NCBI GenBank assembly: GCA_041621755.1
Contig: JBFKAE010000002.1
Coordinates: 3,087-67,086 of the forward strand
Reading direction: 5' to 3'
DNA length: 64,000 nucleotides
Source: Sphingomonadaceae bacterium
GTDB taxonomy: Bacteria > Pseudomonadota > Alphaproteobacteria > Sphingomonadales > Sphingomonadaceae
Within the stretch, counting starts at the first letter, position 1. The number at the start of each line of letters is the position of its first letter. This document shows positions 1-64,000 of the stretch, piece by piece. Made by a program: the position numbers and the translations under genes. The notes below the pieces were generated by a model. That model ran no database searches. It saw only the letters and a list, made by a program, of their open reading frames with translations, and was not told where the DNA came from.

Positions 1-326
1 TCTCAATCTCTTCGGCGGAACGCTGTTCGAGCCGGGCTTCAGCAGGCCGAGGTCTCTTGATCCGGCCACCCGCCCTTCCAGTTCCCCGGCGGAAGTTCCT
101 GTGATCGAACGGGACTCCGCCAATCTGGCACCCGAAAGCAATGCTCCAAGCGAAGGTCGGACACGCGAGGATACGCGAAGCTTGGACACCCAGGACCGCG
201 TGCCGTGATGTGGATAGGACAATCGAAACGCGAAGAACTCGGTTCGTCCCGAAAACGGGCATGGCGTTTTGAACGAGCCAAGTCACCACTGAATGTCAGT
301 GAAACGAACCAGAGTGGAGAGCGACA

Positions 327-626
327 ATGAATTCCCAACCGTCTTCACAGCAAGGTATGCTTTGCCCTGTTTGCCGCATTTCCCTTTCGATGTCCGAGCG
401 ACAAGGCGTCGAGATCGACTTCTGCCCTCAATGCCGCGGCGTTTGGCTCGATCGCGGCGAACTCGACAAGATTATTGCGCGATCGGAATGGATAGTGGCT
501 CCACGTACCGGTCGCGCCACTTTGCCACAGGCTGACACCTCGGAACGTGAATCCCGTGCGCATGACCGGTCCGGCCATCACGGACACAGGCGCCGGCGTG
601 GCTTTCTCGCCGATTTGTTCGATTGA
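327..626 (+). CDS. zinc-ribbon (TFIIB-type zf) domain protein
   Basis: 99-aa ORF. CPVC...CPQC zinc ribbon followed by GVWLDRGELDKI and a basic tail ending FLADLFD, typical of small bacterial zf-TFIIB proteins. Confidence 0.6.
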   Translation: MNSQPSSQQGMLCPVCRISLSMSERQGVEIDFCPQCRGVWLDRGELDKIIARSEWIVAPRTGRATLPQADTSERESRAHDRSGHHGHRRRRGFLADLFD

Positions 627-646
627 TCCGGTTTGTGGAGGCGCGC

Positions 647-1132
647 ATGATCGAAGAAAACAACGAGACGATCTTGTATGCGTCACCGGCAAAGGTCTGG
701 CCGGTCCTGTGCAGGTTTGACGACTATAAATATTGGCATCCCTATACCCGGCCCACTGGTCTGCCGGTTCCGAAGAGTGTCGTCCAATGTTCCTTCAGGA
801 TCGATCCGCGCAAGGACCGATTCTGGACCATGAATGCAGTAGTGGCCGAGTGCGACGAAAGCACTCGGCTCGTATTCCAGCTTCGTCTTGGCTGGCTGAT
901 GACGCTCGAGGAGCGCTTCTCGATGGGCCATGATCCGGTCGGCTCGAAATTGGTTCATAGCTACCGATGCACCGGGCTCCTCTCTCTTCTGCCGCTCAGG
1001 GGGCTGCGGCGAAACTTCCAGGGAATGCTGAAGGCAACGGATCGTCTCTTGCAAAGACGGCTGACGCGTGTGCTGTCGAAGCCAAAATCCAGCAGGCCCC
1101 AGGTTCGCAAGGGCTTTCGCCCTGATCGATAG
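647..1132 (+). CDS. SRPBCC (polyketide cyclase/dehydrase-like) family protein
   Basis: ORF 623..1132. The ATG at 647 is preceded by GGAGG. N-terminus ASPAKVWPVLCRFDDYKYWHP resembles the SRPBCC fold signature. Confidence 0.55.
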   Translation: MIEENNETILYASPAKVWPVLCRFDDYKYWHPYTRPTGLPVPKSVVQCSFRIDPRKDRFWTMNAVVAECDESTRLVFQLRLGWLMTLEERFSMGHDPVGSKLVHSYRCTGLLSLLPLRGLRRNFQGMLKATDRLLQRRLTRVLSKPKSSRPQVRKGFRPDR

Positions 1133-1370
1133 GAAGGATATGAGCACAGGCCAATCTGCACTGGTTGAAGGGAATGTGTGCCGAGAGATCGGCAATTCCG
1201 CCCCTGCAACCTTTTTTTGGTCCTCGGGAAGAGGTGGAAAGGCTCCGCAAGACGAGACCACTCCGCCTGCGCAGGACCACGCCGTGGGCACGCCTACCGC
1301 CCCCGCGTGCCCACGGCGACACCATTGTTGCATATTCGCACAAATAATCGTCGGGAGAGTGAGTTGCACT

Positions 1371-1754
1371 ATGACCCAGGGACTTAAAGCGCGTAAATTT
1401 GACGCGTATAGCGCCGGAGCGCGGATCGTCCTTCCTATTCTGGTCGCCGGCTTGGTGGCTGCGTGCTCCGGCGCAGGAACCGATGATCAGCGCGGCTCGG
1501 ACAACGGCTCGATACCGCCCATCGTAGAAAGCCATTCCTATCGCTGTGGGGACGGGCAGGTGCTATACATCGACATCCTTCAAGACGGCTTGTCGATGAT
1601 GGTGCGCCGATCGCCGGATGGTCCATCACTGCGTTTGTCAGCCGCGGCACAGGGTCGAATTTTTCTGGGAGAGCGGATGAACATCACGCTCTCGGGAAAG
1701 GATCTGACGCTTGAAGAAACCGACCGCGAGCCGATCCTGTGCAAGCGCGGCTGA
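1371..1754 (+). CDS. lipoprotein, possibly MliC-like (tentative)
   Basis: Internal ATG at 1371 of ORF 1068..1754 gives a signal peptide with lipobox LVAAC. The mature part has the pattern Y-x-C-GDG...C reminiscent of C-type lysozyme inhibitor domains. Confidence 0.45.
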   Translation: MTQGLKARKFDAYSAGARIVLPILVAGLVAACSGAGTDDQRGSDNGSIPPIVESHSYRCGDGQVLYIDILQDGLSMMVRRSPDGPSLRLSAAAQGRIFLGERMNITLSGKDLTLEETDREPILCKRG

Positions 1755-1834
1755 AAACCTCCACGCCGTTGGAAGCACACGGGCGCGACGCAGGTTCCGG
1801 GAGACGCCTCCACATCCGCGGAAGGTGTAAAACC

Positions 1835-2254
1835 ATGAGCACGATCCATTTGCCGGGAAACCGCGCGCTCTCTTTGGCCTGCGTTCTATTTCTCTCCGCC
1901 TGCAGCTACGGTCCGCGATTGGGAACCACCGTCATTACACTCCCCGGCAGGCAACTGGCCATTTACGGCGTCAAGACCTACGCACATGAAAAAGGTCTAC
2001 TCGTAACCGGAAGGGTCAGGCGGCAGGCACCACTCTTTCGTCCCATCTGGGGCCATCTTCACGTCCAGGGCCTGTTTGAGGATCGCCGCCCGCCGGTGAG
2101 CGTCGATACACGATGGGGGACGCTTTCACCGCGTGGCAGCAAGTCGGCGACCTTTACCGCGCTCCTCCGCACACCAACGCCGCTCGAGATCAAGTCAGTC
2201 AGGGTTGAGTATCGTGCCGCGCCGGACCGACAAAAACCTGTCCGGCTCGATTGA
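1835..2254 (+). CDS. hypothetical lipoprotein
   Basis: Internal ATG at 1835 of ORF 1739..2254. Signal peptide with lipobox LSAC. No recognisable domain. Confidence 0.45.
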   Translation: MSTIHLPGNRALSLACVLFLSACSYGPRLGTTVITLPGRQLAIYGVKTYAHEKGLLVTGRVRRQAPLFRPIWGHLHVQGLFEDRRPPVSVDTRWGTLSPRGSKSATFTALLRTPTPLEIKSVRVEYRAAPDRQKPVRLD

Positions 2255-2386
2255 GATGTGCGGGGTGTAAGATTGCGAGGCCTCAGATGGCGAGGATCCG
2301 AGTACCGGCTTGTTAGTTCATTTCGCTAGAGCGTTTCAGAACGAGGAATTATTAGAATCAAAACGCCTTTCGTATGGAGATGGTCC

Positions 2387-3190
2387 GTGAGTTTTCGGGA
2401 TATAGTTATAGACGCGTGCCCCAAGAATAACATTGAGCAGACGCTTGAACTGGCGCGTGCGTTTGCCGTCGCGTTTGATGCAAAGTTGTTCGTCGCTGCC
2501 TATGCTTGGCCAAAGGCGCGTTTCACGGATGCCCTTTCAGGGAATAACCTATCTGTTCAGATGAACGCGCAGAAGATGCAGGAATCCCTGGATTCTTCGA
2601 GAACAGCGTTCACAAAAGTGTTCCTGGACACATCGATTGACGTGGAATGGTGTGAGGGGATCCGTGACCCGGCCAGCGCCCTGCAAGAGCACCTTTTGGC
2701 CGCCGATCTTCTGATTACCAGCGTATCTGAGGACAATGGCTGTGTTATGGCTGAACCAGCCGAGCTTGCGCTGAATTCGGGGACACCCGTGCTACGGACA
2801 GGCGGGGCCTTAACGACATGCCATTTTTCCAATGTTCTTGTGGCGTGGAAAGATTGCCCGCAGGCGCGGCGCGCCTTGCACGATGCATTGCCGATCCTGG
2901 AGCGCGCGGACAAGGTGACCGTCGTCGGTGTGGGAGACGAAATAAACGGCCCGCGCCTTGAATCGGTTGCCGCGCATCTAAGTCGACATAACGTTTCAGC
3001 TGGCCATCTCCACCTTTCGCGTTCCGAATATGGTGTGGGCGCGGATCTGATTTGCCACGCACATCGGGAGACAGCAGATCTGATCGTCGCAGGTGCCTAC
3101 AGTCGCGGACCGATCGCCGAGCGCGTTTGGGGTGGTGTCACCAGAGAGTTGCTCAGGACTGGAGGCCTGTCCTGGTTTATGGCTCATTAG
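2387..3190 (+). CDS. universal stress protein (tandem Usp domains)
   Basis: 267-aa ORF with GTG start after GGAGA. C-terminal ADLIVAGAYSRGPIAERVWGGVTRELL is the UspA ATP-binding-type motif region. Confidence 0.7.
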   Translation: MSFRDIVIDACPKNNIEQTLELARAFAVAFDAKLFVAAYAWPKARFTDALSGNNLSVQMNAQKMQESLDSSRTAFTKVFLDTSIDVEWCEGIRDPASALQEHLLAADLLITSVSEDNGCVMAEPAELALNSGTPVLRTGGALTTCHFSNVLVAWKDCPQARRALHDALPILERADKVTVVGVGDEINGPRLESVAAHLSRHNVSAGHLHLSRSEYGVGADLICHAHRETADLIVAGAYSRGPIAERVWGGVTRELLRTGGLSWFMAH

Positions 3191-3543
3191 ATGCCGTATC
3201 TGCCTGCTCCAGCGAATGCCGAGGATCAAATACATGACATGTCAGAAGCTCTTGAACCACTTGCAAACTTGCCGTGGTTGGCATTCTTTCGCAGGTCCGA
3301 CTTACAGAACCTATCGCAGGTGTCCGGCTGGGACGGAAGGCATGCCCGCCTTTCGGAAAGTCGGCCCGCATTGCGTGGCGCCGAATGCTCTGCCACCTGA
3401 AGGTCTCACCTGAACTCCGCTTTCAGCGAACCTGTAAGATTTCATCCGCTGGCGCGTCTTAGTCCGCTGAATGGACAACGATCAGTATTTCTGCAGGGCA
3501 CAACGCTAGACGCATGCCATTGCACCAACATTAGGGGGATATC

Positions 3544-4191
3544 ATGGGAACATTCGGGTGGGGCCTCGCGGCGATAATGATCGTAGTGGTATCCTGGATA
3601 TTCTACCGATATTTTGCACCGCAGGCTTGGCGGGAATGGGCGGGTGCGGGTCTGGTCCAGGCCTTTATCATCGCACTTTATGCAGAAATGTATGGTTTCC
3701 CGTTGACAATCTACTTGCTGGTGCGTTCGTTTGGCCTCGACAGGGAATATGTCAGCGCAAGCCTTTGGTCGACACTTGCCAGTGTCGGCGAAACGGGCAT
3801 GTTGATTTCGATGATTCTGGGCTACGGCCTCGCATTTATCGGCATAGGTATCTTCATCCAGGGCTGGCGAGAGGTCCATCGCGCTCGTCAAGAGGACCAA
3901 CTCGTGACGGACGGGCTGTACAGGTTCGTCAGGCATCCGCAGTATTTGGGCTTGTTCCTGGCGCTCTTTGGCGAAGGGGTCGTTCACTGGCCGACGCTCT
4001 TCTCGGTTGGCCTGTTCCCTTTGATTGTGATCGCCTATTTCCTTCTTGCGCGCAGCGAGGAACGTCGCATGGTAACCCTGTTCGGAAACGCCTACCGAAC
4101 CTACCAGTCCCGGGTACCGATGTTCATTCCCCGTTGGGGAAAGTGGAGAAACCTGGTGGATGAGGCACAGGGATCCGAGAAAAAACAATAA
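3544..4191 (+). CDS. isoprenylcysteine carboxyl methyltransferase (ICMT)-family membrane methyltransferase
   Basis: 215-aa polytopic ORF with LVTDGLYRFVRHPQYLG...EERRMVTLFGNAYRTYQSRVPMFIP, the ICMT/PEMT family signature. Confidence 0.75.
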   Translation: MGTFGWGLAAIMIVVVSWIFYRYFAPQAWREWAGAGLVQAFIIALYAEMYGFPLTIYLLVRSFGLDREYVSASLWSTLASVGETGMLISMILGYGLAFIGIGIFIQGWREVHRARQEDQLVTDGLYRFVRHPQYLGLFLALFGEGVVHWPTLFSVGLFPLIVIAYFLLARSEERRMVTLFGNAYRTYQSRVPMFIPRWGKWRNLVDEAQGSEKKQ

Positions 4192-4640
4192 GTGTCTGAT
4201 CCCAAGACTCTTACATTTCGTGTTTCTCCGCCCCAAGTTTGGATAAATGGCCTGCTGCTGGACAGCGCGCGCGCCTTCGGCAGCTGGAATATCGCCGCTC
4301 TCCGACCCATTGCCATAGATGTCGCAGATCGGTGTTCCGCCTTTGGATGCTCCGACCGGTCTCGCCCTGGCTACCGGTCCATAGTCTGAAGTAAAGGTCG
4401 CTTTGAAAGTGAACGTCAGACACTGGGGTACGAAAGTGCCCCTTGAACGCCATCCAGTCGCAGACAACCCCCCAGATCGGTACGAAGTCCTTTCCGCAGG
4501 GGCGTGAACTCAATGCGCTCGGCAAAGTCAAGCGGAAACGCGAACAGGCATGCAAGGGACAATAGTTTCAGGGTTGCTGAAGTCCACACGACGAGAGCGT
4601 AGCGCCTTTCAGAGCCATCGCCTTCTGATTATTGAGGACT

Positions 4641-5057
4641 TCACTCGATAGGCATTTCTGCGCCAGCGATCGCTTCGATCACCTGGCAATCTCCAACGCA
4701 GCCCCCCTCACAGGAAACGACGATCTTCGCCAGCACATCGCGCAATGTTTCGAGGCGCGCAATACGCGCTTCAATGTCGAGAAGATGCTTTTCTGCAATA
4801 ACTGTAGCTTCGGCACAATCGCGCTCAGGCTCATCGGCAAGGGCAAGCAGGGAGCGTATCTCATCGATAGAGAAGCCAAGCCCGCGTCCGTGCCGGATGA
4901 ACGCGAGACGACGAACGTCAGCCGTGACATAGGTCCGCCGCCCCGATGCAGTGCGGTTGGGAAGCGGGAGGAGGCCAATTTCCTCGTAAAACCGAATGGT
5001 ATTTACCTTGGTGCCAGTCTGCCGCGCCAGGTCGCCAATCGCCAGCCGCTTCGTCAT
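4641..5057 (-). CDS. MerR-family metal-responsive transcriptional regulator
   Basis: N-terminal HTH IGDLARQTGTKVNTIRFYEEIGLL, coiled-coil dimerisation helix, and C-terminal Cys cluster SCEGGCVGDC. Divergent from a CDF transporter gene. Confidence 0.85.
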   Translation of the reverse strand: MTKRLAIGDLARQTGTKVNTIRFYEEIGLLPLPNRTASGRRTYVTADVRRLAFIRHGRGLGFSIDEIRSLLALADEPERDCAEATVIAEKHLLDIEARIARLETLRDVLAKIVVSCEGGCVGDCQVIEAIAGAEMPIE

Positions 5058-5062
5058 AAGAC

Positions 5063-5093
5063 TTGATCCTCCAGTCGCTGGAGAACTTACGGA
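5063..5093 (+). promoter_or_regulatory. MerR-type promoter/operator candidate 1 (19-bp spacer)
   Basis: TTGATC (5063-5068), then a 19-bp spacer containing the perfect dyad CTCCAG-TCG-CTGGAG (5069-5083), then TACGGA (5088-5093). The layout resembles ZntR/CadR-type operators. Confidence 0.5.
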
Positions 5094-5184
5094 CTTTCAT
5101 GCTTTAATCCAACCGTGTTGCGCCGGGGATGACCGAGTTGATGTGCCGGAAAAAACGCATATCGCGAACGATTCGCAAAAATGC

Positions 5185-5215
5185 TTGCTTCTACAGTAGC
5201 TGGAGCTTGTAGAAG
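5185..5215 (+). promoter_or_regulatory. MerR-type promoter/operator candidate 2 (19-bp spacer)
   Basis: TTGCTT (5185-5190), then 19 bp, then TAGAAG (5210-5215). It overlaps the inverted repeat CTTCTACA (5188-5195) / TGTAGAAG (5208-5215). It ends 6 nt before the CDF ATG. Confidence 0.35.
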
Positions 5216-5221
5216 GCGGCC

Positions 5222-5866
5222 ATGGTGGATTCGAATCAATCAGGCGGCTGCGGCTGCACCGGAGACAGCAATCGCGCTGAACACGATCCAGCGTATCGGC
5301 GAGCGTTGTGGATCGTCTTGCTGCTCAATCTGGGCTTCGGCGCATGCGAGATCGTCGGCGGGTTCATTGCCGACAGTCAGGCGCTCAAGGCCGATGCGCT
5401 CGACTTCATCGGGGACGGGACAATCACGTTTGTCGGACTGATTGCACTCGGCTGGGCTGCGGCGGCGCGCGCGCGCATCGCGCTCGTGCAGGGAATATTC
5501 CTTATGACCCTCGGTCTTGGCGTGATCGGGGTCGCATTCTGGCGCGCACTGACCGCCGTTGCTCCCGATGCCGATCTGATGGGGGGCATCGGTATTATCG
5601 CGCTTGTCATCAATGTCGCATCGGCATTCGTCCTTTCACGCTTCCGTGAAGGTGATGCGAATGTCCGTGCGGTCTGGCTGTTCAGCCGTAACGACGCCCT
5701 CGCCAATGTTGCCGTGATCGCGGCTGCCGGCCTGGTCGCCTTGACCAACAGCGCCTGGCCCGACCTGACGGTCGCCGCCGTGATTGCGGCGCTCTTCCTT
5801 CATTCCGCCTTCGAGATTCTCCGCAGTGCGCGTGCCGAGCTGCATCAACTGGCTCTGGCGTCCTGA
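5222..5866 (+). CDS. cation diffusion facilitator (CDF) family transporter, short form
   Basis: 214-aa ORF. Cys/His-rich N-terminus (GGCGC), TM2 motif ALKADALDFIGDG, and six predicted TM segments. It appears to lack the usual C-terminal cytoplasmic domain. Confidence 0.75.
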   Translation: MVDSNQSGGCGCTGDSNRAEHDPAYRRALWIVLLLNLGFGACEIVGGFIADSQALKADALDFIGDGTITFVGLIALGWAAAARARIALVQGIFLMTLGLGVIGVAFWRALTAVAPDADLMGGIGIIALVINVASAFVLSRFREGDANVRAVWLFSRNDALANVAVIAAAGLVALTNSAWPDLTVAAVIAALFLHSAFEILRSARAELHQLALAS

Positions 5867-5883
5867 CCTTCGGAGTTTCACGC

Positions 5884-7824
5884 GTGCCTGTCCCATTCCG
5901 CCTTCGCTTTCTTGTCAGCCTTCTGACCGTATTTGCCGGTCTCATGCTCAATCCCGCTGGCGCGCGGGCGGAAGCCGGTGAGGCTCAGACCGTTTGGAGA
6001 CTGCTCGATTATGTGGCAGTCGATTACGGTGGCGCAGTGTCGAACGGTCGCGTCACCAGCTCGGCTGAATATGCCGAGATGACCGAGTTCTCCGCGACGA
6101 TCCGGAGCGGCATCGCGGCGCTTCCCGCGAAGGCCGAGCGCGCGCGGCTCATTGTCGAAGCGGAAGGGCTCCAGACCGCAATAGCGTCCAAGGCAGCCCC
6201 TGATATTGTCGCGCTAAAGGCACGCTCTCTGGCAAGCGACCTGCTCGCTGCTTATCCGGTGCCACTCGCGCCAGCAAAGGCTCCTGATCCGGCTCGTGGC
6301 GCGGCGCTCTACGCAGAGAATTGTGCAAGTTGCCACGGCGCAAACGGCGATGGCCACGGTCCGCAGGCCGCAGGGCTCGACCCGCCGCCGATCGCCTTCA
6401 CTGATACTGAGCGCGCGCGCAAGCGCAGCCTGTTCGCGCTTTACCAGGTGATCGATCAGGGACTCGACGGCACTGCCATGCAGAGCTTCGCGGACATGCC
6501 CTCCCAAGATAGGTGGGCGCTGGCAACCTATGTAGGAAGCCTGGCTTTCAAGAATGCGGCTGCCGGTGAGCGCTTCTGGAAAAGCGACCTGGCCCTGCGC
6601 CAGCGCATCCCCGACCTCCAGACCTTGGCCACCATGACGCCCGAGAACCTTGGCCGCACCATCGACCAGGACAAGGCCGACGCCGCCATGGGCTATCTGC
6701 GTGCGAACCCGCAGGCACTCAACATGGCGACGCCAGCTTCGCTCACTGTCGCGCGCGAAAAGCTCAGGCAGAGCCTCGCTGCCTATCGCGAGGGCGACAG
6801 GCAAGCAGCCAAGCGGTTGGCTCTCTCCGCCTATCTCGACGGGTTCGAGCCGGTGGAGCCAATCCTGGCGGCGCGAGACGCGACGCTCATGGCGCGTATC
6901 GAGGGTGCGATGGGCGAATACCGGGCCGCAATCAGACGCGGTGTCACCGCTGAGGAGCTTGCCGGAAAAGAAGCTGTGCTTGAAAGCCTGTTTGCGGATG
7001 TTGAGGCTGTTCTTTCACCCGATGCGGCGAACGACGCTTCGACCTTTATCGGTGCGCTCACCATCCTCTTGCGTGAAGGACTAGAGGCGCTGCTGATCGT
7101 CGTCGCGATGATCGCCTTTCTTCGCAAGGCCGACCGACCCGAAGTGCTGCCCTATGTTCATGGCGGTTGGATTGCGGCGCTCGTTGCGGGCGGAGCGACC
7201 TGGGCGGTCGCCACTTATGCGATCGGGATCAGCGGCGCGAGCCGGGAACTCACGGAAGGCTTCGGCTCGCTCTTTGCGGCGGTAGTGCTCGTCTCTGTCG
7301 GAATCTGGATGCATGGCAAGTCGCAAGCCGAGAGCTGGCAGCGCTACATAGATAAGGTGCTGGGCAAGGCTCTGTCACGCAGTTCGGCGTGGTTCCTATT
7401 CGGTCTCGCTTTCCTTGTCGTCTATCGCGAAGCCTTCGAGACGATCCTTTTCTTCGCGGCGTTGGCGGCGCAGGGACGCGGCAGCGTCATCGCGGCAGGT
7501 ACTGCCGCTGCAATTGCGGTTCTCGCGGCAATCGCCTGGGCCATGCTGCGCTACAGCCGTTCGCTGCCCATCGGGAAATTCTTCACTTACAGTTCGGCAC
7601 TCATCGCCGTCCTCGCGGTGGTTCTCGCCGGCAAGGGGACGGCTGCACTTCAAGAAGCAGGCCTGATCGACATCACGCCGGTCGCATATGTGCCCAGACT
7701 GTCGATGCTCGGCATTTTTCCCGCATTGCAGCCGCTGCTTCTCCAGCTTCTGACGGTTGTGAGCCTTTGGATCGGGTTCTGGTACAACGGACGCAAAAAT
7801 GTCGTTCGTAGCGCTGTTGAATAG
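5884..7824 (+). CDS. cytochrome c / FTR1-family iron permease fusion
   Basis: 646-aa ORF with GTG start. Signal peptide, haem-binding CASCH, and two REXXE motifs (REGLEALL, REAFETIL) in a C-terminal polytopic FTR1/EfeU-like domain. Confidence 0.85.
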   Translation: MPVPFRLRFLVSLLTVFAGLMLNPAGARAEAGEAQTVWRLLDYVAVDYGGAVSNGRVTSSAEYAEMTEFSATIRSGIAALPAKAERARLIVEAEGLQTAIASKAAPDIVALKARSLASDLLAAYPVPLAPAKAPDPARGAALYAENCASCHGANGDGHGPQAAGLDPPPIAFTDTERARKRSLFALYQVIDQGLDGTAMQSFADMPSQDRWALATYVGSLAFKNAAAGERFWKSDLALRQRIPDLQTLATMTPENLGRTIDQDKADAAMGYLRANPQALNMATPASLTVAREKLRQSLAAYREGDRQAAKRLALSAYLDGFEPVEPILAARDATLMARIEGAMGEYRAAIRRGVTAEELAGKEAVLESLFADVEAVLSPDAANDASTFIGALTILLREGLEALLIVVAMIAFLRKADRPEVLPYVHGGWIAALVAGGATWAVATYAIGISGASRELTEGFGSLFAAVVLVSVGIWMHGKSQAESWQRYIDKVLGKALSRSSAWFLFGLAFLVVYREAFETILFFAALAAQGRGSVIAAGTAAAIAVLAAIAWAMLRYSRSLPIGKFFTYSSALIAVLAVVLAGKGTAALQEAGLIDITPVAYVPRLSMLGIFPALQPLLLQLLTVVSLWIGFWYNGRKNVVRSAVE

Positions 7825-8112
7825 AGATGCTGCGGCGCGCCGCTCCCCGCGCAACGTCGTGCAAGCAGACGCAACGCCGGGAGAATTTGCCATGATGGTG
7901 TTTGCCATTTTGTTGGGCAACCCTTCCGCTCTTGAAAGCGCCCATGCTGAAGGCCTTCCACGTCGACGCCGGCGGTCAGAATGATCGGAAATTTCAGCCA
8001 GTCCTGACAGGTCATCCCCAAGAAATCACCGACTCTTCAAAGGTTGCTCAACGCCTGTCAGTTGGAATATCCTCTATCTCCGATCAGACATCGTAGTCAC
8101 CAAGGTATTCTC

Positions 8113-9060
8113 ATGCATCACAACGACGTGAGCGACTTTGCTCATAGCCACAATTTCCTGAGCGCCTATCACGACGTCAACGAGCGCCGGACGCGGTATG
8201 TCGTAATGCTGACCGCAGCGATGATGTTCGTCGAGATCGTCGCTGGAATGTTGACCGGATCTATGGCTCTCCTTGCCGATGGCATTCACATGGCGACGCA
8301 TGCTGGCGCGCTTGGAGTTGCAGCTTTCGCGTACTGGTTTGCCCGGCGACACGCTGACAATCCCAGGTTCACCCTTGGAACCGGAAAAATTGGCGACCTC
8401 GCAGGATTTGCCAGTGCGTTGGTATTGGCGATCTTCGCCATCGGGATCGCTGTCGAGTCATTCCAACGCCTCATTAGCCCTCAGGCAATTGCTTACAGCG
8501 AGGCCATCTGGATTGCGGTCCTCGGGCTTCTCGTCAATCTACTGAGCGCTTGGCTATTAGGTGCCGCTCATCACCATGTGCACGGACACGATCACGGTCA
8601 CGACCACACGCATACCGACAACAACCTGCGATCCGCATATTTTCATGTTCTGGCCGATGCACTGACCTCCGTATTGGCAATCATTGCACTATTTGCCGGT
8701 CGATATCTCGGCTGGGCTTGGATGGATGCTGCGATTGGTCTTGTCGGAGCGCTGGTTATCGGGCGATGGTCATGGTCCTTGCTGCGGGATACCGCGGCTG
8801 TGCTGGTCGATGCCGATGCCGACAGCGCCCAATTCGCGGAGGTCCGTGAGACCATCGAAGATGGAGACGCGTCGGTCACCGACCTGCACATCTGGCGAGT
8901 AGGACCTGGGAAATTTGCTGCGGTTGTTTCGCTCGTTGCCGCCGAACCCTTGGAACCGACGGAGTATGCCGCCCGACTCTTGATTCACGAGGAGTATGTC
9001 CACGTCACCGTCGAAATTCATAAATGCCGGGGCGAGCACCCTGAACTCAAGGCGGCTTAA
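8113..9060 (+). CDS. dmeF: CDF-family Co/Ni/Zn efflux transporter, DmeF-like
   Basis: ATG at 8113 inside ORF 8044..9060. FAHSHNF N-terminus, SMALLADGIHMATH TM2 motif, and His-rich loop HHHVHGHDHGHDHTHTD. Confidence 0.75.
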   Translation: MHHNDVSDFAHSHNFLSAYHDVNERRTRYVVMLTAAMMFVEIVAGMLTGSMALLADGIHMATHAGALGVAAFAYWFARRHADNPRFTLGTGKIGDLAGFASALVLAIFAIGIAVESFQRLISPQAIAYSEAIWIAVLGLLVNLLSAWLLGAAHHHVHGHDHGHDHTHTDNNLRSAYFHVLADALTSVLAIIALFAGRYLGWAWMDAAIGLVGALVIGRWSWSLLRDTAAVLVDADADSAQFAEVRETIEDGDASVTDLHIWRVGPGKFAAVVSLVAAEPLEPTEYAARLLIHEEYVHVTVEIHKCRGEHPELKAA

Positions 9061-9073
9061 TCAGTTCGGTTCC

Positions 9074-9118
9074 CCGCGAGTGTAGAGCCTCCAGCCAGCA
9101 CTCTCGCGGCCTTTTTTT
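9074..9118 (+). terminator. Rho-independent terminator candidate after the dmeF-like gene
   Basis: Stem CCGCGAG (9074-9080) / CTCGCGG (9103-9109), followed by the run TTTTTTT (9112-9118). Confidence 0.5.
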
Positions 9119-9360
9119 GCCTACGCAACTTGCTGGCGAACGAAGGCGTTGATGATGAGCCACGCCGCGCATTCCTCGTCTATCGCTTCGGCCACAATCG
9201 CTCAATGTACCAAATTCTTGCTGCGACTTGAAAGCCGGTTCCGGACTGCGGCACAGCTCCTGTTGTCCGCAACTGCAGGAAAGCCCCATAACATTATTGC
9301 AATCCATTCTCATTAGCACTAATTGGCTGCGGATCAATCACGCACCAACAGGGGGATTCC

Positions 9361-11421
9361 TTGAGAAACTTGCTAATGATTTCGGCCGCGACGCTGGCCT
9401 TGCCCGGGACCGCACTCGCTAGTGAGGCGGGCGACGAAAGCGGCAATACAATCCTCGTCATTGGCAAGTCCGATGGCTATCTCACCATTGACTCGGCTAC
9501 GGCAACCAAGACCGATACGCCGCTTATCGACGTACCCCAAACGATCAGCGCCGTAACTCGCGAACAGATCGAGGACCAGGCACATCGAAGTCTTGCGGAT
9601 GTCCTTCGCTACGTCCCGGGCGTCACCATCGGCCAGGGCGAAGGCAATCGTGACCAGATCACGTTGCGCGGGCAGAACACCACCGCCGACTTCTTCCTCG
9701 ATGGTGTGCGCGACGACGTCCAGTATTTTCGGAACCTCTATAACATCGAACGCGTCGAGGTCCTGAAAGGCCCTTATGCCCTCATCTTCGGTCGGGGCGG
9801 CGGCGGCGGCATTGTCAATCGTGTCCAGAAGACACCCTCCACCGACCGCTTCTTCATGGGCGGCGAGGTCAGCATCAACACGTTTGGCGCATGGGAAGTC
9901 GCTGCCGACGTGAACGCGCCCATTGCCGAAGGCGCGGCATTCCGCCTGAACGCCTTCTACGAGAAACTGAACAACCACCGCGATTTCTTCGACGGCGAGC
10001 GCTACGCGGTGAACCCCTACATCGCGTTCGAATTGGCCCCGGGCTGGAAGGCTGGGATTTCCTATGAGTACGTTCACGATGATCGCGTTACCGATCGCGG
10101 CATCCCGTCTCTGAACGGCGAGCCTCTGCCCGGTCATCGCGACACTTTCTTTGGTGTGCCCGACGTGAACCGCACGGGTCTCGAGGCCCACATCGTTAAG
10201 GCCCGTCTGGACGGTGAACTGGCCGAAGGCCTAAACTGGTCAACAACGCTGCTCTACGGCGACTACGACAAGTACTATACCAACGTTTACGCCAATGGCG
10301 CGGCGACCGGGTTAAACGGCACCGTAGCACTCTCAGGGTATACCGATCCGACCACACGGCAGAATTTTCTTGCGCAAAGCAATCTGGTCGCGGACGTTGA
10401 CTTCGGCGGGCTTGCCCACAAGATATTGCTTGGCGTTGAATACGGCGACCAGGGTTCGACCAACCAGCGTCGCAATGCGGCACTCTCCAACGGCACGCTC
10501 GACCTTTCCAACATCGTCTACCCGACGGTGACGTTCCCGGCCATCAGCCGCAACCGCACTTCGGACGTCGAGTTCTTCTCCGCCTACGCACAGGACCAGA
10601 TCAGCTTTGGGGCGCACGTCGATCTTGTAGTTGGACTTCGTTACGACCGGTTTCAGATCAAGGGTATCGACATTCAGGACGGCAACCGTCCTTTCGGCCG
10701 AAAAGACGAGAAATGGTCGCCGCGCATCGGCCTGATCCTGAAGCCGCAGGAGAATGTCTCGATCTACGGCAGCTACAGCCAGTCGTTCCTTCCACGCTCG
10801 GGCGACCAGTTCCTGACGCTCTCGACGAGCGACGAGGATCTCGCCCCCGAGAAGTTTACCAATTACGAGGTCGGCGCCAAGTGGGACATCCGGCCAGATA
10901 TCAATGTCACTCTCGCTCTGTTCCAGCTCGACCGAACCAACGCCACAACGCCGAATCCGGCCAACCCGGCAACCAGCATCGTTGCCGGCAAGACCCGGAC
11001 GCGCGGTACGGAACTCGCCGTCACCGGGCAGGTGCTTCCCGGTTGGCAAATAAGCGGCGGCTATACCTATCAGGACGCCAAGCTACGCGGCAACGAGTTC
11101 GTGCGCCTTGGTCAGGTGCCAAAGCACCAGTTTGCCTTGTGGAATCGGTATGACTTTAATCCATCAGTCGGATTTGGGCTCGGCGTCATTCACCAGTCCA
11201 GCCAGTTCGCGGCCAACCGCACTTCCGCGACAACCACACGGCTGCCTGGGTTCACGCGGGTCGACGCGGCATTCTTCTACACGATGAACGATACGGTGGA
11301 GTTCCAGGTCAATGTCGAGAACGTATTCGACGAAACCTATTTCGCGGACGCGCACAACAACAATAACATCACGCCTGGCGCGCCGATCAATGGGCGCTTT
11401 ACCGCCCGCATGCGTTTCTAG
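9361..11421 (+). CDS. TonB-dependent (siderophore-type) outer-membrane receptor
   Basis: 686 aa. Signal peptide, plug-domain motifs (DTPLIDVPQTISAVTREQIEDQ, RGQNTTADFFLDGVRD), beta-barrel repeats, and a terminal aromatic ...ARMRF. TTG start after AGGGGGA. Confidence 0.9.
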   Translation: MRNLLMISAATLALPGTALASEAGDESGNTILVIGKSDGYLTIDSATATKTDTPLIDVPQTISAVTREQIEDQAHRSLADVLRYVPGVTIGQGEGNRDQITLRGQNTTADFFLDGVRDDVQYFRNLYNIERVEVLKGPYALIFGRGGGGGIVNRVQKTPSTDRFFMGGEVSINTFGAWEVAADVNAPIAEGAAFRLNAFYEKLNNHRDFFDGERYAVNPYIAFELAPGWKAGISYEYVHDDRVTDRGIPSLNGEPLPGHRDTFFGVPDVNRTGLEAHIVKARLDGELAEGLNWSTTLLYGDYDKYYTNVYANGAATGLNGTVALSGYTDPTTRQNFLAQSNLVADVDFGGLAHKILLGVEYGDQGSTNQRRNAALSNGTLDLSNIVYPTVTFPAISRNRTSDVEFFSAYAQDQISFGAHVDLVVGLRYDRFQIKGIDIQDGNRPFGRKDEKWSPRIGLILKPQENVSIYGSYSQSFLPRSGDQFLTLSTSDEDLAPEKFTNYEVGAKWDIRPDINVTLALFQLDRTNATTPNPANPATSIVAGKTRTRGTELAVTGQVLPGWQISGGYTYQDAKLRGNEFVRLGQVPKHQFALWNRYDFNPSVGFGLGVIHQSSQFAANRTSATTTRLPGFTRVDAAFFYTMNDTVEFQVNVENVFDETYFADAHNNNNITPGAPINGRFTARMRF

Positions 11422-12281
11422 AGGCTGTTATGGACTTGTGAGTCTGAATGGATTCAAAGGCTTGGATGGAGACCTGTCGCAAGCCTTATCCATCTGACGT
11501 ATCCGATGAAGAATGGTCGCTGATCGTGCCGTATCTGACGCTGCAGCGCGAGGACGCGGGGCAGCGGGAACACAGCCTTCGCGAAGTATTCAACGGACTG
11601 CGCTATATCGTGAAGACCGGCGCGCCGTGGCGTTGGATGCCGAACGATCTGCCGCCGTGGGCGGCGGTCTACCAGCAGACGCGGCGGTGGCTGGCAGCGG
11701 GGTGCTTCGAGGCGCTGATCGACGATCTGCGGGTGGTGCTGCGTCTGGCGGCGGGCCGCAAGGCCGAGCCGAGTGCGGCAATCATCGACAGCCGGACCTT
11801 GCGCTCCACGCCGGAAAGCGGTGAGCGTGGTGGATATGACGGAGCCAAGCGCAAGAAGGGCTCCAAACTGCATATCGCGGTCGATACGCTGGGCCACCTG
11901 CTCGCCCTCCATGTCACGCCTGCCAGCGCCCAGGATCGTGGCGAAGTCGAGAAACTCGCCAAAACCATCCAGGCCGTCACCGACGATAGCGTCGAGATCG
12001 CCTGGGTCGATCAGGGCTATACCGGCGAGCGTGCCGAGCAGGCTGCGGCCAGGCATGGCATCGACCTCAAGGTCGTCAAATTGCCCGAGGCCAAGCGCGG
12101 TTTCGTCCTGCTGCCGCGCCGATGGGTCGGCGAACGATCCTTCGCGTGGGCCACCCGGTTCCGAAGGCTCGTCAAGGATTACGAGCGATATGCCCAAACC
12201 CTCGCCGGCCTCCACCTCGTCGCCTTCGCCACCATCATGACCAAACAGGTCGCTGCCCTTGTCGCAGGTTCATAACAGCCT
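11422..12281 (+). mobile_element. IS5-family insertion sequence (about 860 bp) with 4-bp CTAG target duplication
   Basis: Terminal inverted repeats AGGCTGTTATGGACTTGTGAG (left) and, read as reverse complement, AGGCTGTTATGAACCTGCGAC (right). They are flanked by CTAG at 11418-11421 and 12282-12285. A single DDE transposase ORF lies inside. Confidence 0.85.
11448..12275 (+). CDS. IS5-family DDE transposase
   Basis: 275 aa. N-terminal YPSDVSDEEWSLIVPYL, then DSRTLRST, HIAVDTLGHLL, WVDQGYTG and RWVGERSFAW motifs typical of IS5/IS427-like transposases. Confidence 0.9.
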   Translation: MDSKAWMETCRKPYPSDVSDEEWSLIVPYLTLQREDAGQREHSLREVFNGLRYIVKTGAPWRWMPNDLPPWAAVYQQTRRWLAAGCFEALIDDLRVVLRLAAGRKAEPSAAIIDSRTLRSTPESGERGGYDGAKRKKGSKLHIAVDTLGHLLALHVTPASAQDRGEVEKLAKTIQAVTDDSVEIAWVDQGYTGERAEQAAARHGIDLKVVKLPEAKRGFVLLPRRWVGERSFAWATRFRRLVKDYERYAQTLAGLHLVAFATIMTKQVAALVAGS

Positions 12282-12686
12282 CTAGGCGGCGCGCTCGCCC
12301 ATCCACGGGGGATGGCGTTCAACGTCGTCCTCTATGGGGTGCCTTTGCTTTGTTATCGGCTTGTACCAGTGACACCAGCTTCATGCCTACAATGGAGCGG
12401 TATCTTCTCTGCTGCCAATCCCGATGAGCCGAAGACAATTCGAGTCGTTGCTCAGCCATGCGAATGTCCGGACAACCAGAGCCAGATACGCAGCCTTGAA
12501 TGTTCGGTTGCTTTTGCGCCGAAGCAATAACATCAGGGTTTGCTCGCCATCTGGCCCGCGCGGCATAGCTGCAACGGCGAGGAGCGCATGAAAGTGACTT
12601 TCCCGCGCCGTTGACACGAACGACTCGATTTGGTTGATGGCGTATGCGCAATCCCTCGGGAAAGCACGCGCCACATGGTGCGTGAA

Positions 12687-13547
12687 ATGAAATTCTTGAA
12701 GCTTGTGACAATCGCAATCCTGCTTGCTTGCGGTGCGATGCCATCCGCAGCGCGTGAAGTCGATCTGCTGCAATTTGGCCATAATCTCTCGATCGAAGAG
12801 ACATCCGCATCACCAACCAGTGATACCAAAGCCCTTGAAGCCATTTCTGGCAGGTTGCGGGAATACTTCGAAGGCCGCCCGGAAGGACATGCCAATGCCC
12901 CTCCCGCGCCATTGCGGTCAGCCTACGACATTTCGGCATCGCAGATCGCTGGATCAGGCCGGGCCCGCTGGGGTCTTCAAACAATCGGTCCTGCCTGCGA
13001 AGACGCGTCATATTCCCCAACCTGGTGGCTCCCACGCTCAGTCGAGGCCCGCCGCGCCGCGTACTTCAGCGCGATTGTCAATGTCGCCTGCGAGAATGGC
13101 GTCCCGGCACGGTTGCTCGATGCGGTGATCGCCCGGGAATCCGGCTACAATTCACTAGCGATCAGCAGTGCTGGCGCTATGGGTATCATGCAAATCATGC
13201 CGGGGACTGCGCGAGCACTCGGCCTGTCACGCCCTTACGACCCTATCGCCAACATGCGGGCCGGGGCGCGATATCTGCGCCAGCAACTTGAACGCTTTGG
13301 CCGGGTCGATCTGGCGCTCGCTGCCTACAACGCCGGACCAGAACGGCGAACGCTTCAACAGGGTACTGTTCCCCGCATTCCGGAAACCCTTAACTACGTG
13401 CGCGCGATCATGACGGACTTGGCCCGTCTTGCAGAGCTTGACCGTCCAGGCTCAATTTCAGTTGATCGCGCACAGGCGGCAATGTCTGCCGTCAACGCTT
13501 CCACCTATCGTACCGTAGAGTTTATGGGCTACACCGGATCAAGGTAA
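12687..13547 (+). CDS. lytic transglycosylase (SLT domain), transfer-associated
   Basis: ATG at 12687 gives signal peptide MKFLKLVTIAILLACGAMPSAA. SLT motifs ARESGYN, GAMGIMQIMPGTA and AYNAGP. Confidence 0.85.
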   Translation: MKFLKLVTIAILLACGAMPSAAREVDLLQFGHNLSIEETSASPTSDTKALEAISGRLREYFEGRPEGHANAPPAPLRSAYDISASQIAGSGRARWGLQTIGPACEDASYSPTWWLPRSVEARRAAYFSAIVNVACENGVPARLLDAVIARESGYNSLAISSAGAMGIMQIMPGTARALGLSRPYDPIANMRAGARYLRQQLERFGRVDLALAAYNAGPERRTLQQGTVPRIPETLNYVRAIMTDLARLAELDRPGSISVDRAQAAMSAVNASTYRTVEFMGYTGSR

Positions 13548-13581
13548 AGCCCACCGATGAGGCTGCGAACTCGTTTTTCCT

Positions 13582-14103
13582 TCAGTCCTGCAGCGAGCGA
13601 TCGGCCTCGAGTACGCGTTCCTGATGCGCAAGCAGCATCTCGTATGCGCGGCCGAGAGCCTCGTGTATGAGCTGCGGACGGATCGCAACATGGAGTTCGC
13701 CGCGCCGGCAAGAGACGACCTCGCAATAGAACCCCTTCATGGCTTCGCAAACAAGAAGGATGGCCGGATCGTCATAGGCCGTAAAATCATGGAGAAGCGC
13801 GACACAAAACTTGGCCCGGACGTAATCGATGCCAAGCGCCTCAAACAGACGGTCTCGCAGGTCGTCGACTAGGGCTGCACCCTGGCGCAAGACTTTGTGA
13901 AGCCGTGAGCGGCCAACACCGAGTCGATCGGCAAGATGGGCGAGCGGCAGCGCCTGTTTCGCGGCTTGATCCGTGATCAGCAGCCTGTATTGATCCTGCT
14001 CGGTCAACCGCGGCGCTGGTGGCGCAAACGAGAAGGCGGAATCGTCAGCCGTCTGGGCCTTCGGCTTGAAGGCCGTTTCCGGCGTCAAGGTTCGGTGCGG
14101 CAT
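13582..14103 (-). CDS. hypothetical protein, possible HTH regulator
   Basis: ATG at 14103 preceded by GGGAGGG. The central segment LPLAHLADRLGVGRSRLHKVLRQG looks like a helix-turn-helix. It lies upstream of the tra operon. Confidence 0.45.
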   Translation of the reverse strand: MPHRTLTPETAFKPKAQTADDSAFSFAPPAPRLTEQDQYRLLITDQAAKQALPLAHLADRLGVGRSRLHKVLRQGAALVDDLRDRLFEALGIDYVRAKFCVALLHDFTAYDDPAILLVCEAMKGFYCEVVSCRRGELHVAIRPQLIHEALGRAYEMLLAHQERVLEADRSLQD

Positions 14104-14193
14104 TGAGAGACCCTCCCGCACCAATCGCTCTATGGGATACCATAAGATGTCAAGAGCGTGAAACGCTGAATTTTGCGAACTATTGGGTCCAAT

Positions 14194-14562
14194 TCAGAAT
14201 TGATTATTTGTGCGTGCAAGCCAGACTACGAATGCAATCACGACCCTGTCGTGCATGACCTTGCCACAGGTATCCGCGATTTTATGGCGGATCCAATCAT
14301 AATCTTCGATCCAGTCGGGTTTGACTTCGAGCCAGATCGAGATCTGTCCATCGAGTGGATAACGAGAGAGGAACCTCTCGACATCCTCGCGCGCAAACGT
14401 AAGGCTTTTCGCGCGTTCACAGGCGTGCTGGACTGTCGAACGCAAGCTCCGGAACCTGCTTGTGGTCTTGGAAAATTCGCACATGGCATCGGCCAGGAGC
14501 GCGAAGCACTCCCGGCTCACGGTTATGCGTATGTTGCGCGTCCCGCCGGCCACCGACTGCAT
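14194..14562 (-). CDS. hypothetical protein
   Basis: 122-aa ORF with protein-like composition. No recognisable domain. Confidence 0.35.
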   Translation of the reverse strand: MQSVAGGTRNIRITVSRECFALLADAMCEFSKTTSRFRSLRSTVQHACERAKSLTFAREDVERFLSRYPLDGQISIWLEVKPDWIEDYDWIRHKIADTCGKVMHDRVVIAFVVWLARTNNQF

Positions 14563-14900
14563 TCGCGTGCGCCTCCATGCAGACGCAATTATGAGCCAGA
14601 ATCGTTAATTTCCCGAGTCGCAGCACTCTGATGGCGATTCGCGAGCCGCAATTTCCAACCTGGAAACCGCTATTTCCTTGACGGGAATACCTATTTCCCA
14701 TTTCTGGAGACGGCGGCCCCCGACCCGGCACAGGTAATTCCGATCCCGGAAATCCCAACCTTTCAACCTTTCCCGATTCGGCAATTCTATCGCAGTGCAC
14801 ACGCGATGCGCTGCAACTGCCGATTGCCGCGCGAGTTCCATCGCTGTCCTTTTGACCCGGCCGGCAACAACGCGGCTGACGCAGCAGGAAGGACGAGACG

Positions 14901-15215
14901 ATGCAATTGATGATCAAGGGGAGGGGAAGGGCGCTCGCGCAAGGCGCAGCAGCTGTCGCGATCGCGGCGCTGTTGGGAAGCAGCGCGGCCTTTGCCGGCG
15001 CGGACGCCACGTTCAACACGGCGCTCACCGCGTTCACCGGTTTCCTCGAAGGCTCGGGCGGCAAGATCATCACCGTGCTCAGCCTCGCCGGCGGCATCGT
15101 CGGGCTCGCCTCGGGCCGCTTCAGCCTCGGCCAGGTCGCGATCCCCGTCGGCGTAGGCGTCGGCGCGGGCACGGGCGTGCCGATCGTCACCGCCGCGGTC
15201 ACCGCGACGATCTGA
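14901..15215 (+). CDS. traA: F-type conjugative pilin precursor TraA
   Basis: 104 aa. Long leader ending AFA, then two hydrophobic segments rich in G/A/V (GGKIITVLSLAGGIVGLA, GVGVGAGTGVPIVTAAV). First gene of the traL-E-K-B operon. Confidence 0.8.
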   Translation: MQLMIKGRGRALAQGAAAVAIAALLGSSAAFAGADATFNTALTAFTGFLEGSGGKIITVLSLAGGIVGLASGRFSLGQVAIPVGVGVGAGTGVPIVTAAVTATI

Positions 15216-15275
15216 ACCATTCACCGTTTCCGGCCAGGGGTTCTCGCATGGTCCCGCGCCGGAACAGCCAAGAGG

Positions 15276-15572
15276 GTGGCGGCGGCAATGAACCGGTACA
15301 CGGTCCCAGCACATCTCGATGACCCGGAGCTGATCGGCTTCTGGACGCTCGACGAGTTCATCGCGATGATCGTGCCCTTCGCCTGGGGCGTCCTGTCTCA
15401 ACATATTCTGATTGGGCTCTTTGCAAGCGTGCTGGCCTGGTGGGGATTGCGCAAGTTGAAGGCAGGCCGCGCGGTCTCGTGGATCATCCATACCGCCTAC
15501 TGGTACCTGCCGGGCTCCTTCATGGGCCTCAAGGCGACGCCACCCTCGCACCTTCGCGTGATGGCAGGCTGA
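15276..15572 (+). CDS. traL: type IV conjugative transfer system protein TraL
   Basis: 98 aa. MNRYTVPAHLDDPELIGFWTLDEFI plus one TM, matching the TraL (F-type) pattern. The start may be the ATG at 15288. Confidence 0.85.
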   Translation: MAAAMNRYTVPAHLDDPELIGFWTLDEFIAMIVPFAWGVLSQHILIGLFASVLAWWGLRKLKAGRAVSWIIHTAYWYLPGSFMGLKATPPSHLRVMAG

Positions 15573-15573
15573 T

Positions 15574-16146
15574 ATGGACCTTTCGATCTCGCACAACCAG
15601 GCACAGCGCCTGCTCCGTCAGCGCAATCACCTCGCGATCGGCTGCGCGCTGCTGTTCGGCATCTGCGTACTGCTGACGCTGACCGCGGCAAGCCGCGACA
15701 GGGAAGTGGTGCTGCAGCCGGTGCTCGCCAAACCGCTAACCCTGTCCTCGAGCCATGTCGACAAGGATTATCTCGAGCTCGTCACCCGCGATGCCGCGCT
15801 GTTGACGCTCAACCGTTCGCCGTCGAACCTGCAATACTGGATGAATTCGATCCTCGAGATCACCGATCCCAGAACTCACGGCCGCATGAAGGCCGAGCTG
15901 ATGAAGATCATGAGCGAGCAGAACGGCTCGAACGTCTCACAGTATTTCACGATCGAAAAGCTGAGCGTCGACCCCCAGGAACTGACCAGCGAAGTCAACG
16001 GCATCCTGCACACTGTCGTCGGCTCGAAGGAAGTGACAGCCGAGGCGCGCACCTTTCGCTTCGTCTGGTCCTACTCGGGGGTGAGCCTGAAACTCGCCGG
16101 GTTCGGACAAGTAACGGATAAAGACAAGAACGGAGGCGAGGCATGA
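15574..16146 (+). CDS. traE: TraE
   Basis: 190 aa, N-terminal TM anchor, position between traL and traK, TraE-like sequence. Confidence 0.85.
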   Translation: MDLSISHNQAQRLLRQRNHLAIGCALLFGICVLLTLTAASRDREVVLQPVLAKPLTLSSSHVDKDYLELVTRDAALLTLNRSPSNLQYWMNSILEITDPRTHGRMKAELMKIMSEQNGSNVSQYFTIEKLSVDPQELTSEVNGILHTVVGSKEVTAEARTFRFVWSYSGVSLKLAGFGQVTDKDKNGGEA

Positions 16147-16952
16147 TCGCCCCGATCTCGTGGAACCTCGCCTGGGGCCTGGTGGGTGCCGGCACGGCCC
16201 TTGCCAGCAGGCCGCTCGCTTTCGTTGGGCGACCTCTGGGCGGCGTGCTCATCGCGATTGGCCTGGCCGGGCTCGCGAGCCCCGCGCTTGCCGACCAGAA
16301 CGTGCTCACCGCTGACAACGGCACGGTGCAGTGCGTGGCCTCGGCGAAGGACCTTACCCGCATCAGTCTGGCCGGCGACCAGTTCGCCTCGGTCTCGAAG
16401 ATCTCGACCGGTAATCCGGCCGAAGACTTCAAGATCGTCAACGAGCCGGTGCGCGGCGACATCTACATCTCGGTGCCCGACGGTTTCCCGCGCGCCGCCA
16501 TCTCGTTCTTCGGCACGACCCGCAAGGGCTATGTCTACAAATTCGTCTGCCAGGTGCGTGGGCAGGAAGCCGAGCAGGTGTTCGTCGCCAACGAGGCGAT
16601 CGCCAGCGATCGCGCCCGCGACTGGGAACTGCGCACCTCGCCCGAGGATGCAGCGGTACGGCTTGCGCAGGCGATGTACCGGGGCGAGCCTATCGAAGGC
16701 TATGACATGCGCGCCTCGGTGCTCGAGCCGGTGCGGATTGGCCCGCTCGAAGTGCAGCAGGTCGGCGAATGGCGCGGTGCGGAATTGAAGGGCCTCGTCC
16801 TCAAGGTGCGCAACACCGGGCGCGCGACCCAGAACCTCGATGAGACCGTGCTCGCCGCGCGCGGCAGCCTCGCCTTCATGACCCCGGTGAGCGCCATCGG
16901 CCCCGGCGAGGAAGCCGCCGTCTACCTCATCCAGTCGAGCGGAGGACGCTGA
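16143..16952 (+). CDS. traK: TraK (F-type secretin-like core component)
   Basis: 269 aa, signal peptide, ATGA overlap with traE, TraK-like sequence and position. Confidence 0.85.
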   Translation: MIAPISWNLAWGLVGAGTALASRPLAFVGRPLGGVLIAIGLAGLASPALADQNVLTADNGTVQCVASAKDLTRISLAGDQFASVSKISTGNPAEDFKIVNEPVRGDIYISVPDGFPRAAISFFGTTRKGYVYKFVCQVRGQEAEQVFVANEAIASDRARDWELRTSPEDAAVRLAQAMYRGEPIEGYDMRASVLEPVRIGPLEVQQVGEWRGAELKGLVLKVRNTGRATQNLDETVLAARGSLAFMTPVSAIGPGEEAAVYLIQSSGGR

Positions 16953-18310
16953 TGGACTTGCGAAGCCTCTTCCAGAAAAAGCCCAAGGCGCTCGACGTCC
17001 CCGATGACGACGATACCGCCCCGCTGGGCGATGCCATGGCGGCAAATGATGCCGCGCGGCGCAAGCAAATGCTGCTGCTCGGCGGGGCGGGGGCAGCGGC
17101 GCTCATCGTTGGCTCGCTCTACATCTTCGATGACGGTCCGGGCAAGGGCGAGGCCGAACTTACCGAAGCGGTCGAGGGCATCTCGGTCGACGAGATGGTC
17201 AACAAGAACATGGCCGAGAAGGAATGGCGCGCGCAGTCCGAAGCGCAGATGATGTCGATGGATACCAACATGCGCGCGCTGGCAGCGCGCGCCGAACGCG
17301 CCGACCAACTCGAAGCCCAACTGGCGCGCGAGCAGGGCGCAAGCGTTTCGCCCGACACCGAACGCGTCCTCTCAGCCTACCAGGCGGAGAACGAACAGCT
17401 GCGCGCAGCGCTCGCCGCCGCGCGCCAGTCGCCGGTCATGCCTGCTGGCGGACCCAATGCGCTTTACGGGCGAACCAGTCCACCGGAATATCAGGTGGCG
17501 GGCTCGCCCCGCAGCGGTGCCAATGGCACGACACCTGCGGGAGAGGCGGCCGCAGCAGCGGCGGGCCTGCCGGGACGCGGCAGCGAAGTGAGCATGATCT
17601 CGTTCGGCGAGGGAAGCCCGAGCGGTAACGGATCGCCGGTACCCAAGGGCAACACAATCTATACCGACAGCGCCAATTACCTGCCGCCCAATTCGATCGC
17701 TCTGGCGCGGGTGATCGTCGGCGTCGACGCCAATGCCGGCGTCCAGAGCCAGACCGATCCGTTGCCGGTGGTGCTGCGCATCACGGGGCCTGCGCGCTCG
17801 GTCTATGACAACGGGCGCCTGCTCACGACCAATATCTCGGGCTGTCTCGTAAACGGGGCTGCGCGCGGCGACCTTTCTTCCGAGAAAGTCTACGTCAAGC
17901 TCCAGCGCATGACCTGCCCGCAGCCGAACGGGCGCTACGCGGTTTCCGAGGTCAAGGGGTTCATCGCCTTTGGCGGCAAGACCGGGGTGAGGGGCCGGGT
18001 GGTGAGCCGCGAAGGCGCGCTGGTCGGCCAGGCGTTCCTCGCAGGGCTGGCCGGCGGGTTCGGACGCGGGTTCTCGGCGAACACCAGCTCGATCCTTACC
18101 GGCACCAATGTGACGGTCGACGGCAAACGCCAGCGGCTCGGCACCGGCGAGATCCTCGAAGGAGGCCTTGGTGAAGGCGTCGCGACCTCAGCCGACATGG
18201 TCTCCAAATATTTGATCGAGCGGGCCGAACAATACCAGCCCGTAATCGAAATGCCGACCGGAATCGATGTCGAGATCGTCTTCCTCGAAGGCGTGTTCAT
18301 CAACGGATGA
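16952..18310 (+). CDS. traB: TraB (VirB10-like)
   Basis: 452 aa. N-terminal TM, coiled coil, Pro/Gly-rich linker, and a C-terminal VirB10-like beta domain. Synteny traK-traB. Confidence 0.85.
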   Translation: MDLRSLFQKKPKALDVPDDDDTAPLGDAMAANDAARRKQMLLLGGAGAAALIVGSLYIFDDGPGKGEAELTEAVEGISVDEMVNKNMAEKEWRAQSEAQMMSMDTNMRALAARAERADQLEAQLAREQGASVSPDTERVLSAYQAENEQLRAALAAARQSPVMPAGGPNALYGRTSPPEYQVAGSPRSGANGTTPAGEAAAAAAGLPGRGSEVSMISFGEGSPSGNGSPVPKGNTIYTDSANYLPPNSIALARVIVGVDANAGVQSQTDPLPVVLRITGPARSVYDNGRLLTTNISGCLVNGAARGDLSSEKVYVKLQRMTCPQPNGRYAVSEVKGFIAFGGKTGVRGRVVSREGALVGQAFLAGLAGGFGRGFSANTSSILTGTNVTVDGKRQRLGTGEILEGGLGEGVATSADMVSKYLIERAEQYQPVIEMPTGIDVEIVFLEGVFING

Positions 18311-18321
18311 GGAGGGATACG

Positions 18322-19182
18322 ATGCAATGGAAACGCCTTGGCTGGGCCCTGTCGGCAATCGCGCTCGGGAGCGGCGCCTCGCTGGTCTGGGCCAATGCCG
18401 GCGAGGGCAGGGGAGCGCAGTCTTCCGATGCCGATGCGACGGTTGCCGACTTGCTCAAGGCGCGTTTGCCGCGAACGCAGGTCTCGAAGATTGATTGCCA
18501 GGTGGTCGATGGAATTTGCGAAGTGACCGCTGGCTCGCAGCTCTTCTACGTCGACAGGAGCGCACGCTACCTCCTGATCGGGCGGGTCTACGACATGGAG
18601 ACGCGCCAGGACCTGACTGCGGTGCGCCTGCTCGAAGTCAATCCTGACCTCCTGGTCGGCGGCGCGGCAGGAAGCCGGCGCGAAGCCGAGGAAGTCGAAG
18701 CGCCAAGGCGTGGGGTTAGCACGGCTGCCGCAGCCAGATCGGCTGCGACCGGCAGCCCCCGGACGATGTCGCTTGCCGCACTGCCCGAGGCCGGCGGCAT
18801 CGTCTGGGGCAATCCTTCGGGCAAGACAGTCACGGTCTTCAGCGATTTTCGCTGTGGCTACTGCCGCGCGCTGGCGAGCGAACTCGAGGCGATGAATGTG
18901 CGCGTCATCGAGCGGCCGATCTCGCTGCTTGGCAGCCGCGATCTTGCCAACCAGGTGTTCTGCGCGCGCGACCGGCGCAAGGCGATCAAAGCCGCCTATG
19001 CCGGCGCACCGATTACCGACACCCGCGCCTGCGATACCTCGCCGCTCGATGCCAACGAGCGCTTCGCGCGCGAGCAGGGGATTGCCGGGACGCCAGTCAT
19101 CGTGCGCTCGGACGGCGCGGTCATCGAAGGCTTCCGTCCGCGCGCCTTCCTCGAGGCCTGGATCAAGGGAGCGACCTCGTGA
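18322..19182 (+). CDS. DsbC/TrbB-like thiol:disulfide isomerase
   Basis: ATG at 18322 after GAGGAGGGA. Signal peptide, and a thioredoxin fold with active-site CGYC (SDFRCGYCRAL). Confidence 0.75.
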   Translation: MQWKRLGWALSAIALGSGASLVWANAGEGRGAQSSDADATVADLLKARLPRTQVSKIDCQVVDGICEVTAGSQLFYVDRSARYLLIGRVYDMETRQDLTAVRLLEVNPDLLVGGAAGSRREAEEVEAPRRGVSTAAAARSAATGSPRTMSLAALPEAGGIVWGNPSGKTVTVFSDFRCGYCRALASELEAMNVRVIERPISLLGSRDLANQVFCARDRRKAIKAAYAGAPITDTRACDTSPLDANERFAREQGIAGTPVIVRSDGAVIEGFRPRAFLEAWIKGATS

Positions 19183-20354
19183 ACTTGCTGACGAATAGGG
19201 AGCTAGCGAGCCTGCGCCAGGCGGTTTGGCGGCGCTCAAAAGGGCAGGTGCGGATACTCGCGCGCAATCCCGGGCGCGAGGAGGCCATCGCCTTGTGGCG
19301 CGATGTGGCGGCCGCATTTTCGAAGGGCAAGGGCAGGGTACTCACCGCGCGGGAATGCGCGCATCTGCGCCGACGCGCGTGGCGGCGCTCGCATGGACAT
19401 ATTATCCTGTCCGAATTGCAGTTGACGCTCGACCAGGGGCTCGCCTTATGGAGTCTCGCTTGCCGACTCGGCGAACTTGCCACTTGCGAACCACGCTCGA
19501 GGCTTGCCCGCGCGGCGCGCATCGCTGCTGTCGGACTGGCCGCGACGCAGCTGGCCGCCTGCACGGCCTTTCTCGGTAGCAATGTGAAGGGCAGCTTCTC
19601 GTGCAGCGCGCCGGGCGGTACTTGCGCGCCATCGACGGTGATCGACGACCAGGCGCTCAGCCTCATTCAGAACGCGCGGCCGCTTTCACCCGAAACACGG
19701 TTTCCGGCAGGGCCGACTTTCGAGCGGCGACCCCGACATTCCAGCGTCAGGTCCTCTGCCGCCACGCACGAGGGCCGGGGAAGGCTGGCGGCGGTGCGGC
19801 CTGACCTGGTCCATCGCGAGCGGCGCGTCCTGAAGGTCGTGTTTCCCTCTTATGTCGATGGCGCGGGCAATTTCCACGAGCCGCGCGTCGTGCACACGGT
19901 CGCCGACGAAGGCGGGTGGATGCAGCTTTCAGGGGCTGCACCAACATCGGCGCTCGCGGCACCGGGTTCCGGCCCGTCCATTCCCGAAATGCCGGCGGCA
20001 ATGTCAGCCGGGCCTCACGACCCGGCGCCAGCAGTGAGCGCGCTTGCTCCTGCCGGTCCGCCCGATCCGCGCGTGGTTGCTGCTGCCCGGGCAAGAAGCA
20101 ATGCCGGGCGTACAGCCAACCCGATCGATGCGATCAAGACCGAAGTCGACGCGCGCCTTGGCCAGACCGCCAAAGCGCCCGGCGGACTTCCGGTGGCGCG
20201 CGAACCCGCCGTATCGCCTATGGGCGCGCAGCCGACTAGCAGCAGCGCACCCCAGACGGAATCGGGTCCTGCAAGTCCTGCGCAGCCTTCGGTGCCTGGC
20301 GAGCAGACGGCGACCAACCCGCCCGCATCCTTTCCCGCCGTCGAGGAGGATTAA
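19179..20354 (+). CDS. traV: TraV lipoprotein with atypical N-terminal extension and Pro/Ala-rich tail
   Basis: TraV signature AACTAFLGSNVKGSFSCSAPGGTCAPSTVIDD. The lipobox Cys is residue 128 of the ORF, and no canonical start codon lies closer to it. The start is uncertain. Confidence 0.65.
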   Translation: MNLLTNRELASLRQAVWRRSKGQVRILARNPGREEAIALWRDVAAAFSKGKGRVLTARECAHLRRRAWRRSHGHIILSELQLTLDQGLALWSLACRLGELATCEPRSRLARAARIAAVGLAATQLAACTAFLGSNVKGSFSCSAPGGTCAPSTVIDDQALSLIQNARPLSPETRFPAGPTFERRPRHSSVRSSAATHEGRGRLAAVRPDLVHRERRVLKVVFPSYVDGAGNFHEPRVVHTVADEGGWMQLSGAAPTSALAAPGSGPSIPEMPAAMSAGPHDPAPAVSALAPAGPPDPRVVAAARARSNAGRTANPIDAIKTEVDARLGQTAKAPGGLPVAREPAVSPMGAQPTSSSAPQTESGPASPAQPSVPGEQTATNPPASFPAVEED

Positions 20355-20359
20355 GAGCC

Positions 20360-22981
20360 ATGGCGCGGCGCGGATTCTGGGAAAGCTTTCTCGACCTCGT
20401 CTTCGGCGAAAGCGCCCGGCCCGAGGCCGAGCGCCCGCTGCTCGGCGCGCCAATGCTGTCGAACTGGCTTCCCTACCGCAGCTACGATGCCAAGGCGCGG
20501 ATGTTCATCAACACGGAATCGATCGGGTTCATCCTCGAACTCGCGCCGATGATGGGCGCCGACGAGCGCAGCGGCGAGATCCTGACGCAATTCCTGTCCG
20601 ACGCCGTACCCTCAGGCTGCGAAATCCAACTGATCCACTGGCAAAGCCCCTCGGTGGGCGAGCGCATCGCCGACTGGGTTATGCCGCGCGTCGTCGCCAA
20701 AGGGGTCTATGGCCGCGCCGCCGAGCACCGCGCGCGCTGGCTGCGGCGCGGCGCCTGGATGTCGATCTCGCGTGACGCGCCTTTCTACCTGCGTTCGCAC
20801 CGCGTGATCCTCTCGGTCGGTGCCTCGCTCAGATCGTCGACCGGCGCCGACGTACTTTCGACCGTGCGCGAAAGCCTCATGGGTACCTTGCAGGCGCTCT
20901 CGATACCCGCGCGCGAAATGGGTCCGGTCGAGCTTATCGCCTTTCTTGACGATTTCCTCTGCCCATCGGTCGATAATGCCGACCGGCCCGAACACTATTC
21001 CGAGCTCGATCCGATTAACGTCCAGTGCATCCGCCGCGACCTGGAGACCCGGGTCAGCCCTGAGCGGATCGTGCTGCGCACCGAACGCTTCCGTCCGACC
21101 GGCGAAAAGCTCGATGGCGTGCCCGTCATCGGCGAGGTCGTGCCCGACGCCTTCGACTGGCGCTTCTTTGGGGTGCGACACCTGCCAAAACAATGGGCGC
21201 CCTGGGACGTGCAGAAGATCATCGGCGACATGGTCAACGACAAGCTGCGCTTTGGCTGCAACGTCATGACCGTGCTCGCGCTGGCCTTCCAGGACGAGGA
21301 AGCCGTCGCCTCGCGCACAGGCCTCAAGGTCATGCGCACGACCAGCCTTGCCGACAGTCGTTCAGCGCGCTTCCTGCCCCAGCTTTCCGACCAGCGCGAC
21401 GAATGGCAGTATGTGCAATCCGAGATCCGCCAGGGGCGAAAGCTGGCGCAGGTCTATTACGGCGTCGGCGCGCTTTCCCCGCTCGGCAAAGGCGATGTCA
21501 ACGAGCGGCTTGTGAAGTCGGTCTACAAGGCCGCCGGGTGGGACCTCATCGACGAGCGCTACCTCCAGGTGATGGGGCTGCTTGCCGCCATGCCGCTATC
21601 GCTGCCCAACGGGCTTTCCGCCGATCTCAAACGCATGAAGCGCTTTCGCACGATGCTGACGACAACGGCTGCGGCCATCGCACCGGTCCAGGGCGAGCCG
21701 CTCGGCGGGACGATCCCGCATGTCCTCTTGGTCGGACGGCGCGGGCAACCCTTCTTCTGGTCGCCGTTCCAGAACCAGGCGGGCAATCACAATGTCGCGG
21801 TCTTCGGCAAGTCGGGCTCGGGCAAATCGGTGTTCCTCCAGGATGTCTGCGCCGCGATGTCGGGAGCCGGCGCGAAGGTCATCGTCATCGATGACGGCCG
21901 CTCGTTCGAACACATGGCCAAGGCCTTCGACGGCGCTTTCGTCGAGTTCCGCTTGTCTGCCGGCTTCTCGCTCAATCCCTTCGACATGATCAACGCCGCG
22001 GCGCTCACCGACGATGCGGACGGCGAGGATTACGAGGTCGAATGCCTTGCCATGCTCAAAGCCATCGTCGGGCAGATGGCGCGCCAGCAGGACAGGCTCT
22101 CGGACACCGAACGCGGGCTCATCGATTCGGCGGTCAGCGCAGTCTGGCGCGAACACCAGCGCGATGGGACCATCGACCACGTCGCTGCCGCGCTGCGCGC
22201 CTTGCCATCGCCATTTGCCGGTGATCTCGCCGATGCCATGGCGCCGTTCCTTACAGGGGGCACTTATGGGCGCTTCTTTGCCGGCGCCTGTTCGATCGAT
22301 CTTTCCGCCGGGCTCACCGTGTTCGAGCTCTCGGACCTTTCGTCCAAGCCCGAACTGCGTTCGGTGGCGCTCACCGCGCTCATGTTCCTGACGCTCCGGG
22401 TCATGCGCGATCTCGACCGCTCGGTGCCCAAGCTCACCATGATCGACGAGGCCTGGCAGCTGCTGGGCGGCGGGCAGATGGGCCAGGCGATCGAGACCTA
22501 TGCGCGCACCTGCCGCAAGTATGGCGGCGCGCTCGTCACCGCGACCCAATCGCTGAACGACTTCTACAAGTCCGAAGGCTCGCTGGCCGCGCTGGAAAAC
22601 TCCGACTGGTCGGTGGTGCTCCAGCAGAAGGAAGAGACGATCAACGATCTCGCGCGCCACCAGCGCTTCGAGATGGACCGCCATACCGAAACGCTGCTGC
22701 GCTCGCTGAAGCGCAACGGCACCGAATATTCCGACGTGCTCATCAAGGGACCGGAGACGCTGTGCGTCGGCCGCCTCGTGCTCGATCCCTATTCGGCAAC
22801 GCTTTATTCCTCGAGCCCGCGCGTTTTCTCTGCGATCGAGGAGCTGGTCAAGGGCGGCATGGCGCTGCCCGATGCGATCGAGCGCATTGCCTTTCCCGAT
22901 TTTGTGCCGCCCGAACCCGGCGCGCCCGATTTTCATGAGGGCGAGGTGGGGGACGAGATTCAGCAGGAGGCGGCAGAATGA
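20360..22981 (+). CDS. traC: TraC ATPase (VirB4 family, F-type)
   Basis: 873 aa. Walker A GKSGSGKS, Walker B-like KLTMIDEAW, and TraC_F_IV-like N-terminus. Confidence 0.95.
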   Translation: MARRGFWESFLDLVFGESARPEAERPLLGAPMLSNWLPYRSYDAKARMFINTESIGFILELAPMMGADERSGEILTQFLSDAVPSGCEIQLIHWQSPSVGERIADWVMPRVVAKGVYGRAAEHRARWLRRGAWMSISRDAPFYLRSHRVILSVGASLRSSTGADVLSTVRESLMGTLQALSIPAREMGPVELIAFLDDFLCPSVDNADRPEHYSELDPINVQCIRRDLETRVSPERIVLRTERFRPTGEKLDGVPVIGEVVPDAFDWRFFGVRHLPKQWAPWDVQKIIGDMVNDKLRFGCNVMTVLALAFQDEEAVASRTGLKVMRTTSLADSRSARFLPQLSDQRDEWQYVQSEIRQGRKLAQVYYGVGALSPLGKGDVNERLVKSVYKAAGWDLIDERYLQVMGLLAAMPLSLPNGLSADLKRMKRFRTMLTTTAAAIAPVQGEPLGGTIPHVLLVGRRGQPFFWSPFQNQAGNHNVAVFGKSGSGKSVFLQDVCAAMSGAGAKVIVIDDGRSFEHMAKAFDGAFVEFRLSAGFSLNPFDMINAAALTDDADGEDYEVECLAMLKAIVGQMARQQDRLSDTERGLIDSAVSAVWREHQRDGTIDHVAAALRALPSPFAGDLADAMAPFLTGGTYGRFFAGACSIDLSAGLTVFELSDLSSKPELRSVALTALMFLTLRVMRDLDRSVPKLTMIDEAWQLLGGGQMGQAIETYARTCRKYGGALVTATQSLNDFYKSEGSLAALENSDWSVVLQQKEETINDLARHQRFEMDRHTETLLRSLKRNGTEYSDVLIKGPETLCVGRLVLDPYSATLYSSSPRVFSAIEELVKGGMALPDAIERIAFPDFVPPEPGAPDFHEGEVGDEIQQEAAE

Positions 22982-23064
22982 TGCGCCGATCCGCCCTTCG
23001 CCTAACGCGCTTGCCCTTCGACGTGAGGTCCGAATTACAGCGCCTTGCCGGTGGTGCCCGTTGC

Positions 23065-23388
23065 TCAACCGCCGCCGAGAAAGACGAACAGGCAACGCCA
23101 GACGCGCAACAGATCCTCCGCGCTCAGACTTCCGAACACCAGGCCAAGACGCTCGCGCCTGACCGTCATCGCCTTGTCGATCATGACCTGCGATTCTTTG
23201 CGCAGGCCATTATCCGCGTCGGGCAATATCGAAATCCTGAGCAACGGGGCGTCGATGAGGCTCCCCGTCACCAGCAGGACAGTTACCGTCTCGAGTTCGC
23301 TGAATGCGTCGGACTGAATCACGAGGGCCGGTCGAGGCTTGCCGAAATCACCCTGGAGCGCAACCGTCACCAGGTCGCCGCGCTTCAT
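23065..23388 (-). CDS. PemK/MazF-family toxin
   Basis: ATG at 23388. MKRGDLVTVALQGDFGKPRPALVIQSD matches the MazF/PemK SH3-like N-terminus. 4-nt ATGA overlap with the upstream antitoxin. Confidence 0.8.
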   Translation of the reverse strand: MKRGDLVTVALQGDFGKPRPALVIQSDAFSELETVTVLLVTGSLIDAPLLRISILPDADNGLRKESQVMIDKAMTVRRERLGLVFGSLSAEDLLRVWRCLFVFLGGG

Positions 23389-23618
23389 GCGGCGTCCTTG
23401 CCAATGCCGTCGTCCATGTCGTCGAGCGCCGCGTCGAGGAACGCTCCGAGCTCGTCGTCCGCGTGGTCCGCCCTGGCGACCCGGGTAGCCTGGCGGCGGC
23501 ACTCGGCCGCGAACCCGGGCGCGCGCGTGTCAGGCACCCAGATCTGTACCGGCCGAAAACCGGCGGCGCGCAAGTTGGCGCGGCGCTTTGTCACGCGTGC
23601 ATGGGAAGCTGCCGCCAC
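23385..23618 (-). CDS. MazE-like antitoxin (DUF3018-type)
   Basis: GTG at 23618 preceded by AGGAG. RANLRAAGFRPVQIWVPDTRAPGFAAECRRQ with an acidic C-terminus, as in DUF3018 antitoxins. Confidence 0.7.
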   Translation of the reverse strand: MAAASHARVTKRRANLRAAGFRPVQIWVPDTRAPGFAAECRRQATRVARADHADDELGAFLDAALDDMDDGIGKDAA

Positions 23619-23708
23619 TAGCGATCTCCTTTGCGCTACATGTAGCGCGTTGGCGCCCGTTTTACAATGGGCTTCAATCCGGTCCGACAAGGCGGGGAGG
23701 CCACTACA

Positions 23709-24077
23709 ATGACCACCCAGCCTCTTCACAAATCACCCCGAAAGGCGGAAAGTCCGTTGGAGACGGCCTGCTATGTGACGCTGCGGCTTTGCGGGTGGCT
23801 GGCGGTTTGCGCGGCCTTCGTCACCGCATGCTGGACGCTGTTCTTTGCCGCGCTCGGTGACTTCAGCTTCGCAGGGCTGGTGCTCCATCTAGACAATTTC
23901 ACAAGCCGCTACATTGGGGCCGATCCGTTGCGTCAGGCCGCGTTCCGCGCACAATTCTGGCTGGCTTCGGGCGCATTGTTCCTAGTTGTCGCCGTGCTGC
24001 GCCTGCCCGCGCTCATCCAGTTCATCGCACCCATCAAGGAGAGGCCCGATGGCCAGGAACGCCCTGCCGGCCGGTAA
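23709..24077 (+). CDS. hypothetical membrane protein of the tra operon
   Basis: ATG at 23709 in ORF 23667..24077. Three hydrophobic segments. Co-directional with the tra genes. Confidence 0.45.
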   Translation: MTTQPLHKSPRKAESPLETACYVTLRLCGWLAVCAAFVTACWTLFFAALGDFSFAGLVLHLDNFTSRYIGADPLRQAAFRAQFWLASGALFLVVAVLRLPALIQFIAPIKERPDGQERPAGR

Positions 24078-24621
24078 CGGGCCGCTGTTCGACGACATGC
24101 CGGAAGTCGTTGGCGACGTGCAGACACGCAAATCCAAGCTTCGTGCACCGCGCAAACTCGGACTGCTCCCGGTCGCACTCGTGAGCGCGCTGGTTATGGC
24201 AGGCCTGTGGGGCGCCTGGGTGACGAAGGAAGTTCTCGCCGATGTCGGCGTGCCGCCGATCGCCAAGGTGCAGCTTTCCAATATCGTCGGCGAATATGTC
24301 CAGGCCCAGGCACGCTCGGCGACCCCGCCCGAACAGGTGACGGCGGAGACCCGGGCGTTCATGGCCGAGATCGAGCGCAACCTGAAGACGCGGGGCCGCT
24401 CAGGGCAGATCGTGCTGGTAGGCGAAGCAGTGCTCGCCGGCGAGGTTCCCGACATCACCGCCGAGTTGCGCCGCGAAATTTACGCCAAAGTCCGGATGCC
24501 GCAGCCCGCCGCGGCCGATGCAGGCGATGTCATGGGCGCGATGCGCGCCGCCATGGCCGCGCCCGCCGGAGAGCCAGGCCTGGGTGCTACGGGAGGGGCA
24601 GGCAATGGCCCCGCCCAGTGA
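24049..24621 (+). CDS. trbI: TrbI (F-type)
   Basis: ATG at 24049. Single TM LLPVALVSALVMAGLWGAWV, then a TrbI_Ftype-like periplasmic segment. Position before traW. Confidence 0.7.
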   Translation: MARNALPAGNGPLFDDMPEVVGDVQTRKSKLRAPRKLGLLPVALVSALVMAGLWGAWVTKEVLADVGVPPIAKVQLSNIVGEYVQAQARSATPPEQVTAETRAFMAEIERNLKTRGRSGQIVLVGEAVLAGEVPDITAELRREIYAKVRMPQPAAADAGDVMGAMRAAMAAPAGEPGLGATGGAGNGPAQ

Positions 24622-25123
24622 ACCCTCGCGCCATGCCCGGCGCTGGCTGGCGATCGGAGGCCTCAGCCTGTGCCTTGCGGGCAGCTCTGCGCTCGCTGCC
24701 TGGCGCGACGATCATGCGCTGCTCATCAATACGAGCCAGTCGCTCCCCAACTGGGCGTTCTGGATCGACCGGAAACGCGTTCCCGCGCGCGGCGATTTCG
24801 TGGTGTTCAATCCGCCGAGAACGCCGCTCATCGTCGCGCATTTCGGGAAGGTGCCAACACCCTTCGCCAAGCGCGTGCTTGGCATGCCGGGCGATGTGGT
24901 GACACGCGACGGACCCGTCGTGCTGATCGATGGGCGCGAGGTCGCAAGGATCAAGGCCTTCAGCAAACGCGGCGAAAAGCTGGAGCCCGGACCGGTGGGC
25001 CGCATCCCCGAGCATTGCTATTACCTGGGCACCGCGCATGCCGACGGTTTCGACAGCCGCTATGCCGATATCGGTTTTGTCTGCCAGGACCGGATCATTG
25101 GCACTGGGGACTCGGTACTGTGA
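24605..25123 (+). CDS. S26-family signal peptidase (RP4 TraF-like conjugative peptidase)
   Basis: ATG at 24605. NTSQSLP (Ser nucleophile region), KRVLGMPGD and GDSRYAD-like (DGFDSRYADIG) motifs of S26 peptidases. Confidence 0.8.
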   Translation: MAPPSEPSRHARRWLAIGGLSLCLAGSSALAAWRDDHALLINTSQSLPNWAFWIDRKRVPARGDFVVFNPPRTPLIVAHFGKVPTPFAKRVLGMPGDVVTRDGPVVLIDGREVARIKAFSKRGEKLEPGPVGRIPEHCYYLGTAHADGFDSRYADIGFVCQDRIIGTGDSVL

Positions 25124-25776
25124 GCGCGCGCCATCCCCTCGCGCTTTCTCTCGGCCTTACCTTGTCGGCAGGATGGCCCGTGGTGTCCTTGGTGCAGGCC
25201 GCGGATCATGGGCAGATGGGGCAAACCTTCCCGATCATCGAGGAGGACCTCCTCACTACCATCGAAGCGAGGCTCAGGACACTCGAGGCCTCGGGCGAGA
25301 TCGCAGGCCTGCAACGCCGGATGCAGGAGCAGGCGACCCTGAGCGTGCGTCGCCCGAGGCCGGTCGCGGGGCTATCGGCCGCGAGCGAGCGGCGGCAATG
25401 GCTGTTCGACCCCTCGATCGTCATCGAAGCCGACATTCGCGACGACAAGAACAATTTGACCGCTGCGCGCGGCACGCGGGTCAATCCGCTCGACCATGTC
25501 TCGCTCGGACAGGACCTGATCTTCGTTGACGGAACGGACCAGACGCAGGTCGACTGGGCCGTGCGCAGCCACAGCGCCGAAGGGGCCAAAATCATCTTCG
25601 TCGCTGGCTCGCCCTTTGATGCGATGAAGCCGCACCAGCGCCGCTTCTGGTTCGACCAGGGCGGCCGACTGACCGCGCGCTTCGGCATTCGCCACACGCC
25701 TGCCGTCGTCACATCGGCAGGCAAGGCGCTCCAGATCACCGAAGTCCCGCTCGGGCCGAAAGGCGGGACCTCATGA
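25120..25776 (+). CDS. traW: TraW
   Basis: GTG at 25120 overlapping the preceding stop. Signal peptide. GQTFPIIEEDLL, FVDG and RFGIRHTPAVV are typical of TraW. Confidence 0.8.
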   Translation: MSARHPLALSLGLTLSAGWPVVSLVQAADHGQMGQTFPIIEEDLLTTIEARLRTLEASGEIAGLQRRMQEQATLSVRRPRPVAGLSAASERRQWLFDPSIVIEADIRDDKNNLTAARGTRVNPLDHVSLGQDLIFVDGTDQTQVDWAVRSHSAEGAKIIFVAGSPFDAMKPHQRRFWFDQGGRLTARFGIRHTPAVVTSAGKALQITEVPLGPKGGTS

Positions 25777-26051
25777 CGCATCCGCTGCTCGCTTTCCTGG
25801 CCACGCCGATGGCCGCCCCGGAGACCCCGAGGTTGAGGCGCCTGCGTCATGCATGGGTCTTGCTGTGCGTTGCTCTCCTGCTCGCAGTTGTCCTCAACCC
25901 AGCAATCGTCGGCTTCGTCGGCCCATTAGGCGCATTGCCGACGCTTCTGCTCCTTATCGCCATGCCCGTCATGGGACTCATCTACTGGCGCGCCAAAACG
26001 AATGCCGATGCAGCCTGGAACCGGGCCAAGAACCAGGAATGTGAGGTGTGA
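25773..26051 (+). CDS. small hypothetical membrane protein
   Basis: 92 aa, two TM segments, ATGA overlap with traW. Position between traW and traU. Confidence 0.45.
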   Translation: MTHPLLAFLATPMAAPETPRLRRLRHAWVLLCVALLLAVVLNPAIVGFVGPLGALPTLLLLIAMPVMGLIYWRAKTNADAAWNRAKNQECEV

Positions 26052-27067
26052 TGCGGCTGCCGCGCCTGATACTGGCGGCGCTTGCCACGCTCGCGCTGAT
26101 GGGTCTCGGCGCCGCACCCGCCCGCGCCTCGGTCACCTGCCATGGCAAGTTCGTCAATCCGATCACCGACGTGTGCTGGTCGTGCCTGTTTCCGCTCTCG
26201 ATCGGCGGGCTTGCCATCTGGAAAGGTTCGCGGCCCGATCCCAAGAATCCCTCGTTCCCCTTGTGCGCCTGCGGTTCGCCGATCCCGCGCATCGGCATCT
26301 CGGTGGGATTCTGGGAGCCGGTGCGGCTTGTCGATGTCACCAACAAGTCCTGGTGCTTCCCCAACCTTGGCGGGATCCGGCTCAACCCCGGCTTCGATAT
26401 CGGCAACGGCCATGTCCAGGGCCGCAGCCAGGTCGGCGGCAAGACGCAGAACTCCTCGCAGTGGCAGGCCCACTACTACGTCTATCCGCTGCTTTACTGG
26501 ATGGAGATCCTAACCGACTTCCTCTGCTTCGAGCAGACGACGTTCGATGTGGCCTATGTGACTGAGCTCGATCCGCTCTGGCAGGATTCCGCGCTCACCT
26601 CGATCATCAATCCCGAAGTCGCGCTGTTCGCCAATCCCATCGCCACCGCTGCTTGCGCCGCGGACTGTGTCGCCGCGACCGCCAAGCTGCCGATTGACCA
26701 GATGTTCTGGTGCGCGGGTTGCAACGGGGGGATGTACCCCTTGAACGGCCATGTCGCGGCCCATGTCACGCCGGTCCAGGCCTCGCGGCTCGTGGCGGAA
26801 CGCATGCTCTACAAGATGCACCGCGAAGCGCTTGCCTGGGGGACGATGGGCTCGAAGGCCCTGTGTCACAAGTACCTGATGCCGGTGATGAGGAAGCAGC
26901 AGTACCGGCTGCAAATGACCAACCCGATCCCGACCGTCAAAGGCCGCTACGCCTGCGCGCCGATCGGGGCGACCACGATCATTCCCCACACGGGCAAGTC
27001 CTTCCCGGTCAAGGGCGAGGATTTTGGCTACCTCGTGTGGAGGAAGCGAAATTGCTGCGCTTTATGA
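26051..27067 (+). CDS. traU: TraU
   Basis: Signal peptide, then CHGKFVNPITDVCWSCLFPLSIGG and multiple conserved Cys, the TraU signature. Confidence 0.9.
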   Translation: MRLPRLILAALATLALMGLGAAPARASVTCHGKFVNPITDVCWSCLFPLSIGGLAIWKGSRPDPKNPSFPLCACGSPIPRIGISVGFWEPVRLVDVTNKSWCFPNLGGIRLNPGFDIGNGHVQGRSQVGGKTQNSSQWQAHYYVYPLLYWMEILTDFLCFEQTTFDVAYVTELDPLWQDSALTSIINPEVALFANPIATAACAADCVAATAKLPIDQMFWCAGCNGGMYPLNGHVAAHVTPVQASRLVAERMLYKMHREALAWGTMGSKALCHKYLMPVMRKQQYRLQMTNPIPTVKGRYACAPIGATTIIPHTGKSFPVKGEDFGYLVWRKRNCCAL

Positions 27068-27864
27068 ACAGGTTACGCCTCTCTATCGGCCTATTCCGAT
27101 CGCCGCGGATTATCGCTGCCGCCACATTTCTGGCGCTCGCCGGGATCTCGGCGGGGCTGACCCAGACCGCCGCACAAAGCGTCACCCAGACTGTCGATGG
27201 CCTCGATCTCGACGCGATCAAGGCACGCGCCGGGGGGCAGGCCAGCGAGGCGCAGGACTTCGTCGATGCCCTTGCAGGACGCGAATTGCCACATGCGCGC
27301 GAAGCCGAAGAGTTGCGCGATGAGGCCATGGCCGCGATGCGGGGCATCGATCCGGCCAGCCTGCCCAGGGGACCCGACGGTCCGGTCGATTTCGACGCGA
27401 TCCTCGAGGGCGCTGCCGCCAATGCTTCAGCACCGATGGGGGAGGGACCGCTGTTCGTGGCCTTTGCCAGCCTCTCGATGCCCGAAGCCTCGCTCTCGCG
27501 CCTGATTGCGGACACCAGCGCGGCCGGCGGCGTGGTGGTCTTTCGCGGATTTCCGAAAGGCAGCACGCGGGCGTTCGCCGAGGGGCTTAGGCGCGTCGTC
27601 ACCGACGAGCGCCAGGAAGCCCATATCGCCATCGACCCGCGCCTGTTTCGGGCATTTTCCGTCCACGCCGCACCGACCTTCGTCGTGGCAAGCCGCGCCT
27701 ATGAGCTGTGCGACGGGTTCGATTGCACCTCTGTCGTTCCCGAACACGACCGCATGAGCGGCAATGTCAGCGTCGAATACGCGCTCGAGCGTTTTGCCGA
27801 AGCGCGCGGCCCCGGCACCGGAGTAGCGCATGTCGCGCTTGCCAACCTGCGCAAGGCGAGGTGA
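27064..27864 (+). CDS. trbC: TrbC (F-type pilus assembly protein)
   Basis: ATG at 27064 (ATGA overlap with traU). Signal peptide. C-terminal LFVAFASLSMP...VVFRGFP...IDPRLF...APTFVV is typical of TrbC_Ftype. Confidence 0.8.
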   Translation: MNRLRLSIGLFRSPRIIAAATFLALAGISAGLTQTAAQSVTQTVDGLDLDAIKARAGGQASEAQDFVDALAGRELPHAREAEELRDEAMAAMRGIDPASLPRGPDGPVDFDAILEGAAANASAPMGEGPLFVAFASLSMPEASLSRLIADTSAAGGVVVFRGFPKGSTRAFAEGLRRVVTDERQEAHIAIDPRLFRAFSVHAAPTFVVASRAYELCDGFDCTSVVPEHDRMSGNVSVEYALERFAEARGPGTGVAHVALANLRKAR

Positions 27865-27865
27865 C

Positions 27866-30001
27866 ATGGCGCCCCTCGCACGAGCATCTGGTCGATCAAG
27901 GCCGCTGATCGCGAGCCTGTTGCTGTCCTGCCTGCTCTTCGCCGCCACAGCCGCGCAAGCCCAGGTCTATATCCCGCCACCCGACGATCTGATCGAGGAG
28001 CTGCCGGTGCTTCCCGCCGCCGGCGAGACGCCGCTACCGCAATCCTTGCCACCACCTCCTCCCGCACCGGATTCGATGACGCCGGAACAAGCGAAAGCCG
28101 AAGCCCGCGCTGCGGGGAGCGCGCTGCGCGAGACCTATCAGAACCTGACAAAGGCAGCAGATGCGGCAGCGCAAGTGCCGGGCTACGAGGCCACCTATCC
28201 CGGGCTCACCCAGTACTACGACAATCCCGGCGAGATGTATGCCGCAGGCGCCGCGGAAGGCTATAGCAGCGAGGCCTACCGCACGGCAAATTCGACATCG
28301 CGCCCAACGGTCAATGTCACCCGCGACGACATTGCGCGTGCGACTGCGATCGAAGCAAGTCCCGACGCCTATCTCGATGGAGTGGGCGCCGATGGCTCGA
28401 CCGGTGATTGCACGCCGCTGCCGCCCGGGCCGGGCACGCCCAACAGCGCCGAATGGACCTGCCATGTCGGCTCGCAGGTCATCGAGGAGACCAAAAGCTG
28501 CACCAGCAATCTTGTCGTTACCGAGTGGAGCGCGCTCACCTACCAGTATCTTTGCGCGATTTCGGCAGGCTTCGATGGCTGCTCCGCGCTTGCCGGCAAT
28601 GGCCAGTGCCGGCGCACCGCAAGCTATCCCATCCCCGATTACGGCATCACCATTGACTATTACGATTGCAGCAGCGCGGTTGCCGATCCCAATATCTACG
28701 TGCTGGGCACCGTTCCGGCGCCGCCGCCGCCCGGCGCCTTCGAAGTCGTGAGCAATATCTACCGCTGCAACAGTGACGGGCTGAGCGCCGCACTCACCTA
28801 TGATCCGGTCACCGGCTTTCCGCTCGACTATGTAACCGGGCTCCAGCAATGCGGGTCGATTGGCTCGGAGCCTGCCTGCACCCGCACCACGCCAAGCAGT
28901 GCAGGGCTTACCGAGCGGAGTCTCTGCAAGACCTGGGATTTTGTCGGCGATCCGCTGAGCGGCGGATATCTGACCTGCATCGAGCCCGCCGCGCCCGAGG
29001 AAGTCTGGTCGTGCAGCACAACGCTCGCTGGGTTTACGCCGGAAGTCTCGGTCTCGAAGTGGTTCACCGAAAGCTGGAGCACTTCGGGCTGTCCCGACGA
29101 TCCGGTCGCCTGCACGCTCCAGAACGAAATCTGCACCGCGCCCAACGAGACCCGCACGGTAGCGGGCGTGCCTGTCACGCGCCCCTGCTGGCAGAAGAGC
29201 CGCCCATATCTGTGCCAACGAATTGTCGGGGGCGGCAACGACTGCGCCAGCCTCGAGGCCAATGCCTCGTGCTCGCTCGCGCGCGAAACCTGCCTCGACG
29301 ATTCGCCCGCTGCGAACGGATCGTGCGGCGTGACCGAGCGGATCTATTCCTGCCCGATTCCCGGAAGCACTCCCGAGCCCGCGCAGTACATCTGCGGCGG
29401 CGATGTCTATTGCATCAATGGCGAGTGCGAGACGATCGAGCGCGAGGCCTCTGACGAGTTCAAGGACGCGGTTGTGGCCTTGAATGCGCTCGGCCAGGCC
29501 AATGCCGAATTCGACGAGGCGACGCTGACGCTGTTTCGCGGCACGCGCGAGACCTGTTCGCACAAGCTCTTCGGGCTTTCGAACTGCTGCTCGGGACGCG
29601 GCGTACCGCTCCTCACGCCGCTCCTGTGCAGCCCGTCCGAAGTCCTGCTTGACCAGAAGGACGATGCAGGCCTGTGCCACAAGGTCGGGACCTATTGCTC
29701 CTCGAGTTTCCTCGGCATCTGCAAGACCAGGAAAGAGGTCTACTGCTGCTTTGAATCGAAGATCAGCCGCATCCTCCAGGAACAGGGCCGCCCCCAGCTT
29801 GGCAAGTCCTGGGGCAAACCCAAGACCGAGACTTGCGAAGGCTTTACTGTGTTCGAGTTCCAGCGGCTCGACCTCTCGGTCATGGATTTTTCTGAAGTCT
29901 ATGCCGAATTCGTCGAGGCCGCGAAGCTTCCCGATGAGGCCGCCACGCTCGTCGAAATCCAGCGCCGGATCGAAGCCTATTACGAAAGCCACCAGCCATG
30001 A
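27866..30001 (+). CDS. traN: TraN mating-pair stabilisation protein
   Basis: ATG at 27866. Signal peptide, very Cys-rich, C-terminal CCSGRG...CC motifs typical of TraN. Confidence 0.85.
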   Translation: MAPLARASGRSRPLIASLLLSCLLFAATAAQAQVYIPPPDDLIEELPVLPAAGETPLPQSLPPPPPAPDSMTPEQAKAEARAAGSALRETYQNLTKAADAAAQVPGYEATYPGLTQYYDNPGEMYAAGAAEGYSSEAYRTANSTSRPTVNVTRDDIARATAIEASPDAYLDGVGADGSTGDCTPLPPGPGTPNSAEWTCHVGSQVIEETKSCTSNLVVTEWSALTYQYLCAISAGFDGCSALAGNGQCRRTASYPIPDYGITIDYYDCSSAVADPNIYVLGTVPAPPPPGAFEVVSNIYRCNSDGLSAALTYDPVTGFPLDYVTGLQQCGSIGSEPACTRTTPSSAGLTERSLCKTWDFVGDPLSGGYLTCIEPAAPEEVWSCSTTLAGFTPEVSVSKWFTESWSTSGCPDDPVACTLQNEICTAPNETRTVAGVPVTRPCWQKSRPYLCQRIVGGGNDCASLEANASCSLARETCLDDSPAANGSCGVTERIYSCPIPGSTPEPAQYICGGDVYCINGECETIEREASDEFKDAVVALNALGQANAEFDEATLTLFRGTRETCSHKLFGLSNCCSGRGVPLLTPLLCSPSEVLLDQKDDAGLCHKVGTYCSSSFLGICKTRKEVYCCFESKISRILQEQGRPQLGKSWGKPKTETCEGFTVFEFQRLDLSVMDFSEVYAEFVEAAKLPDEAATLVEIQRRIEAYYESHQP

Positions 30002-30026
30002 GCCCCCAGAAGGTCAGGAACCGATC

Positions 30027-30854
30027 GTGATCCACGCCAAGGCCATCCCCATCGCCGCCGGCTTTGCCGCGAGCCTCGCTCTCAATCTCCTCGCACCAGG
30101 TGGCGCACGCGCGGCCAGCGGCGACGGCATCGAGGTCGAGCAGGCCGAGGACAGCTTCTACTGCAAGGAGCGCAAGCTTGGCACATGGTTCTATTGCGAA
30201 GACCCACGGCCCGAGCCCGGTAGCCCCGAGGCTGCCGCGCAGGTCCCGGCACGCGAGCGTCTGGCGGCAATCTCCACTGCGCTTGAGGAACTGAAGGCGC
30301 GCGCGATTCTCGAGCCCACCCCGGAAAATGTGACCGCTTACGTGCGCTTCCAGCGCGAACAACTCGACCGATCCTCGCTATTCGCCGATGTCTGGCAGCG
30401 CGCGCTCTGGCAGGATCCGGGTCTCGACTACACGCTCCAGCGCCCGGTCTCGACCCTGGGTAAGCGGGCATGGATCGATCAGCGCAAGACCGACCGCGAT
30501 CTTGCCATGTCCCGGCTCTCGCAGCGCTACGGCGTGTTCTATTTCTATGCCTCGAGCTGCGGGGCCTGCGAGATCTTCGGACCGATCCTCAAATCGGTGA
30601 GCGACAAGTTCGGGCTGGCCGTGCTCGCGGTCTCGATGGACGGCGGACCCTCGGCGAGTTTTCCGGACTATGTCGTCGATGCGGGGCAATACGAGCGGCT
30701 CGGTCTCGGCGCCGACCGCCAGGTGCCGGCGCTGGTGCTCTTCGACAGCGTGACAAAGCAGCCCATGCCGATCGGCTACGGCATCCTCAGCCAAGACGAG
30801 ATCATGGACCGGGTGTTCCAGCTCACCCAGGTCCAGCCCGGGAGCGACTACTGA
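30027..30854 (+). CDS. traF: TraF (thioredoxin-fold pilus assembly protein)
   Basis: GTG at 30027 gives a signal peptide. FYFYASSCGACEIFGPIL thioredoxin-like region. Synteny traN-traF-traH. Confidence 0.8.
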   Translation: MIHAKAIPIAAGFAASLALNLLAPGGARAASGDGIEVEQAEDSFYCKERKLGTWFYCEDPRPEPGSPEAAAQVPARERLAAISTALEELKARAILEPTPENVTAYVRFQREQLDRSSLFADVWQRALWQDPGLDYTLQRPVSTLGKRAWIDQRKTDRDLAMSRLSQRYGVFYFYASSCGACEIFGPILKSVSDKFGLAVLAVSMDGGPSASFPDYVVDAGQYERLGLGADRQVPALVLFDSVTKQPMPIGYGILSQDEIMDRVFQLTQVQPGSDY

Positions 30855-32293
30855 TGCGCGCGCGGCTGTTTCATGCCTCGCGCCGCGCCATAGCGGTCGT
30901 GCTCTCCGCATCAATCGTGCTGACAGCCCCCGTTCCCGCATCCGCCGGGGTCGAAAGCGAGATGCAAAGCTTCATGACCGAAATGGGCGCGCAGGCCAAT
31001 GTGACCGGCCCTTCGGCCTACCAGGGCCAGTCGGCGGGTTATTATTCGGGAGGCGCGATGTGGGCGCGCTTTCCGCAAAAGAACATCCAGCCCTTCAATA
31101 TCCAGCTGCCCCATGCACGCGCCGGGTGCGGGGGCATCGACCTCTTCGCCGGATCGTTCTCGTTCATCAACACCGCCGAACTCGTCGCGATGCTCAAGGC
31201 CACCGCCAACAATGCGCTGGGCTTCGCCTTCAAGCTCGCGATCGACACGATCTCGCCCGAGATTGGCAAGGTCATGGATGAGCTCGCGCAGAAAGTGCAG
31301 CAGATGAACCAGATGAACATTTCGTCCTGCGAAACCGCGCAGGCGCTGGTCGGCGGGCTCTGGCCCAAGACCGACACCGCATCCTCGGTGATCTGCGAGG
31401 CAATCGCGAACAGCCAGGGCGCGGTCGCCGACTGGGCGAGAGCGCGCCAACAGTGCAACAATGGCGGCCAGCGCGAGGCCTTGAAGGCCGGCAATTCCGA
31501 TCCCGACATGCAGGAACAGGCCGGCATGCCCAACAACTACACCTGGGAGGCCCTGGGCAAGAAATACGGCGGATTCGACACCCAGTTCCGCGAATTCCTG
31601 ATGACGCTGGTCGGCACCGTGATCTACGATCCGGCAGGCAGCGGCGGCAAGCCGCGCGTCCAGTTTATCGGCCCGGCGGATTCGGCGCTCATCAGCGCCA
31701 TGCTCGATGGCACCTCGGCCGCGCCGCACAAGGTCTGGTCGTGCGGGTCGGACACCACCAAATGCATGAATCCGGCCGAGACCGCGTTGGTGATCGGACC
31801 CAATGCGGCGCTGAAAGCCAGGGTCCGTACGCTGATCGAATCGATGGCCTTGAAGGTGCGCGATCCGGGCGCATCGCTGACCCCTGCCGAGGTGCAGCTG
31901 CTCGGCATGGCAAGCGTGCCAGTCTACAAGATCGTCACCGTCAGCGCGGCAGCCGAGTTCGGCATCTCCGCGCAGGAGATCAACGATCTCTCCGAAATCG
32001 TCGCGATCGACCTCGTCACGACCATGACCATGCGCTTCATCGACATGGCGGTGAACGCGCGCTCGGACTTCAACGGGGCGGATGCCGACAGCTTGCGCGA
32101 GTGGCGCGAGGGGCTTTACGAGACCCGCCGGAATTTCCTCGGACTCTCGGCGCGCACATCGCAACGGTTCGACCAGACCTTCGCCCTCATCCAGCGCACG
32201 CAGATGATGGAAAAGACCCTGCGCTCGCAGCTCTCGCCGCAGATGTCGGCGGCGCTCAGATTCTCGCGCACGCTCAACCAGCAGGTCCAGTAG
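30854..32293 (+). CDS. traH: TraH
   Basis: ATG at 30854 overlapping the traF stop. Signal peptide. GYYSGG...CGGIDLFAGSFSFIN signature of TraH. Confidence 0.9.
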   Translation: MRARLFHASRRAIAVVLSASIVLTAPVPASAGVESEMQSFMTEMGAQANVTGPSAYQGQSAGYYSGGAMWARFPQKNIQPFNIQLPHARAGCGGIDLFAGSFSFINTAELVAMLKATANNALGFAFKLAIDTISPEIGKVMDELAQKVQQMNQMNISSCETAQALVGGLWPKTDTASSVICEAIANSQGAVADWARARQQCNNGGQREALKAGNSDPDMQEQAGMPNNYTWEALGKKYGGFDTQFREFLMTLVGTVIYDPAGSGGKPRVQFIGPADSALISAMLDGTSAAPHKVWSCGSDTTKCMNPAETALVIGPNAALKARVRTLIESMALKVRDPGASLTPAEVQLLGMASVPVYKIVTVSAAAEFGISAQEINDLSEIVAIDLVTTMTMRFIDMAVNARSDFNGADADSLREWREGLYETRRNFLGLSARTSQRFDQTFALIQRTQMMEKTLRSQLSPQMSAALRFSRTLNQQVQ

Positions 32294-32308
32294 GGGCGGG
32301 CGAGGGCG

Positions 32309-35300
32309 ATGCTCGAGGTCTTCACCGTCGGGGGCGGCGAGTATCTCGTCAACACCTTCAACGCGATCGCTGCCTGGACCGGCTCGGGCGGATTCAAGGC
32401 GCTGATCCGCGTCTGCATGGTCATGGGGCTGATCTACGCCCTGCTGATCACCGCGATGGATCTCGACTGGCGCGCGTGGTTTCGCTGGTTCGTCCAGTCG
32501 ACACTGATCTACCTCGTGCTCATGGTGCCGACCGTCACGGTCAAGGTCACCGACCGTATCAATCCCGGCCTTGCGCCCGCGACGGTCGCCAACGTGCCGA
32601 TTGGCCTGGGGGTCATGGCCTCGTTCACCAGCCAGGTAAGCGATTACCTCACGCGCACCGCCGAGACGGTCTTTGTCATGCCCGCCGCGCTCAACTATTC
32701 GACAGGCGGGTTCGTCTATGGCGCGCGGCTGTGGGACAAGGTGCGCGGCTTCGAGATCCGCGATCCCGTCTTCAGGGCGAACCTTGACGGCTATCTCAAG
32801 CAATGCGCCTACTACGACATCCTGCTCGGCACCAAGAGCCTTCGGCTCCTTTCCGAATCCAATGATCTCTGGGCCGACCTCGGGGTCAATGCCGCCACCA
32901 ACCGCGGTATGAAATTCCTCACCGATACCGGGGGCGGGGCGGTCGATATCGAGGGGAGGACCTGCGCCGAGGCCTGGGTGCTGCTCGACGCGCAGTGGGA
33001 TGGGGCGATCAACGCCTATGCGCTGCCGTTCGCCCATTCGATGTATCCCAAGCTCACCCAGGCGGCAGCCGGCGCACGGCTTGCCGCCGACGTGCCCGTG
33101 GTCGCACAATTGCTCACGGGTACCGCCATGACCCGGAACCAGTTCTTCAAGCAAAAGAGCATGGTCGATGCCTTCGAGGCGGCCCAGCTTGATTTCGGCA
33201 ATGCCGATGCCGACGCCTTCGCCCTGCAGCGCGCCGATGCTCAGACCCGCAATGCGATGACCACGGCTGCCGAGCAGGGGCTGATCTGGATACCGGTTCT
33301 GGGCGTCGTGCTCACGCTCGTCTTCTACGCGCTGTTCCCGGTGGTGTTTCCGCTGTTGCTGTTCCCGCGCACCGGCATCGCGACGCTCAAGGGCTATTTC
33401 GCGGGGTTCTTCTACCTCGCCGCCTGGGGCCCGCTCTACGTCCTCATTCACATGTTCATCATGGACCGGCTCGCCAGCCAGACCGTTGCCAGCACCGCTG
33501 GCGGGGTGAGCCTTGTCACCTGGGCCGGGATCGACGCTGTCAACCAGGACGTGGCGACGATGGCCGGGTTCCTGATGATGTCGGTGCCGGTCCTTGCGCT
33601 GATGGTCATGCGCGGCACGCTCTCGGTCGCGCACAATATGGGGGCACTTCTGTCTCCAGCCCAGGGCGCGGCCGATGCCGCCGCGCTCGAACGAACCACC
33701 GGCAATTATGCGTTCGGCGATGTCAGCTACGGCAACCTCAACGCCGAGAACCGGCAGATGGCGCAGTGGAACCTTGCTCCCAATCTCATGGCGGGGGCGC
33801 CGCAGGCGAGCCTGCGCGGCGAGGACGGACGCATGTACCGCACCTATGGCGATGGCCATTCGGTGATCGATGCGAGCGGCGCGATTTCGCAATTGCCGTT
33901 CAAGGCGACGATGACGCGCGGCTATGCCAGTGATCTCAGGAACCAGGGCCAGTGGTATCTCAACGAGGCCGACCGGATCGAGAACGGCACGTCGACTACC
34001 TGGTCCAGTTCGCGCGGGCGGTTCGGCAGCGAAGTCGCCGCATCGAGCCAGGTCACCGGCTCGCGCAGCGAAAGTGGTTCACGCGCATCCGACACGCACA
34101 ATGTCGGCGGCAATGTCCTCATCGAAGGCTCGTCGGGCAAGTCAACCCGCGAGGTCACGAACGATGACCTGATCCTGCGGCAGGGGAATAGTCGTACCTA
34201 CTCCGACTTCGAAAATCGGACGTTTGGCTATTCACTCGGGTTAGGGGGGCGCTTGTCTGGCGGTTCTCCGGGTGGTGCAGGGAAGGGAAAGCCCGACGCA
34301 AATTCGGGCAGCAGCGGAGGCAATGTAGAAGCGGGCAAGGGAGCCGGATTGTCTGGCTCGTTGAGCGTCAATGGTTATGGCAGAAAGGAATGGGGCGAAG
34401 ATTCCCGAGCAAGCAGCGAGCGGTCGTCAACAAACCAGGTCACCCGTGGCACTGACAAGTCGGAGGACGTTGGCAGCCGCGTCGTGATCAGCGACAATGC
34501 GGGCGATGTGCAATCGAGCGGGACCTACAGCCAGGACTCCGATTATTCCGATTCGAGCCAGTCGCGCACCAGCAGTGGCGGAACCGACTGGCGCGTCGCC
34601 GAAGCCGAGGAACGCCGGGCCGCCGCTGCACGCTACCGCGAGATCGGCGGTCGCATGATGTCGGAAGCCAGCTATGCGGAGAGCCATGGCTTCCAGGTCT
34701 CGAGCGACATGTCGAACCTTATCCAGGAGCGCTACGAGACGCTGCAACGCGAACATCCCGAATGGCACCTGCCCGATATCTCCAACCCGCGGCTCGACTA
34801 CCGCGATATCGCCCGGCGCGACCAGGCGATCAGCTTCATCATGGACGACTTGATGAGCGACTTGCGCAGCCGCCGGATCGACGAACTGGCCGATGTCGCG
34901 AAGATTGCGGGGCAGGGCACTCTGGGTTCGGCCGCCGATCTCGATATCCCCGCAGGCGTGCCGCTACCAACCGGAAGTCTGAGCGAGAGCAGGTTGATCA
35001 CGCAGGACTTTGCTGGGCCGGTCGATGGGGCCGCCATGGCACGCGAGCTCGGACTTGGGATCAAACGCGGCGCGCGGCTCGACCGGATGGACGGATCGCT
35101 GGTCCCGGCGATGAGTGCGGTCGCGGAAGAGGCAAGCGCGCTTGGCCTGCCAAGGCCAGTCGTAACCTCAGGGAACGACAGCGACCAGCATGTCGCCGGC
35201 TCTGCGCATTATGCCAATCGCGCGCTCGACTTTAGGGGCAACAACATTTCCGACCAGCAGGGCGAGCAATGGGCCGCGCGTGTGCGCGAGCGCCTTGGCC

Positions 35301-35380
35301 CATCCTATGCTGTCGACTTCGAGCGGTTCCCCGACAACCCGGCGCGCGACCACCTGCATGTGGCCAAGCGCAAGAATTGA
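32309..35380 (+). CDS. traG: TraG (F-type, TraG_N domain) with Ser/Gly-rich linker and C-terminal LAS/M15-like peptidase motifs
   Basis: 1023 aa. Polytopic TraG_N region, a low-complexity S/G segment, and a C-terminus with SGNDSDQHVAGSAHYANRALDF (H967-x6-D974) and DHLHV (H1015-x-H1017). Confidence 0.9.
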   Translation: MLEVFTVGGGEYLVNTFNAIAAWTGSGGFKALIRVCMVMGLIYALLITAMDLDWRAWFRWFVQSTLIYLVLMVPTVTVKVTDRINPGLAPATVANVPIGLGVMASFTSQVSDYLTRTAETVFVMPAALNYSTGGFVYGARLWDKVRGFEIRDPVFRANLDGYLKQCAYYDILLGTKSLRLLSESNDLWADLGVNAATNRGMKFLTDTGGGAVDIEGRTCAEAWVLLDAQWDGAINAYALPFAHSMYPKLTQAAAGARLAADVPVVAQLLTGTAMTRNQFFKQKSMVDAFEAAQLDFGNADADAFALQRADAQTRNAMTTAAEQGLIWIPVLGVVLTLVFYALFPVVFPLLLFPRTGIATLKGYFAGFFYLAAWGPLYVLIHMFIMDRLASQTVASTAGGVSLVTWAGIDAVNQDVATMAGFLMMSVPVLALMVMRGTLSVAHNMGALLSPAQGAADAAALERTTGNYAFGDVSYGNLNAENRQMAQWNLAPNLMAGAPQASLRGEDGRMYRTYGDGHSVIDASGAISQLPFKATMTRGYASDLRNQGQWYLNEADRIENGTSTTWSSSRGRFGSEVAASSQVTGSRSESGSRASDTHNVGGNVLIEGSSGKSTREVTNDDLILRQGNSRTYSDFENRTFGYSLGLGGRLSGGSPGGAGKGKPDANSGSSGGNVEAGKGAGLSGSLSVNGYGRKEWGEDSRASSERSSTNQVTRGTDKSEDVGSRVVISDNAGDVQSSGTYSQDSDYSDSSQSRTSSGGTDWRVAEAEERRAAAARYREIGGRMMSEASYAESHGFQVSSDMSNLIQERYETLQREHPEWHLPDISNPRLDYRDIARRDQAISFIMDDLMSDLRSRRIDELADVAKIAGQGTLGSAADLDIPAGVPLPTGSLSESRLITQDFAGPVDGAAMARELGLGIKRGARLDRMDGSLVPAMSAVAEEASALGLPRPVVTSGNDSDQHVAGSAHYANRALDFRGNNISDQQGEQWAARVRERLGPSYAVDFERFPDNPARDHLHVAKRKN

Positions 35381-35385
35381 ATGAT

Positions 35386-35580
35386 CTAATTGATCAGGCC
35401 TGCCTCGAACGCCATCAGGATGAGGAAGCCTATCGAGAGAATGACGAGAGCAATTGTGTATGGCTCGAATGCAAAGCTGCCAGTCGGCTCATTCGACAGG
35501 ATTTCACCAGTCACAGGGTCGCAGTCAACGCCTTTGGCATTGATTGGCAAGCCATCGAGTCCGTAGCGATCATGGTCCAT
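35386..35580 (-). CDS. small tail-anchored membrane protein (hypothetical)
   Basis: 64 aa. ATG at 35580 preceded by AAGGAAG. C-terminal TM IALVILSIGFLILMAF. Convergent with traG, 5 nt between the stops. Confidence 0.35.
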   Translation of the reverse strand: MDHDRYGLDGLPINAKGVDCDPVTGEILSNEPTGSFAFEPYTIALVILSIGFLILMAFEAGLIN

Positions 35581-35823
35581 GGCAGGCTCTTCCTTGTCCC
35601 CGCATGGATAACCCGATCGGGCTCGATTTTCAATCGGATGGCCGGGCAAATCAGCGCCCCACGCCCCTGCCGCTCCATCCTCCTCCCGCAGCGCGCATGC
35701 GCTGGATTGCAGCGTTTGGACGCCGACGGCAAAGCCCGACATTCCACCTGCTGTTCCCTGAGCAGGCACTCTCAATGTCAATTTAACCTTGCAATCGTGG
35801 AGTTAAACTCCATAAATGCAAGG

Positions 35824-36987
35824 ATGATTGACCGGCGAATTCAGGAAGAACTGCTCGAACGCCTTGGCGAAGGCCCGATAGTAGCATTACTTGGACCGCG
35901 CCAGGTCGGCAAGACAACGCTCGCACATGAAATCGGCGAGCGAATGCCCTCGATCTATCTCGATCTCGAATCCGACGCCGATCGTGCACGTCTTGCGGAG
36001 CCTGAACTCTACCTTGAAGGACACGCAGACAAACTCGTTATCCTCGACGAAGTCCACCGGTTGCCAGGCCTGTTCCAGAACCTGCGCGGCCTCGTCGATC
36101 GAGGCCGCAAGCGAGGACAACGCGCCGGCAGATTCCTGCTGCTGGGCTCAGCCTCGCTTGATCTGATGCGCCAGTCAGGAGAAAGTCTGGCCGGCCGGAT
36201 TTCCTATCTGGAAATGACACCGCTTGATATCCTCGAATGCGGTGCCGGCAAACAGGACGAACTCTGGGTGAGGGGCGGCTTTCCGGACAGCTTTCTTGCT
36301 GCGGGCGACAAGGCCAGCGGGCGTTGGCGCAAGGATTTCATCAAGACCTATCTGGAGCGCGACATTCCGCAATTGGGGCCACGCATCGCCGCTGAAACGC
36401 TGCGCCGGTTCTGGACCATGCTCGCACATCATCAGTCAGGCCTGCTGAATGCAGCAGATTTTGCACGATCGCTGGGCGTCGATGGCAAGACGGTCGCGAC
36501 ATATCTGGACCTGATGGTCGACCTGCTGCTGGTGCGCCGACTGCCCCCCTGGCACGCCAATGTCGGAAAACGCCTCGTCAAATCGCCTCGGATCTACGTG
36601 CGCGACAGCGGTCTCGTGCACAGTCTGCTGGATATCGCCAACCTCGAAGCCTTGCTTGCTCACCCCGTGGCAGGGGCAAGTTGGGAAGGATTCGTGATTG
36701 AAAACCTCATTGGCGCTGCACCGGAAGGGACACTTGCAAACTTCTATCGAACATCGGCCGGCGCTGAAGTCGATTTGCTGCTCACTTTGCCGTCAGGCAA
36801 GGTCTGGGCCGTTGAAATCAAGCGCAGCCTGACACCGAAAGTGGGCAGAGGCTTTCACAACGCCTGCGAGGACATCGGGCCGGCACGGAAACTCATCGTC
36901 TATCCCGGAACGGAAAAGTTCCCATATGCGGACGATATCGACGTAATCCCGCTTCACGACCTCGCAAGCGAACTGATCTCATCCTGA
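35824..36987 (+). CDS. AAA-family ATPase with DUF4143-like C-terminal domain
   Basis: ATG at 35824. Walker A GPRQVGKTT, Walker B LVILDEVH, then YLERDI and RRLPPW...KSPRIYVRDSG, characteristic of AAA_14/DUF4143 proteins. Confidence 0.8.
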   Translation: MIDRRIQEELLERLGEGPIVALLGPRQVGKTTLAHEIGERMPSIYLDLESDADRARLAEPELYLEGHADKLVILDEVHRLPGLFQNLRGLVDRGRKRGQRAGRFLLLGSASLDLMRQSGESLAGRISYLEMTPLDILECGAGKQDELWVRGGFPDSFLAAGDKASGRWRKDFIKTYLERDIPQLGPRIAAETLRRFWTMLAHHQSGLLNAADFARSLGVDGKTVATYLDLMVDLLLVRRLPPWHANVGKRLVKSPRIYVRDSGLVHSLLDIANLEALLAHPVAGASWEGFVIENLIGAAPEGTLANFYRTSAGAEVDLLLTLPSGKVWAVEIKRSLTPKVGRGFHNACEDIGPARKLIVYPGTEKFPYADDIDVIPLHDLASELISS

Positions 36988-37068
36988 GACGCAGATTGTA
37001 TACTCAGCCCGGCGAATGAGTTGAGTTGGCCTTGTCGTTTCTTGATGTCGGTGGAGCTGAAAGCGCCA

Positions 37069-37305
37069 TCAACCACCGCCATCCAATCGCTCCCAGTACT
37101 CGACCTCGATCCGGTCGAGATCGACAACCCTCCCGCGAATGGTCACCCTGCCTACGAGATCCTCGGGCACCTGATCATCGACGAACCCGAGGCGCCAGAC
37201 GACACCTTCGTCATCGCGCAAGAGCGGCCCGCGCGGTGAAGCTTCGATTGTTCCGACATGGACATTGGCGGCGCGCGAGTTCGGTTGGTGCATGGTCTTG
37301 TTCAT
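37069..37305 (-). CDS. small hypothetical protein
   Basis: 78-aa ORF with beta-rich, protein-like sequence (GVVWRLGFVDDQVPEDLVGRVTIRGRVVD). Family not confidently recognised. Confidence 0.35.
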   Translation of the reverse strand: MNKTMHQPNSRAANVHVGTIEASPRGPLLRDDEGVVWRLGFVDDQVPEDLVGRVTIRGRVVDLDRIEVEYWERLDGGG

Positions 37306-37552
37306 AACGATTGGAGAATGACACGCGCCCGGAAACGGCGAGTCACGGCTCTTCTAGGGCTGAAGCACCATCGACGCCACCCTTTGAACGAGAAGGGCGA
37401 AGCACACCCTACGCGATCCGAAGCGATCATTACGCGATTCTCTCCACCGCCCGGTCGGCGCGGCCCAGTGGGAGGCGACCCGGACCGCGCCGTTCCGGTC
37501 AGGCGCGGCGCAAGGCCTGCCCGGCGGAAGAGGTTGGGGAAAGAAACGCGCA

Positions 37553-37756
37553 TCAGAAGAACCCGGTACGCCGTCCATAGGAGAGGTCGCTCGGCGCCGA
37601 ATCGCCAAGCGCTGAACGGCGTACACTGAGCGTCACACTGCCCTCACCGCGGGCGCGCAGGTGCAGGTCGCGCAGTTCGAGGCCGTTGCGCTCGGCCCAG
37701 TCGCGCGCATCGGCTTCGCTGGCAAAATCGCCGATTTCCTGGTGGTCATAGGACAT
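37553..37756 (-). CDS. small hypothetical protein
   Basis: ATG at 37756 (MSYDHQEIGDFASEADARDWAERNGLEL...). Immediately upstream of traI on the same strand. Confidence 0.35.
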   Translation of the reverse strand: MSYDHQEIGDFASEADARDWAERNGLELRDLHLRARGEGSVTLSVRRSALGDSAPSDLSYGRRTGFF

Positions 37757-37804
37757 GGGACGGGTCTCCTTGGCAGTATGGGTGAACGGGGGAGGGGGCA
37801 CAGC

Positions 37805-40800
37805 TCACAGATCGAGCCCCAACGACTTTTCGGGAACGGGAAGCTGGCGCACTTGCGGTTCGGGCCGGGGACCGAGCACCGCATCGAGCTTGGCTTTGAG
37901 CTCCGGGCTCATCTTCAGGTCTGGCAGCTGCCGGGCATCGGTCGGGTTCACCTGCGACTTGTCCACCTCGATCCGTCCGGTCGCTTCGAGCGCCGAGGTC
38001 TTGTTACCCGGCGTGCGGTCGAGCTGAAATTTGAGCGCGGCAAGGTCGTTGGTGACAACATGCATGTCGTCGGTGGCACGCGTGTTGAGCACGTTCTGTG
38101 TGCGCTGGGTGGCAAGATTGCGCTGGCTTGAGGATATGACCTCGATCGCCCGCGCCATGGTCACGCCCTGCGCCATATGGGCATTGAGGGCATAGCCAAG
38201 ATCGAGGCGGCGCAGCATCGGATCGCCGGCGGGCAGGGTGACCTGCTGCCTGTCGCCAAGCTCCAGCGTGACCGCATCCTTCGTTGCTGCCAGCACCGTG
38301 GCATAAGTCGACTTGGCAATGTCACGGCTCGCATCCTTGTCGCGCCAGAACACGGTATCGCCGTCGTGCAGCCTCAGGTCTTTCTGCTCGTAGAGTCCGA
38401 GCCGGTCGAAGCGGTGCTGCGGATCGAGCCGATCGGGATCGATGAGCATTCTTGCGTTTCCGCGCTCGAGCAGGACCTTGCCGTCGCGGCGCACTTCGCG
38501 GACGGTGTATTCGCCTTTGCCCAGCCCGAGCTCGCGCACCCCCATGCGCGCTTCGAGCACCTGGCCCGCGCGGTAGGTTGAGGCAAAGCGCATTTCTTCG
38601 CGGGTAGTGTTGGCGCTTTGCAGCACCTTGAGCGCCACGCCTTCGCCTTTGAGCATACCATCACGCAGCAGGCCGGCCTGGACGAGCGCATTGATCTGCG
38701 CGCGATCATCGCGCCCAGCGGTAAAGATCGCGGTCTCAGCGCGCTGATCGGGCGGCAAGGAGAGCCAGAGATCGGCCGCCGCCGTGACATGGTCCTTGCC
38801 GGCTTCGGTGACCTTGCCATGCGATGCCAAGAGGTCGAGCGCGAGGCTGGCATGACCTTCGTTCGACAATCCCGCGACCGCAAGCAGCAGCGGCGAGTTC
38901 TTCTGGCGAATGTTCTCGTCCATGCGCACCGTCGCCTGGCCCGCGCTTTGCGAGACCGCGAACATCTTGCCCTGCTCGATCGCCGACAATTGCTGGCGAT
39001 CGCCCATGAACGGGGCCTTGGCGAGATCGAGCTGCTCGGCGATCGCGATCACCGAAAGCATATCGCGCGAGGAGACCATCGAGCTCTCGTCGGTGATGAC
39101 AACCGTGTCTTTCAGCTCAGCCTTCGCTGCCTCGAAACGCTCGCCTTCCCCGCGCGCGGCGGCCGAACCATAAGTGCTGACGAAACGCGCGATCGTATAG
39201 GCCTCGATGCCGGCCGCCTGCATCTCGTCGACCGACATGGCCTGCGAGCCACCCCCGCGCAGGTCGGCGACCATCTTGTTCTGGAAGGCCAGGCCGACAA
39301 GGCGCACCCCGTCTTCGGCCAGAACCTTCGCGACTGCACCAAGCAAGGTCGACTTGCCTGCGCCGGCCACACCCTGGATGTTGAGAAAGCGGTCGCTGCC
39401 CGACAGAACCGCGACACCCGCCGCCAACTGGCCAGAATTCAATTGCCAGTCCTCGGCACCGGCGCGTTCGCGTCCCAGTTTGCGCGCGGCCTGCTGTAAC
39501 CGCTCGACCGCCACGTCGGGCGCCATGAACGCGCAGCCCTTGCCCGCCCCGGCGTCGATGCGGTCCAATATCTGCTGCTCGCGCGCCAGCGCCTCGGGCG
39601 TCGTCACCAGGTCGAAATGCCCGTCGAGCCGGCCGGACTTGCCGGAAATGAGATGCCCACTATCGATCAGCTGCCCGATACGCTCGATCACTGCCTCGCC
39701 TTCAAGCCCCTTGATCTGGAAGCCCAGCGCTGCGGAGAGAATCGCATGCGGACTGAATGCCGCCTCGCGTTCGGAGAGGTGCCGGATCGCCGAGGCGGTC
39801 GCATGCTGGGCCTTGATCGTACCTGCCGAAAGGAACAGCGCGGCGGGGCCGGATACGGCGAGATCGCTCGGCGCTCGCAGCGCCGCATTGATACGGGTGG
39901 CGACTTCGGCAAAGGCAGCACTGGCGGTCTCGCGCATCGTGGGGCGAGCCAGCGCGGCAGCGCGTTCCTGCGCCTCGGCAACCAGCGGCTTGCCATCAAA
40001 CCCAAGTTCCGCCGCGCGCGCCTGCCAGCCCTCGACCAGAGCTTGCCGGTCGGCGACATCGAGCTTGGGATCGCGGGTGTAGAGCGTGATCTGCTTCTTG
40101 GTGGCCAGCCTCGTGGCACCGGTCTCCGCGATCTTTGCCTCGATCTCAGCGGTGCGGGTCGAGAAAGCCTTGATGACGGCAGCAGGCACGCCCTTGATCT
40201 CGAAGGCCCCATGCTTGGCTGTGCTCTCCGTCTCGTAACCGATCGCCTGCAGCCGGGCGCGAAAGGCGGCATGGTAGAACTGGCCGATGGTGGTGTTGTT
40301 CTTCCAGATCTCGCCGTTCCACAGCGCCTTCCAGTTGCCCTTGAGGTCGCGTGTCAGGTTGGCGACCACGGCATGGACATGGCCCTGTGGGTCGAGCGCG
40401 CGGCTCGTGTCGTGAGCGAACAAGGCATAGACGAGGTTGCCGGTCTTTTCCGGCTCACCATTGCGATTGCGCTCGTAATTGCGCGCTTCGGCAAGGCGCT
40501 TCTCGACAAGCTCGCTCATCGTCGATTTAACGGCTGAAAGATGTGCATCGAGGATACGCTTGTCGCCGGTTACGAGCGCCAGGATCGAGGCGGACTTGGG
40601 CATCGAGAAGGTGAGATCAAGTCCCAGCCTGCGCCCCTCGACCTGCCCCACCATTTGGCCGCTGGGCAGCCGGCCACCGAGGATTGCCTCGAACGCATCT
40701 CGCCCGACTTCGCCCACAAGCCCGAGCAGGCGCGCGCCTTCGCCGCCCCAGACCCCGCTTTCCGCGTTCTCTTCAGCCGTGTAGTAATTGTCGTTCGCGA

Positions 40801-40849
40801 AATAGTCGGCAGCGCCGCCCGCCGAGCGAACCGGTGCGATCGAATGCAT
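37805..40849 (-). CDS. traI: MOBF relaxase-helicase (TrwC/TraI family)
   Basis: 1014 aa. N-terminal relaxase with Tyr cluster (ADYFANDNYYTAEE) and HDTSRALDPQGHVHAV metal motif. Central AAA_30/RecD-like helicase with Walker A GVAGAGKST. Confidence 0.95.
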   Translation of the reverse strand: MHSIAPVRSAGGAADYFANDNYYTAEENAESGVWGGEGARLLGLVGEVGRDAFEAILGGRLPSGQMVGQVEGRRLGLDLTFSMPKSASILALVTGDKRILDAHLSAVKSTMSELVEKRLAEARNYERNRNGEPEKTGNLVYALFAHDTSRALDPQGHVHAVVANLTRDLKGNWKALWNGEIWKNNTTIGQFYHAAFRARLQAIGYETESTAKHGAFEIKGVPAAVIKAFSTRTAEIEAKIAETGATRLATKKQITLYTRDPKLDVADRQALVEGWQARAAELGFDGKPLVAEAQERAAALARPTMRETASAAFAEVATRINAALRAPSDLAVSGPAALFLSAGTIKAQHATASAIRHLSEREAAFSPHAILSAALGFQIKGLEGEAVIERIGQLIDSGHLISGKSGRLDGHFDLVTTPEALAREQQILDRIDAGAGKGCAFMAPDVAVERLQQAARKLGRERAGAEDWQLNSGQLAAGVAVLSGSDRFLNIQGVAGAGKSTLLGAVAKVLAEDGVRLVGLAFQNKMVADLRGGGSQAMSVDEMQAAGIEAYTIARFVSTYGSAAARGEGERFEAAKAELKDTVVITDESSMVSSRDMLSVIAIAEQLDLAKAPFMGDRQQLSAIEQGKMFAVSQSAGQATVRMDENIRQKNSPLLLAVAGLSNEGHASLALDLLASHGKVTEAGKDHVTAAADLWLSLPPDQRAETAIFTAGRDDRAQINALVQAGLLRDGMLKGEGVALKVLQSANTTREEMRFASTYRAGQVLEARMGVRELGLGKGEYTVREVRRDGKVLLERGNARMLIDPDRLDPQHRFDRLGLYEQKDLRLHDGDTVFWRDKDASRDIAKSTYATVLAATKDAVTLELGDRQQVTLPAGDPMLRRLDLGYALNAHMAQGVTMARAIEVISSSQRNLATQRTQNVLNTRATDDMHVVTNDLAALKFQLDRTPGNKTSALEATGRIEVDKSQVNPTDARQLPDLKMSPELKAKLDAVLGPRPEPQVRQLPVPEKSLGLDL

Positions 40850-40854
40850 GGCCC

Positions 40855-43125
40855 TTAGAACCCAAGGTCGTCAGCGGCGTCGAGGCCGGGCAATTGGGCT
40901 TCGCCCGGACCGCCTGCGGAACGTTCAACGCCGTGCTCGGGTTCGAGTGCCTCGGTGAGTTCGCGCGCAGTCTGCGAGACCTGCTTGGCGTTTCCGGCCA
41001 GCTTCACATTCGTGGACGAGCGGGGGGCGCCTTCAACGCCGCGCTGCGCTGCGGACATTTCGGTATCCGGCGCGCCCGGACGATAGCTCATCGCCCGCGA
41101 CAGGCTGCTGGCAACGGGAACATTTTCACCGATGTCCTGGCTCCCCAATTGGGCCGGTTCGTCCTCGTCCGCGAGGGCCTCAAGAGCAGACTCCCGGTCG
41201 TCGTCCCGCTCCATCTCCGGCTCGGGTTCGGGCGCATCGCGGGTCTCGCGCCCGCCCGCTTCCGGATCGCCCTGATCCTCTTCGTCGGTCTCTTCGGCAA
41301 ATTCGATCGGCTCGACATTTTCGCGCAGCACATAGCCTTCAGCGACCTTCGGATAGTCCTTCCAGGCAAGCCTGATCCGTGCCGCATCGAAGCCTTCGGG
41401 GAAGACCAGGAAACCGCGCAACGACGGCAGCTTCATGATGTCGTCGGGCAGCACCAGAGGCTGGACTTCGCTGCGCGGGGTGATCGTCGCGGCATCGCGA
41501 ATGTTCGAATATCCGTAGCTGTATGCTTCATCCATCATGCGCACTTCGCGGTGGCCGATGAAATCCGAACAATGCTCGGCTGTGTCGCGATCGGCGGCGG
41601 CAAGGATGAGCTTGGTGCGCGCGAGCGATGCAAGGTTCTGTGCGCCTTCCTTGCCATAGGTTTCGGCAAGCTTGGCGAAGCTGTGGATGCCAAGCACGAA
41701 GGCCCCGCCGAACCCGCGCGCTGTCTGCAGGCCGTCCTCGATCGCAGGCAGGCGGTGGAGCGCATGGACCTCGTCGAAGAAGAACCAGGTGCGCAAATCG
41801 CGCGTGCGCGGCAAGCGCATCAGCGTGTGCACGGCAAGGTTCATCCAGAGCGAGAGGAGCGCGCGATTGAGGACCAGTTCGTTGTGCGAGGAAGTGATGA
41901 ACAGGATCGATCCGGGCTGGTCGCAATCGCGGATCCAGTCGCAAATCGAGAAGGGTTCCTTGCCTTCAGGAAGGAACCGCAAAGCCTGCGCATTGGTGTT
42001 GAACACCGCGCGGATCGATTCCGCCATCTTCGCCGCTTCGGGCGCGGTCAGCGGATCGGCGACGGTATTCTCGAGCAGCTTGTGGACCGCCTTGAGGTCG
42101 GCCATCATCAGTCGGCTCGCGAGCGCCTGGTTGGTCGCCTTACCCAGCTTGATAAGGCGCATGCAGGTCTCGACGAAAAGCGTGCGCGCAGCCAGCATCC
42201 AGAAGGGTTCCGCTCCGCCGCCATCGGCGGGCAGAAGCGCGGCGGCAATGCCGGTAAAGTCGGCGTGGTTCTTCGCTTCGGCGAAGACCGACCAGGACGG
42301 GCAGCGCTCGTCCATGGGATTGAGGATCGTGTCGGTCTCGGGGTTGTAGAAGGCCTCGACATAGGCGCCGGTGAGATCGAAGACGACGGCCCGGTCGCGG
42401 CGCTTGCGCATCTGCGCGATCAGCGCGCGCATCTGCGTCGTCTTGCCGGTTCCGGTCGAGCCGATCATCATCGTGTGCGCCTGTTCGGTGCGCCAGGGGA
42501 AGGGCACGCCGGCGAGCGCATAGGCATGATGGATGCCCGCTGCCTTGCGCTCGACAAGCGGCATAGCAAGCACCTCGTCCATGGTCCTTCCCGGCAAGCG
42601 TTCGGCGACTTCCTGGGCAAGCGCGGCGCGGTTGTGATCGTTGATGACGGATGCAAGATCGGTCGCATCGACGAGCATCGCGCCGCGCTGATGGCGCTCC
42701 TCGAGGATCGACTTTCCGCGCCGCCGGGAGAAGTCGACGAACCACACCGCAATCGGCACGGCGACGAAAAGCGAGATAAACAGCGAGCCCCATATCGCGC
42801 GCATCATCCTCTCCCAGGCGACGACGACATCGGGGTGCGAGGCGACCATGCCGATGGGTGCGGGAATGACCTCTCCCGAGGGCAGGGTGAGGTTGATCAC
42901 CTTGGCATTGGAGAACTCCATGAACTGCCATCCGGCAGCATAGATCCGCATGCCAATCATCTGAATTTCGTGTTCGTGAAGCCGCAGCGCCAGGACCACC
43001 GAAAGCACTGCGAGGAAGGTGAAGAACCAGACGAGAAACGGCAGCCGCGCGGAGGCGAACCACATCAGGAATTCGTGGGTGATGAGCTGCGATCCGCGCG
43101 TGAAATCACCGGCATTGCGCGGCAT
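40855..43125 (-). CDS. traD: type IV coupling protein (TraD/TrwB family)
   Basis: ATG at 43125 (MPRNAGDFTRGSQLITHEFLMWF, like the F TraD N-terminus). Two TM segments, Walker A GSTGTGKT, and an acidic C-terminal tail. Confidence 0.9.
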   Translation of the reverse strand: MPRNAGDFTRGSQLITHEFLMWFASARLPFLVWFFTFLAVLSVVLALRLHEHEIQMIGMRIYAAGWQFMEFSNAKVINLTLPSGEVIPAPIGMVASHPDVVVAWERMMRAIWGSLFISLFVAVPIAVWFVDFSRRRGKSILEERHQRGAMLVDATDLASVINDHNRAALAQEVAERLPGRTMDEVLAMPLVERKAAGIHHAYALAGVPFPWRTEQAHTMMIGSTGTGKTTQMRALIAQMRKRRDRAVVFDLTGAYVEAFYNPETDTILNPMDERCPSWSVFAEAKNHADFTGIAAALLPADGGGAEPFWMLAARTLFVETCMRLIKLGKATNQALASRLMMADLKAVHKLLENTVADPLTAPEAAKMAESIRAVFNTNAQALRFLPEGKEPFSICDWIRDCDQPGSILFITSSHNELVLNRALLSLWMNLAVHTLMRLPRTRDLRTWFFFDEVHALHRLPAIEDGLQTARGFGGAFVLGIHSFAKLAETYGKEGAQNLASLARTKLILAAADRDTAEHCSDFIGHREVRMMDEAYSYGYSNIRDAATITPRSEVQPLVLPDDIMKLPSLRGFLVFPEGFDAARIRLAWKDYPKVAEGYVLRENVEPIEFAEETDEEDQGDPEAGGRETRDAPEPEPEMERDDDRESALEALADEDEPAQLGSQDIGENVPVASSLSRAMSYRPGAPDTEMSAAQRGVEGAPRSSTNVKLAGNAKQVSQTARELTEALEPEHGVERSAGGPGEAQLPGLDAADDLGF

Positions 43126-43183
43126 GTTGCCGCGCGCCGAATGGTGCTGAAGCTTGCCCGGGCGGCGGCGGTCGGACCAGGTG

Positions 43184-43480
43184 TCAGGCCGCGCCACAAA
43201 GCGCCTCCATCCGGGCCTCGGCTTCGGCGAGTAGTTCGCCATGTACATCGGCGTATTGGCGCTGGATGATGAGGTCGAGCGCGAGGAAGAGATACTCGAG
43301 CGAGAACTGCCGCCGCCGGTCGAGTTCGGAAGCTCCCGCGACGCCTTCGAGAAAATGCTCAAGAGCGATTCGCACGAGATTGGATCGGGAAGTCTTTTGC
43401 GCTTCGGCAGCGGCCTTTGCTGCCTCGGCAATCGGCTGCGGCAGCCGCACCGAAATTAATACCGTATCTGTCATCGCCAA
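43184..43480 (-). CDS. ribbon-helix-helix (CopG/TraY-like) relaxosome accessory protein
   Basis: VLISVRLPQPIAEAAKAAAEAQKTSRSNLVRIALEHFL is an RHH motif. First gene of the RHH-traD-traI module next to an AT-rich region. Confidence 0.7.
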   Translation of the reverse strand: MAMTDTVLISVRLPQPIAEAAKAAAEAQKTSRSNLVRIALEHFLEGVAGASELDRRRQFSLEYLFLALDLIIQRQYADVHGELLAEAEARMEALCGAA

Positions 43481-43570
43481 CCCCTTCGAAAAGGGCCTGG
43501 CGGGAATTGCGCGAGGGAGAATTTAGGCTATCGCCAGACGGGTGGCAAGCGAAAGGTCGCAGGCCCTGGG

Positions 43571-43690
43571 CGTATCACATCGTATTACGCACGAAATGGC
43601 GTAGTTCAGCCGCTTAAGGTTGTGTCAGTCCTATTGTAATACACCAGAATACAAAACATACCGTGCGTAAACATACCAGTTTCGGCCATT
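43571..43690 (+). other. candidate oriT / nic region
   Basis: Locally AT-rich non-coding DNA upstream of the RHH gene. Inverted 9-mers TTACGCACG (43585-43593) and CGTGCGTAA (43662-43670). The plus-strand GTGCGTAAACATACC resembles the GTGCGTATTGTCT nic-proximal sequence of R388 (recalled from memory). Direct repeat AACATACC x2. Confidence 0.3.
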
Positions 43691-43945
43691 CTTCGAACTG
43701 CACCGCAGTGTACGGTCTGCAAAATATCCAATCAATCCCACCCATGCCGTCGCTCGCGGGGTTGTCAGCACTTAAGAGGATATGGGGAAGGGCCTTCATG
43801 GCATGTTACGGCGCTGACCCCGATGCATTTTACTTTGCCAATTGGTCATGAATTTGCGCCTGGCGATGCGCGAAGGCTTGCCAAGAGCGCATGTCCGGGC
43901 AAGGCTTGTGGCCGGGAGGTTTCAGCACCACCCAGGAGTATGATC

Positions 43946-44173
43946 ATGGCCAGGAAAGGAAGCCTTGAAGCCGAACGTCGAGCCATCGCAAAGGACCGCG
44001 ACGCGCTGGCTGCGCGTGAAGCGAAACTGCGCGATAACGAGCAAAAGGCGAGCATCGAGCTGATGCGCAAAAGCCCGCTTGGCAAGGCGCCGTTCGAGCG
44101 GGTCGAAGCGTTCTTTGCAACGCTCGGCAAGCTCGGGCTCGACGAGGCGGAAAAGCGCTTGTCGGCAAGCTGA
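43946..44173 (+). CDS. small coiled-coil hypothetical protein
   Basis: ATG at 43946, 7 nt after AGGAG. 75 aa rich in charged heptads (EAERRAIAKDRDALAAREAKLRDNEQK). Confidence 0.4.
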   Translation: MARKGSLEAERRAIAKDRDALAAREAKLRDNEQKASIELMRKSPLGKAPFERVEAFFATLGKLGLDEAEKRLSAS

Positions 44174-44300
44174 AACCGGTCTCGGCAAGAGACCAGCGCC
44201 GCCGGGCACTCGATGTGTCGGGCGGCGCTTTTGCATCATGCAAAAGAACAAGCCGGAGAGACCCAAATCGGATCCCTCCGGCTTGATCGCGATCGGTGCA

Positions 44301-44612
44301 TCAGAACGGGCAGTCATCGTCCCAGTCGGCGTCCATCAGCACGCTCATGAAGCTGGCGGCGCGAGCGATGTTCTCCTCGTCGAAGTCGTCGGCCATCTGG
44401 CCCTGGACCGTATGGACGATGCGGTCGATGAGGTGTATCGGCAGCGCGTTGTAGTCGCCTTCCTCTATGACGCGGAACGAGCCGTCTTCGTCCTCGATCA
44501 CGTGGCAGTCGAAGAAGCTGTGCGCGGCGCGCATGGTTGCTGTGCGAATGGCGGCGTCGTAGCTGACAGTGTCAAACTCGGGAATGTCGAAACGGGAAAC
44601 GAGAGCGTTCAT
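44301..44612 (-). CDS. small strongly acidic hypothetical protein
   Basis: 103 aa. RBS AGGAGG upstream. Many D/E residues (IEDEDGSFRVIEEGDY, ADDFDEEN, DADWDDD). First minus-strand gene after the oriT candidate. Confidence 0.55.
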   Translation of the reverse strand: MNALVSRFDIPEFDTVSYDAAIRTATMRAAHSFFDCHVIEDEDGSFRVIEEGDYNALPIHLIDRIVHTVQGQMADDFDEENIARAASFMSVLMDADWDDDCPF

Positions 44613-44676
44613 GAAAACCTCCTATTGAGAGCACTTGAAAAGAGGTCTCGAGGCAGGATGATCGCGCTTGGCGCGG

Positions 44677-44820
44677 GTCACAGAACGGGCCGCAGGACCG
44701 CCGCGTCAGCGGGGGTGGGGGAGCCGATTTTTTCGCGAGCCAAGGCGCAGCCGCAGGACGCGCAAAAATTGGGGGAACCGCCCTTCTTGACGCAGGCCAA
44801 TGGCGGTCATCACGCTTGGA
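44677..44820. repeat. structured leader/promoter element, copy A
   Basis: Aligns by eye with 46142-46297. Shared blocks: GTCACAG-ACGG, GCCGCAGG, GGGGGAGCCG-TTTT, CAAGGCGCA-CCGCAGG, CGCAAAA-T-GGGGG-ACC, CTTGACG, GTCAT-C-TTGG. Contains hairpin CGATTTTTTCGCG / CGCGCAAAAATTG. Confidence 0.6.
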
Positions 44821-45023
44821 AGTCTGCGAGAAGGAATACCCCCTATCCATCCAGCCCGGCCGATGCGAGCCATGCCGTCCCGCCAGCAGGCCATGGGCCG
44901 TCACTGGCGGGGCCAGCATGCGAGCGAGCCGGGCAGGGGAGTACGCAATCGACAGCAAAAAGGGCATCCGGCGGTGAAACCGGACACCCCTTTGCGAGAA
45001 CCGCTGGTGCAATTCCGTGCCGC

Positions 45024-46067
45024 TCAGAACGGCGGCAGATCGTCTCCATTGGCGACGCGCTTTGCGGCTTGCTGGCCGGCTTGGTCCGCGGCCTTTGCCT
45101 GACGCTGCACGGGTTCATTGTCGGCACCCGCTTCGCGCACGATGTGCATGGGAATGCGTGCCTCGCGCAGCCGGTCGGCAAGGTTCGCCTGAATGCCGCC
45201 GCCGCTGCAGACAATCGCCTCGACCGGCTTGAACGCGAGCATGCGGGCGTTGCGCTGGTAGGGCGCGGAAGCGCCGCGCGATGCATCGGGCTTGCACAGG
45301 ATCACCGGCACGCCCTGGCGCGATGCCCATGAGGCCGCGATGACATCGGCGCCCTTGTTCTGCGCGGTGGTTGCGAGCACCATCGAGGGAATGCGTTCGC
45401 GCACCGCATCGAGGTAGTCGTGCACCAGGCCGATATCGGTAAATTGCTGTCCGCCCGAGAACACCACGACCGGTCCCGAAGGCGCAAACTGCTCGCGCCG
45501 CTGCGCGCGCTGCGATGCGAGGTAATCACGCGCTTCGATCATCGACGCGTTCGACTTCATCGAGACCCGCGAACCACGCACCGGCGAGAAGGGACGGCCG
45601 GTTTCGACAAGATAGATCGAGGCGGCATGATCGCGCATGCACTCCATCGCGTCGCGGCACTCGGCCAGGCTCCTGGCCTGCATGGTGAGGTCCTCGACGT
45701 CGGTGGCGTAGACTTCGCTCGGATCGTATTCGCGCAGCTTCTCCTGGAGTTTTCTGGCCATGGCATCCTCGCGGTCATCGAGGCGCTTTGCCACCACGTG
45801 GAAGCTGTTGGCCACGCCCCATGCGACTTCGCTTGCGAAGTCTTCCATGCGGGTGTCGCGAAACAAATCGAAGACCGTTGCCAGCATCATCTCGATCGCG
45901 GCCTGCGCAATGTCGGGATCGGGCATTTCGGCAGAGCTGGGTTCGTCGGCGACCGAGAGCCGGGAAAGTTCGGTCTGCTCCATGAAGGCCCGGGCATAGT
46001 CGGGCGTCTGGACCTCACGCGCATAGTGCTCGGCAAGGTCGGAAAAGTTCGAGAAACGAGTTGTCAT
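45024..46067 (-). CDS. DUF2493 (SLOG-like) domain protein
   Basis: ATG at 46067 after GGAGGA. The C-terminal PVVVFSGGQQFTDIGLVHDYLDAVRERIPSMVLATTAQNKGADVIAASWA matches the DUF2493 pattern common on conjugative elements. Confidence 0.8.
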   Translation of the reverse strand: MTTRFSNFSDLAEHYAREVQTPDYARAFMEQTELSRLSVADEPSSAEMPDPDIAQAAIEMMLATVFDLFRDTRMEDFASEVAWGVANSFHVVAKRLDDREDAMARKLQEKLREYDPSEVYATDVEDLTMQARSLAECRDAMECMRDHAASIYLVETGRPFSPVRGSRVSMKSNASMIEARDYLASQRAQRREQFAPSGPVVVFSGGQQFTDIGLVHDYLDAVRERIPSMVLATTAQNKGADVIAASWASRQGVPVILCKPDASRGASAPYQRNARMLAFKPVEAIVCSGGGIQANLADRLREARIPMHIVREAGADNEPVQRQAKAADQAGQQAAKRVANGDDLPPF

Positions 46068-46141
46068 GATATCCTCCGAAGGATCTGTCTCTCTCATCAC
46101 CGCGATGAAAGATGAGCCTTGAAGGACGCCGGAGTCAGGCA

Positions 46142-46297
46142 GTCACAGGACGGCGGGGCCGCAGGCCACGCCGCCGCGCCAAGCGGGCGTGGGGGGAGCC
46201 GGTTTTGCGGGGCACAAGGCGCACGCCGCAGGGCCCGCAAAATCGGGGGGCACCCGCGATCCTTGACGGCCGCCAGCTCGCAGGCGTCATGCTTTGG
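46142..46297. repeat. structured leader/promoter element, copy B
   Basis: Homologous to 44677-44820. Hairpin GGTTTTGCGGGG / GGCCCGCAAAATCG flanked by G-runs. Plus-strand TTGACG at 46263-46268. Confidence 0.6.
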
Positions 46298-46794
46298 CGA
46301 TGCCGATTTCACTCGGCTACCGAGATGAGAGAGTTGAAAAGGTTTTGCCCCCGAACCGCGCACGCGGTCGGGGTGAACAGCAAAACACCGCATCGACTGC
46401 GACCCGCCCTTGAGAGCTCCCGCAGGGCACCTTTGTGCCCGCCCCACGGGAGGCAGGCGGGGTCGCCCTGGTGAGCGCCGACGACGGCGCGGCCAGCAAC
46501 CAGAAACGGACCCCTTGCCGGAGCAAGTCCGTCGTCGCGCGGGTCCCGTGCTTGTCACGGGTGCGGGACGGCGACGGAGCCGGAGGCAAGAGTGCCGGCG
46601 GCCCAATGCAGGAAGCACCGCACCCGCAGGAGCGCGGCTGCAAGGCGCGCGGGACCGAGTGCGGCAATCTTGACAGGGCCGCTCCTTCTGAGATCGATCG
46701 CGAACGCGTGGGGGGACCTTGTCGTGATCCATTTGCAGGCGCGTGACGCATTGCAGGCTCGCCAAACCCTGGGGTCGCGCGCTAGATTGCCGGA

Positions 46795-47034
46795 ATGGTG
46801 ACGATGACGATCTGCGTACCGCCGGAATTGATGGCGTTTGTTCAGGGCGAGGTCTCTGCGCGTGGCATGGGCACGATCAGCAACTATGTGTGCGAACTGA
46901 TCCGCAAAGATCGGGACAGCGTGAATCTGCGCGATTTGCTGATGGAGGGAGCCGCCTCAGCGACTGGCAAGCCCGCTGACGCGAACTATTTTGACGGTCT
47001 TCGTTCTCGCGTCACGGGCAGCGCAGCTTCTTGA
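46795..47034 (+). CDS. parD: ParD-family antitoxin (no cognate ParE adjacent)
   Basis: MTICVPPELMAFVQGEVSARGMGTISNYVCELIRKDRD matches the ParD/CopG-type antitoxin N-terminus. Confidence 0.7.
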   Translation: MVTMTICVPPELMAFVQGEVSARGMGTISNYVCELIRKDRDSVNLRDLLMEGAASATGKPADANYFDGLRSRVTGSAAS

Positions 47035-47087
47035 GAACAAGCCAGGGCGAGAACGCCATTTTGAATTGATCGATCGGGAATTGGGTC

Positions 47088-47357
47088 ATGGAATTTGACG
47101 ATCAGATGCGGCGGTTCTTCGGGACAGACGACCTTGCGAGCGTTTCCCCCGAGGCGATGGCGAGCGGCATCGAGCGCATGCAGGTCGAGTTCGGGTTGGA
47201 GACCGACAAGGGCCGCAGGTTCGCGATGTGGTCGCTGCTCTACATGCTGGGTTCCGCGCCTGACCTCGATGTCGCGTTCGAGGACCCGCAGGACCGCGAT
47301 GCGGCGCGAACTTTCATGGACCTTCTGGACCAAGCCAACAGCGCTGCGGACAGCTAG
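47088..47357 (+). CDS. hypothetical acidic protein
   Basis: 89-aa ORF, protein-like (RFAMWSLLYMLGSAPDLDVAFEDPQDRDAARTFMDLL). Not ParE-like. Confidence 0.45.
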   Translation: MEFDDQMRRFFGTDDLASVSPEAMASGIERMQVEFGLETDKGRRFAMWSLLYMLGSAPDLDVAFEDPQDRDAARTFMDLLDQANSAADS

Positions 47358-47523
47358 GCAGCCCCTAAGAAAAGGCGATCCAGGCGATTTACCCTGCAAT
47401 CGGGCGTGTTCGCGATTTGCGGGGTAAACGGCAGAATTCCGAGTAATCTTCAGACCAAACCCGGACCATCTGGTGATACCCAATCGGAATACGTCCGAAA
47501 TCCCTTTGAGACCCGCTGGTATG

Positions 47524-47581
47524 TGTCCATATTTGGACAATGATCGCGGATTTGCAAACTCAATTGTCCACGCTTGGACAA
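47524..47581. promoter_or_regulatory. pair of operator-like dyads TGTCCA-N4-TGGACA
   Basis: TGTCCATATTTGGACA at 47524-47539 abuts the ATG at 47540. TTGTCCACGCTTGGACAA lies at 47564-47581, inside the first codons of the XRE gene. Confidence 0.45.
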
Positions 47582-47851
47582 CAGATCAGGCAGAGGCGTC
47601 TTGGCCTCAACCTCACGCAGCAGGCGGCAGCGGCCAGGTCTGGCGTAGCCTATCGAACCTGGCGGCGGATGGAAGGAGAGGGCAAGGCTTCGATCGAGGA
47701 CCTGGTGCGCGCGGCGATTGCGCTGCGTTGCGATGAAAATCTCGCTATGCTGTTCCCCGAACCTGTCGCCAGAAACATGGATGAATTGCTCGCGCGTCAG
47801 CGCATGGCTGCTGGCGGGGGACGGCAGCGCGCCGGAAAGGCAAGGTCGTAA
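47540..47851 (+). CDS. XRE-family HTH transcriptional regulator
   Basis: LGQQIRQRRLGLNLTQQAAAARSGVAYRTWRRMEGEG is a Cro/C1-type HTH. Confidence 0.7.
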   Translation: MIADLQTQLSTLGQQIRQRRLGLNLTQQAAAARSGVAYRTWRRMEGEGKASIEDLVRAAIALRCDENLAMLFPEPVARNMDELLARQRMAAGGGRQRAGKARS

Positions 47852-47930
47852 AGTTTTCGCCGAGCTTTAGCTTGCAGGCACCGACTCACAGGTGCCTGAA
47901 CAGAATTGCATCATATACAAGGCGTATTTG

Positions 47931-47959
47931 TTGATTTGTTCATTATTGCCTAGTATATT
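47931..47959 (+). promoter_or_regulatory. sigma70-like promoter candidate for hipBA
   Basis: TTGATT (47931-47936), 17-nt spacer, TATATT (47954-47959) in an AT-rich gap. The -10 ends 6 nt before the ATG at 47966, so the mRNA is possibly leaderless. Confidence 0.4.
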
Positions 47960-47965
47960 GTGCAA

Positions 47966-48241
47966 ATGCTGGATCTGGCAACGCTCGGAGAAACGATCGC
48001 GCAGCACCGCAGCGCGCAGCGGCTGACACAGGCCGAACTGGCCCGGCGCGCGCGCATCGGGCGATCGACACTCGATGCGCTGGAAAATGGCCGCCTGGCG
48101 GAGCTGGGATTCGGCAAGATCGCACGAATCCTGTCTGCACTGGGCCTCACCCTGAAGCTTGGCGAGGCCAATCGGGGGCGGCCGACACTGGAGGACCTTC
48201 TCGCCGAAACCGATGAGACGCCGTTGAAGGATCGGGCATGA
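47966..48241 (+). CDS. hipB: HipB-like XRE antitoxin
   Basis: HTH LGETIAQHRSAQRLTQAELARRARIGRSTLDALENG. 4-nt overlap with hipA. Confidence 0.7.
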   Translation: MLDLATLGETIAQHRSAQRLTQAELARRARIGRSTLDALENGRLAELGFGKIARILSALGLTLKLGEANRGRPTLEDLLAETDETPLKDRA

Positions 48242-49461
48242 CCATCAAGGTCTGGACCGATGGGCGAGCGGCAGGCCTGCTTGGGGCGAAGGGGGCAAGG
48301 GGAACGGCGTTCGCATATGCCTCCGGCACAGGGCCGGCGGACGCTGTGTCCGTCACCATGCCGGTGCGCCTGGCCTCGTGGGACAGCGACTACGGTCTTG
48401 CCCCGATATTCGAGATGAACCTGCCCGAAGGCGCGCTGCGCGAGCGGCTGCGGATGGCTTTTGCAAAAGCCACCGGGGCATTCGACGACCTCGACCTGCT
48501 TGCAATCGTGGGGCGCTCGCAGGTGGGGCGGCTGCGCTACACCGACGAGCATGCCGAGCTGGACCAAGCTGTCCCGTTCCAGTCGGTCGACGAGCTTCTG
48601 GCCAGTCGCCGGGACGGCAATCTGTTCCAGTATCTGCTTGAGCGGTTTGCCGCCTATTCGGGCGTGAGCGGAGTTCAGCCCAAGTTGCTCATCCGCGACG
48701 ACATTGCCTGGGGGGCAGGGCCCGAGGCAGGGACGCGGACAAGCATCCAGGGCGCAACACACATCGTCAAATTCTGGGAAGATCAGTATCCGCAGCTTGC
48801 TGCAAACGAGTTCTTCTGTCTCAAGGCGGCAGAACGTGCCGGTCTTCCGGTCCCGCGTTTCCAGCTTTCCGAGGACGGCCGCGCGCTCGTGATCGACCGG
48901 TTCGATCTGCGCAGCGACGGTCGATATCGCGGCTTCGAGGATTTCTGCGTCCTCAACGCACGGGCGACGGCCGAGAAATACCGCGGATCATACGAGACTG
49001 CCGTCCTCAAGCGGTTCCGCGAATTTGCCTCGCCCGAGCAGATTGCGGCAGGGTCAGAGACGATCTTCCGGATGATCGCACTCAACGCTGCGCTTCGTAA
49101 TGGCGACGCGCACCTGAAAAACTTCGGGATCGTCTACGACGACATCGAAGGAGAGGTCGCGCTGGCGCCGGTCTACGACCTGGTCACGACCACTGCATAT
49201 ATTCAGGCCGATCAGATGGCGCTGACGCTCGATGGTTCGACCCGGTGGCCGACGGCGAAGCAATTGTTGGCATTCGGCACGAACCGGCAGATCGGATCGC
49301 CCGCAGCGATCAAGGCCATGCTCGGCGCGATTGCCGAGGCGGTGTTCGAGACAATGGGGGACCTTAAGCGTCACATGCAGGTGGAACCGGAGTTCGAGGA
49401 AATTGGCACCCGGATGCTGGCGCAATGGGAAGAAGGAATCCGCACCAGTCTCATCGTCTAG
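48238..49461 (+). CDS. hipA: HipA-family serine/threonine kinase toxin
   Basis: 407 aa. N-terminal coupling domain (FEMNLPEG), GVSGVQPKLL, and catalytic region LRNGDAHLKNFGIVY...APVYDLVTT. Confidence 0.9.
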   Translation: MTIKVWTDGRAAGLLGAKGARGTAFAYASGTGPADAVSVTMPVRLASWDSDYGLAPIFEMNLPEGALRERLRMAFAKATGAFDDLDLLAIVGRSQVGRLRYTDEHAELDQAVPFQSVDELLASRRDGNLFQYLLERFAAYSGVSGVQPKLLIRDDIAWGAGPEAGTRTSIQGATHIVKFWEDQYPQLAANEFFCLKAAERAGLPVPRFQLSEDGRALVIDRFDLRSDGRYRGFEDFCVLNARATAEKYRGSYETAVLKRFREFASPEQIAAGSETIFRMIALNAALRNGDAHLKNFGIVYDDIEGEVALAPVYDLVTTTAYIQADQMALTLDGSTRWPTAKQLLAFGTNRQIGSPAAIKAMLGAIAEAVFETMGDLKRHMQVEPEFEEIGTRMLAQWEEGIRTSLIV

Positions 49462-49498
49462 TGCGAAAGACCGCGAAAGTCGAAAAGGACCCCAAGAT

Positions 49499-49675
49499 AT
49501 GACAAACGAGGTTGCCATCGAAGTGGACAGCAATGGCGAATTTCAACTGCCGCAAGCGATCATGGCCCGCCATGGCTGGGCGCCTGGATCGCGACTGGTC
49601 GTTGAGCTGATGCCTGATGGATTGCTGCTGAAGGACGCGCCGCACGAGGACGTTTCGATGGAGCGTCAGGCTTGA
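49499..49675 (+). CDS. AbrB/MazE/SpoVT-family antitoxin-like DNA-binding protein
   Basis: 58 aa. VDSNGEFQLPQAIMARHGWAPGSRLVVELMPDGLLL is a swapped-hairpin AbrB-type motif. Confidence 0.6.
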   Translation: MTNEVAIEVDSNGEFQLPQAIMARHGWAPGSRLVVELMPDGLLLKDAPHEDVSMERQA

Positions 49676-49738
49676 GCAGATTGCCTTTTCGCCAGATCGG
49701 TGTATATGTGTACAAACACACAAGTGCCGGAGTTCGCC

Positions 49739-49978
49739 ATGTCTTCCACTCGCTGGAATATCGCTGTGTCGCAGGACACGGATCGGTCCGTGCGGATGTT
49801 CCTCGCCGCCCGTGGGGGAGGTCGTAAGGGCGACCTGTCGCGCTTCATCGAGCAGGCTGTTCGCTCCTACCTGTTCGAGCAGACTGTCGCAGAGGCGAAA
49901 GAGGCAACTGCCGATCTGAGCGAGGCGGAGCTCACCGAGCTGATCGACGAAGCTGTCGAGTGGGCGCGCCATAACTGA
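49739..49978 (+). CDS. ribbon-helix-helix antitoxin partner of the PIN toxin
   Basis: ATG at 49739. WNIAVSQDTDRSVRMFLAARGGGRKGDLSRFIEQAVRSYLF. ATGA-type overlap with the PIN gene. Confidence 0.6.
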   Translation: MSSTRWNIAVSQDTDRSVRMFLAARGGGRKGDLSRFIEQAVRSYLFEQTVAEAKEATADLSEAELTELIDEAVEWARHN

Positions 49979-50403
49979 TGCGTGTCATACTGGACACGAA
50001 CGTCCTGATTGCCGCACTGATTTCGCGATTGAGCCCGCCCGACGCGATCTACCGCGCCTGGCGAGAGGGCCGTTTCGAATTGGTGACATCTCGTTTGCAG
50101 CTGGACGAGCTGAGACGGATAAGCCGCTATCCCAAGCTCAAGCCAATTCTGCCGAACCATCGGATCGGCACCATGGTAAACCATCTCAATCGCGCCATCG
50201 TGCTCGATAAGGTTCCGGCGTTACCGGACGGTGTGGAAACACAAGACCCGGACGACGATTTCCTCTTGGGCATGATCCTGGGCAGCGATGCGGATTTCCT
50301 TGTGACAGGAGACAGGCGTGCCGGCCTCCTGCAGCACGGGAGTTTCCAGCGGGCGCGGATCATGACCCCGACGGCATTCTGCGCCGAACTGTCCCTTAGC
50401 TGA
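49978..50403 (+). CDS. PIN-domain toxin (TIGR00305-like)
   Basis: MRVILDTNVLIAALIS..., later acidic residues in DDDFLLGMILGSDADFLVTGD, typical of the PIN ribonuclease fold. Confidence 0.8.
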   Translation: MRVILDTNVLIAALISRLSPPDAIYRAWREGRFELVTSRLQLDELRRISRYPKLKPILPNHRIGTMVNHLNRAIVLDKVPALPDGVETQDPDDDFLLGMILGSDADFLVTGDRRAGLLQHGSFQRARIMTPTAFCAELSLS

Positions 50404-50423
50404 CAGGGACCCATTCTATCATT

Positions 50424-50452
50424 GGAGCAATCGTGAGTTGCTTCTTTGCTCC
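50424..50452. terminator. hairpin between convergent PIN and ParE/RelE genes (possible bidirectional terminator)
   Basis: GGAGCAA (50424-50430) / TTGCTCC (50446-50452) in an AT-rich gap. No strong U-tract. Confidence 0.35.
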
Positions 50453-50488
50453 GAATTGATAATACATCTTATGTTAAATATCAATGGG

Positions 50489-50842
50489 TTAGGCCCGCGA
50501 GCCGTGCTGGAGAAGCCGGCGTTCCAGCAAACTGGCGAAGTCGCGGCGGCTGTCGGCGACAACCGCGATCGTAACCAGATCACCTTGGGCCGTATAGATG
50601 ATGCGATATGGCCAGACCGAGAGCTGCCGCCAGTCAGTCATCCCCAACGCGTCCAGCTCCGGTGGGACTGGCCCGCGCAAGGGATACTCGATCAGGCTCT
50701 CGATGGCATCGTAGAGCGTGTCGAGAAGCGCATCGGCTCCGTCCGGACCGTCCGCGCCGCGCTGTTTCAGACGATGATTGTAGATCGCCTGCAGGTCGCC
50801 TTCGGCTTCTGCGGCAAACTGAATGCGGGTTGGCTTCGCCAT
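50489..50842 (-). CDS. RelE/ParE-family toxin
   Basis: ATG at 50842. ...LIEYPLRGPVPPELDALGMTDWRQLSVWPYRIIYTAQGDLVTIAVVADSRRD is ParE/RelE-like. Overlaps the stop of the upstream antitoxin. Confidence 0.8.
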   Translation of the reverse strand: MAKPTRIQFAAEAEGDLQAIYNHRLKQRGADGPDGADALLDTLYDAIESLIEYPLRGPVPPELDALGMTDWRQLSVWPYRIIYTAQGDLVTIAVVADSRRDFASLLERRLLQHGSRA

Positions 50843-51114
50843 CAGCGCGCCGCGCGAGCGCGTATCCGATCCTTGAGACCTTCGAGCGGCTGAACCCGGC
50901 CTTGCGCCATATCGTCGCGCGCCATCGCGAGAAGCTTGAGGAGCGCCAGCAGTTCCTGGGTCTCCGCATAGCTCGCAACGTCCTGCAGAACCGCCTTTGC
51001 CTCGCCGTTTTGCGTAATCACCAGCGGCGGCGCGCCATCGGCCAAGTCGCGGATGACTTCGGCGCTGTGGGCTTTCAGATAGCTGATCGGCTTGACGCGG
51101 GTTTCGAGGCCCAT
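50842..51114 (-). CDS. Phd/YefM-family antitoxin
   Basis: VKPISYLKAHSAEVIRDLADGAPPLVITQNGEAKAVLQDVASY is the Phd/YefM N-terminal fold. Confidence 0.8.
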   Translation of the reverse strand: MGLETRVKPISYLKAHSAEVIRDLADGAPPLVITQNGEAKAVLQDVASYAETQELLALLKLLAMARDDMAQGRVQPLEGLKDRIRARAAR

Positions 51115-51202
51115 AGCTCACTCCATACCATATTCGGTCTGAATATAGTCTAATGGGGACAAGAAGGCAAATCGTTCCGAGGCCATGTGACGCTCCGCAA
51201 AT

Positions 51203-51550
51203 TCAGGCGAAACCACCTTCGGTGATCCGGTCGAGATAGCGTTGGACCTGATGGCTATATCCCTGCCGGACGAGCTCTTCTGCCGTTGCGTCACCGAACG
51301 AAGGCAGAGCTTGCGAACGGTACCACGCGTAGGCTGCACAGGCGCTTCCGGCCCATGGAACGGCCTTGTCGATAATCCCGCAAATTTCGGAAAGGCGTGT
51401 TTGCTCTGTCACCCCACGCGCAAAGGCATGTGGCGGAAGTCCAGAGGCAGCAGCCAGTTCGGACAAGGTGATCCGAAGCGCAGCCGACAGTCTGTCGGGC
51501 GAGACACCATGTTCATCGGAAACTTCACTCAGAAAGGCCGACGTGCACAT
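51203..51550 (-). CDS. Xre/MbcA/ParS-like antitoxin domain protein (DUF2384-type), no RES toxin adjacent
   Basis: ATG at 51550. The C-terminus AVPWAGSACAAYAWYRSQALPSFGDATAEELVRQGYSHQVQRYLDRI matches the DUF2384 toxin-binding domain pattern. Confidence 0.6.
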   Translation of the reverse strand: MCTSAFLSEVSDEHGVSPDRLSAALRITLSELAAASGLPPHAFARGVTEQTRLSEICGIIDKAVPWAGSACAAYAWYRSQALPSFGDATAEELVRQGYSHQVQRYLDRITEGGFA

Positions 51551-51619
51551 GAATTTTCCCGAATTCCGGCTATAAGCGGCCTGCAATGCGAGCCGCGCGA
51601 TGATAGTTGAGGGAAGGAT

Positions 51620-51919
51620 ATGGCCAAGTCCGTCGAAAGCAAGGGTCGCCCGGTCTCGGTACGGCTGACCGCCCACGACTTTGCACTCATCGATCGCGCC
51701 GCCAGCTTGCGGAGCTGTTCGCGAGCGGATTTCGTTCGGGAAGCAGCGGTACGCGCGGCCGAAGACGCGCTGATGGAACAGCGACTCATCGGGATGAGCA
51801 ACAGAGGATTTGCCGCGTTCGCCGCAGAACTCGCACGGCCAGCGCAAGCGGTTCCGCAGCTTGTGGAGATTCTCAAGAGACCGGCGCCTTGGGAAAAGCG
51901 CTCCGGCCAATCGCACTGA
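51620..51919 (+). CDS. DUF1778 (TacA-like RHH) antitoxin, no GNAT toxin adjacent
   Basis: KGRPVSVRLTAHDFALIDRAASLRSCSRADFVREAAVRAAEDAL...FAAFAAEL is typical of DUF1778/TacA. Confidence 0.7.
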   Translation: MAKSVESKGRPVSVRLTAHDFALIDRAASLRSCSRADFVREAAVRAAEDALMEQRLIGMSNRGFAAFAAELARPAQAVPQLVEILKRPAPWEKRSGQSH

Positions 51920-51958
51920 TCGATTAACCCCGGAAGCGCCGGAAGCTGCAGCCGAAAA

Positions 51959-52531
51959 TCACGCCGCAAACAGCTCACCCTGGCGCGGGATCCGTGACGC
52001 CGAAACCGCCGGCACCGCCGCAGGCTTGCGCAACAGGCGCAGCACGGCAGGCTTGACCACATAGACCGCATGGCGCCCACCGCCGCGGTTCTTGTGATTA
52101 GTCGCGTAGCCCGCGTAGTGGCGCGTGACGAGCCCGGCGCGCACGAGGTCCGAGGTCGCACGGCTGACGTTGGCGCGCCCGACCGAAAGCACCTGTTCCT
52201 CGACCGCAGCTTCGATATGGGGTTCGTCGATCTCCGGCCTGCCGGTGAGCTCGTCCTTGAGGCCCGCCTCGACGCGCTCGCGCAGCGCAGCACGGCGTGC
52301 GGGCTGTTCGCTCATCGGCAGGAGCTGGGTGCAAAGCCAGTCGCGCAGCAGGACCGGGTCCCCTTCCCCGGCACCAGGCGAGCTGGCCACGAACGGACCC
52401 GCATGCCCTCGCCCGTCGGCGATTTCAGCGATGAGTTGAAGAACCAGGAAGGCATAGCGCGGCCGGTTCGATGCCTCGGCCAGGACCGCGTAGATGCCTC
52501 CAACGCCTGATATCTGTGCCTGTCGTTTCAT
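51959..52531 (-). CDS. hypothetical protein with possible winged-helix segment
   Basis: 190-aa ORF, protein-like. VSRATSDLVRAGLVTRH resembles a wHTH recognition helix. Confidence 0.5.
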   Translation of the reverse strand: MKRQAQISGVGGIYAVLAEASNRPRYAFLVLQLIAEIADGRGHAGPFVASSPGAGEGDPVLLRDWLCTQLLPMSEQPARRAALRERVEAGLKDELTGRPEIDEPHIEAAVEEQVLSVGRANVSRATSDLVRAGLVTRHYAGYATNHKNRGGGRHAVYVVKPAVLRLLRKPAAVPAVSASRIPRQGELFAA

Positions 52532-52601
52532 GGATTAGTATTGAGCACAAAACGTGAATCCTGTGAATCCCCTTTGACCCAAAACATGTCGTTTGTCGCT
52601 T

Positions 52602-52755
52602 GTGACACTTTGCCCGGGGCCCGGAAAAGACCTTTCCAGCATCGCCCATTCGCATCGCCGACTATAGCCAAAAATGCCCGAAAAGGGGACTATCGGTCAG
52701 GGACGCCACCCAGCCCCTTTCGAACTTGACACTCCATCTCCGGGCAAAGTGTCAC
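52602..52755. repeat. long inverted repeat (16-bp perfect arms, 122-nt spacer)
   Basis: GTGACACTTTGCCCGG (52602-52617) and CCGGGCAAAGTGTCAC (52740-52755). Partial pairing continues outward. A plus-strand TTGACA lies at 52726-52731. Confidence 0.6.
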
Positions 52756-52976
52756 GAATGACAGCGCCGGTCTCGCAAGGCCGGTCGGCCAAGAAAAAGG
52801 GGGCCAGCTTGCGCCGACCCCCGTGGAAAGTTTGGGAGAGGATGCCTGAAAGGCAGCGCCAATATAGGCCGCACCCTGCAATGCTGCAAGTGCGAAAAGA
52901 TCGCACGGGGTTGAATAATGCGCACACGGGGAGAAGCGGCGCTGCCCGATGGACAGCGCCGCCTCCTGGCCTGGCG

Positions 52977-53312
52977 TCAGAGGAACAGGACTTCCTCGGC
53001 GACGATCTCGACGGCGTAGCGCTCGATGCCTTCCTTGTCGGTCCACTTCGAGTAGTGGAGGCGGCCCTGGACTTCGACCAGATCGCCCTTCTTCTTGTGC
53101 TTCGCGACCGAAGCCCCGAGCCCGTTGAAGGCGGTGATGCGGTGGAATTCTGCGAGGGTTTCGGTATAGCCCGCTTCGTTCTTGACCGTCTTGCCATCAA
53201 CCAGTTTGGGGCGATCGGTGACCAGTGTGAAGCCGGTGATTTCGGTCTCGCCGGCGCGGCGGGTTTCGGGCTGGCTGGCGATGCGGCCGATCAGGATGAC
53301 GAGGTTCTTCAT
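52977..53312 (-). CDS. ssb: single-stranded DNA-binding protein, OB-fold only
   Basis: ATG at 53312 after AGGAGA. MKNLVILIGRIASQPETR...FHRITAFNGLGASVAKHKKKGDLVEVQGRLHYSKWTDKEGIERYAVEIVAEEV. Ends ...LFL without a Gly/Pro linker or acidic tip. Confidence 0.85.
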   Translation of the reverse strand: MKNLVILIGRIASQPETRRAGETEITGFTLVTDRPKLVDGKTVKNEAGYTETLAEFHRITAFNGLGASVAKHKKKGDLVEVQGRLHYSKWTDKEGIERYAVEIVAEEVLFL

Positions 53313-54318
53313 GGGTTTTCTCCTGCTTGAATTCGGCGGAACCGCCCGCCGATGAACGCGATCGGCGGCGCGCAAAGGCCCGGGCTGCACCGAGCGACAA
53401 GCATCGCGCAGGCGTGAGGGAAACCGGCAAAAGCGAGGAGTGGCGCGGCAAGCCCGCAAGGGCTTCACGGTCCGCTGCTTTTCCGGTTGCCGGCCGGGAC
53501 GGGCGCCGCAGGGTTCATCGGCATGCAAAGGGCGGTTTGCGCCAGTTCAGGCAGGTTGGATGACGGACATGGAGCTTCGTCCCGATTGGACGCGCACTTG
53601 CCTGGCCCTACCCCCAAGAGGACAGGATTTTTCATCGCTACGCGGTCGCGCGTCTCAGACTGGCGAGACACATAGGGACAAGTTTCGGTGCGGGCCCTGC
53701 CCTCATGGCTTCTCACCTAGCTGGCACGGCCAGCCTGTGATGTCGCTTCCAAGGACCGATGGCGGTCTGGTCAGAGGTCCAGCCTGCCGACATATCGACT
53801 GGGGTACCGTTCGAGGGAACACACCGCCGCGATGGACGTCACAGGGGTCAGCTCCATGATGCCTGCGACGGCGGCTTTGCCCTCGGGTAGCGCCGCTTCA
53901 GGAAGCAATCCCCCTCCCCCCGTCAAACCGACGAGTCAATGGACCTCGACTGCCCCACGCTCCCTGGCCCCGATCGTCACCTGAAGGGCCGGCATCCATG
54001 CCGGCGAGCTTGGGCGGGCGGCGGCGCGCCAGCGTCGACGCGCGCCCTAGCGAGTAGAGCGGGTTGCCCCAAGCCCGCGCGGGGCGCGGGCGCCGGGGTG
54101 CCCCTTCCCTTGCCCTTTCCTGATCCACATTCCCGACATCAGCAGCCAGATCCCAGGATATACCCCTTCGCATCCCGCGCCAGCGGGACCGCTGCACCGC
54201 AGGATCCCCTGGAATCGTCCGCCTCCCCAGGCTCGACGCCCGGGCGGGCACAGGATAGATTACCGCAGAGCTGGAAAGCCCCCTCGGGGCCGATTCCCGG
54301 CACTGAACCCCGACAGGA

Positions 54319-54522
54319 ATGAGACAGATGGCAAACAATCCTCTCATGCCCACTGCGCTGCAGGTCGCCGAAGCCATCGCCAAAGTGCTCGGCGCAAAGC
54401 TCGCCGATCTTTCGGCGGAGCGCATCGACCTCGACCGCGAGGAAGCCGCGCTGTGTCTCGGCCTCGCCGAAGGCGTGATCGACAGCCTCAAGGCCGAAAG
54501 CGACCACGCGGAGAGCGCGTAG
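54319..54522 (+). CDS. small hypothetical protein
   Basis: 67-aa helical-looking ORF. An alternative ATG at 54328 lies 9 nt after AGGA. Upstream of and co-directional with DUF1173. Confidence 0.3.
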   Translation: MRQMANNPLMPTALQVAEAIAKVLGAKLADLSAERIDLDREEAALCLGLAEGVIDSLKAESDHAESA

Positions 54523-54704
54523 CCGGAAATCGTCCAGCCCCTCAATGTCACTGCCGCAGGCAGGGTCCAGCGGGCTTGCGGCCCGGTAAGGGCAGGCATA
54601 GACTGAATCCTGCGGGGTCCATGCGGGACCCGCACAACCAACAAAGGAGATGCGCGAGAGGTCGAACGGGCAGCGTCGATCGCGAGGAATTGGAGAACCC
54701 ACCC

Positions 54705-55943
54705 ATGATCCAGCGATACCGTCTGCTCGGGCAAGTCGTTCCCGAAGGAGAACGCCTGCAGCCCCTTCTGGCCGAAGCCTATGCGCGCAAGCTGCCGGTC
54801 CTGTGCGAATGCCGACCCGCAAGCGAGCTTCCGCTCTATATAGCCCATCGCAATGACCGTTACGTGCTCGCGCGCTGGCCCGGTTCGGGCGCGCGCCATG
54901 CAACGGCCTGCGATCACTACGAGGCCCCCGATCACCTCACCGGCATGGGCCAGGTGCGCGGCAGCGCGGTGATCGACGACGAGGAAAGCGGCGAGACCAG
55001 CCTCAAGCTTGGGTTTCCGCTGTCGCGCGGGGCCGCAAGGCTCGCGCCCGCTGCGCTGACCAACGACAAGCCGACGGTCAAATCGACCGGCCAGAAGCTC
55101 ACCATGCGCGGGCTGCTCCACGTCCTGTGGGACCGGGCCGAGCTCACCCACTGGCACCCGAAGATGGCGGGCAAGCGAAGCTGGTTCGTCGTGCGCCGCG
55201 CGCTGATCGAAGCCGCCGCTGCCTGCAAGGCGAAGCAGGAGGCCCTGCCCCACATGCTGTTCGTCCCGGAAACCTTCCGGCTCGAGGACAAGGAGGACAT
55301 CCGCGCCCGCCGCCGCGCGGCGCTGGAAAGGGTTTACCGTTCGCAGAGCGACATGATGGTGGTGATCGGCGAGATCAAGGAGATCGTGCCCGCCCATGGC
55401 GCCGAACGCATCGTCCTGCGTCATGTCGGCGACATGCCCTTCGTCATGGACCCGGACATGGCGCGGCGCTTCCACAAGCGGTTCGCGGGCGAACTGGCGC
55501 TGTGGCAGGCGCAGGACAGCGCCCGTGGCAGCGATGGCCACCTCGTTATCGCCGGCTCGTTCGCGCGGCGCCGACAGGGCACGTTCGACCTTATCGAGGT
55601 GGCGCTGATGCCGGTTACCGGTGAATGGATGCCCTACGAGACCAGCGACGAGCGCTACCTGATTGCCCGCGCCGTTGCCGACAAGCGGCGGTTCGTGAAG
55701 GGTCTGCGCGTCAATCTCGATGCCGAGACGCCGATCGCAAGCCTGGTGCTCAAGGACACCGGCGAGCAGGCCACTGCGATCCACATCCATGATCGCGATC
55801 ACGAGGCCGGCGAACCGCTCGAGGCGCTGCTCGCGAGCGGGGGCGTGGCCCATGTGTTCTGGAAGGAAGGCGAAGCCCTGCCCCAACGCGCGGGCCGGCC
55901 ACGCCGCAGCCCAGCGCCAAGGCAGGAGCAAGCGCTCGCCTGA
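54705..55943 (+). CDS. DUF1173-family protein
   Basis: ATG at 54705 after GGAGAA. The N-terminal LCECRPASELPLYIAHRNDRYVLARWPGSGARHATACDHYE resembles the Cys/His-rich DUF1173 N-terminus seen on ICEs and plasmids. Confidence 0.75.
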   Translation: MIQRYRLLGQVVPEGERLQPLLAEAYARKLPVLCECRPASELPLYIAHRNDRYVLARWPGSGARHATACDHYEAPDHLTGMGQVRGSAVIDDEESGETSLKLGFPLSRGAARLAPAALTNDKPTVKSTGQKLTMRGLLHVLWDRAELTHWHPKMAGKRSWFVVRRALIEAAAACKAKQEALPHMLFVPETFRLEDKEDIRARRRAALERVYRSQSDMMVVIGEIKEIVPAHGAERIVLRHVGDMPFVMDPDMARRFHKRFAGELALWQAQDSARGSDGHLVIAGSFARRRQGTFDLIEVALMPVTGEWMPYETSDERYLIARAVADKRRFVKGLRVNLDAETPIASLVLKDTGEQATAIHIHDRDHEAGEPLEALLASGGVAHVFWKEGEALPQRAGRPRRSPAPRQEQALA

Positions 55944-55950
55944 GCTGCGA

Positions 55951-56454
55951 TCAGTCGAGCTTGCCGCCGGGTCCGCGGCGCGGATGCAGATCGAAGCGGC
56001 GTCCGCCTGGCGGCGCGGCCCGCAAAGCGGCAAGCCGGGTTTCGACCCGGGCGGGATCGACGAGTACCTCGATGCGGTCGAGGCTAACGATGGTCCAGAT
56101 CGCCTCGCCCGGATGTCCATCCGTATGCACCGACCAGGCCAGCGGCAGCTTGTCGGGATAGAGCCAGAGCAGCAGCAACGGCAGCGCCGCGAGATTGGGC
56201 GCACCATCCTCGTCGGCGATGACCAGTTGGCCCGCGACCTGATCGTAGCGGGCATTGAGCCCGAGCGGCATCGGGTGGCCGACGATCCCGAGGATCGTGT
56301 CGCGCGCCTGCGGGCCGAACAGGCCGTCGAGCTCGGGGCCGGGCTGCGCAGCGGCATCGGTGGCAAGGTCATGGAGGAAAACGAGCACGGCGACGAAGCG
56401 CGCAGCTTCCTCGCGCGTGCAGGCAAGCTCAAGCGTGAGCCGGACAGGAGGCAT
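55951..56454 (-). CDS. hypothetical protein
   Basis: 167-aa ORF, protein-like. Last gene of a three-gene minus-strand string. Confidence 0.45.
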   Translation of the reverse strand: MPPVRLTLELACTREEAARFVAVLVFLHDLATDAAAQPGPELDGLFGPQARDTILGIVGHPMPLGLNARYDQVAGQLVIADEDGAPNLAALPLLLLWLYPDKLPLAWSVHTDGHPGEAIWTIVSLDRIEVLVDPARVETRLAALRAAPPGGRRFDLHPRRGPGGKLD

Positions 56455-56595
56455 GGTAGGTGTCCTCGGGAATTGGCCGCAAGGCCCCCTGCCCCGCAGC
56501 CGGAGGCGCGGGAGCGAACGGAGCCGGCGATCAGAAAGGGAAGGGATGCGGCGGCGTGGTCGTGCCAGCCGCCACGGGTCAGCAGCGCGGGCCGG

Positions 56596-57036
56596 TCAGG
56601 CGATGACCAGCGGCGGGACCGTGATCTCGGCGCGCGCCATCGCGCGCTTCAGCTCGCGCAGCCGCGTGAAGCTGTTGATCCAGGACGGCGGGAAGAGGAG
56701 GTGTTCACCCTCGCTCGCCGTGTAATCGCGCATGGGCCCCGAACCGTCGAAGACGACGATCTCGGGCAGGAATGCGCCGAGGCATCCTCCCGACCAGCGG
56801 CGGAACACGAGGCCGTGCCGGACGCAGAAATCGTCGATCTCGGGAATCTGCCCGCCGTTGAGCTCGGTGCCATAAAGCTCGAGCGGTTCGCCCGCGACGA
56901 TCGCCGCCGGATCGAACGGCTCGCCGTCCCATTCGACGCGCAGGTCATAGCTGTCGGCAATGCCTGCGAATTCGGCAAGCGCCTCGCGCGGCATCGTGCC
57001 GCCGATGGTGATGTGAACTGGGGCTCTGTCGCCCAT
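56596..57036 (-). CDS. hypothetical protein
   Basis: 146-aa ORF, acidic, protein-like composition. Confidence 0.45.
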   Translation of the reverse strand: MGDRAPVHITIGGTMPREALAEFAGIADSYDLRVEWDGEPFDPAAIVAGEPLELYGTELNGGQIPEIDDFCVRHGLVFRRWSGGCLGAFLPEIVVFDGSGPMRDYTASEGEHLLFPPSWINSFTRLRELKRAMARAEITVPPLVIA

Positions 57037-57172
57037 GGCCGGGTCCTTTCACGTTCGGTTGATCCGACCGTGAAGCCCCCCTCCCCTCTTTTGACCGGTT
57101 CACCGCGAGCATGGCCGATGCCAGGCCTGTCCGGCATGCGGCACCAGCCGCAGGAAACGGCGCGTCAAAAGG

Positions 57173-57898
57173 TCAGTGCCGCGTGACGGGGTCCAGATGC
57201 ATGTCCGTGTCGAGCTTCAAGGCCTCGTGCCAGATCGCGGTCTTGAAAAAGTGCTCCTCGCGCTCGAACCCCTCGCCCGTGCGCACCTCTTCGAGCAGGC
57301 CCATCCAGCACAAGGGGCGAAGCACGTGGATGTGCAAGGCCGCCTTGGTGCGAACCGCGTCAAGCAGGCCATCCGACTTCTCGGGGCCATAGAGCACCTC
57401 GCACAAGCGATCCTTGCTCAGTCCGGCCCGGGCCTCGACATTGATCACATTGAGGAAGATGTCCCAGTTACCAAAGGGCCGATCGCCGAAGCGGGTGTAG
57501 CCGGTGTGGTCAGTTGCAAACAGGAACTGCCGGGCAAGCAGTGCCCACAAGGCCACAGGGTCGGCGCGCAATTGAGGAGCGAGCCGAGTCATATGCAAAG
57601 CGCCCTGCCTGTGCCGGGCGAACCTGGTGCTCAGCAGCAGTTCGTGCATGATCGCAAGCGGCGGGAAATCGTCTTCGTTGAGGACCTTGTTGACGGCGTA
57701 GAGATCTTGGACCGTGTAGCCCGGCCAATCGAACGCTTCGGCTGCCCATTCAACGAAATAGCGCTTGAGCGCGCGCGAGGACGTCAGGCCGATCGGGCCG
57801 TTTGCATCGATGTGGTCGAGGGTCAGGCACACCGCCCGCAGCATCGGCGACAGGCGCTTCAGGGCCGAAGGATCGGTGGGCTGGTGGAGTGGAAGCAT
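57173..57898 (-). CDS. hypothetical protein
   Basis: 241-aa ORF, helical, protein-like. No recognised domain. Confidence 0.5.
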   Translation of the reverse strand: MLPLHQPTDPSALKRLSPMLRAVCLTLDHIDANGPIGLTSSRALKRYFVEWAAEAFDWPGYTVQDLYAVNKVLNEDDFPPLAIMHELLLSTRFARHRQGALHMTRLAPQLRADPVALWALLARQFLFATDHTGYTRFGDRPFGNWDIFLNVINVEARAGLSKDRLCEVLYGPEKSDGLLDAVRTKAALHIHVLRPLCWMGLLEEVRTGEGFEREEHFFKTAIWHEALKLDTDMHLDPVTRH

Positions 57899-58146
57899 CC
57901 GGGTAGTTATCAGGCAATTTGAGGGGAATGGAAATGGCGGCTCGCGCTGACTTTTCGGACGCGGCGAACACTAAATACGCACCCCGAAAGCGGCTGTACA
58001 TTCAGCCCAGATTCTCTCGCGAGAAGTCCCCGATCCCTGCCCTTGTGTGTCAAAACCTATAGCTTAGTTCGCGTTGCACAATAGGTAGGTCGCCCGTAGG
58101 GCAGCGCCCCAAATGCTCGTTTAATCCTGCAGCTCGGCCAATCCGG

Positions 58147-59037
58147 CTACCGGCGTCGGCTCTTCCCAGGGAAGCGCGGATTTTCCCAGACATCAAAGGT
58201 GTCGCGCAACTCGTCTTCGCCGTCATCGTCGCTGTCTTCGACGACCAGCAGTGTCATTTTCCACCCATTCGCCAGATTCAAAGCCTGTTCCCTGATCGAT
58301 GATGGGCGGTGAAGGCTGGCCAGCCACACACCCCTGTCAACGTCGTCGGATTCGACCCCATCGGTTTGATGGCGAGCAGACAGTGAATTGTGGGGAAGCG
58401 GCGTTCCGATCCCGGCTTCGACAAAAGGAAAGCGGGTGGGCTTGTAGATGCGGCGCAAGGTCCCATTCTGCGAGAGCAAAATGGCGCACAGATCGTGGTG
58501 GTAGGTCGAATAGTGGATCGCCGTTGCTTCCTTGCTGACGTCGTATTTCGCCGCCAAATCGACAACATGACGAAGGTCAGGACCACCTTGTGCGCGCATG
58601 TCGGTCCTGAATTTTATCACCGGCATCAGGATCCCAGCGCTGAACCGGTTCGCTTCCGCTTCCATTCGCTGGCTGCGGTTGTCGCGGTCGGCCTTGCGAA
58701 TGTTCATATCGGATTTCGAACAAGCAAATTGCCCTGAGTCACCAGGCTGGTGTGCCGCAATGAGATAGTGTCCGAGTTCGTGGCCGATCGTATAGCGCTG
58801 TCTCAGTCGATTGGCTTTGCCGTTGACCAAGATGACACCGTCCCGACGCTCTGGCTGCGTAATCAACCCGCCTTCGAAGTTGTCTGTTGTCATTCGATGG
58901 ATGGCAGTGATGCCAACGGCCATCGCAAGTTCCTCGATTGGAACCGGAGTCGGGAGGTCAGGCAGTTGCCGGAGGACCTCTGCGATGATGCGCTCGGGGG
59001 AGGTGCAGTCAGCAAGCTCAACCCGATCAATCTGCAT
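58147..59037 (-). CDS. capP: ImmA/IrrE-family zinc metallopeptidase, CapP-like
   Basis: HELGHYL (HEXXH) plus EANRFSAGILMP. About 150 aa of extra C-terminal domain. Overlaps the stop of the upstream XRE gene. The pair is divergent from a CBASS-like operon. Confidence 0.7.
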   Translation of the reverse strand: MQIDRVELADCTSPERIIAEVLRQLPDLPTPVPIEELAMAVGITAIHRMTTDNFEGGLITQPERRDGVILVNGKANRLRQRYTIGHELGHYLIAAHQPGDSGQFACSKSDMNIRKADRDNRSQRMEAEANRFSAGILMPVIKFRTDMRAQGGPDLRHVVDLAAKYDVSKEATAIHYSTYHHDLCAILLSQNGTLRRIYKPTRFPFVEAGIGTPLPHNSLSARHQTDGVESDDVDRGVWLASLHRPSSIREQALNLANGWKMTLLVVEDSDDDGEDELRDTFDVWENPRFPGKSRRR

Positions 59038-59362
59038 CTGTTGTCTTGCCCCCGCGTTTTTTCATGGTCTCGATCATCGCCTCGATAAACTGCCGGTCCT
59101 CGGGGGCAAGTTTTTGCAGATCACGGTACATGACGACCATTTGCTCGTCTTCCGCTTCGGAAGGGTCTTCGCCGACCAGCGAAGCAATCGTCACCCCAAA
59201 ATGCTCGGCGAGGCCTTTGAGCAATTCGATCGAGGGGTTCTTTGTCGTTCCCTTCTCCAATTCCCATATATGCGCCTTTGAAGCCCCCACTGCATCGGCA
59301 ACCACCTGAAGCGATTGCCCTCGTTGGGTCCGCAGCTTTTGCAATTTCATCGCGAGCGACAT
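59027..59362 (-). CDS. capH: XRE-family HTH repressor, CapH-like
   Basis: ATG at 59362. LRTQRGQSLQVVADAVGASKAHIWELEKG HTH and a C-terminal helical tail. Confidence 0.7.
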   Translation of the reverse strand: MSLAMKLQKLRTQRGQSLQVVADAVGASKAHIWELEKGTTKNPSIELLKGLAEHFGVTIASLVGEDPSEAEDEQMVVMYRDLQKLAPEDRQFIEAMIETMKKRGGKTTDAD

Positions 59363-59452
59363 GGCACTCTCCCAGCCTCCTAAGAGTAACATACCTGCGC
59401 GCCTGTAGGAAAGCTGTGTCGTTCGGTCAATCGAACATTTGCGGCAGATCGG

Positions 59453-59481
59453 TTGACTATGCCGCGCGTTCGGTGTATCTT
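59453..59481 (+). promoter_or_regulatory. sigma70-like promoter for the CBASS-like operon
   Basis: TTGACT (59453-59458), 17-nt spacer, TATCTT (59476-59481). The motif CGTTCGGT occurs twice (59419-59427 region and 59466-59474 inside the spacer). Small dyads GTTCG-N6-CGAAC and CTTAC-N6-GTAAG flank it. Confidence 0.5.
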
Positions 59482-59545
59482 ACGGTCCTGTAAGGCGAAG
59501 TCTGCCGATATTGGGCTTTGCCACCTGCGCCGAATAGGGGGCATC

Positions 59546-60799
59546 ATGACCATTTTCGATCCGATCCGTCCGCGCCCCGAGCGCCTGCCGACCCCGAGCT
59601 TCGCCGACGCGATGCTTTTGGACGTGGCACGCCGGGTCCAGCTTTCACCCACCAAGCACGACGAGGCGCAGCAGCATTTCGAGGCGCTTTGCAGCTATGT
59701 CGATCGTCCTGGCAGCCCGCTGCAGGACAAGGTGATCGCGTGCTACCCCGGGGGCAGCTTCGCGACAGGAACGGCGATAGCCTCAAGTGTTTCGAAGGAT
59801 CAGCATGACGTCGATGTGGTCATGGAACTCGACGTTCCCACCAACAGCGATCCCGAGCGGATTCTTGACCTGCTTTTCGAAGCCATCAACGCCGAGCCGG
59901 GCTCCCGTTATCACGGGCGGGTAACGCGAAATTCGCGTTGCGTGACCGTCGAATACGACGATGGTGTCCGCGTCGATTTGATGCCCATTTCGCGGCTGAC
60001 TGCGGCCCCCGAGAAAGCGGGGCATCTTTTCCATTTCAAGCAGCAGCCGCTTGAGAGCTACCACAAGCCTGTCAATCCTTGGGGCTTTGCCGACCACTTC
60101 AACGCCCAGACGGCATACGATCCGGTTTTTGCTGCAATCTTTGAATCTCGAGCTCTGGCTGACGGACGAACGGTCGCGAAGGCCGACGTCGATCCGTTGC
60201 CCGACCGCGTTCCGTTGTCTGAAAAGGCCGCGCGCGTCGTCGCGCTGCAGCTGATCAAGCGCAATCGCGATGTGCGGTTTCGCAACCGTTCGAAGCGCAA
60301 GCCGCCCTCTGTGGTTCTGGCAGCACTGGCGCTGGAAGTGGCACCTGTCGGCGCGGGCTTGCTGGAGGAGGTCGTCTCGATTTCGCGGCACATTGCACGG
60401 CGTCTGCAGGAGCACAGTGCACAAAATCTCTGTATCGACGTCCGCAACCCCGCTTACATACCGGATGTCTTTACCGATCGTTGGCCCGGCGCGTTGTCTG
60501 ACCAGAACGAGTATGTGCGTGATCTGGAGTATCTGGTCCGGCAATTGGTTCGCCTGCGGACGGAACACATTTCGCTGACTGAAACGAACACGATTCTCGA
60601 CGATCTGTTCGGAGAGACGGCGGCCAAGTACGCGATCAAGGAACACATGGAACGTAGCCGTGTCGCCATGGAGAAGGGCGCGATGCGGTTCGGTCCCAGC
60701 GGCCGGGTCCATGCAGGCGTGACTGCCGCTGCTGTCGCAACCAATTGCACCCCGGCTCGGGCAAGCACCAACATGGGCGGCGAATGGTTCCTGGACTGA
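59546..60799 (+). CDS. CD-NTase-like (SMODS/pol-beta superfamily) nucleotidyltransferase
   Basis: ATG at 59546. GGSFATGTAIASSVSKDQHDVDVVMEL (G-S-x-x-x-G-T ... D-x-D), a third acidic residue in VRVDLMP about 70 aa later, and a long helical C-terminal half. Confidence 0.65.
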   Translation: MTIFDPIRPRPERLPTPSFADAMLLDVARRVQLSPTKHDEAQQHFEALCSYVDRPGSPLQDKVIACYPGGSFATGTAIASSVSKDQHDVDVVMELDVPTNSDPERILDLLFEAINAEPGSRYHGRVTRNSRCVTVEYDDGVRVDLMPISRLTAAPEKAGHLFHFKQQPLESYHKPVNPWGFADHFNAQTAYDPVFAAIFESRALADGRTVAKADVDPLPDRVPLSEKAARVVALQLIKRNRDVRFRNRSKRKPPSVVLAALALEVAPVGAGLLEEVVSISRHIARRLQEHSAQNLCIDVRNPAYIPDVFTDRWPGALSDQNEYVRDLEYLVRQLVRLRTEHISLTETNTILDDLFGETAAKYAIKEHMERSRVAMEKGAMRFGPSGRVHAGVTAAAVATNCTPARASTNMGGEWFLD

Positions 60800-61284
60800 T
60801 CCCGATCGAGACCCAGATCGCGGCGATGGAGCAACGCTGGCCGGACTTTGCGCTTGTGCAAAGGATCGGGCGCCGAGCGGTCTGGGAAGGAACGCTCGAC
60901 CCGGTTTGCAAGCGCTACCGTGTGCGGATCGGTTACGAAGTCCCGCTTGCGATCGAAAACTTCTCCATTCTCAACGTGCAACCCCGGATCCAGGTGCTGT
61001 CGCCACGTCTTGAACTCCATCCTGAATATGAAGAAGGCCCGATCCCGCACGTCTATGTAAACCGTGCGGAGCAATCCTTGCCTTACTTGTGCCTGTTCGA
61101 TCCGTTCAACGGCGAGTGGACGCCATCGGACCTGTTGGCCGAAACGACTGTGCCTTGGGCCGCACGGTATCTCTACTTCTATGAAGGCTGGTTGCTGACC
61201 GGAAAATGGTCAGGCGGTGGCCGGCACCCGACACAGGAGGAGTTGGATGGAACCCAGCGACCAAAGGCCATTGCGGCGGTCTGA
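60784..61284 (+). CDS. E2 (UBC)-like protein, Cap2-short-like (tentative)
   Basis: ATG at 60784 overlapping the NTase end. IPHVYVNRAEQSLPYLCLFDPFNGEWTPSDLL resembles the HPN...C-L...W-x-P core of UBC/Prok-E2 folds. Confidence 0.45.
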   Translation: MVPGLIPIETQIAAMEQRWPDFALVQRIGRRAVWEGTLDPVCKRYRVRIGYEVPLAIENFSILNVQPRIQVLSPRLELHPEYEEGPIPHVYVNRAEQSLPYLCLFDPFNGEWTPSDLLAETTVPWAARYLYFYEGWLLTGKWSGGGRHPTQEELDGTQRPKAIAAV

Positions 61285-62296
61285 TGGAACGCTTGGTGAG
61301 CGGCGGCGACAATTGCCGTGGCCGGAGGGCAAGCGATTTCGGATCCTGTCCATTGATGGCGGCGGCATTCGGGGAATCCTGCCCGCGTCGATTCTGGCGG
61401 AGTTCGAACGGCAGTATCTGGGCGGACACTCCGTTGGTGACTATTTCGATCTGATCGCCGGTACATCCACGGGGGGAATAATCGCCCTCGGGCTTTCGAT
61501 CGGGCTGCCTGCTTCCGACATTCTCCAAGTCTATTTTGATCACGGCGAAGAGATTTTTCCATCGGCCAGGCCGCCCCTGGAAGGGCTCAAGCGAGTTTGG
61601 GCCAAGGTTCGATCGCTGGCATATTACCAGTATGACCGAGAGCCGCTTGAACGTGAACTGCGCCGGATTTTTGGCGCGCGCCCGTTTGGAGATGCCCAGC
61701 GTCGACTTTGCATTCCTTCTTTCGACGGCTTCACCGAGGTCAACATATTCAAGACGCCGCATCATCCCGATTTCAAGCTCGATTGGCGCGAAGAAATGGT
61801 CACAGTCGCGCTCGCGACATCTGCTGCTCCTACCTATTTCTCGATCTACAGGGATGGCCAGCGACGGTTCGCAGACGGAGGCGTGTGGGCGAACAATCCG
61901 GTGATGGTCGCACTGGTCGATGCGCTCAGTTGCAACGCACTCGATCGCGATCAGATCGATATCCTGTCGCTGGGATGCGGTGACGCCGAATTGACGATTT
62001 CGGATGTACAGGTCCTGCGCGGAGGCTTGTGGCATTGGCGCGATATCGTTTCGTCAGCGATGCATCTCTTCAGCCAGAATGCGCTTGGGCAAGCCGGGCT
62101 ACTCATTGGCCGTGATCGGCTCATTCGCTTGAATGCGCCACTGCTGCCCGATGGTCCGATCGGTTTGGACGACGTGAAGCGGGCGAAGGCAGAGCTGCCC
62201 AATGTGGCGAAGGAACTGGCCCTTGCGAATGGGCCAGCGGTGGCGTCCCGGTTCTTCAATGAGAAGGCCGAGCCTTACGCTCCCTTTCATCCATAA
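61247..62296 (+). CDS. patatin-like phospholipase (CapV-like effector)
   Basis: ATG at 61247 after AGGAGG. DGGGIRG oxyanion motif, GTSTGG nucleophile elbow, and catalytic Asp in FADGGVWANNP. Confidence 0.85.
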   Translation: MEPSDQRPLRRSDGTLGERRRQLPWPEGKRFRILSIDGGGIRGILPASILAEFERQYLGGHSVGDYFDLIAGTSTGGIIALGLSIGLPASDILQVYFDHGEEIFPSARPPLEGLKRVWAKVRSLAYYQYDREPLERELRRIFGARPFGDAQRRLCIPSFDGFTEVNIFKTPHHPDFKLDWREEMVTVALATSAAPTYFSIYRDGQRRFADGGVWANNPVMVALVDALSCNALDRDQIDILSLGCGDAELTISDVQVLRGGLWHWRDIVSSAMHLFSQNALGQAGLLIGRDRLIRLNAPLLPDGPIGLDDVKRAKAELPNVAKELALANGPAVASRFFNEKAEPYAPFHP

Positions 62297-62344
62297 GCTG
62301 TTTGATCTGCTTGGGCCGTGGGAGACGGTTTTCGTCACCACCCC

Positions 62345-62418
62345 GTCCGAAATCCCTCTACATTTTTCGGACAATGGCGGTTTGGATCGTGTCCGAAGTT
62401 ATGCTACATATTTCGGAC
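62345..62418. promoter_or_regulatory. two tandem inverted repeats GTCCGAA-N14-TTCGGAC (AbiEi operator candidates)
   Basis: GTCCGAA 62345-62351 / TTCGGAC 62366-72, and GTCCGAA 62391-97 / TTCGGAC 62412-18. They end 1 nt before the ATG at 62419. Confidence 0.55.
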
Positions 62419-63069
62419 ATGGACAGGATCTCGCCCGGACTGAAAGCGCAAATTCTCGACCGCGTAAGCCGAGCGGCGGCGAACACTGTCTGGACACCGG
62501 CCGACTTCCTCGACCTTGCCGGCCGCGATGCGGTCGACAAGACCCTCCAGCGTTTGGTCAAATGGGGCGAGCTGCGCCGGATCGATCGCGGCCTCTATGA
62601 CAAACCGCAGTTCAACAGCCTGACCCGGCAGGACAATGCCCCCGATCCGCGAGCGGTCATCGACGCCGTCGCACGGCGTGATCAGATCCGTGTCCTGGTC
62701 GACGGGATGACTGCTGCAAACGATCTCGGCTTAACCAATGCCGTACCGGCGAAGATCGTCGTGCACAGCGAAGCGCGGCCCAAGTCGATCAAGCTCGGCA
62801 ACCTCACCATCGAGTTCAGAATGACCGCGGCAAGCAAACTCTATTGGGCGGGACGCCCGGCCATGAGGATCGTCCAGGCGCTGCACTGGCTGCGCGATAC
62901 AATGTCGACGGACGACATGGGACAATGGCGCGAGCGACTTGCCACCCTTCTCGGCAACCCCACCCACGGCGCAGCTTTGCGCGCTGATCTTGCCGAGGGG
63001 CTGCCAACGCTCCCGACCTGGATGCAGGAGCTGCTCCGTCCGCTCGTCTCGGAAGCGCCCAGCGAATGA
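62419..63069 (+). CDS. abiEi: AbiEi-family type IV antitoxin / transcriptional regulator
   Basis: ATG at 62419. VWTPADFLDLAGRDAVDKTLQRLVKWGELRRIDRGLYDKP winged-helix N-terminus. ATGA overlap with the downstream NTase toxin. Confidence 0.8.
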   Translation: MDRISPGLKAQILDRVSRAAANTVWTPADFLDLAGRDAVDKTLQRLVKWGELRRIDRGLYDKPQFNSLTRQDNAPDPRAVIDAVARRDQIRVLVDGMTAANDLGLTNAVPAKIVVHSEARPKSIKLGNLTIEFRMTAASKLYWAGRPAMRIVQALHWLRDTMSTDDMGQWRERLATLLGNPTHGAALRADLAEGLPTLPTWMQELLRPLVSEAPSE

Positions 63070-64000
63070 ACTCCGCCTTCGATGAAGTGCTGCGCGCAGA
63101 CACGGCCACCCGGACGGGGCTCTATACGGCGACTGCGCAACGCCTCGGCACGACCCCGCAAAACGTCGAGAAGGATTTCTGGGTTTGCTGGACCCTTGAT
63201 GCGCTATTCAACGGGATCGAAGACGGACCCCGCCTGCTGTTCAAGGGCGGAACTTCGCTGTCGAAGGGGTTCGGGTTGATCGAGCGGTTCTCCGAAGACA
63301 TCGACGTGACAGTCTTCCGCGATGATCTCGGCGTGCCCGCGACCATCGCGGAATTGGCTGCACTGAGCCGCAAGAAGCGGGAAGCCGCGCTCGACGCAAT
63401 CAAAGCCGCCTGTGAAACCCATATCAACGGACCAATGAAGGCGCGCCTCGCGCAAATCTGCGCCGACACCTGCGCGCGCGCAGGCCTCGAAGCGCAGTCA
63501 ATTCGGGTCGAGGCCGACGCCCGGGATGGCCAGACCTTGCTCCTGGTATATCCCAGCATCACCCCCGAGGACGCCTACATCGCCAAGTCGGTGAAGATCG
63601 AGTCGGGCGCAAAGTCGGCGCTCGATCCCAATTCGGTCCGAACCATTGTGCCCTACGTCGACGCTGACGCCGTCGACCTCGACCTCGCCGTGCCGGGCGT
63701 AACTGTGGTCGATGCCGAGCGAACCTTCTGGGACAAGGTCGTCATCCTGCATGGCCTGAGGCGATGGTTCGAAATCCGGGGGCAGCTGCGGGGCGACGGT
63801 CAGCGTATTTCTCGCCACTATTACGACCTGTTCCGCCTGCTCCAATCGGAGATCGGCCAAGCGGCCCTGGCAAACCGCGCGCTTGGTGAAGACTGCGTCG
63901 CCCATGCCCGCATGTTCTTCAATCGCCCGGACTTCGATCTGGCGACCGCGCAGGCCCCGACATTTGCCTTGTGCCCGGAGGGAAAGATGACGGATGCCTT
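63066..64000 (+). CDS. abiEii: AbiEii/AbiGii-family nucleotidyltransferase toxin (DUF1814), 3' end beyond window
   Basis: Own translation of the open frame from the ATG at 63066: EKDFWVCWTLDALF...LLFKGGTSLSKGFGLIERFSEDIDVTVF...SRHYYDLFRL, the DUF1814 signature. No stop before 64000. Confidence 0.85.
   Translation, partial: MNSAFDEVLRADTATRTGLYTATAQRLGTTPQNVEKDFWVCWTLDALFNGIEDGPRLLFKGGTSLSKGFGLIERFSEDIDVTVFRDDLGVPATIAELAALSRKKREAALDAIKAACETHINGPMKARLAQICADTCARAGLEAQSIRVEADARDGQTLLLVYPSITPEDAYIAKSVKIESGAKSALDPNSVRTIVPYVDADAVDLDLAVPGVTVVDAERTFWDKVVILHGLRRWFEIRGQLRGDGQRISRHYYDLFRLLQSEIGQAALANRALGEDCVAHARMFFNRPDFDLATAQAPTFALCPEGKMTDA

Follow-up and report, generated by a model that had tools for sequence, protein, structure and literature searches.

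A two-copy element beside oriT

The window, by which we mean the whole stretch of DNA that was analyzed (64 kb), contains an oriT and, to the right of it, two minus-strand genes that each have a copy of the same element upstream. The gene beside copy A encodes an acidic protein of 103 amino acids that ends in DWDDDCPF and for which we found no Pfam match. The gene beside copy B encodes a DUF2493/YAcAr protein of the SLOG family (Pfam PF10686, E = 6.5e-23) that ends in NGDDLPPF. (We picked the start codon of this gene to agree with annotated homologues.) The features of the locus are:

43698..43708, + strand: oriT core, an IR2-like hairpin (CTGCACCGCAG; from an oriT alignment of eight plasmids)
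43709..43720, + strand: conserved single-stranded tail 3' of the oriT hairpin (TGTACGGTCTGC)
44301..44645, - strand: predicted copy A transcript (RBS GGAGG at 44618-44622, ATG at 44612)
44657..44816, + strand: copy A of the element
44955..45000, - strand: terminator of the DUF2493 transcript, a hairpin and T-run (GGGGTGTCCGG..CCGGATGCCC, then TTTTTG; read from the sequence)
45024..46113, - strand: predicted copy B transcript (RBS GGAGG at 46073-46077, ATG at 46067)
46126..46293, + strand: copy B of the element

The two copies are each other's sole significant match in the window. With copy A as the query, nhmmer found copy B as the only non-self match (E = 1e-5), and the reverse search, with copy B as the query, gave E = 4.6e-9. 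Pairwise blastn aligned the copies at 78% identity across 115 nt. With a covariance model (R1) and filters off, we found exactly two copies (64.5 bits for A and 54.1 bits for B) and no third copy, for instance by other minus-strand genes; the best remaining match had 13.7 bits (E = 0.8). Both copies are kept at the same two positions, upstream of the acidic open reading frame and of the DUF2493/YAcAr gene, in all eight of the related sphingomonad plasmids that we fetched. An initial annotation had already proposed a two-copy element, which these searches and the related plasmids bear out, and the common sequence blocks that it named are present in both copies. The boundaries it gave were too short, however: the element extends about 20 nt farther 5' in each copy (to 44657 and 46126).

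Judging from the R388-like anatomy of oriT, the + strand is the transferred strand (T strand) and the leading region lies to the right. Across the eight plasmids, the arms of the oriT hairpin covary (CTGC/GCAG, CGGC/GCCG, ACGG/CCGT, and GCACC/GGTGC), and conservation is limited to the + strand tail that follows the hairpin on its 3' side. The oriT hairpin at locus L009 (GCACCGAGGTGCGT) is a near-match to IR2 of R388, and the T-strand oligonucleotide and gene geometry of R388 match the oriT region of this plasmid. The polarity is the same in a second backbone that has mobC and a relaxase. (Relaxase genes enter the recipient last, as is established for R388 and F.) Copies A and B are about 0.9-1 kb and 2.4-2.5 kb 3' of the oriT hairpin and nick region.

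A structure that is conserved on one strand

Using blastn and covariance models, we found members of the same family in plasmids and ICEs of Alphaproteobacteria. All of the blastn matches in a plasmid collection were to alphaproteobacterial replicons, and covariance model searches gave 122 matches in one case and 40 in another. The instances were ascertained via the conserved P3 core, with a search pattern that excluded both promoter boxes and the arms. Because many of them are related, the counts overstate the number of independent events. None of the curated Rfam models matched the element at the gathering score, either in the window or at 16 loci; the only Rfam matches, to mmgR and ar15, were elsewhere.

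Comparative analysis gave one conserved architecture, which is limited to the + strand: a four-way junction cap formed by P1, P2a, P2b, and P3, whose flanks pair as an outer stem (P0). When 58 diverse copies were aligned with MAFFT, blind to structure, 90.4% of the cells in the cap paired, compared to 79% in column shuffles and 33-53% in slid registers. Double changes occur in 21 of 35 pairs, and there are 186 compensatory cells versus 59.5 expected (a number reached by 0 of 500 shuffles). Across the family, C-GNA-G triloops outnumber GNRA tetraloops by 54 to 3. GCGNAGC and CCGAAGG are extraordinarily stable DNA mini-hairpins that occur at ssDNA priming and transcription origins, and a fragment of such a mini-hairpin was reported to bind SSB poorly (PMC13037366). 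Where a source has at least two copies, all of them are on the same strand (38 of 38 sources), and loci L009 and L010 have a single copy per transcription unit. The parts of the two copies in the window, all on the + strand, are:

44657..44676: copy A P0, 5' (template) arm (GATGATCG at 44657-44664, internal loop CGC, TTGGCGCGG at 44668-44676)
44677..44791: copy A junction cap (full-length R1 match, 64.5 bits, E = 1.8e-11; family covariation)
44677-44685 with 44784-44791: copy A P1 (GTCACAGAA with TTCTTGAC)
44686-44711: copy A P2 region, degenerate in this copy
44712-44784: copy A P3 (P3a is GGGGGTG/CCGCCC)
44719-44723 / 44773-44777: copy A P3 internal loop (GGGAG / GGGAA)
44724-44733 / 44764-44772: copy A P3b (CCGATTTTTT / AAAAATTGG), apex at 44734-44763
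44787..44792: copy A -35 box, TTGACG, within the 3' strand of P1 (read from the sequence)
44793..44811: copy A spacer, which is the P0 3' arm; 18 nt between boxes (from the MFE and the family pairing profile)
44811..44816: copy A -10 box, CACGCT; base 1 paired, remaining five unpaired
46126..46141: copy B P0, 5' (template) arm (GACGCC at 46126-46131 pairs with GGCGTC at 46283-46288)
46142..46267: copy B junction cap (R1 match, 54.1 bits, E = 2.7e-9; MFE)
46142-46150 with 46260-46267: copy B P1 (GTCACAGGA with TCCTTGAC)
46151-46173: copy B P2a hairpin
46174-46186: copy B P2b hairpin (CCGCGCCAAGCGG)
46187-46258: copy B P3 (P3b is CCGGTTTT/AAAATCGG)
46263..46268: copy B -35 box, TTGACG
46288..46293: copy B -10 box, CATGCT, 19 nt past the -35; the stem ends at C46288

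In the full-length + strand MFE of copy A, the 5' arm pairs with 44793-44811, and C44811 is both the last paired base and the first base of the -10 box. Compared to the other A copies, P0 has a compensatory change here, from GATGGCCG/CGGCCATC to GATGATCG/CGGTCATC. The central hairpin that the initial annotation had described is real in both copies (CCGATTTTTTCGCG/CGCGCAAAAATTGG in A and CCGGTTTTGCGGGG/CCCGCAAAATCGG in B), and the changes between A and B are compensatory. The outer pairings that it had drawn for copy A, GACCGCC/GGCGGTC and GCGTCA/TGACGC, are an MFE alternative and are not the ones that relatives conserve, which are GTCACAGAA/TTCTTGAC (P1), TTGG../..CCAA, and GATGATCG/CGGTCATC (P0). 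They appear in the MFE of the truncated sequence, they break or shift register in other A copies, and they give way to P1 and P0 if the 5' arm is included.

With the 5' arm included, the + strand of both copies folds significantly better than shuffled sequences do (z = -2.3 for A and -3.0 for B, where 1 of 300 shuffles was equally low), and the minus strand folds no better than shuffles (z = -0.3 for A and -1.5 for B). In the family, the + strand was the more stable one in 98 of 98 instances, by a mean of 10.7 kcal/mol (DNA parameters). The + strand has 373 internal G.T pairs versus 4 A.C mismatches, and three of the G.T wobbles are conserved. In homologues, both the cap and the outer arm pairing covary. 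A caveat is that G.T pairs are only weakly stabilizing in DNA.

Promoter boxes at the foot of the outer stem

The 3' strand of P1 carries a -35 box with the family consensus TCC-TTGA(C/G)G; the base counts (n = 63) are T63, T59, G63, A59, (C/G), and G52. TTGACG had been pointed out on the + strand before and is confirmed at 44787-44792 (A) and 46263-46268 (B), and the -10 boxes had been overlooked (CACGCT at 44811-44816 and CATGCT at 46288-46293). The consensus of the -10 is YAYRMT, followed by nGG, and A2 and T6 are both present in 92% of copies, versus 26% in shuffles. A caveat is that the -10 was located by a scoring rule that favors A2 and T6, with shuffles as the only control. Along the strand, the spacing between the boxes is 15-20 nt. 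This is an unusual spacing for a promoter, and bulges in the stem have to absorb the variation. (Measured against the E. coli consensus, the -10 of the sphingomonads, CAYGCT, is weak.)

The spacer is paired to the 5' arm, with covariation between the two. The predicted energy of a spacer with its own 5' arm is -16.1 kcal/mol, versus -10.5 with foreign arms, and the own arm was the single best among 59 partners in 25 cases. In different copies, uninterrupted arm helices of 16-25 bp are unrelated in sequence. Across 63 non-redundant copies, the positions of the 3' arm up to the first -10 base are paired with the 5' arm in 59-75% of copies, and from the second -10 base onward, pairing falls to 24-33%. 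A sizeable minority of copies have no arm pairing in their MFE folds. If the -10 was instead anchored on the end of the RNAduplex helix, the long-arm duplex often overran the -10 via an internal loop. Farther downstream, there is a weak excess of pairing at +6 to +12 (0.31 versus 0.17). Pairing beyond +13 equals the foreign-arm control, so a downstream duplex, in which the conserved purine box 3' of the -10 (GAGAGAGA, TGAGCAGA) would pair with the complement of the RBS in the 5' arm, is unsupported.

The genes next to the element

The gene to the left of each copy has the + strand as its template. In the family, 95 of 116 copies are followed by a minus-strand open reading frame with an RBS, and the distance from the end of the stem to the ATG is mostly 35-58 nt, with a median of 40 nt. 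Copy A, at 45 nt, is within this main range, and copy B, at 59 nt, is at its upper edge. We infer, without having measured it, that the copy A transcript starts at about 44645, which is 13 nt past the end of the stem on the template arm; the corresponding inferred start for copy B is at about 46113. A Pfam search of ten downstream proteins gave nothing besides DUF2493/YAcAr. The plasmid ssb genes of related replicons lack the element, so it is not a general early promoter of the region.

Because the DUF2493 transcript ends at the terminator at 44955..45000, the acidic gene needs its own promoter. Copy A sits in the gap between that terminator and the acidic gene. (A consensus scan did not list this hairpin and T-run.) We rejected a duplex promoter for both genes, as the consensus scan found no minus-strand sigma-70-like site upstream of either one, with alphaproteobacterial promoter types outside its scope, and there was no -10 at the mirror position on the gene-sense strand (the score of 5.5 is at the level of shuffles, and A2 and T6 are both present in 8 of 52).

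Proposed function and alternatives

The repeat, its strand-specific covarying structure, the boxes and their placement, the assignment of the T strand, and the distance to the genes were all observed here. We think it likely, by computation only and with no experiment, that both copies are single-stranded-DNA promoters, analogous in function to Frpo. This was also the reading that the initial annotation favored, with the transferred strand folded and its 3' arm as the non-template strand, and every computational test that we ran supports it.

During conjugation, the + strand would enter the recipient 5' to 3', with the nick near 43710-43720 first, and each copy would fold on itself before the complementary strand is synthesized. 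The very stable four-way junction cap (P1, the mini-hairpins P2a and P2b, and the long P3) would nucleate folding, and both flanks would then zip into the outer stem. The 3' arm would be one continuous strand, from P3 through TCC-TTGACG (the -35) into the 15-20 nt spacer, and would take the role of the non-template strand. Because pairing would end at the first base of the -10 (YAYRMT, then nGG), the -10 would be presented already single-stranded, as in a fork-junction or pre-melted promoter. The 5' arm would run on into the left gene, with its RBS and start codon, as a free template. A host RNA polymerase of the sigma-70 type would bind and start about 13 nt past the end of the stem, and the predicted leader is short (roughly 23-46 nt). 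Once the complement is synthesized, the hairpin would be absorbed into duplex, with the -35 and -10 facing away from the gene. Since the boxes would then be misdirected and the gene-sense strand has no -10, we would expect a transient burst of early leading-region proteins. The binding of RNA polymerase, transcription from ssDNA, the start site, the on/off behavior, and the purpose of the cap are inferred. The A-tract duplex of P3b is at about -58 to -53, where the distal subsite of an UP element would be, and the mini-hairpins may resist SSB.

We lean, with some hesitation, towards a broader proposal as well: an undescribed and structurally distinct class of ssDNA promoter that is widespread among alphaproteobacterial conjugative plasmids and ICEs, in which a conserved junction cap would nucleate a hairpin with a duplex -35 and a melted -10 and so lead to a burst of early proteins. 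The cap, in this proposal, combines DNA mini-hairpins, a G-rich internal loop, and the A-tract duplex at the place of an UP element, and many of the early proteins would end in a D/E-x-P-P-F tip like that of the SSB tail. The cap itself may be a recognition site for the alpha subunits of the polymerase, for SSB exclusion, or for primase, and it may couple transcription and priming.

A folded T strand might instead be an ssi signal, which would recruit primase, PriA, or a primer-making RNA polymerase to start the complementary strand and would have no role in gene expression. This fits the strand-specific folding of the T strand, the presence here of mini-hairpins of the GCGNAGC/CCGAAGG type that occur at G4-type origins and at ssiA of RSF1010 (PMC13037366), and the description of Frpo as promoter and primer source alike (PMC12672017). 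We consider it unlikely, since it leaves unexplained the conserved -35 and -10 in promoter register, the end of the stem at the -10, the fixed short distance to the RBS and ATG, and the single copy per transcription unit (at L009 and L010); also, a primer from the element would copy merely 1-2.5 kb back to the nick. Priming and promoter functions are not mutually exclusive. The + strand could also be expressed as an RNA, either an sRNA or a cis-antisense RNA directed at the 5' end of the left gene. The asymmetry of G.T (that is, G.U) pairs and the covariation would fit an RNA equally well, and there is a sigma-70-like site just upstream of copy A (TTGAAA-16-GATGAT, 44635-44662, + strand), but it is not kept in the other A copies, and copy B lacks such a site. 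The sole conserved boxes lie within the 3' portion of the structure, so transcripts that start from them would leave the structure out. Along with the lack of a terminator after the element, the loops (DNA-type GNA triloops, not GNRA tetraloops), and the absence of an Rfam match, this makes a + sense RNA quite unlikely.

The strand asymmetry bears on two more explanations, which include the alternatives that the initial annotation had left standing, a shared operator and a structured leader RNA. One is that the element acts as duplex DNA, with an ordinary rightward promoter and an inverted-repeat operator at which a plasmid repressor co-regulates both genes. In R388 and similar plasmids, global repressors control the leading region, the -35 and -10 boxes here are on the + strand, and at some loci (L011, and copy B in the window), there is a + strand gene 200-500 nt to the right. 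But at L010, L135, and copy A in the window, the element faces nothing but the 3' end of the minus-strand gene that comes next, and the constant partner is the left gene. The duplex explanation, which we view as very unlikely, leaves the asymmetry (373 G.T versus 4 A.C) without a reason. Nor does it suit the arms, whose sequences covary across a distance of 80-140 nt instead of keeping a binding motif, or the 15-20 nt spacing, which is poor for a duplex promoter. The other explanation is that the element gives the minus-sense mRNAs a structured 5' leader, such as a riboswitch-like element or a translational operator. The element does lie upstream of the start codons and downstream of what could be a promoter region, and it is common to unrelated genes. 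Here the asymmetry is a contradiction, as it is the mRNA-sense strand that folds less well in 98 of 98 instances, A.C mismatches would replace the G.T pairs of the + strand (including the three conserved wobbles), and the minus strands of the window copies are not better than shuffles (z = -0.3 and -1.5). No upstream minus-strand promoter was found by the consensus scan, either, and a leader RNA seems to us extremely unlikely.

Comparison to known ssDNA promoters

Promoters in ssDNA are known experimentally only from enterobacterial IncF and IncI plasmids (PMC9849209, PMC11541004, PMC12672017). We found no literature on them in Alphaproteobacteria, with a query that was too broad to prove their absence. 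Frpo1 and Frpo2 of F and ssi2 and ssi3 of ColIb-P9 (class 1) are in the leading region beside oriT, as the element is, and silencing once the DNA is duplex would be expected here as it is for them (PMC9849209, PMC11541004, PMC12672017). In both cases, folding is limited to the transferred strand, both boxes are on one arm, and the T strand is the template of the oriT-facing genes. F has two copies of Frpo, which are 92% identical, upstream of different leading operons (PMC9849209), and the two copies here are 78% identical. The element meets the criteria of the ssDNA-promoter class for location (in the leading region, on the transferred strand), for a strand-specific stable stem-loop in the T strand, and, in sequence and placement only, for a -35 and -10 on the non-template arm. 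It does not meet the criterion of the Frpo/ssi family that both boxes be in duplex, as the -35 is duplex and the -10 is unpaired.

As far as sequence comparison can tell, the element is not a homologue of Frpo. With filters off, the best R1 match in 15.5 kb of the leading region of F had 12.8 bits (E = 0.3), and there was no match in the 7-kb oriT region of R388 that we fetched. The element is about 160 nt long, versus roughly 300 nt for the hairpin upstream of ssb in F (from our own fold of that region). Its apex is a conserved four-way junction, whereas that of Frpo is a simple loop, and its -10 is unpaired from the second base at the foot of the stem, whereas the -10 of Frpo is "reconstituted" within the stem. 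The hosts also differ (Alphaproteobacteria versus enterobacteria). Because we could not confidently place the Frpo2 boxes on our own fold, the box-by-box comparison rests on published descriptions. Going by these comparisons, the copies probably belong to a new and structurally distinct family of Frpo-like ssDNA promoters.

The class 2 and class 3 ssDNA promoters of pESBL and F, which hairpin mining brought to light, are large hairpins of the T strand that precede leading operons; they are unrelated in sequence to Frpo and have predicted starts that were matched by 5' RACE (PMC12672017). So, several unrelated families of ssDNA promoters exist. Classes 2 and 3 are enterobacterial and, unlike for our element, no conserved multi-helix cap has been described for them. 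The leading genes of pESBL are poorly induced in Sinorhizobium meliloti (PMC12672017), which would mean that plasmids of Alphaproteobacteria need their own promoters. This family possibly accounts for the failure of enterobacterial ssDNA promoters in Sinorhizobium.

Promoters in ssDNA explain how anti-defence and establishment genes can be expressed before the incoming strand is copied, and homology searches from the few known ones cannot reach other phyla. R1 would mark the genes that are expressed early from rhizobial, agrobacterial, acetobacterial, and sphingomonad plasmids and ICEs, and the plasmids and ICEs within its reach carry symbiosis, virulence, and catabolic traits. The ORFan "first proteins" (the DUF2493/SLOG protein and the small proteins with SSB-tip-like ends) are candidates for anti-defence or ssDNA handling.

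Region 2 of sigma-70 reads -11A and -7T on single-stranded non-template DNA, and Guo and Gralla reportedly described fork-junction or pre-melted promoter templates in vitro in 1998. Like the element, these templates are duplex from -35 to -12 and have a single-stranded non-template -10 with invariant A2 and T6 and then a G-rich discriminator. The templates are artificial, whereas the geometry of the element comes from the folding of one natural strand. If so, the element is a natural fork-junction design, and it is directly testable. As in our element, C-GNA-G mini-hairpins are part of a functional ssDNA element at the G4 origin, in ssiA of RSF1010, and in the early promoters of phage N4, and those signals are read by primases or by the N4 virion RNA polymerase and have no sigma-70 boxes (PMC13037366). 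The mini-hairpins of the element, unlike those, sit in a cap upstream of a -35.

The element and its family

The window comes from a sphingomonad conjugative megaplasmid. Croceicoccus naphthovorans p2 is the plasmid closest to it, with pNL1, pCAR3, and pLA1 as further relatives. The features we refer to are:

37805-40849, minus strand: TrwC-type relaxase
40855-43431, minus strand: TrwB-type coupling protein
43184-43480, minus strand: ribbon-helix-helix protein
Between the ribbon-helix-helix and acidic-protein genes: intergenic oriT region, then a small + strand ORF
44301-44612, minus strand: 103-aa acidic protein (no match in Pfam)
44657-44816, + strand: element, copy A
~44955-45000: hairpin and T-run, read from the sequence, at the end of the DUF2493 transcript
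45024-46067, minus strand: DUF2493/YAcAr SLOG-family protein
46126-46293, + strand: element, copy B
46795-47034: ParD-like ORF (homologue in the related locus L001 annotated as ParD antitoxin)
48238-49461: candidate HipA-like ORF
49978-50403: candidate PIN/VapC-like ORF

The initial annotation had described an element repeated upstream of the acidic-protein and DUF2493 genes, and the repeat was confirmed. Apart from self-matches, copies A and B match significantly only each other within the 64 kb (nhmmer E = 1e-5 and 4.6e-9; 78% identity over 115 nt by blastn). Eight related plasmids have both copies in the corresponding places, and the two are the window's sole matches to the family covariance model (R1) with filters off. 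The proposed 5' end was too short: the element extends about 20 nt further 5'.

More sensitive blastn searches found weaker copies on sphingomonad plasmids with other backbones and on plasmids of Rhizobium, Agrobacterium, Neorhizobium, and Bosea. A search with the central hairpin core alone (GGAGCCGATTT N5-35 AAATYGGGG) found at least 120 genome loci. Among the matches listed, these are overwhelmingly from Alphaproteobacteria (Rhizobiales, Sphingomonadales, Acetobacteraceae, Paracoccus, Ferrovibrio, and Phenylobacterium); the few listed from other phyla are chance matches. Two scans of the fetched loci with R1 gave 122 and 40 matches, and no Rfam family matches the element. Because many family members are kin, counts of instances are not counts of independent events.

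IS110-family transposase genes adjoin the element in two fetched loci (L011, 3753-4820; L004, 7328-8359), and in L011 the transposase gene stands where the downstream gene would otherwise be. The element's hairpins may be targets for the insertion sequence; alternatively, the insertion sequence may have captured the promoter.

Past copy B, the leading region (46795-51200) contains ORFs that resemble toxin-antitoxin genes. (The basis for these calls is the ORF list, together with toxin-antitoxin genes annotated at the equivalent place in related plasmids; no domain search underlies them.) The plasmid also has a match to Rfam RF00519 (suhB/mmgR sRNA) at 52784-52861 on the minus strand (45.6 bits).

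A conserved cap and a forked outer stem

We aligned 58 diverse copies with MAFFT, using no structural information. The alignment supports a predicted four-way junction:

P1: GGTCAGGGA pairs with TCCTTGAC
P2a and P2b: two short hairpins
P3: long hairpin, variable at its tip, that contains an A-tract stem (CCGATTTT / AAAATTGG) and a near-invariant internal loop (GGGAG / GGGAA)

Given this structure, 90.4% of cells pair, as compared to 79% in column shuffles and 33-53% in slid registers. Both sides change in 21 of 35 pairs, and there are 186 compensatory cells where 59.5 are expected, a number that none of 500 shuffles reached. Most of the hairpin loops are C-GNA-G triloops (54, versus 3 GNRA tetraloops). 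Hairpins of the GCGNAGC/CCGAAGG type are extraordinarily stable in DNA and have been reported from ssDNA origins of replication and transcription; SSB reportedly binds poorly to a fragment with one of them (PMC13037366). Such loops speak for DNA rather than RNA as the molecule that folds, without proving it. In a sphingomonad subfamily (L039, L047, L051, L072, and L087), P2 has an insertion of 40-60 nt, which folds into its own long hairpin (GTTAACCGGGAAGCCGG...CCGGTTAAC).

The -35-like TTGAC that had been read on the + strand does belong to a family-wide box, TCC-TTGA(C/G)G. The same TTGAC forms the 3' strand of P1, and some copies show covariation between it and its P1 partner (as in GTCAATGA/TCATTGAC). 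A -10-like hexamer follows on the + strand, 15-20 nt rightward of P1. Across 63 non-redundant copies its consensus is Y-A(60/63)-Y-R-M-T(61/63), then nGG, and A2 and T6 occur jointly in 92% of copies versus 26% of shuffles. The spacer between the boxes, which varies in length, is complementary to the sequence immediately 5' of P1. The sequences of these two arms vary among copies while their complementarity is retained, and several copies have uninterrupted arm helices of 16-25 bp. Arms pair better with their own partner (-16.1 kcal/mol) than with foreign ones (-10.5 kcal/mol), and in 25 cases the own arm ranked first among 59 partners. (For a minority of copies, pairing of the arms was absent from the minimum free energy fold.) In constrained folds, 3'-arm positions are paired with the 5' arm in 59-75% through the first base of the -10 and in 24-33% from the second base on, so in the folded strand the -35 and spacer are duplex and the -10 is unpaired. 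The modelled fold thus has the geometry of a fork-junction promoter. The search pattern included neither the arms nor the -35 or -10, so the conservation of all three counts as independent evidence. What the cap does is purely an inference: the strand of the 3' arm runs unbroken from P3 into P1, which would permit coaxial stacking and put the A-tract between roughly -58 and -53, the place of a UP-element distal subsite.

A conserved purine-rich box (GTCAGAGAGAGA, CTGAGCAGA, TGAGGGAA, or ATGAGAGAG) lies on the + strand in the right flanks of most copies, mostly ~8-40 nt 3' of the -10 (44823-44834 and 46325-46333 in the window). Many Rhizobiales copies have CTCTCCGTATGGCACC after it. Folds did not support its pairing with the complement of the RBS.

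The + strand is transferred

An oriT block at 43698-43720 is kept in 8 of 8 plasmids: a covarying hairpin, then GTGTACGGTCTGC on its 3' side, on the + strand only. In a more distant plasmid (L009), the hairpin is GCACCGAGGTGCGT, almost identical to IR2 of R388. The R388 T-strand oligonucleotide matches IncW plasmids at 100%. In R388, the relaxase, coupling protein, and TrwA genes occupy the opposite strand on its left and the leading region lies on its right; the window's oriT shares this geometry. The conserved block and the R388 geometry bear out the initial annotation's choice of the + strand as the transferred strand, and everything to the right of ~43720 would enter first. The polarity is the same in L135, a locus with a second type of backbone that carries mobC and a relaxase: its two copies of the element are on the would-be transferred strand, and the oriT-facing genes arrayed around them include ssb and an ArdC-like gene. 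(This presupposes that oriT is upstream of mobC.)

Links to the downstream genes

On the 5' side of 95 of 116 copies is a minus-strand ORF with an RBS. The distance from the end of the stem to the ATG is mostly 35-58 nt (median 40), and it is 45 nt for copy A and 59 nt for copy B. By extrapolation, we infer that transcription starts near 44645 and 46113, respectively. All 38 sources with at least two copies have them on a single strand, and in L009 and another fetched locus, L010, one copy precedes each consecutive minus-strand unit. The acidic-protein gene requires its own promoter because the hairpin and T-run at ~44955-45000 end the DUF2493 transcript. We found no minus-strand sigma-70-like site upstream of the acidic-protein or DUF2493 genes, and no -10 at the mirror position on the gene-sense strand.

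Proteins directly downstream of the element often end like the C-terminal tip of SSB (44301-44612 and 45024-46067 on the window's minus strand; also in L011-L133). The acidic protein ends with DWDDDCPF, the DUF2493 protein with NGDDLPPF, and small helical proteins of 54-56 aa with AEPPF, EPPH, or EPPY. Among non-redundant downstream ORFs, 22 of 88 end with PF, as compared to 4 among 755 background frames taken from the window. The plasmid SSB in L001 ends with EEVLFL and lacks the acidic tip. These early proteins may mimic the SSB tail.

In the 5' flanks of L104, L025, L011, and other Rhizobiales copies, the RBS complement lies within a local inverted repeat (CTCCTTTCG..CGAAAGGAG), and the inferred start of transcription is between its halves. 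We speculate that read-through mRNAs would bear an anti-RBS that is absent from promoter-derived mRNAs.

A probable ssDNA promoter

Taken together, these features are most simply explained if the element is a ssDNA promoter, a reading that we consider probable on computational evidence alone. Such a promoter would work only for as long as the leading region remains single-stranded in the recipient; synthesis of the complement would silence it and turn it to the wrong direction.

Folding with DNA parameters favours the + strand over its complement in 98 of 98 instances (by a mean of 10.7 kcal/mol), and these instances have 373 internal G.T pairs versus 4 single A.C mismatches. Three wobble pairs are conserved in the family. 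With the 5' arm included, the z-scores of copies A and B are -2.3 and -3.0 for the + strand and -0.3 and -1.5 for the minus strand. This strand asymmetry contradicts both a leader RNA in the minus sense and a purely duplex function, such as an operator or a divergent promoter. An RNA in the + sense would be expected to have the same asymmetry, but such an RNA has neither a conserved promoter nor a conserved terminator. A priming signal (ssi) is compatible with a promoter and may coexist with it, but priming leaves both the boxes and the spacing to the genes unexplained.

The published ssDNA promoters (Frpo1/2, the ColIb-P9 ssi elements, and pESBL/F classes 2 and 3) are all enterobacterial (PMC9849209, PMC11541004, PMC12672017). 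As a proposed ssDNA promoter, the element would work like Frpo of plasmid F. However, it is half the length of the folded F hairpin, has a conserved multi-helix cap, and leaves its -10 unpaired. R1 found nothing in the leading region of F, and, as judged by sequence, the element is outside the Frpo family. The 5' arm of F Frpo2 (L136, T strand upstream of ssb, fold positions 66-100) does contain GGGAGCCGCGGTTTTGACGTTTTGCGGGG, which resembles the core GGGAGCCGGTTTTGCGGGG of copy B; this could be due to chance, distant relatedness, or convergence.
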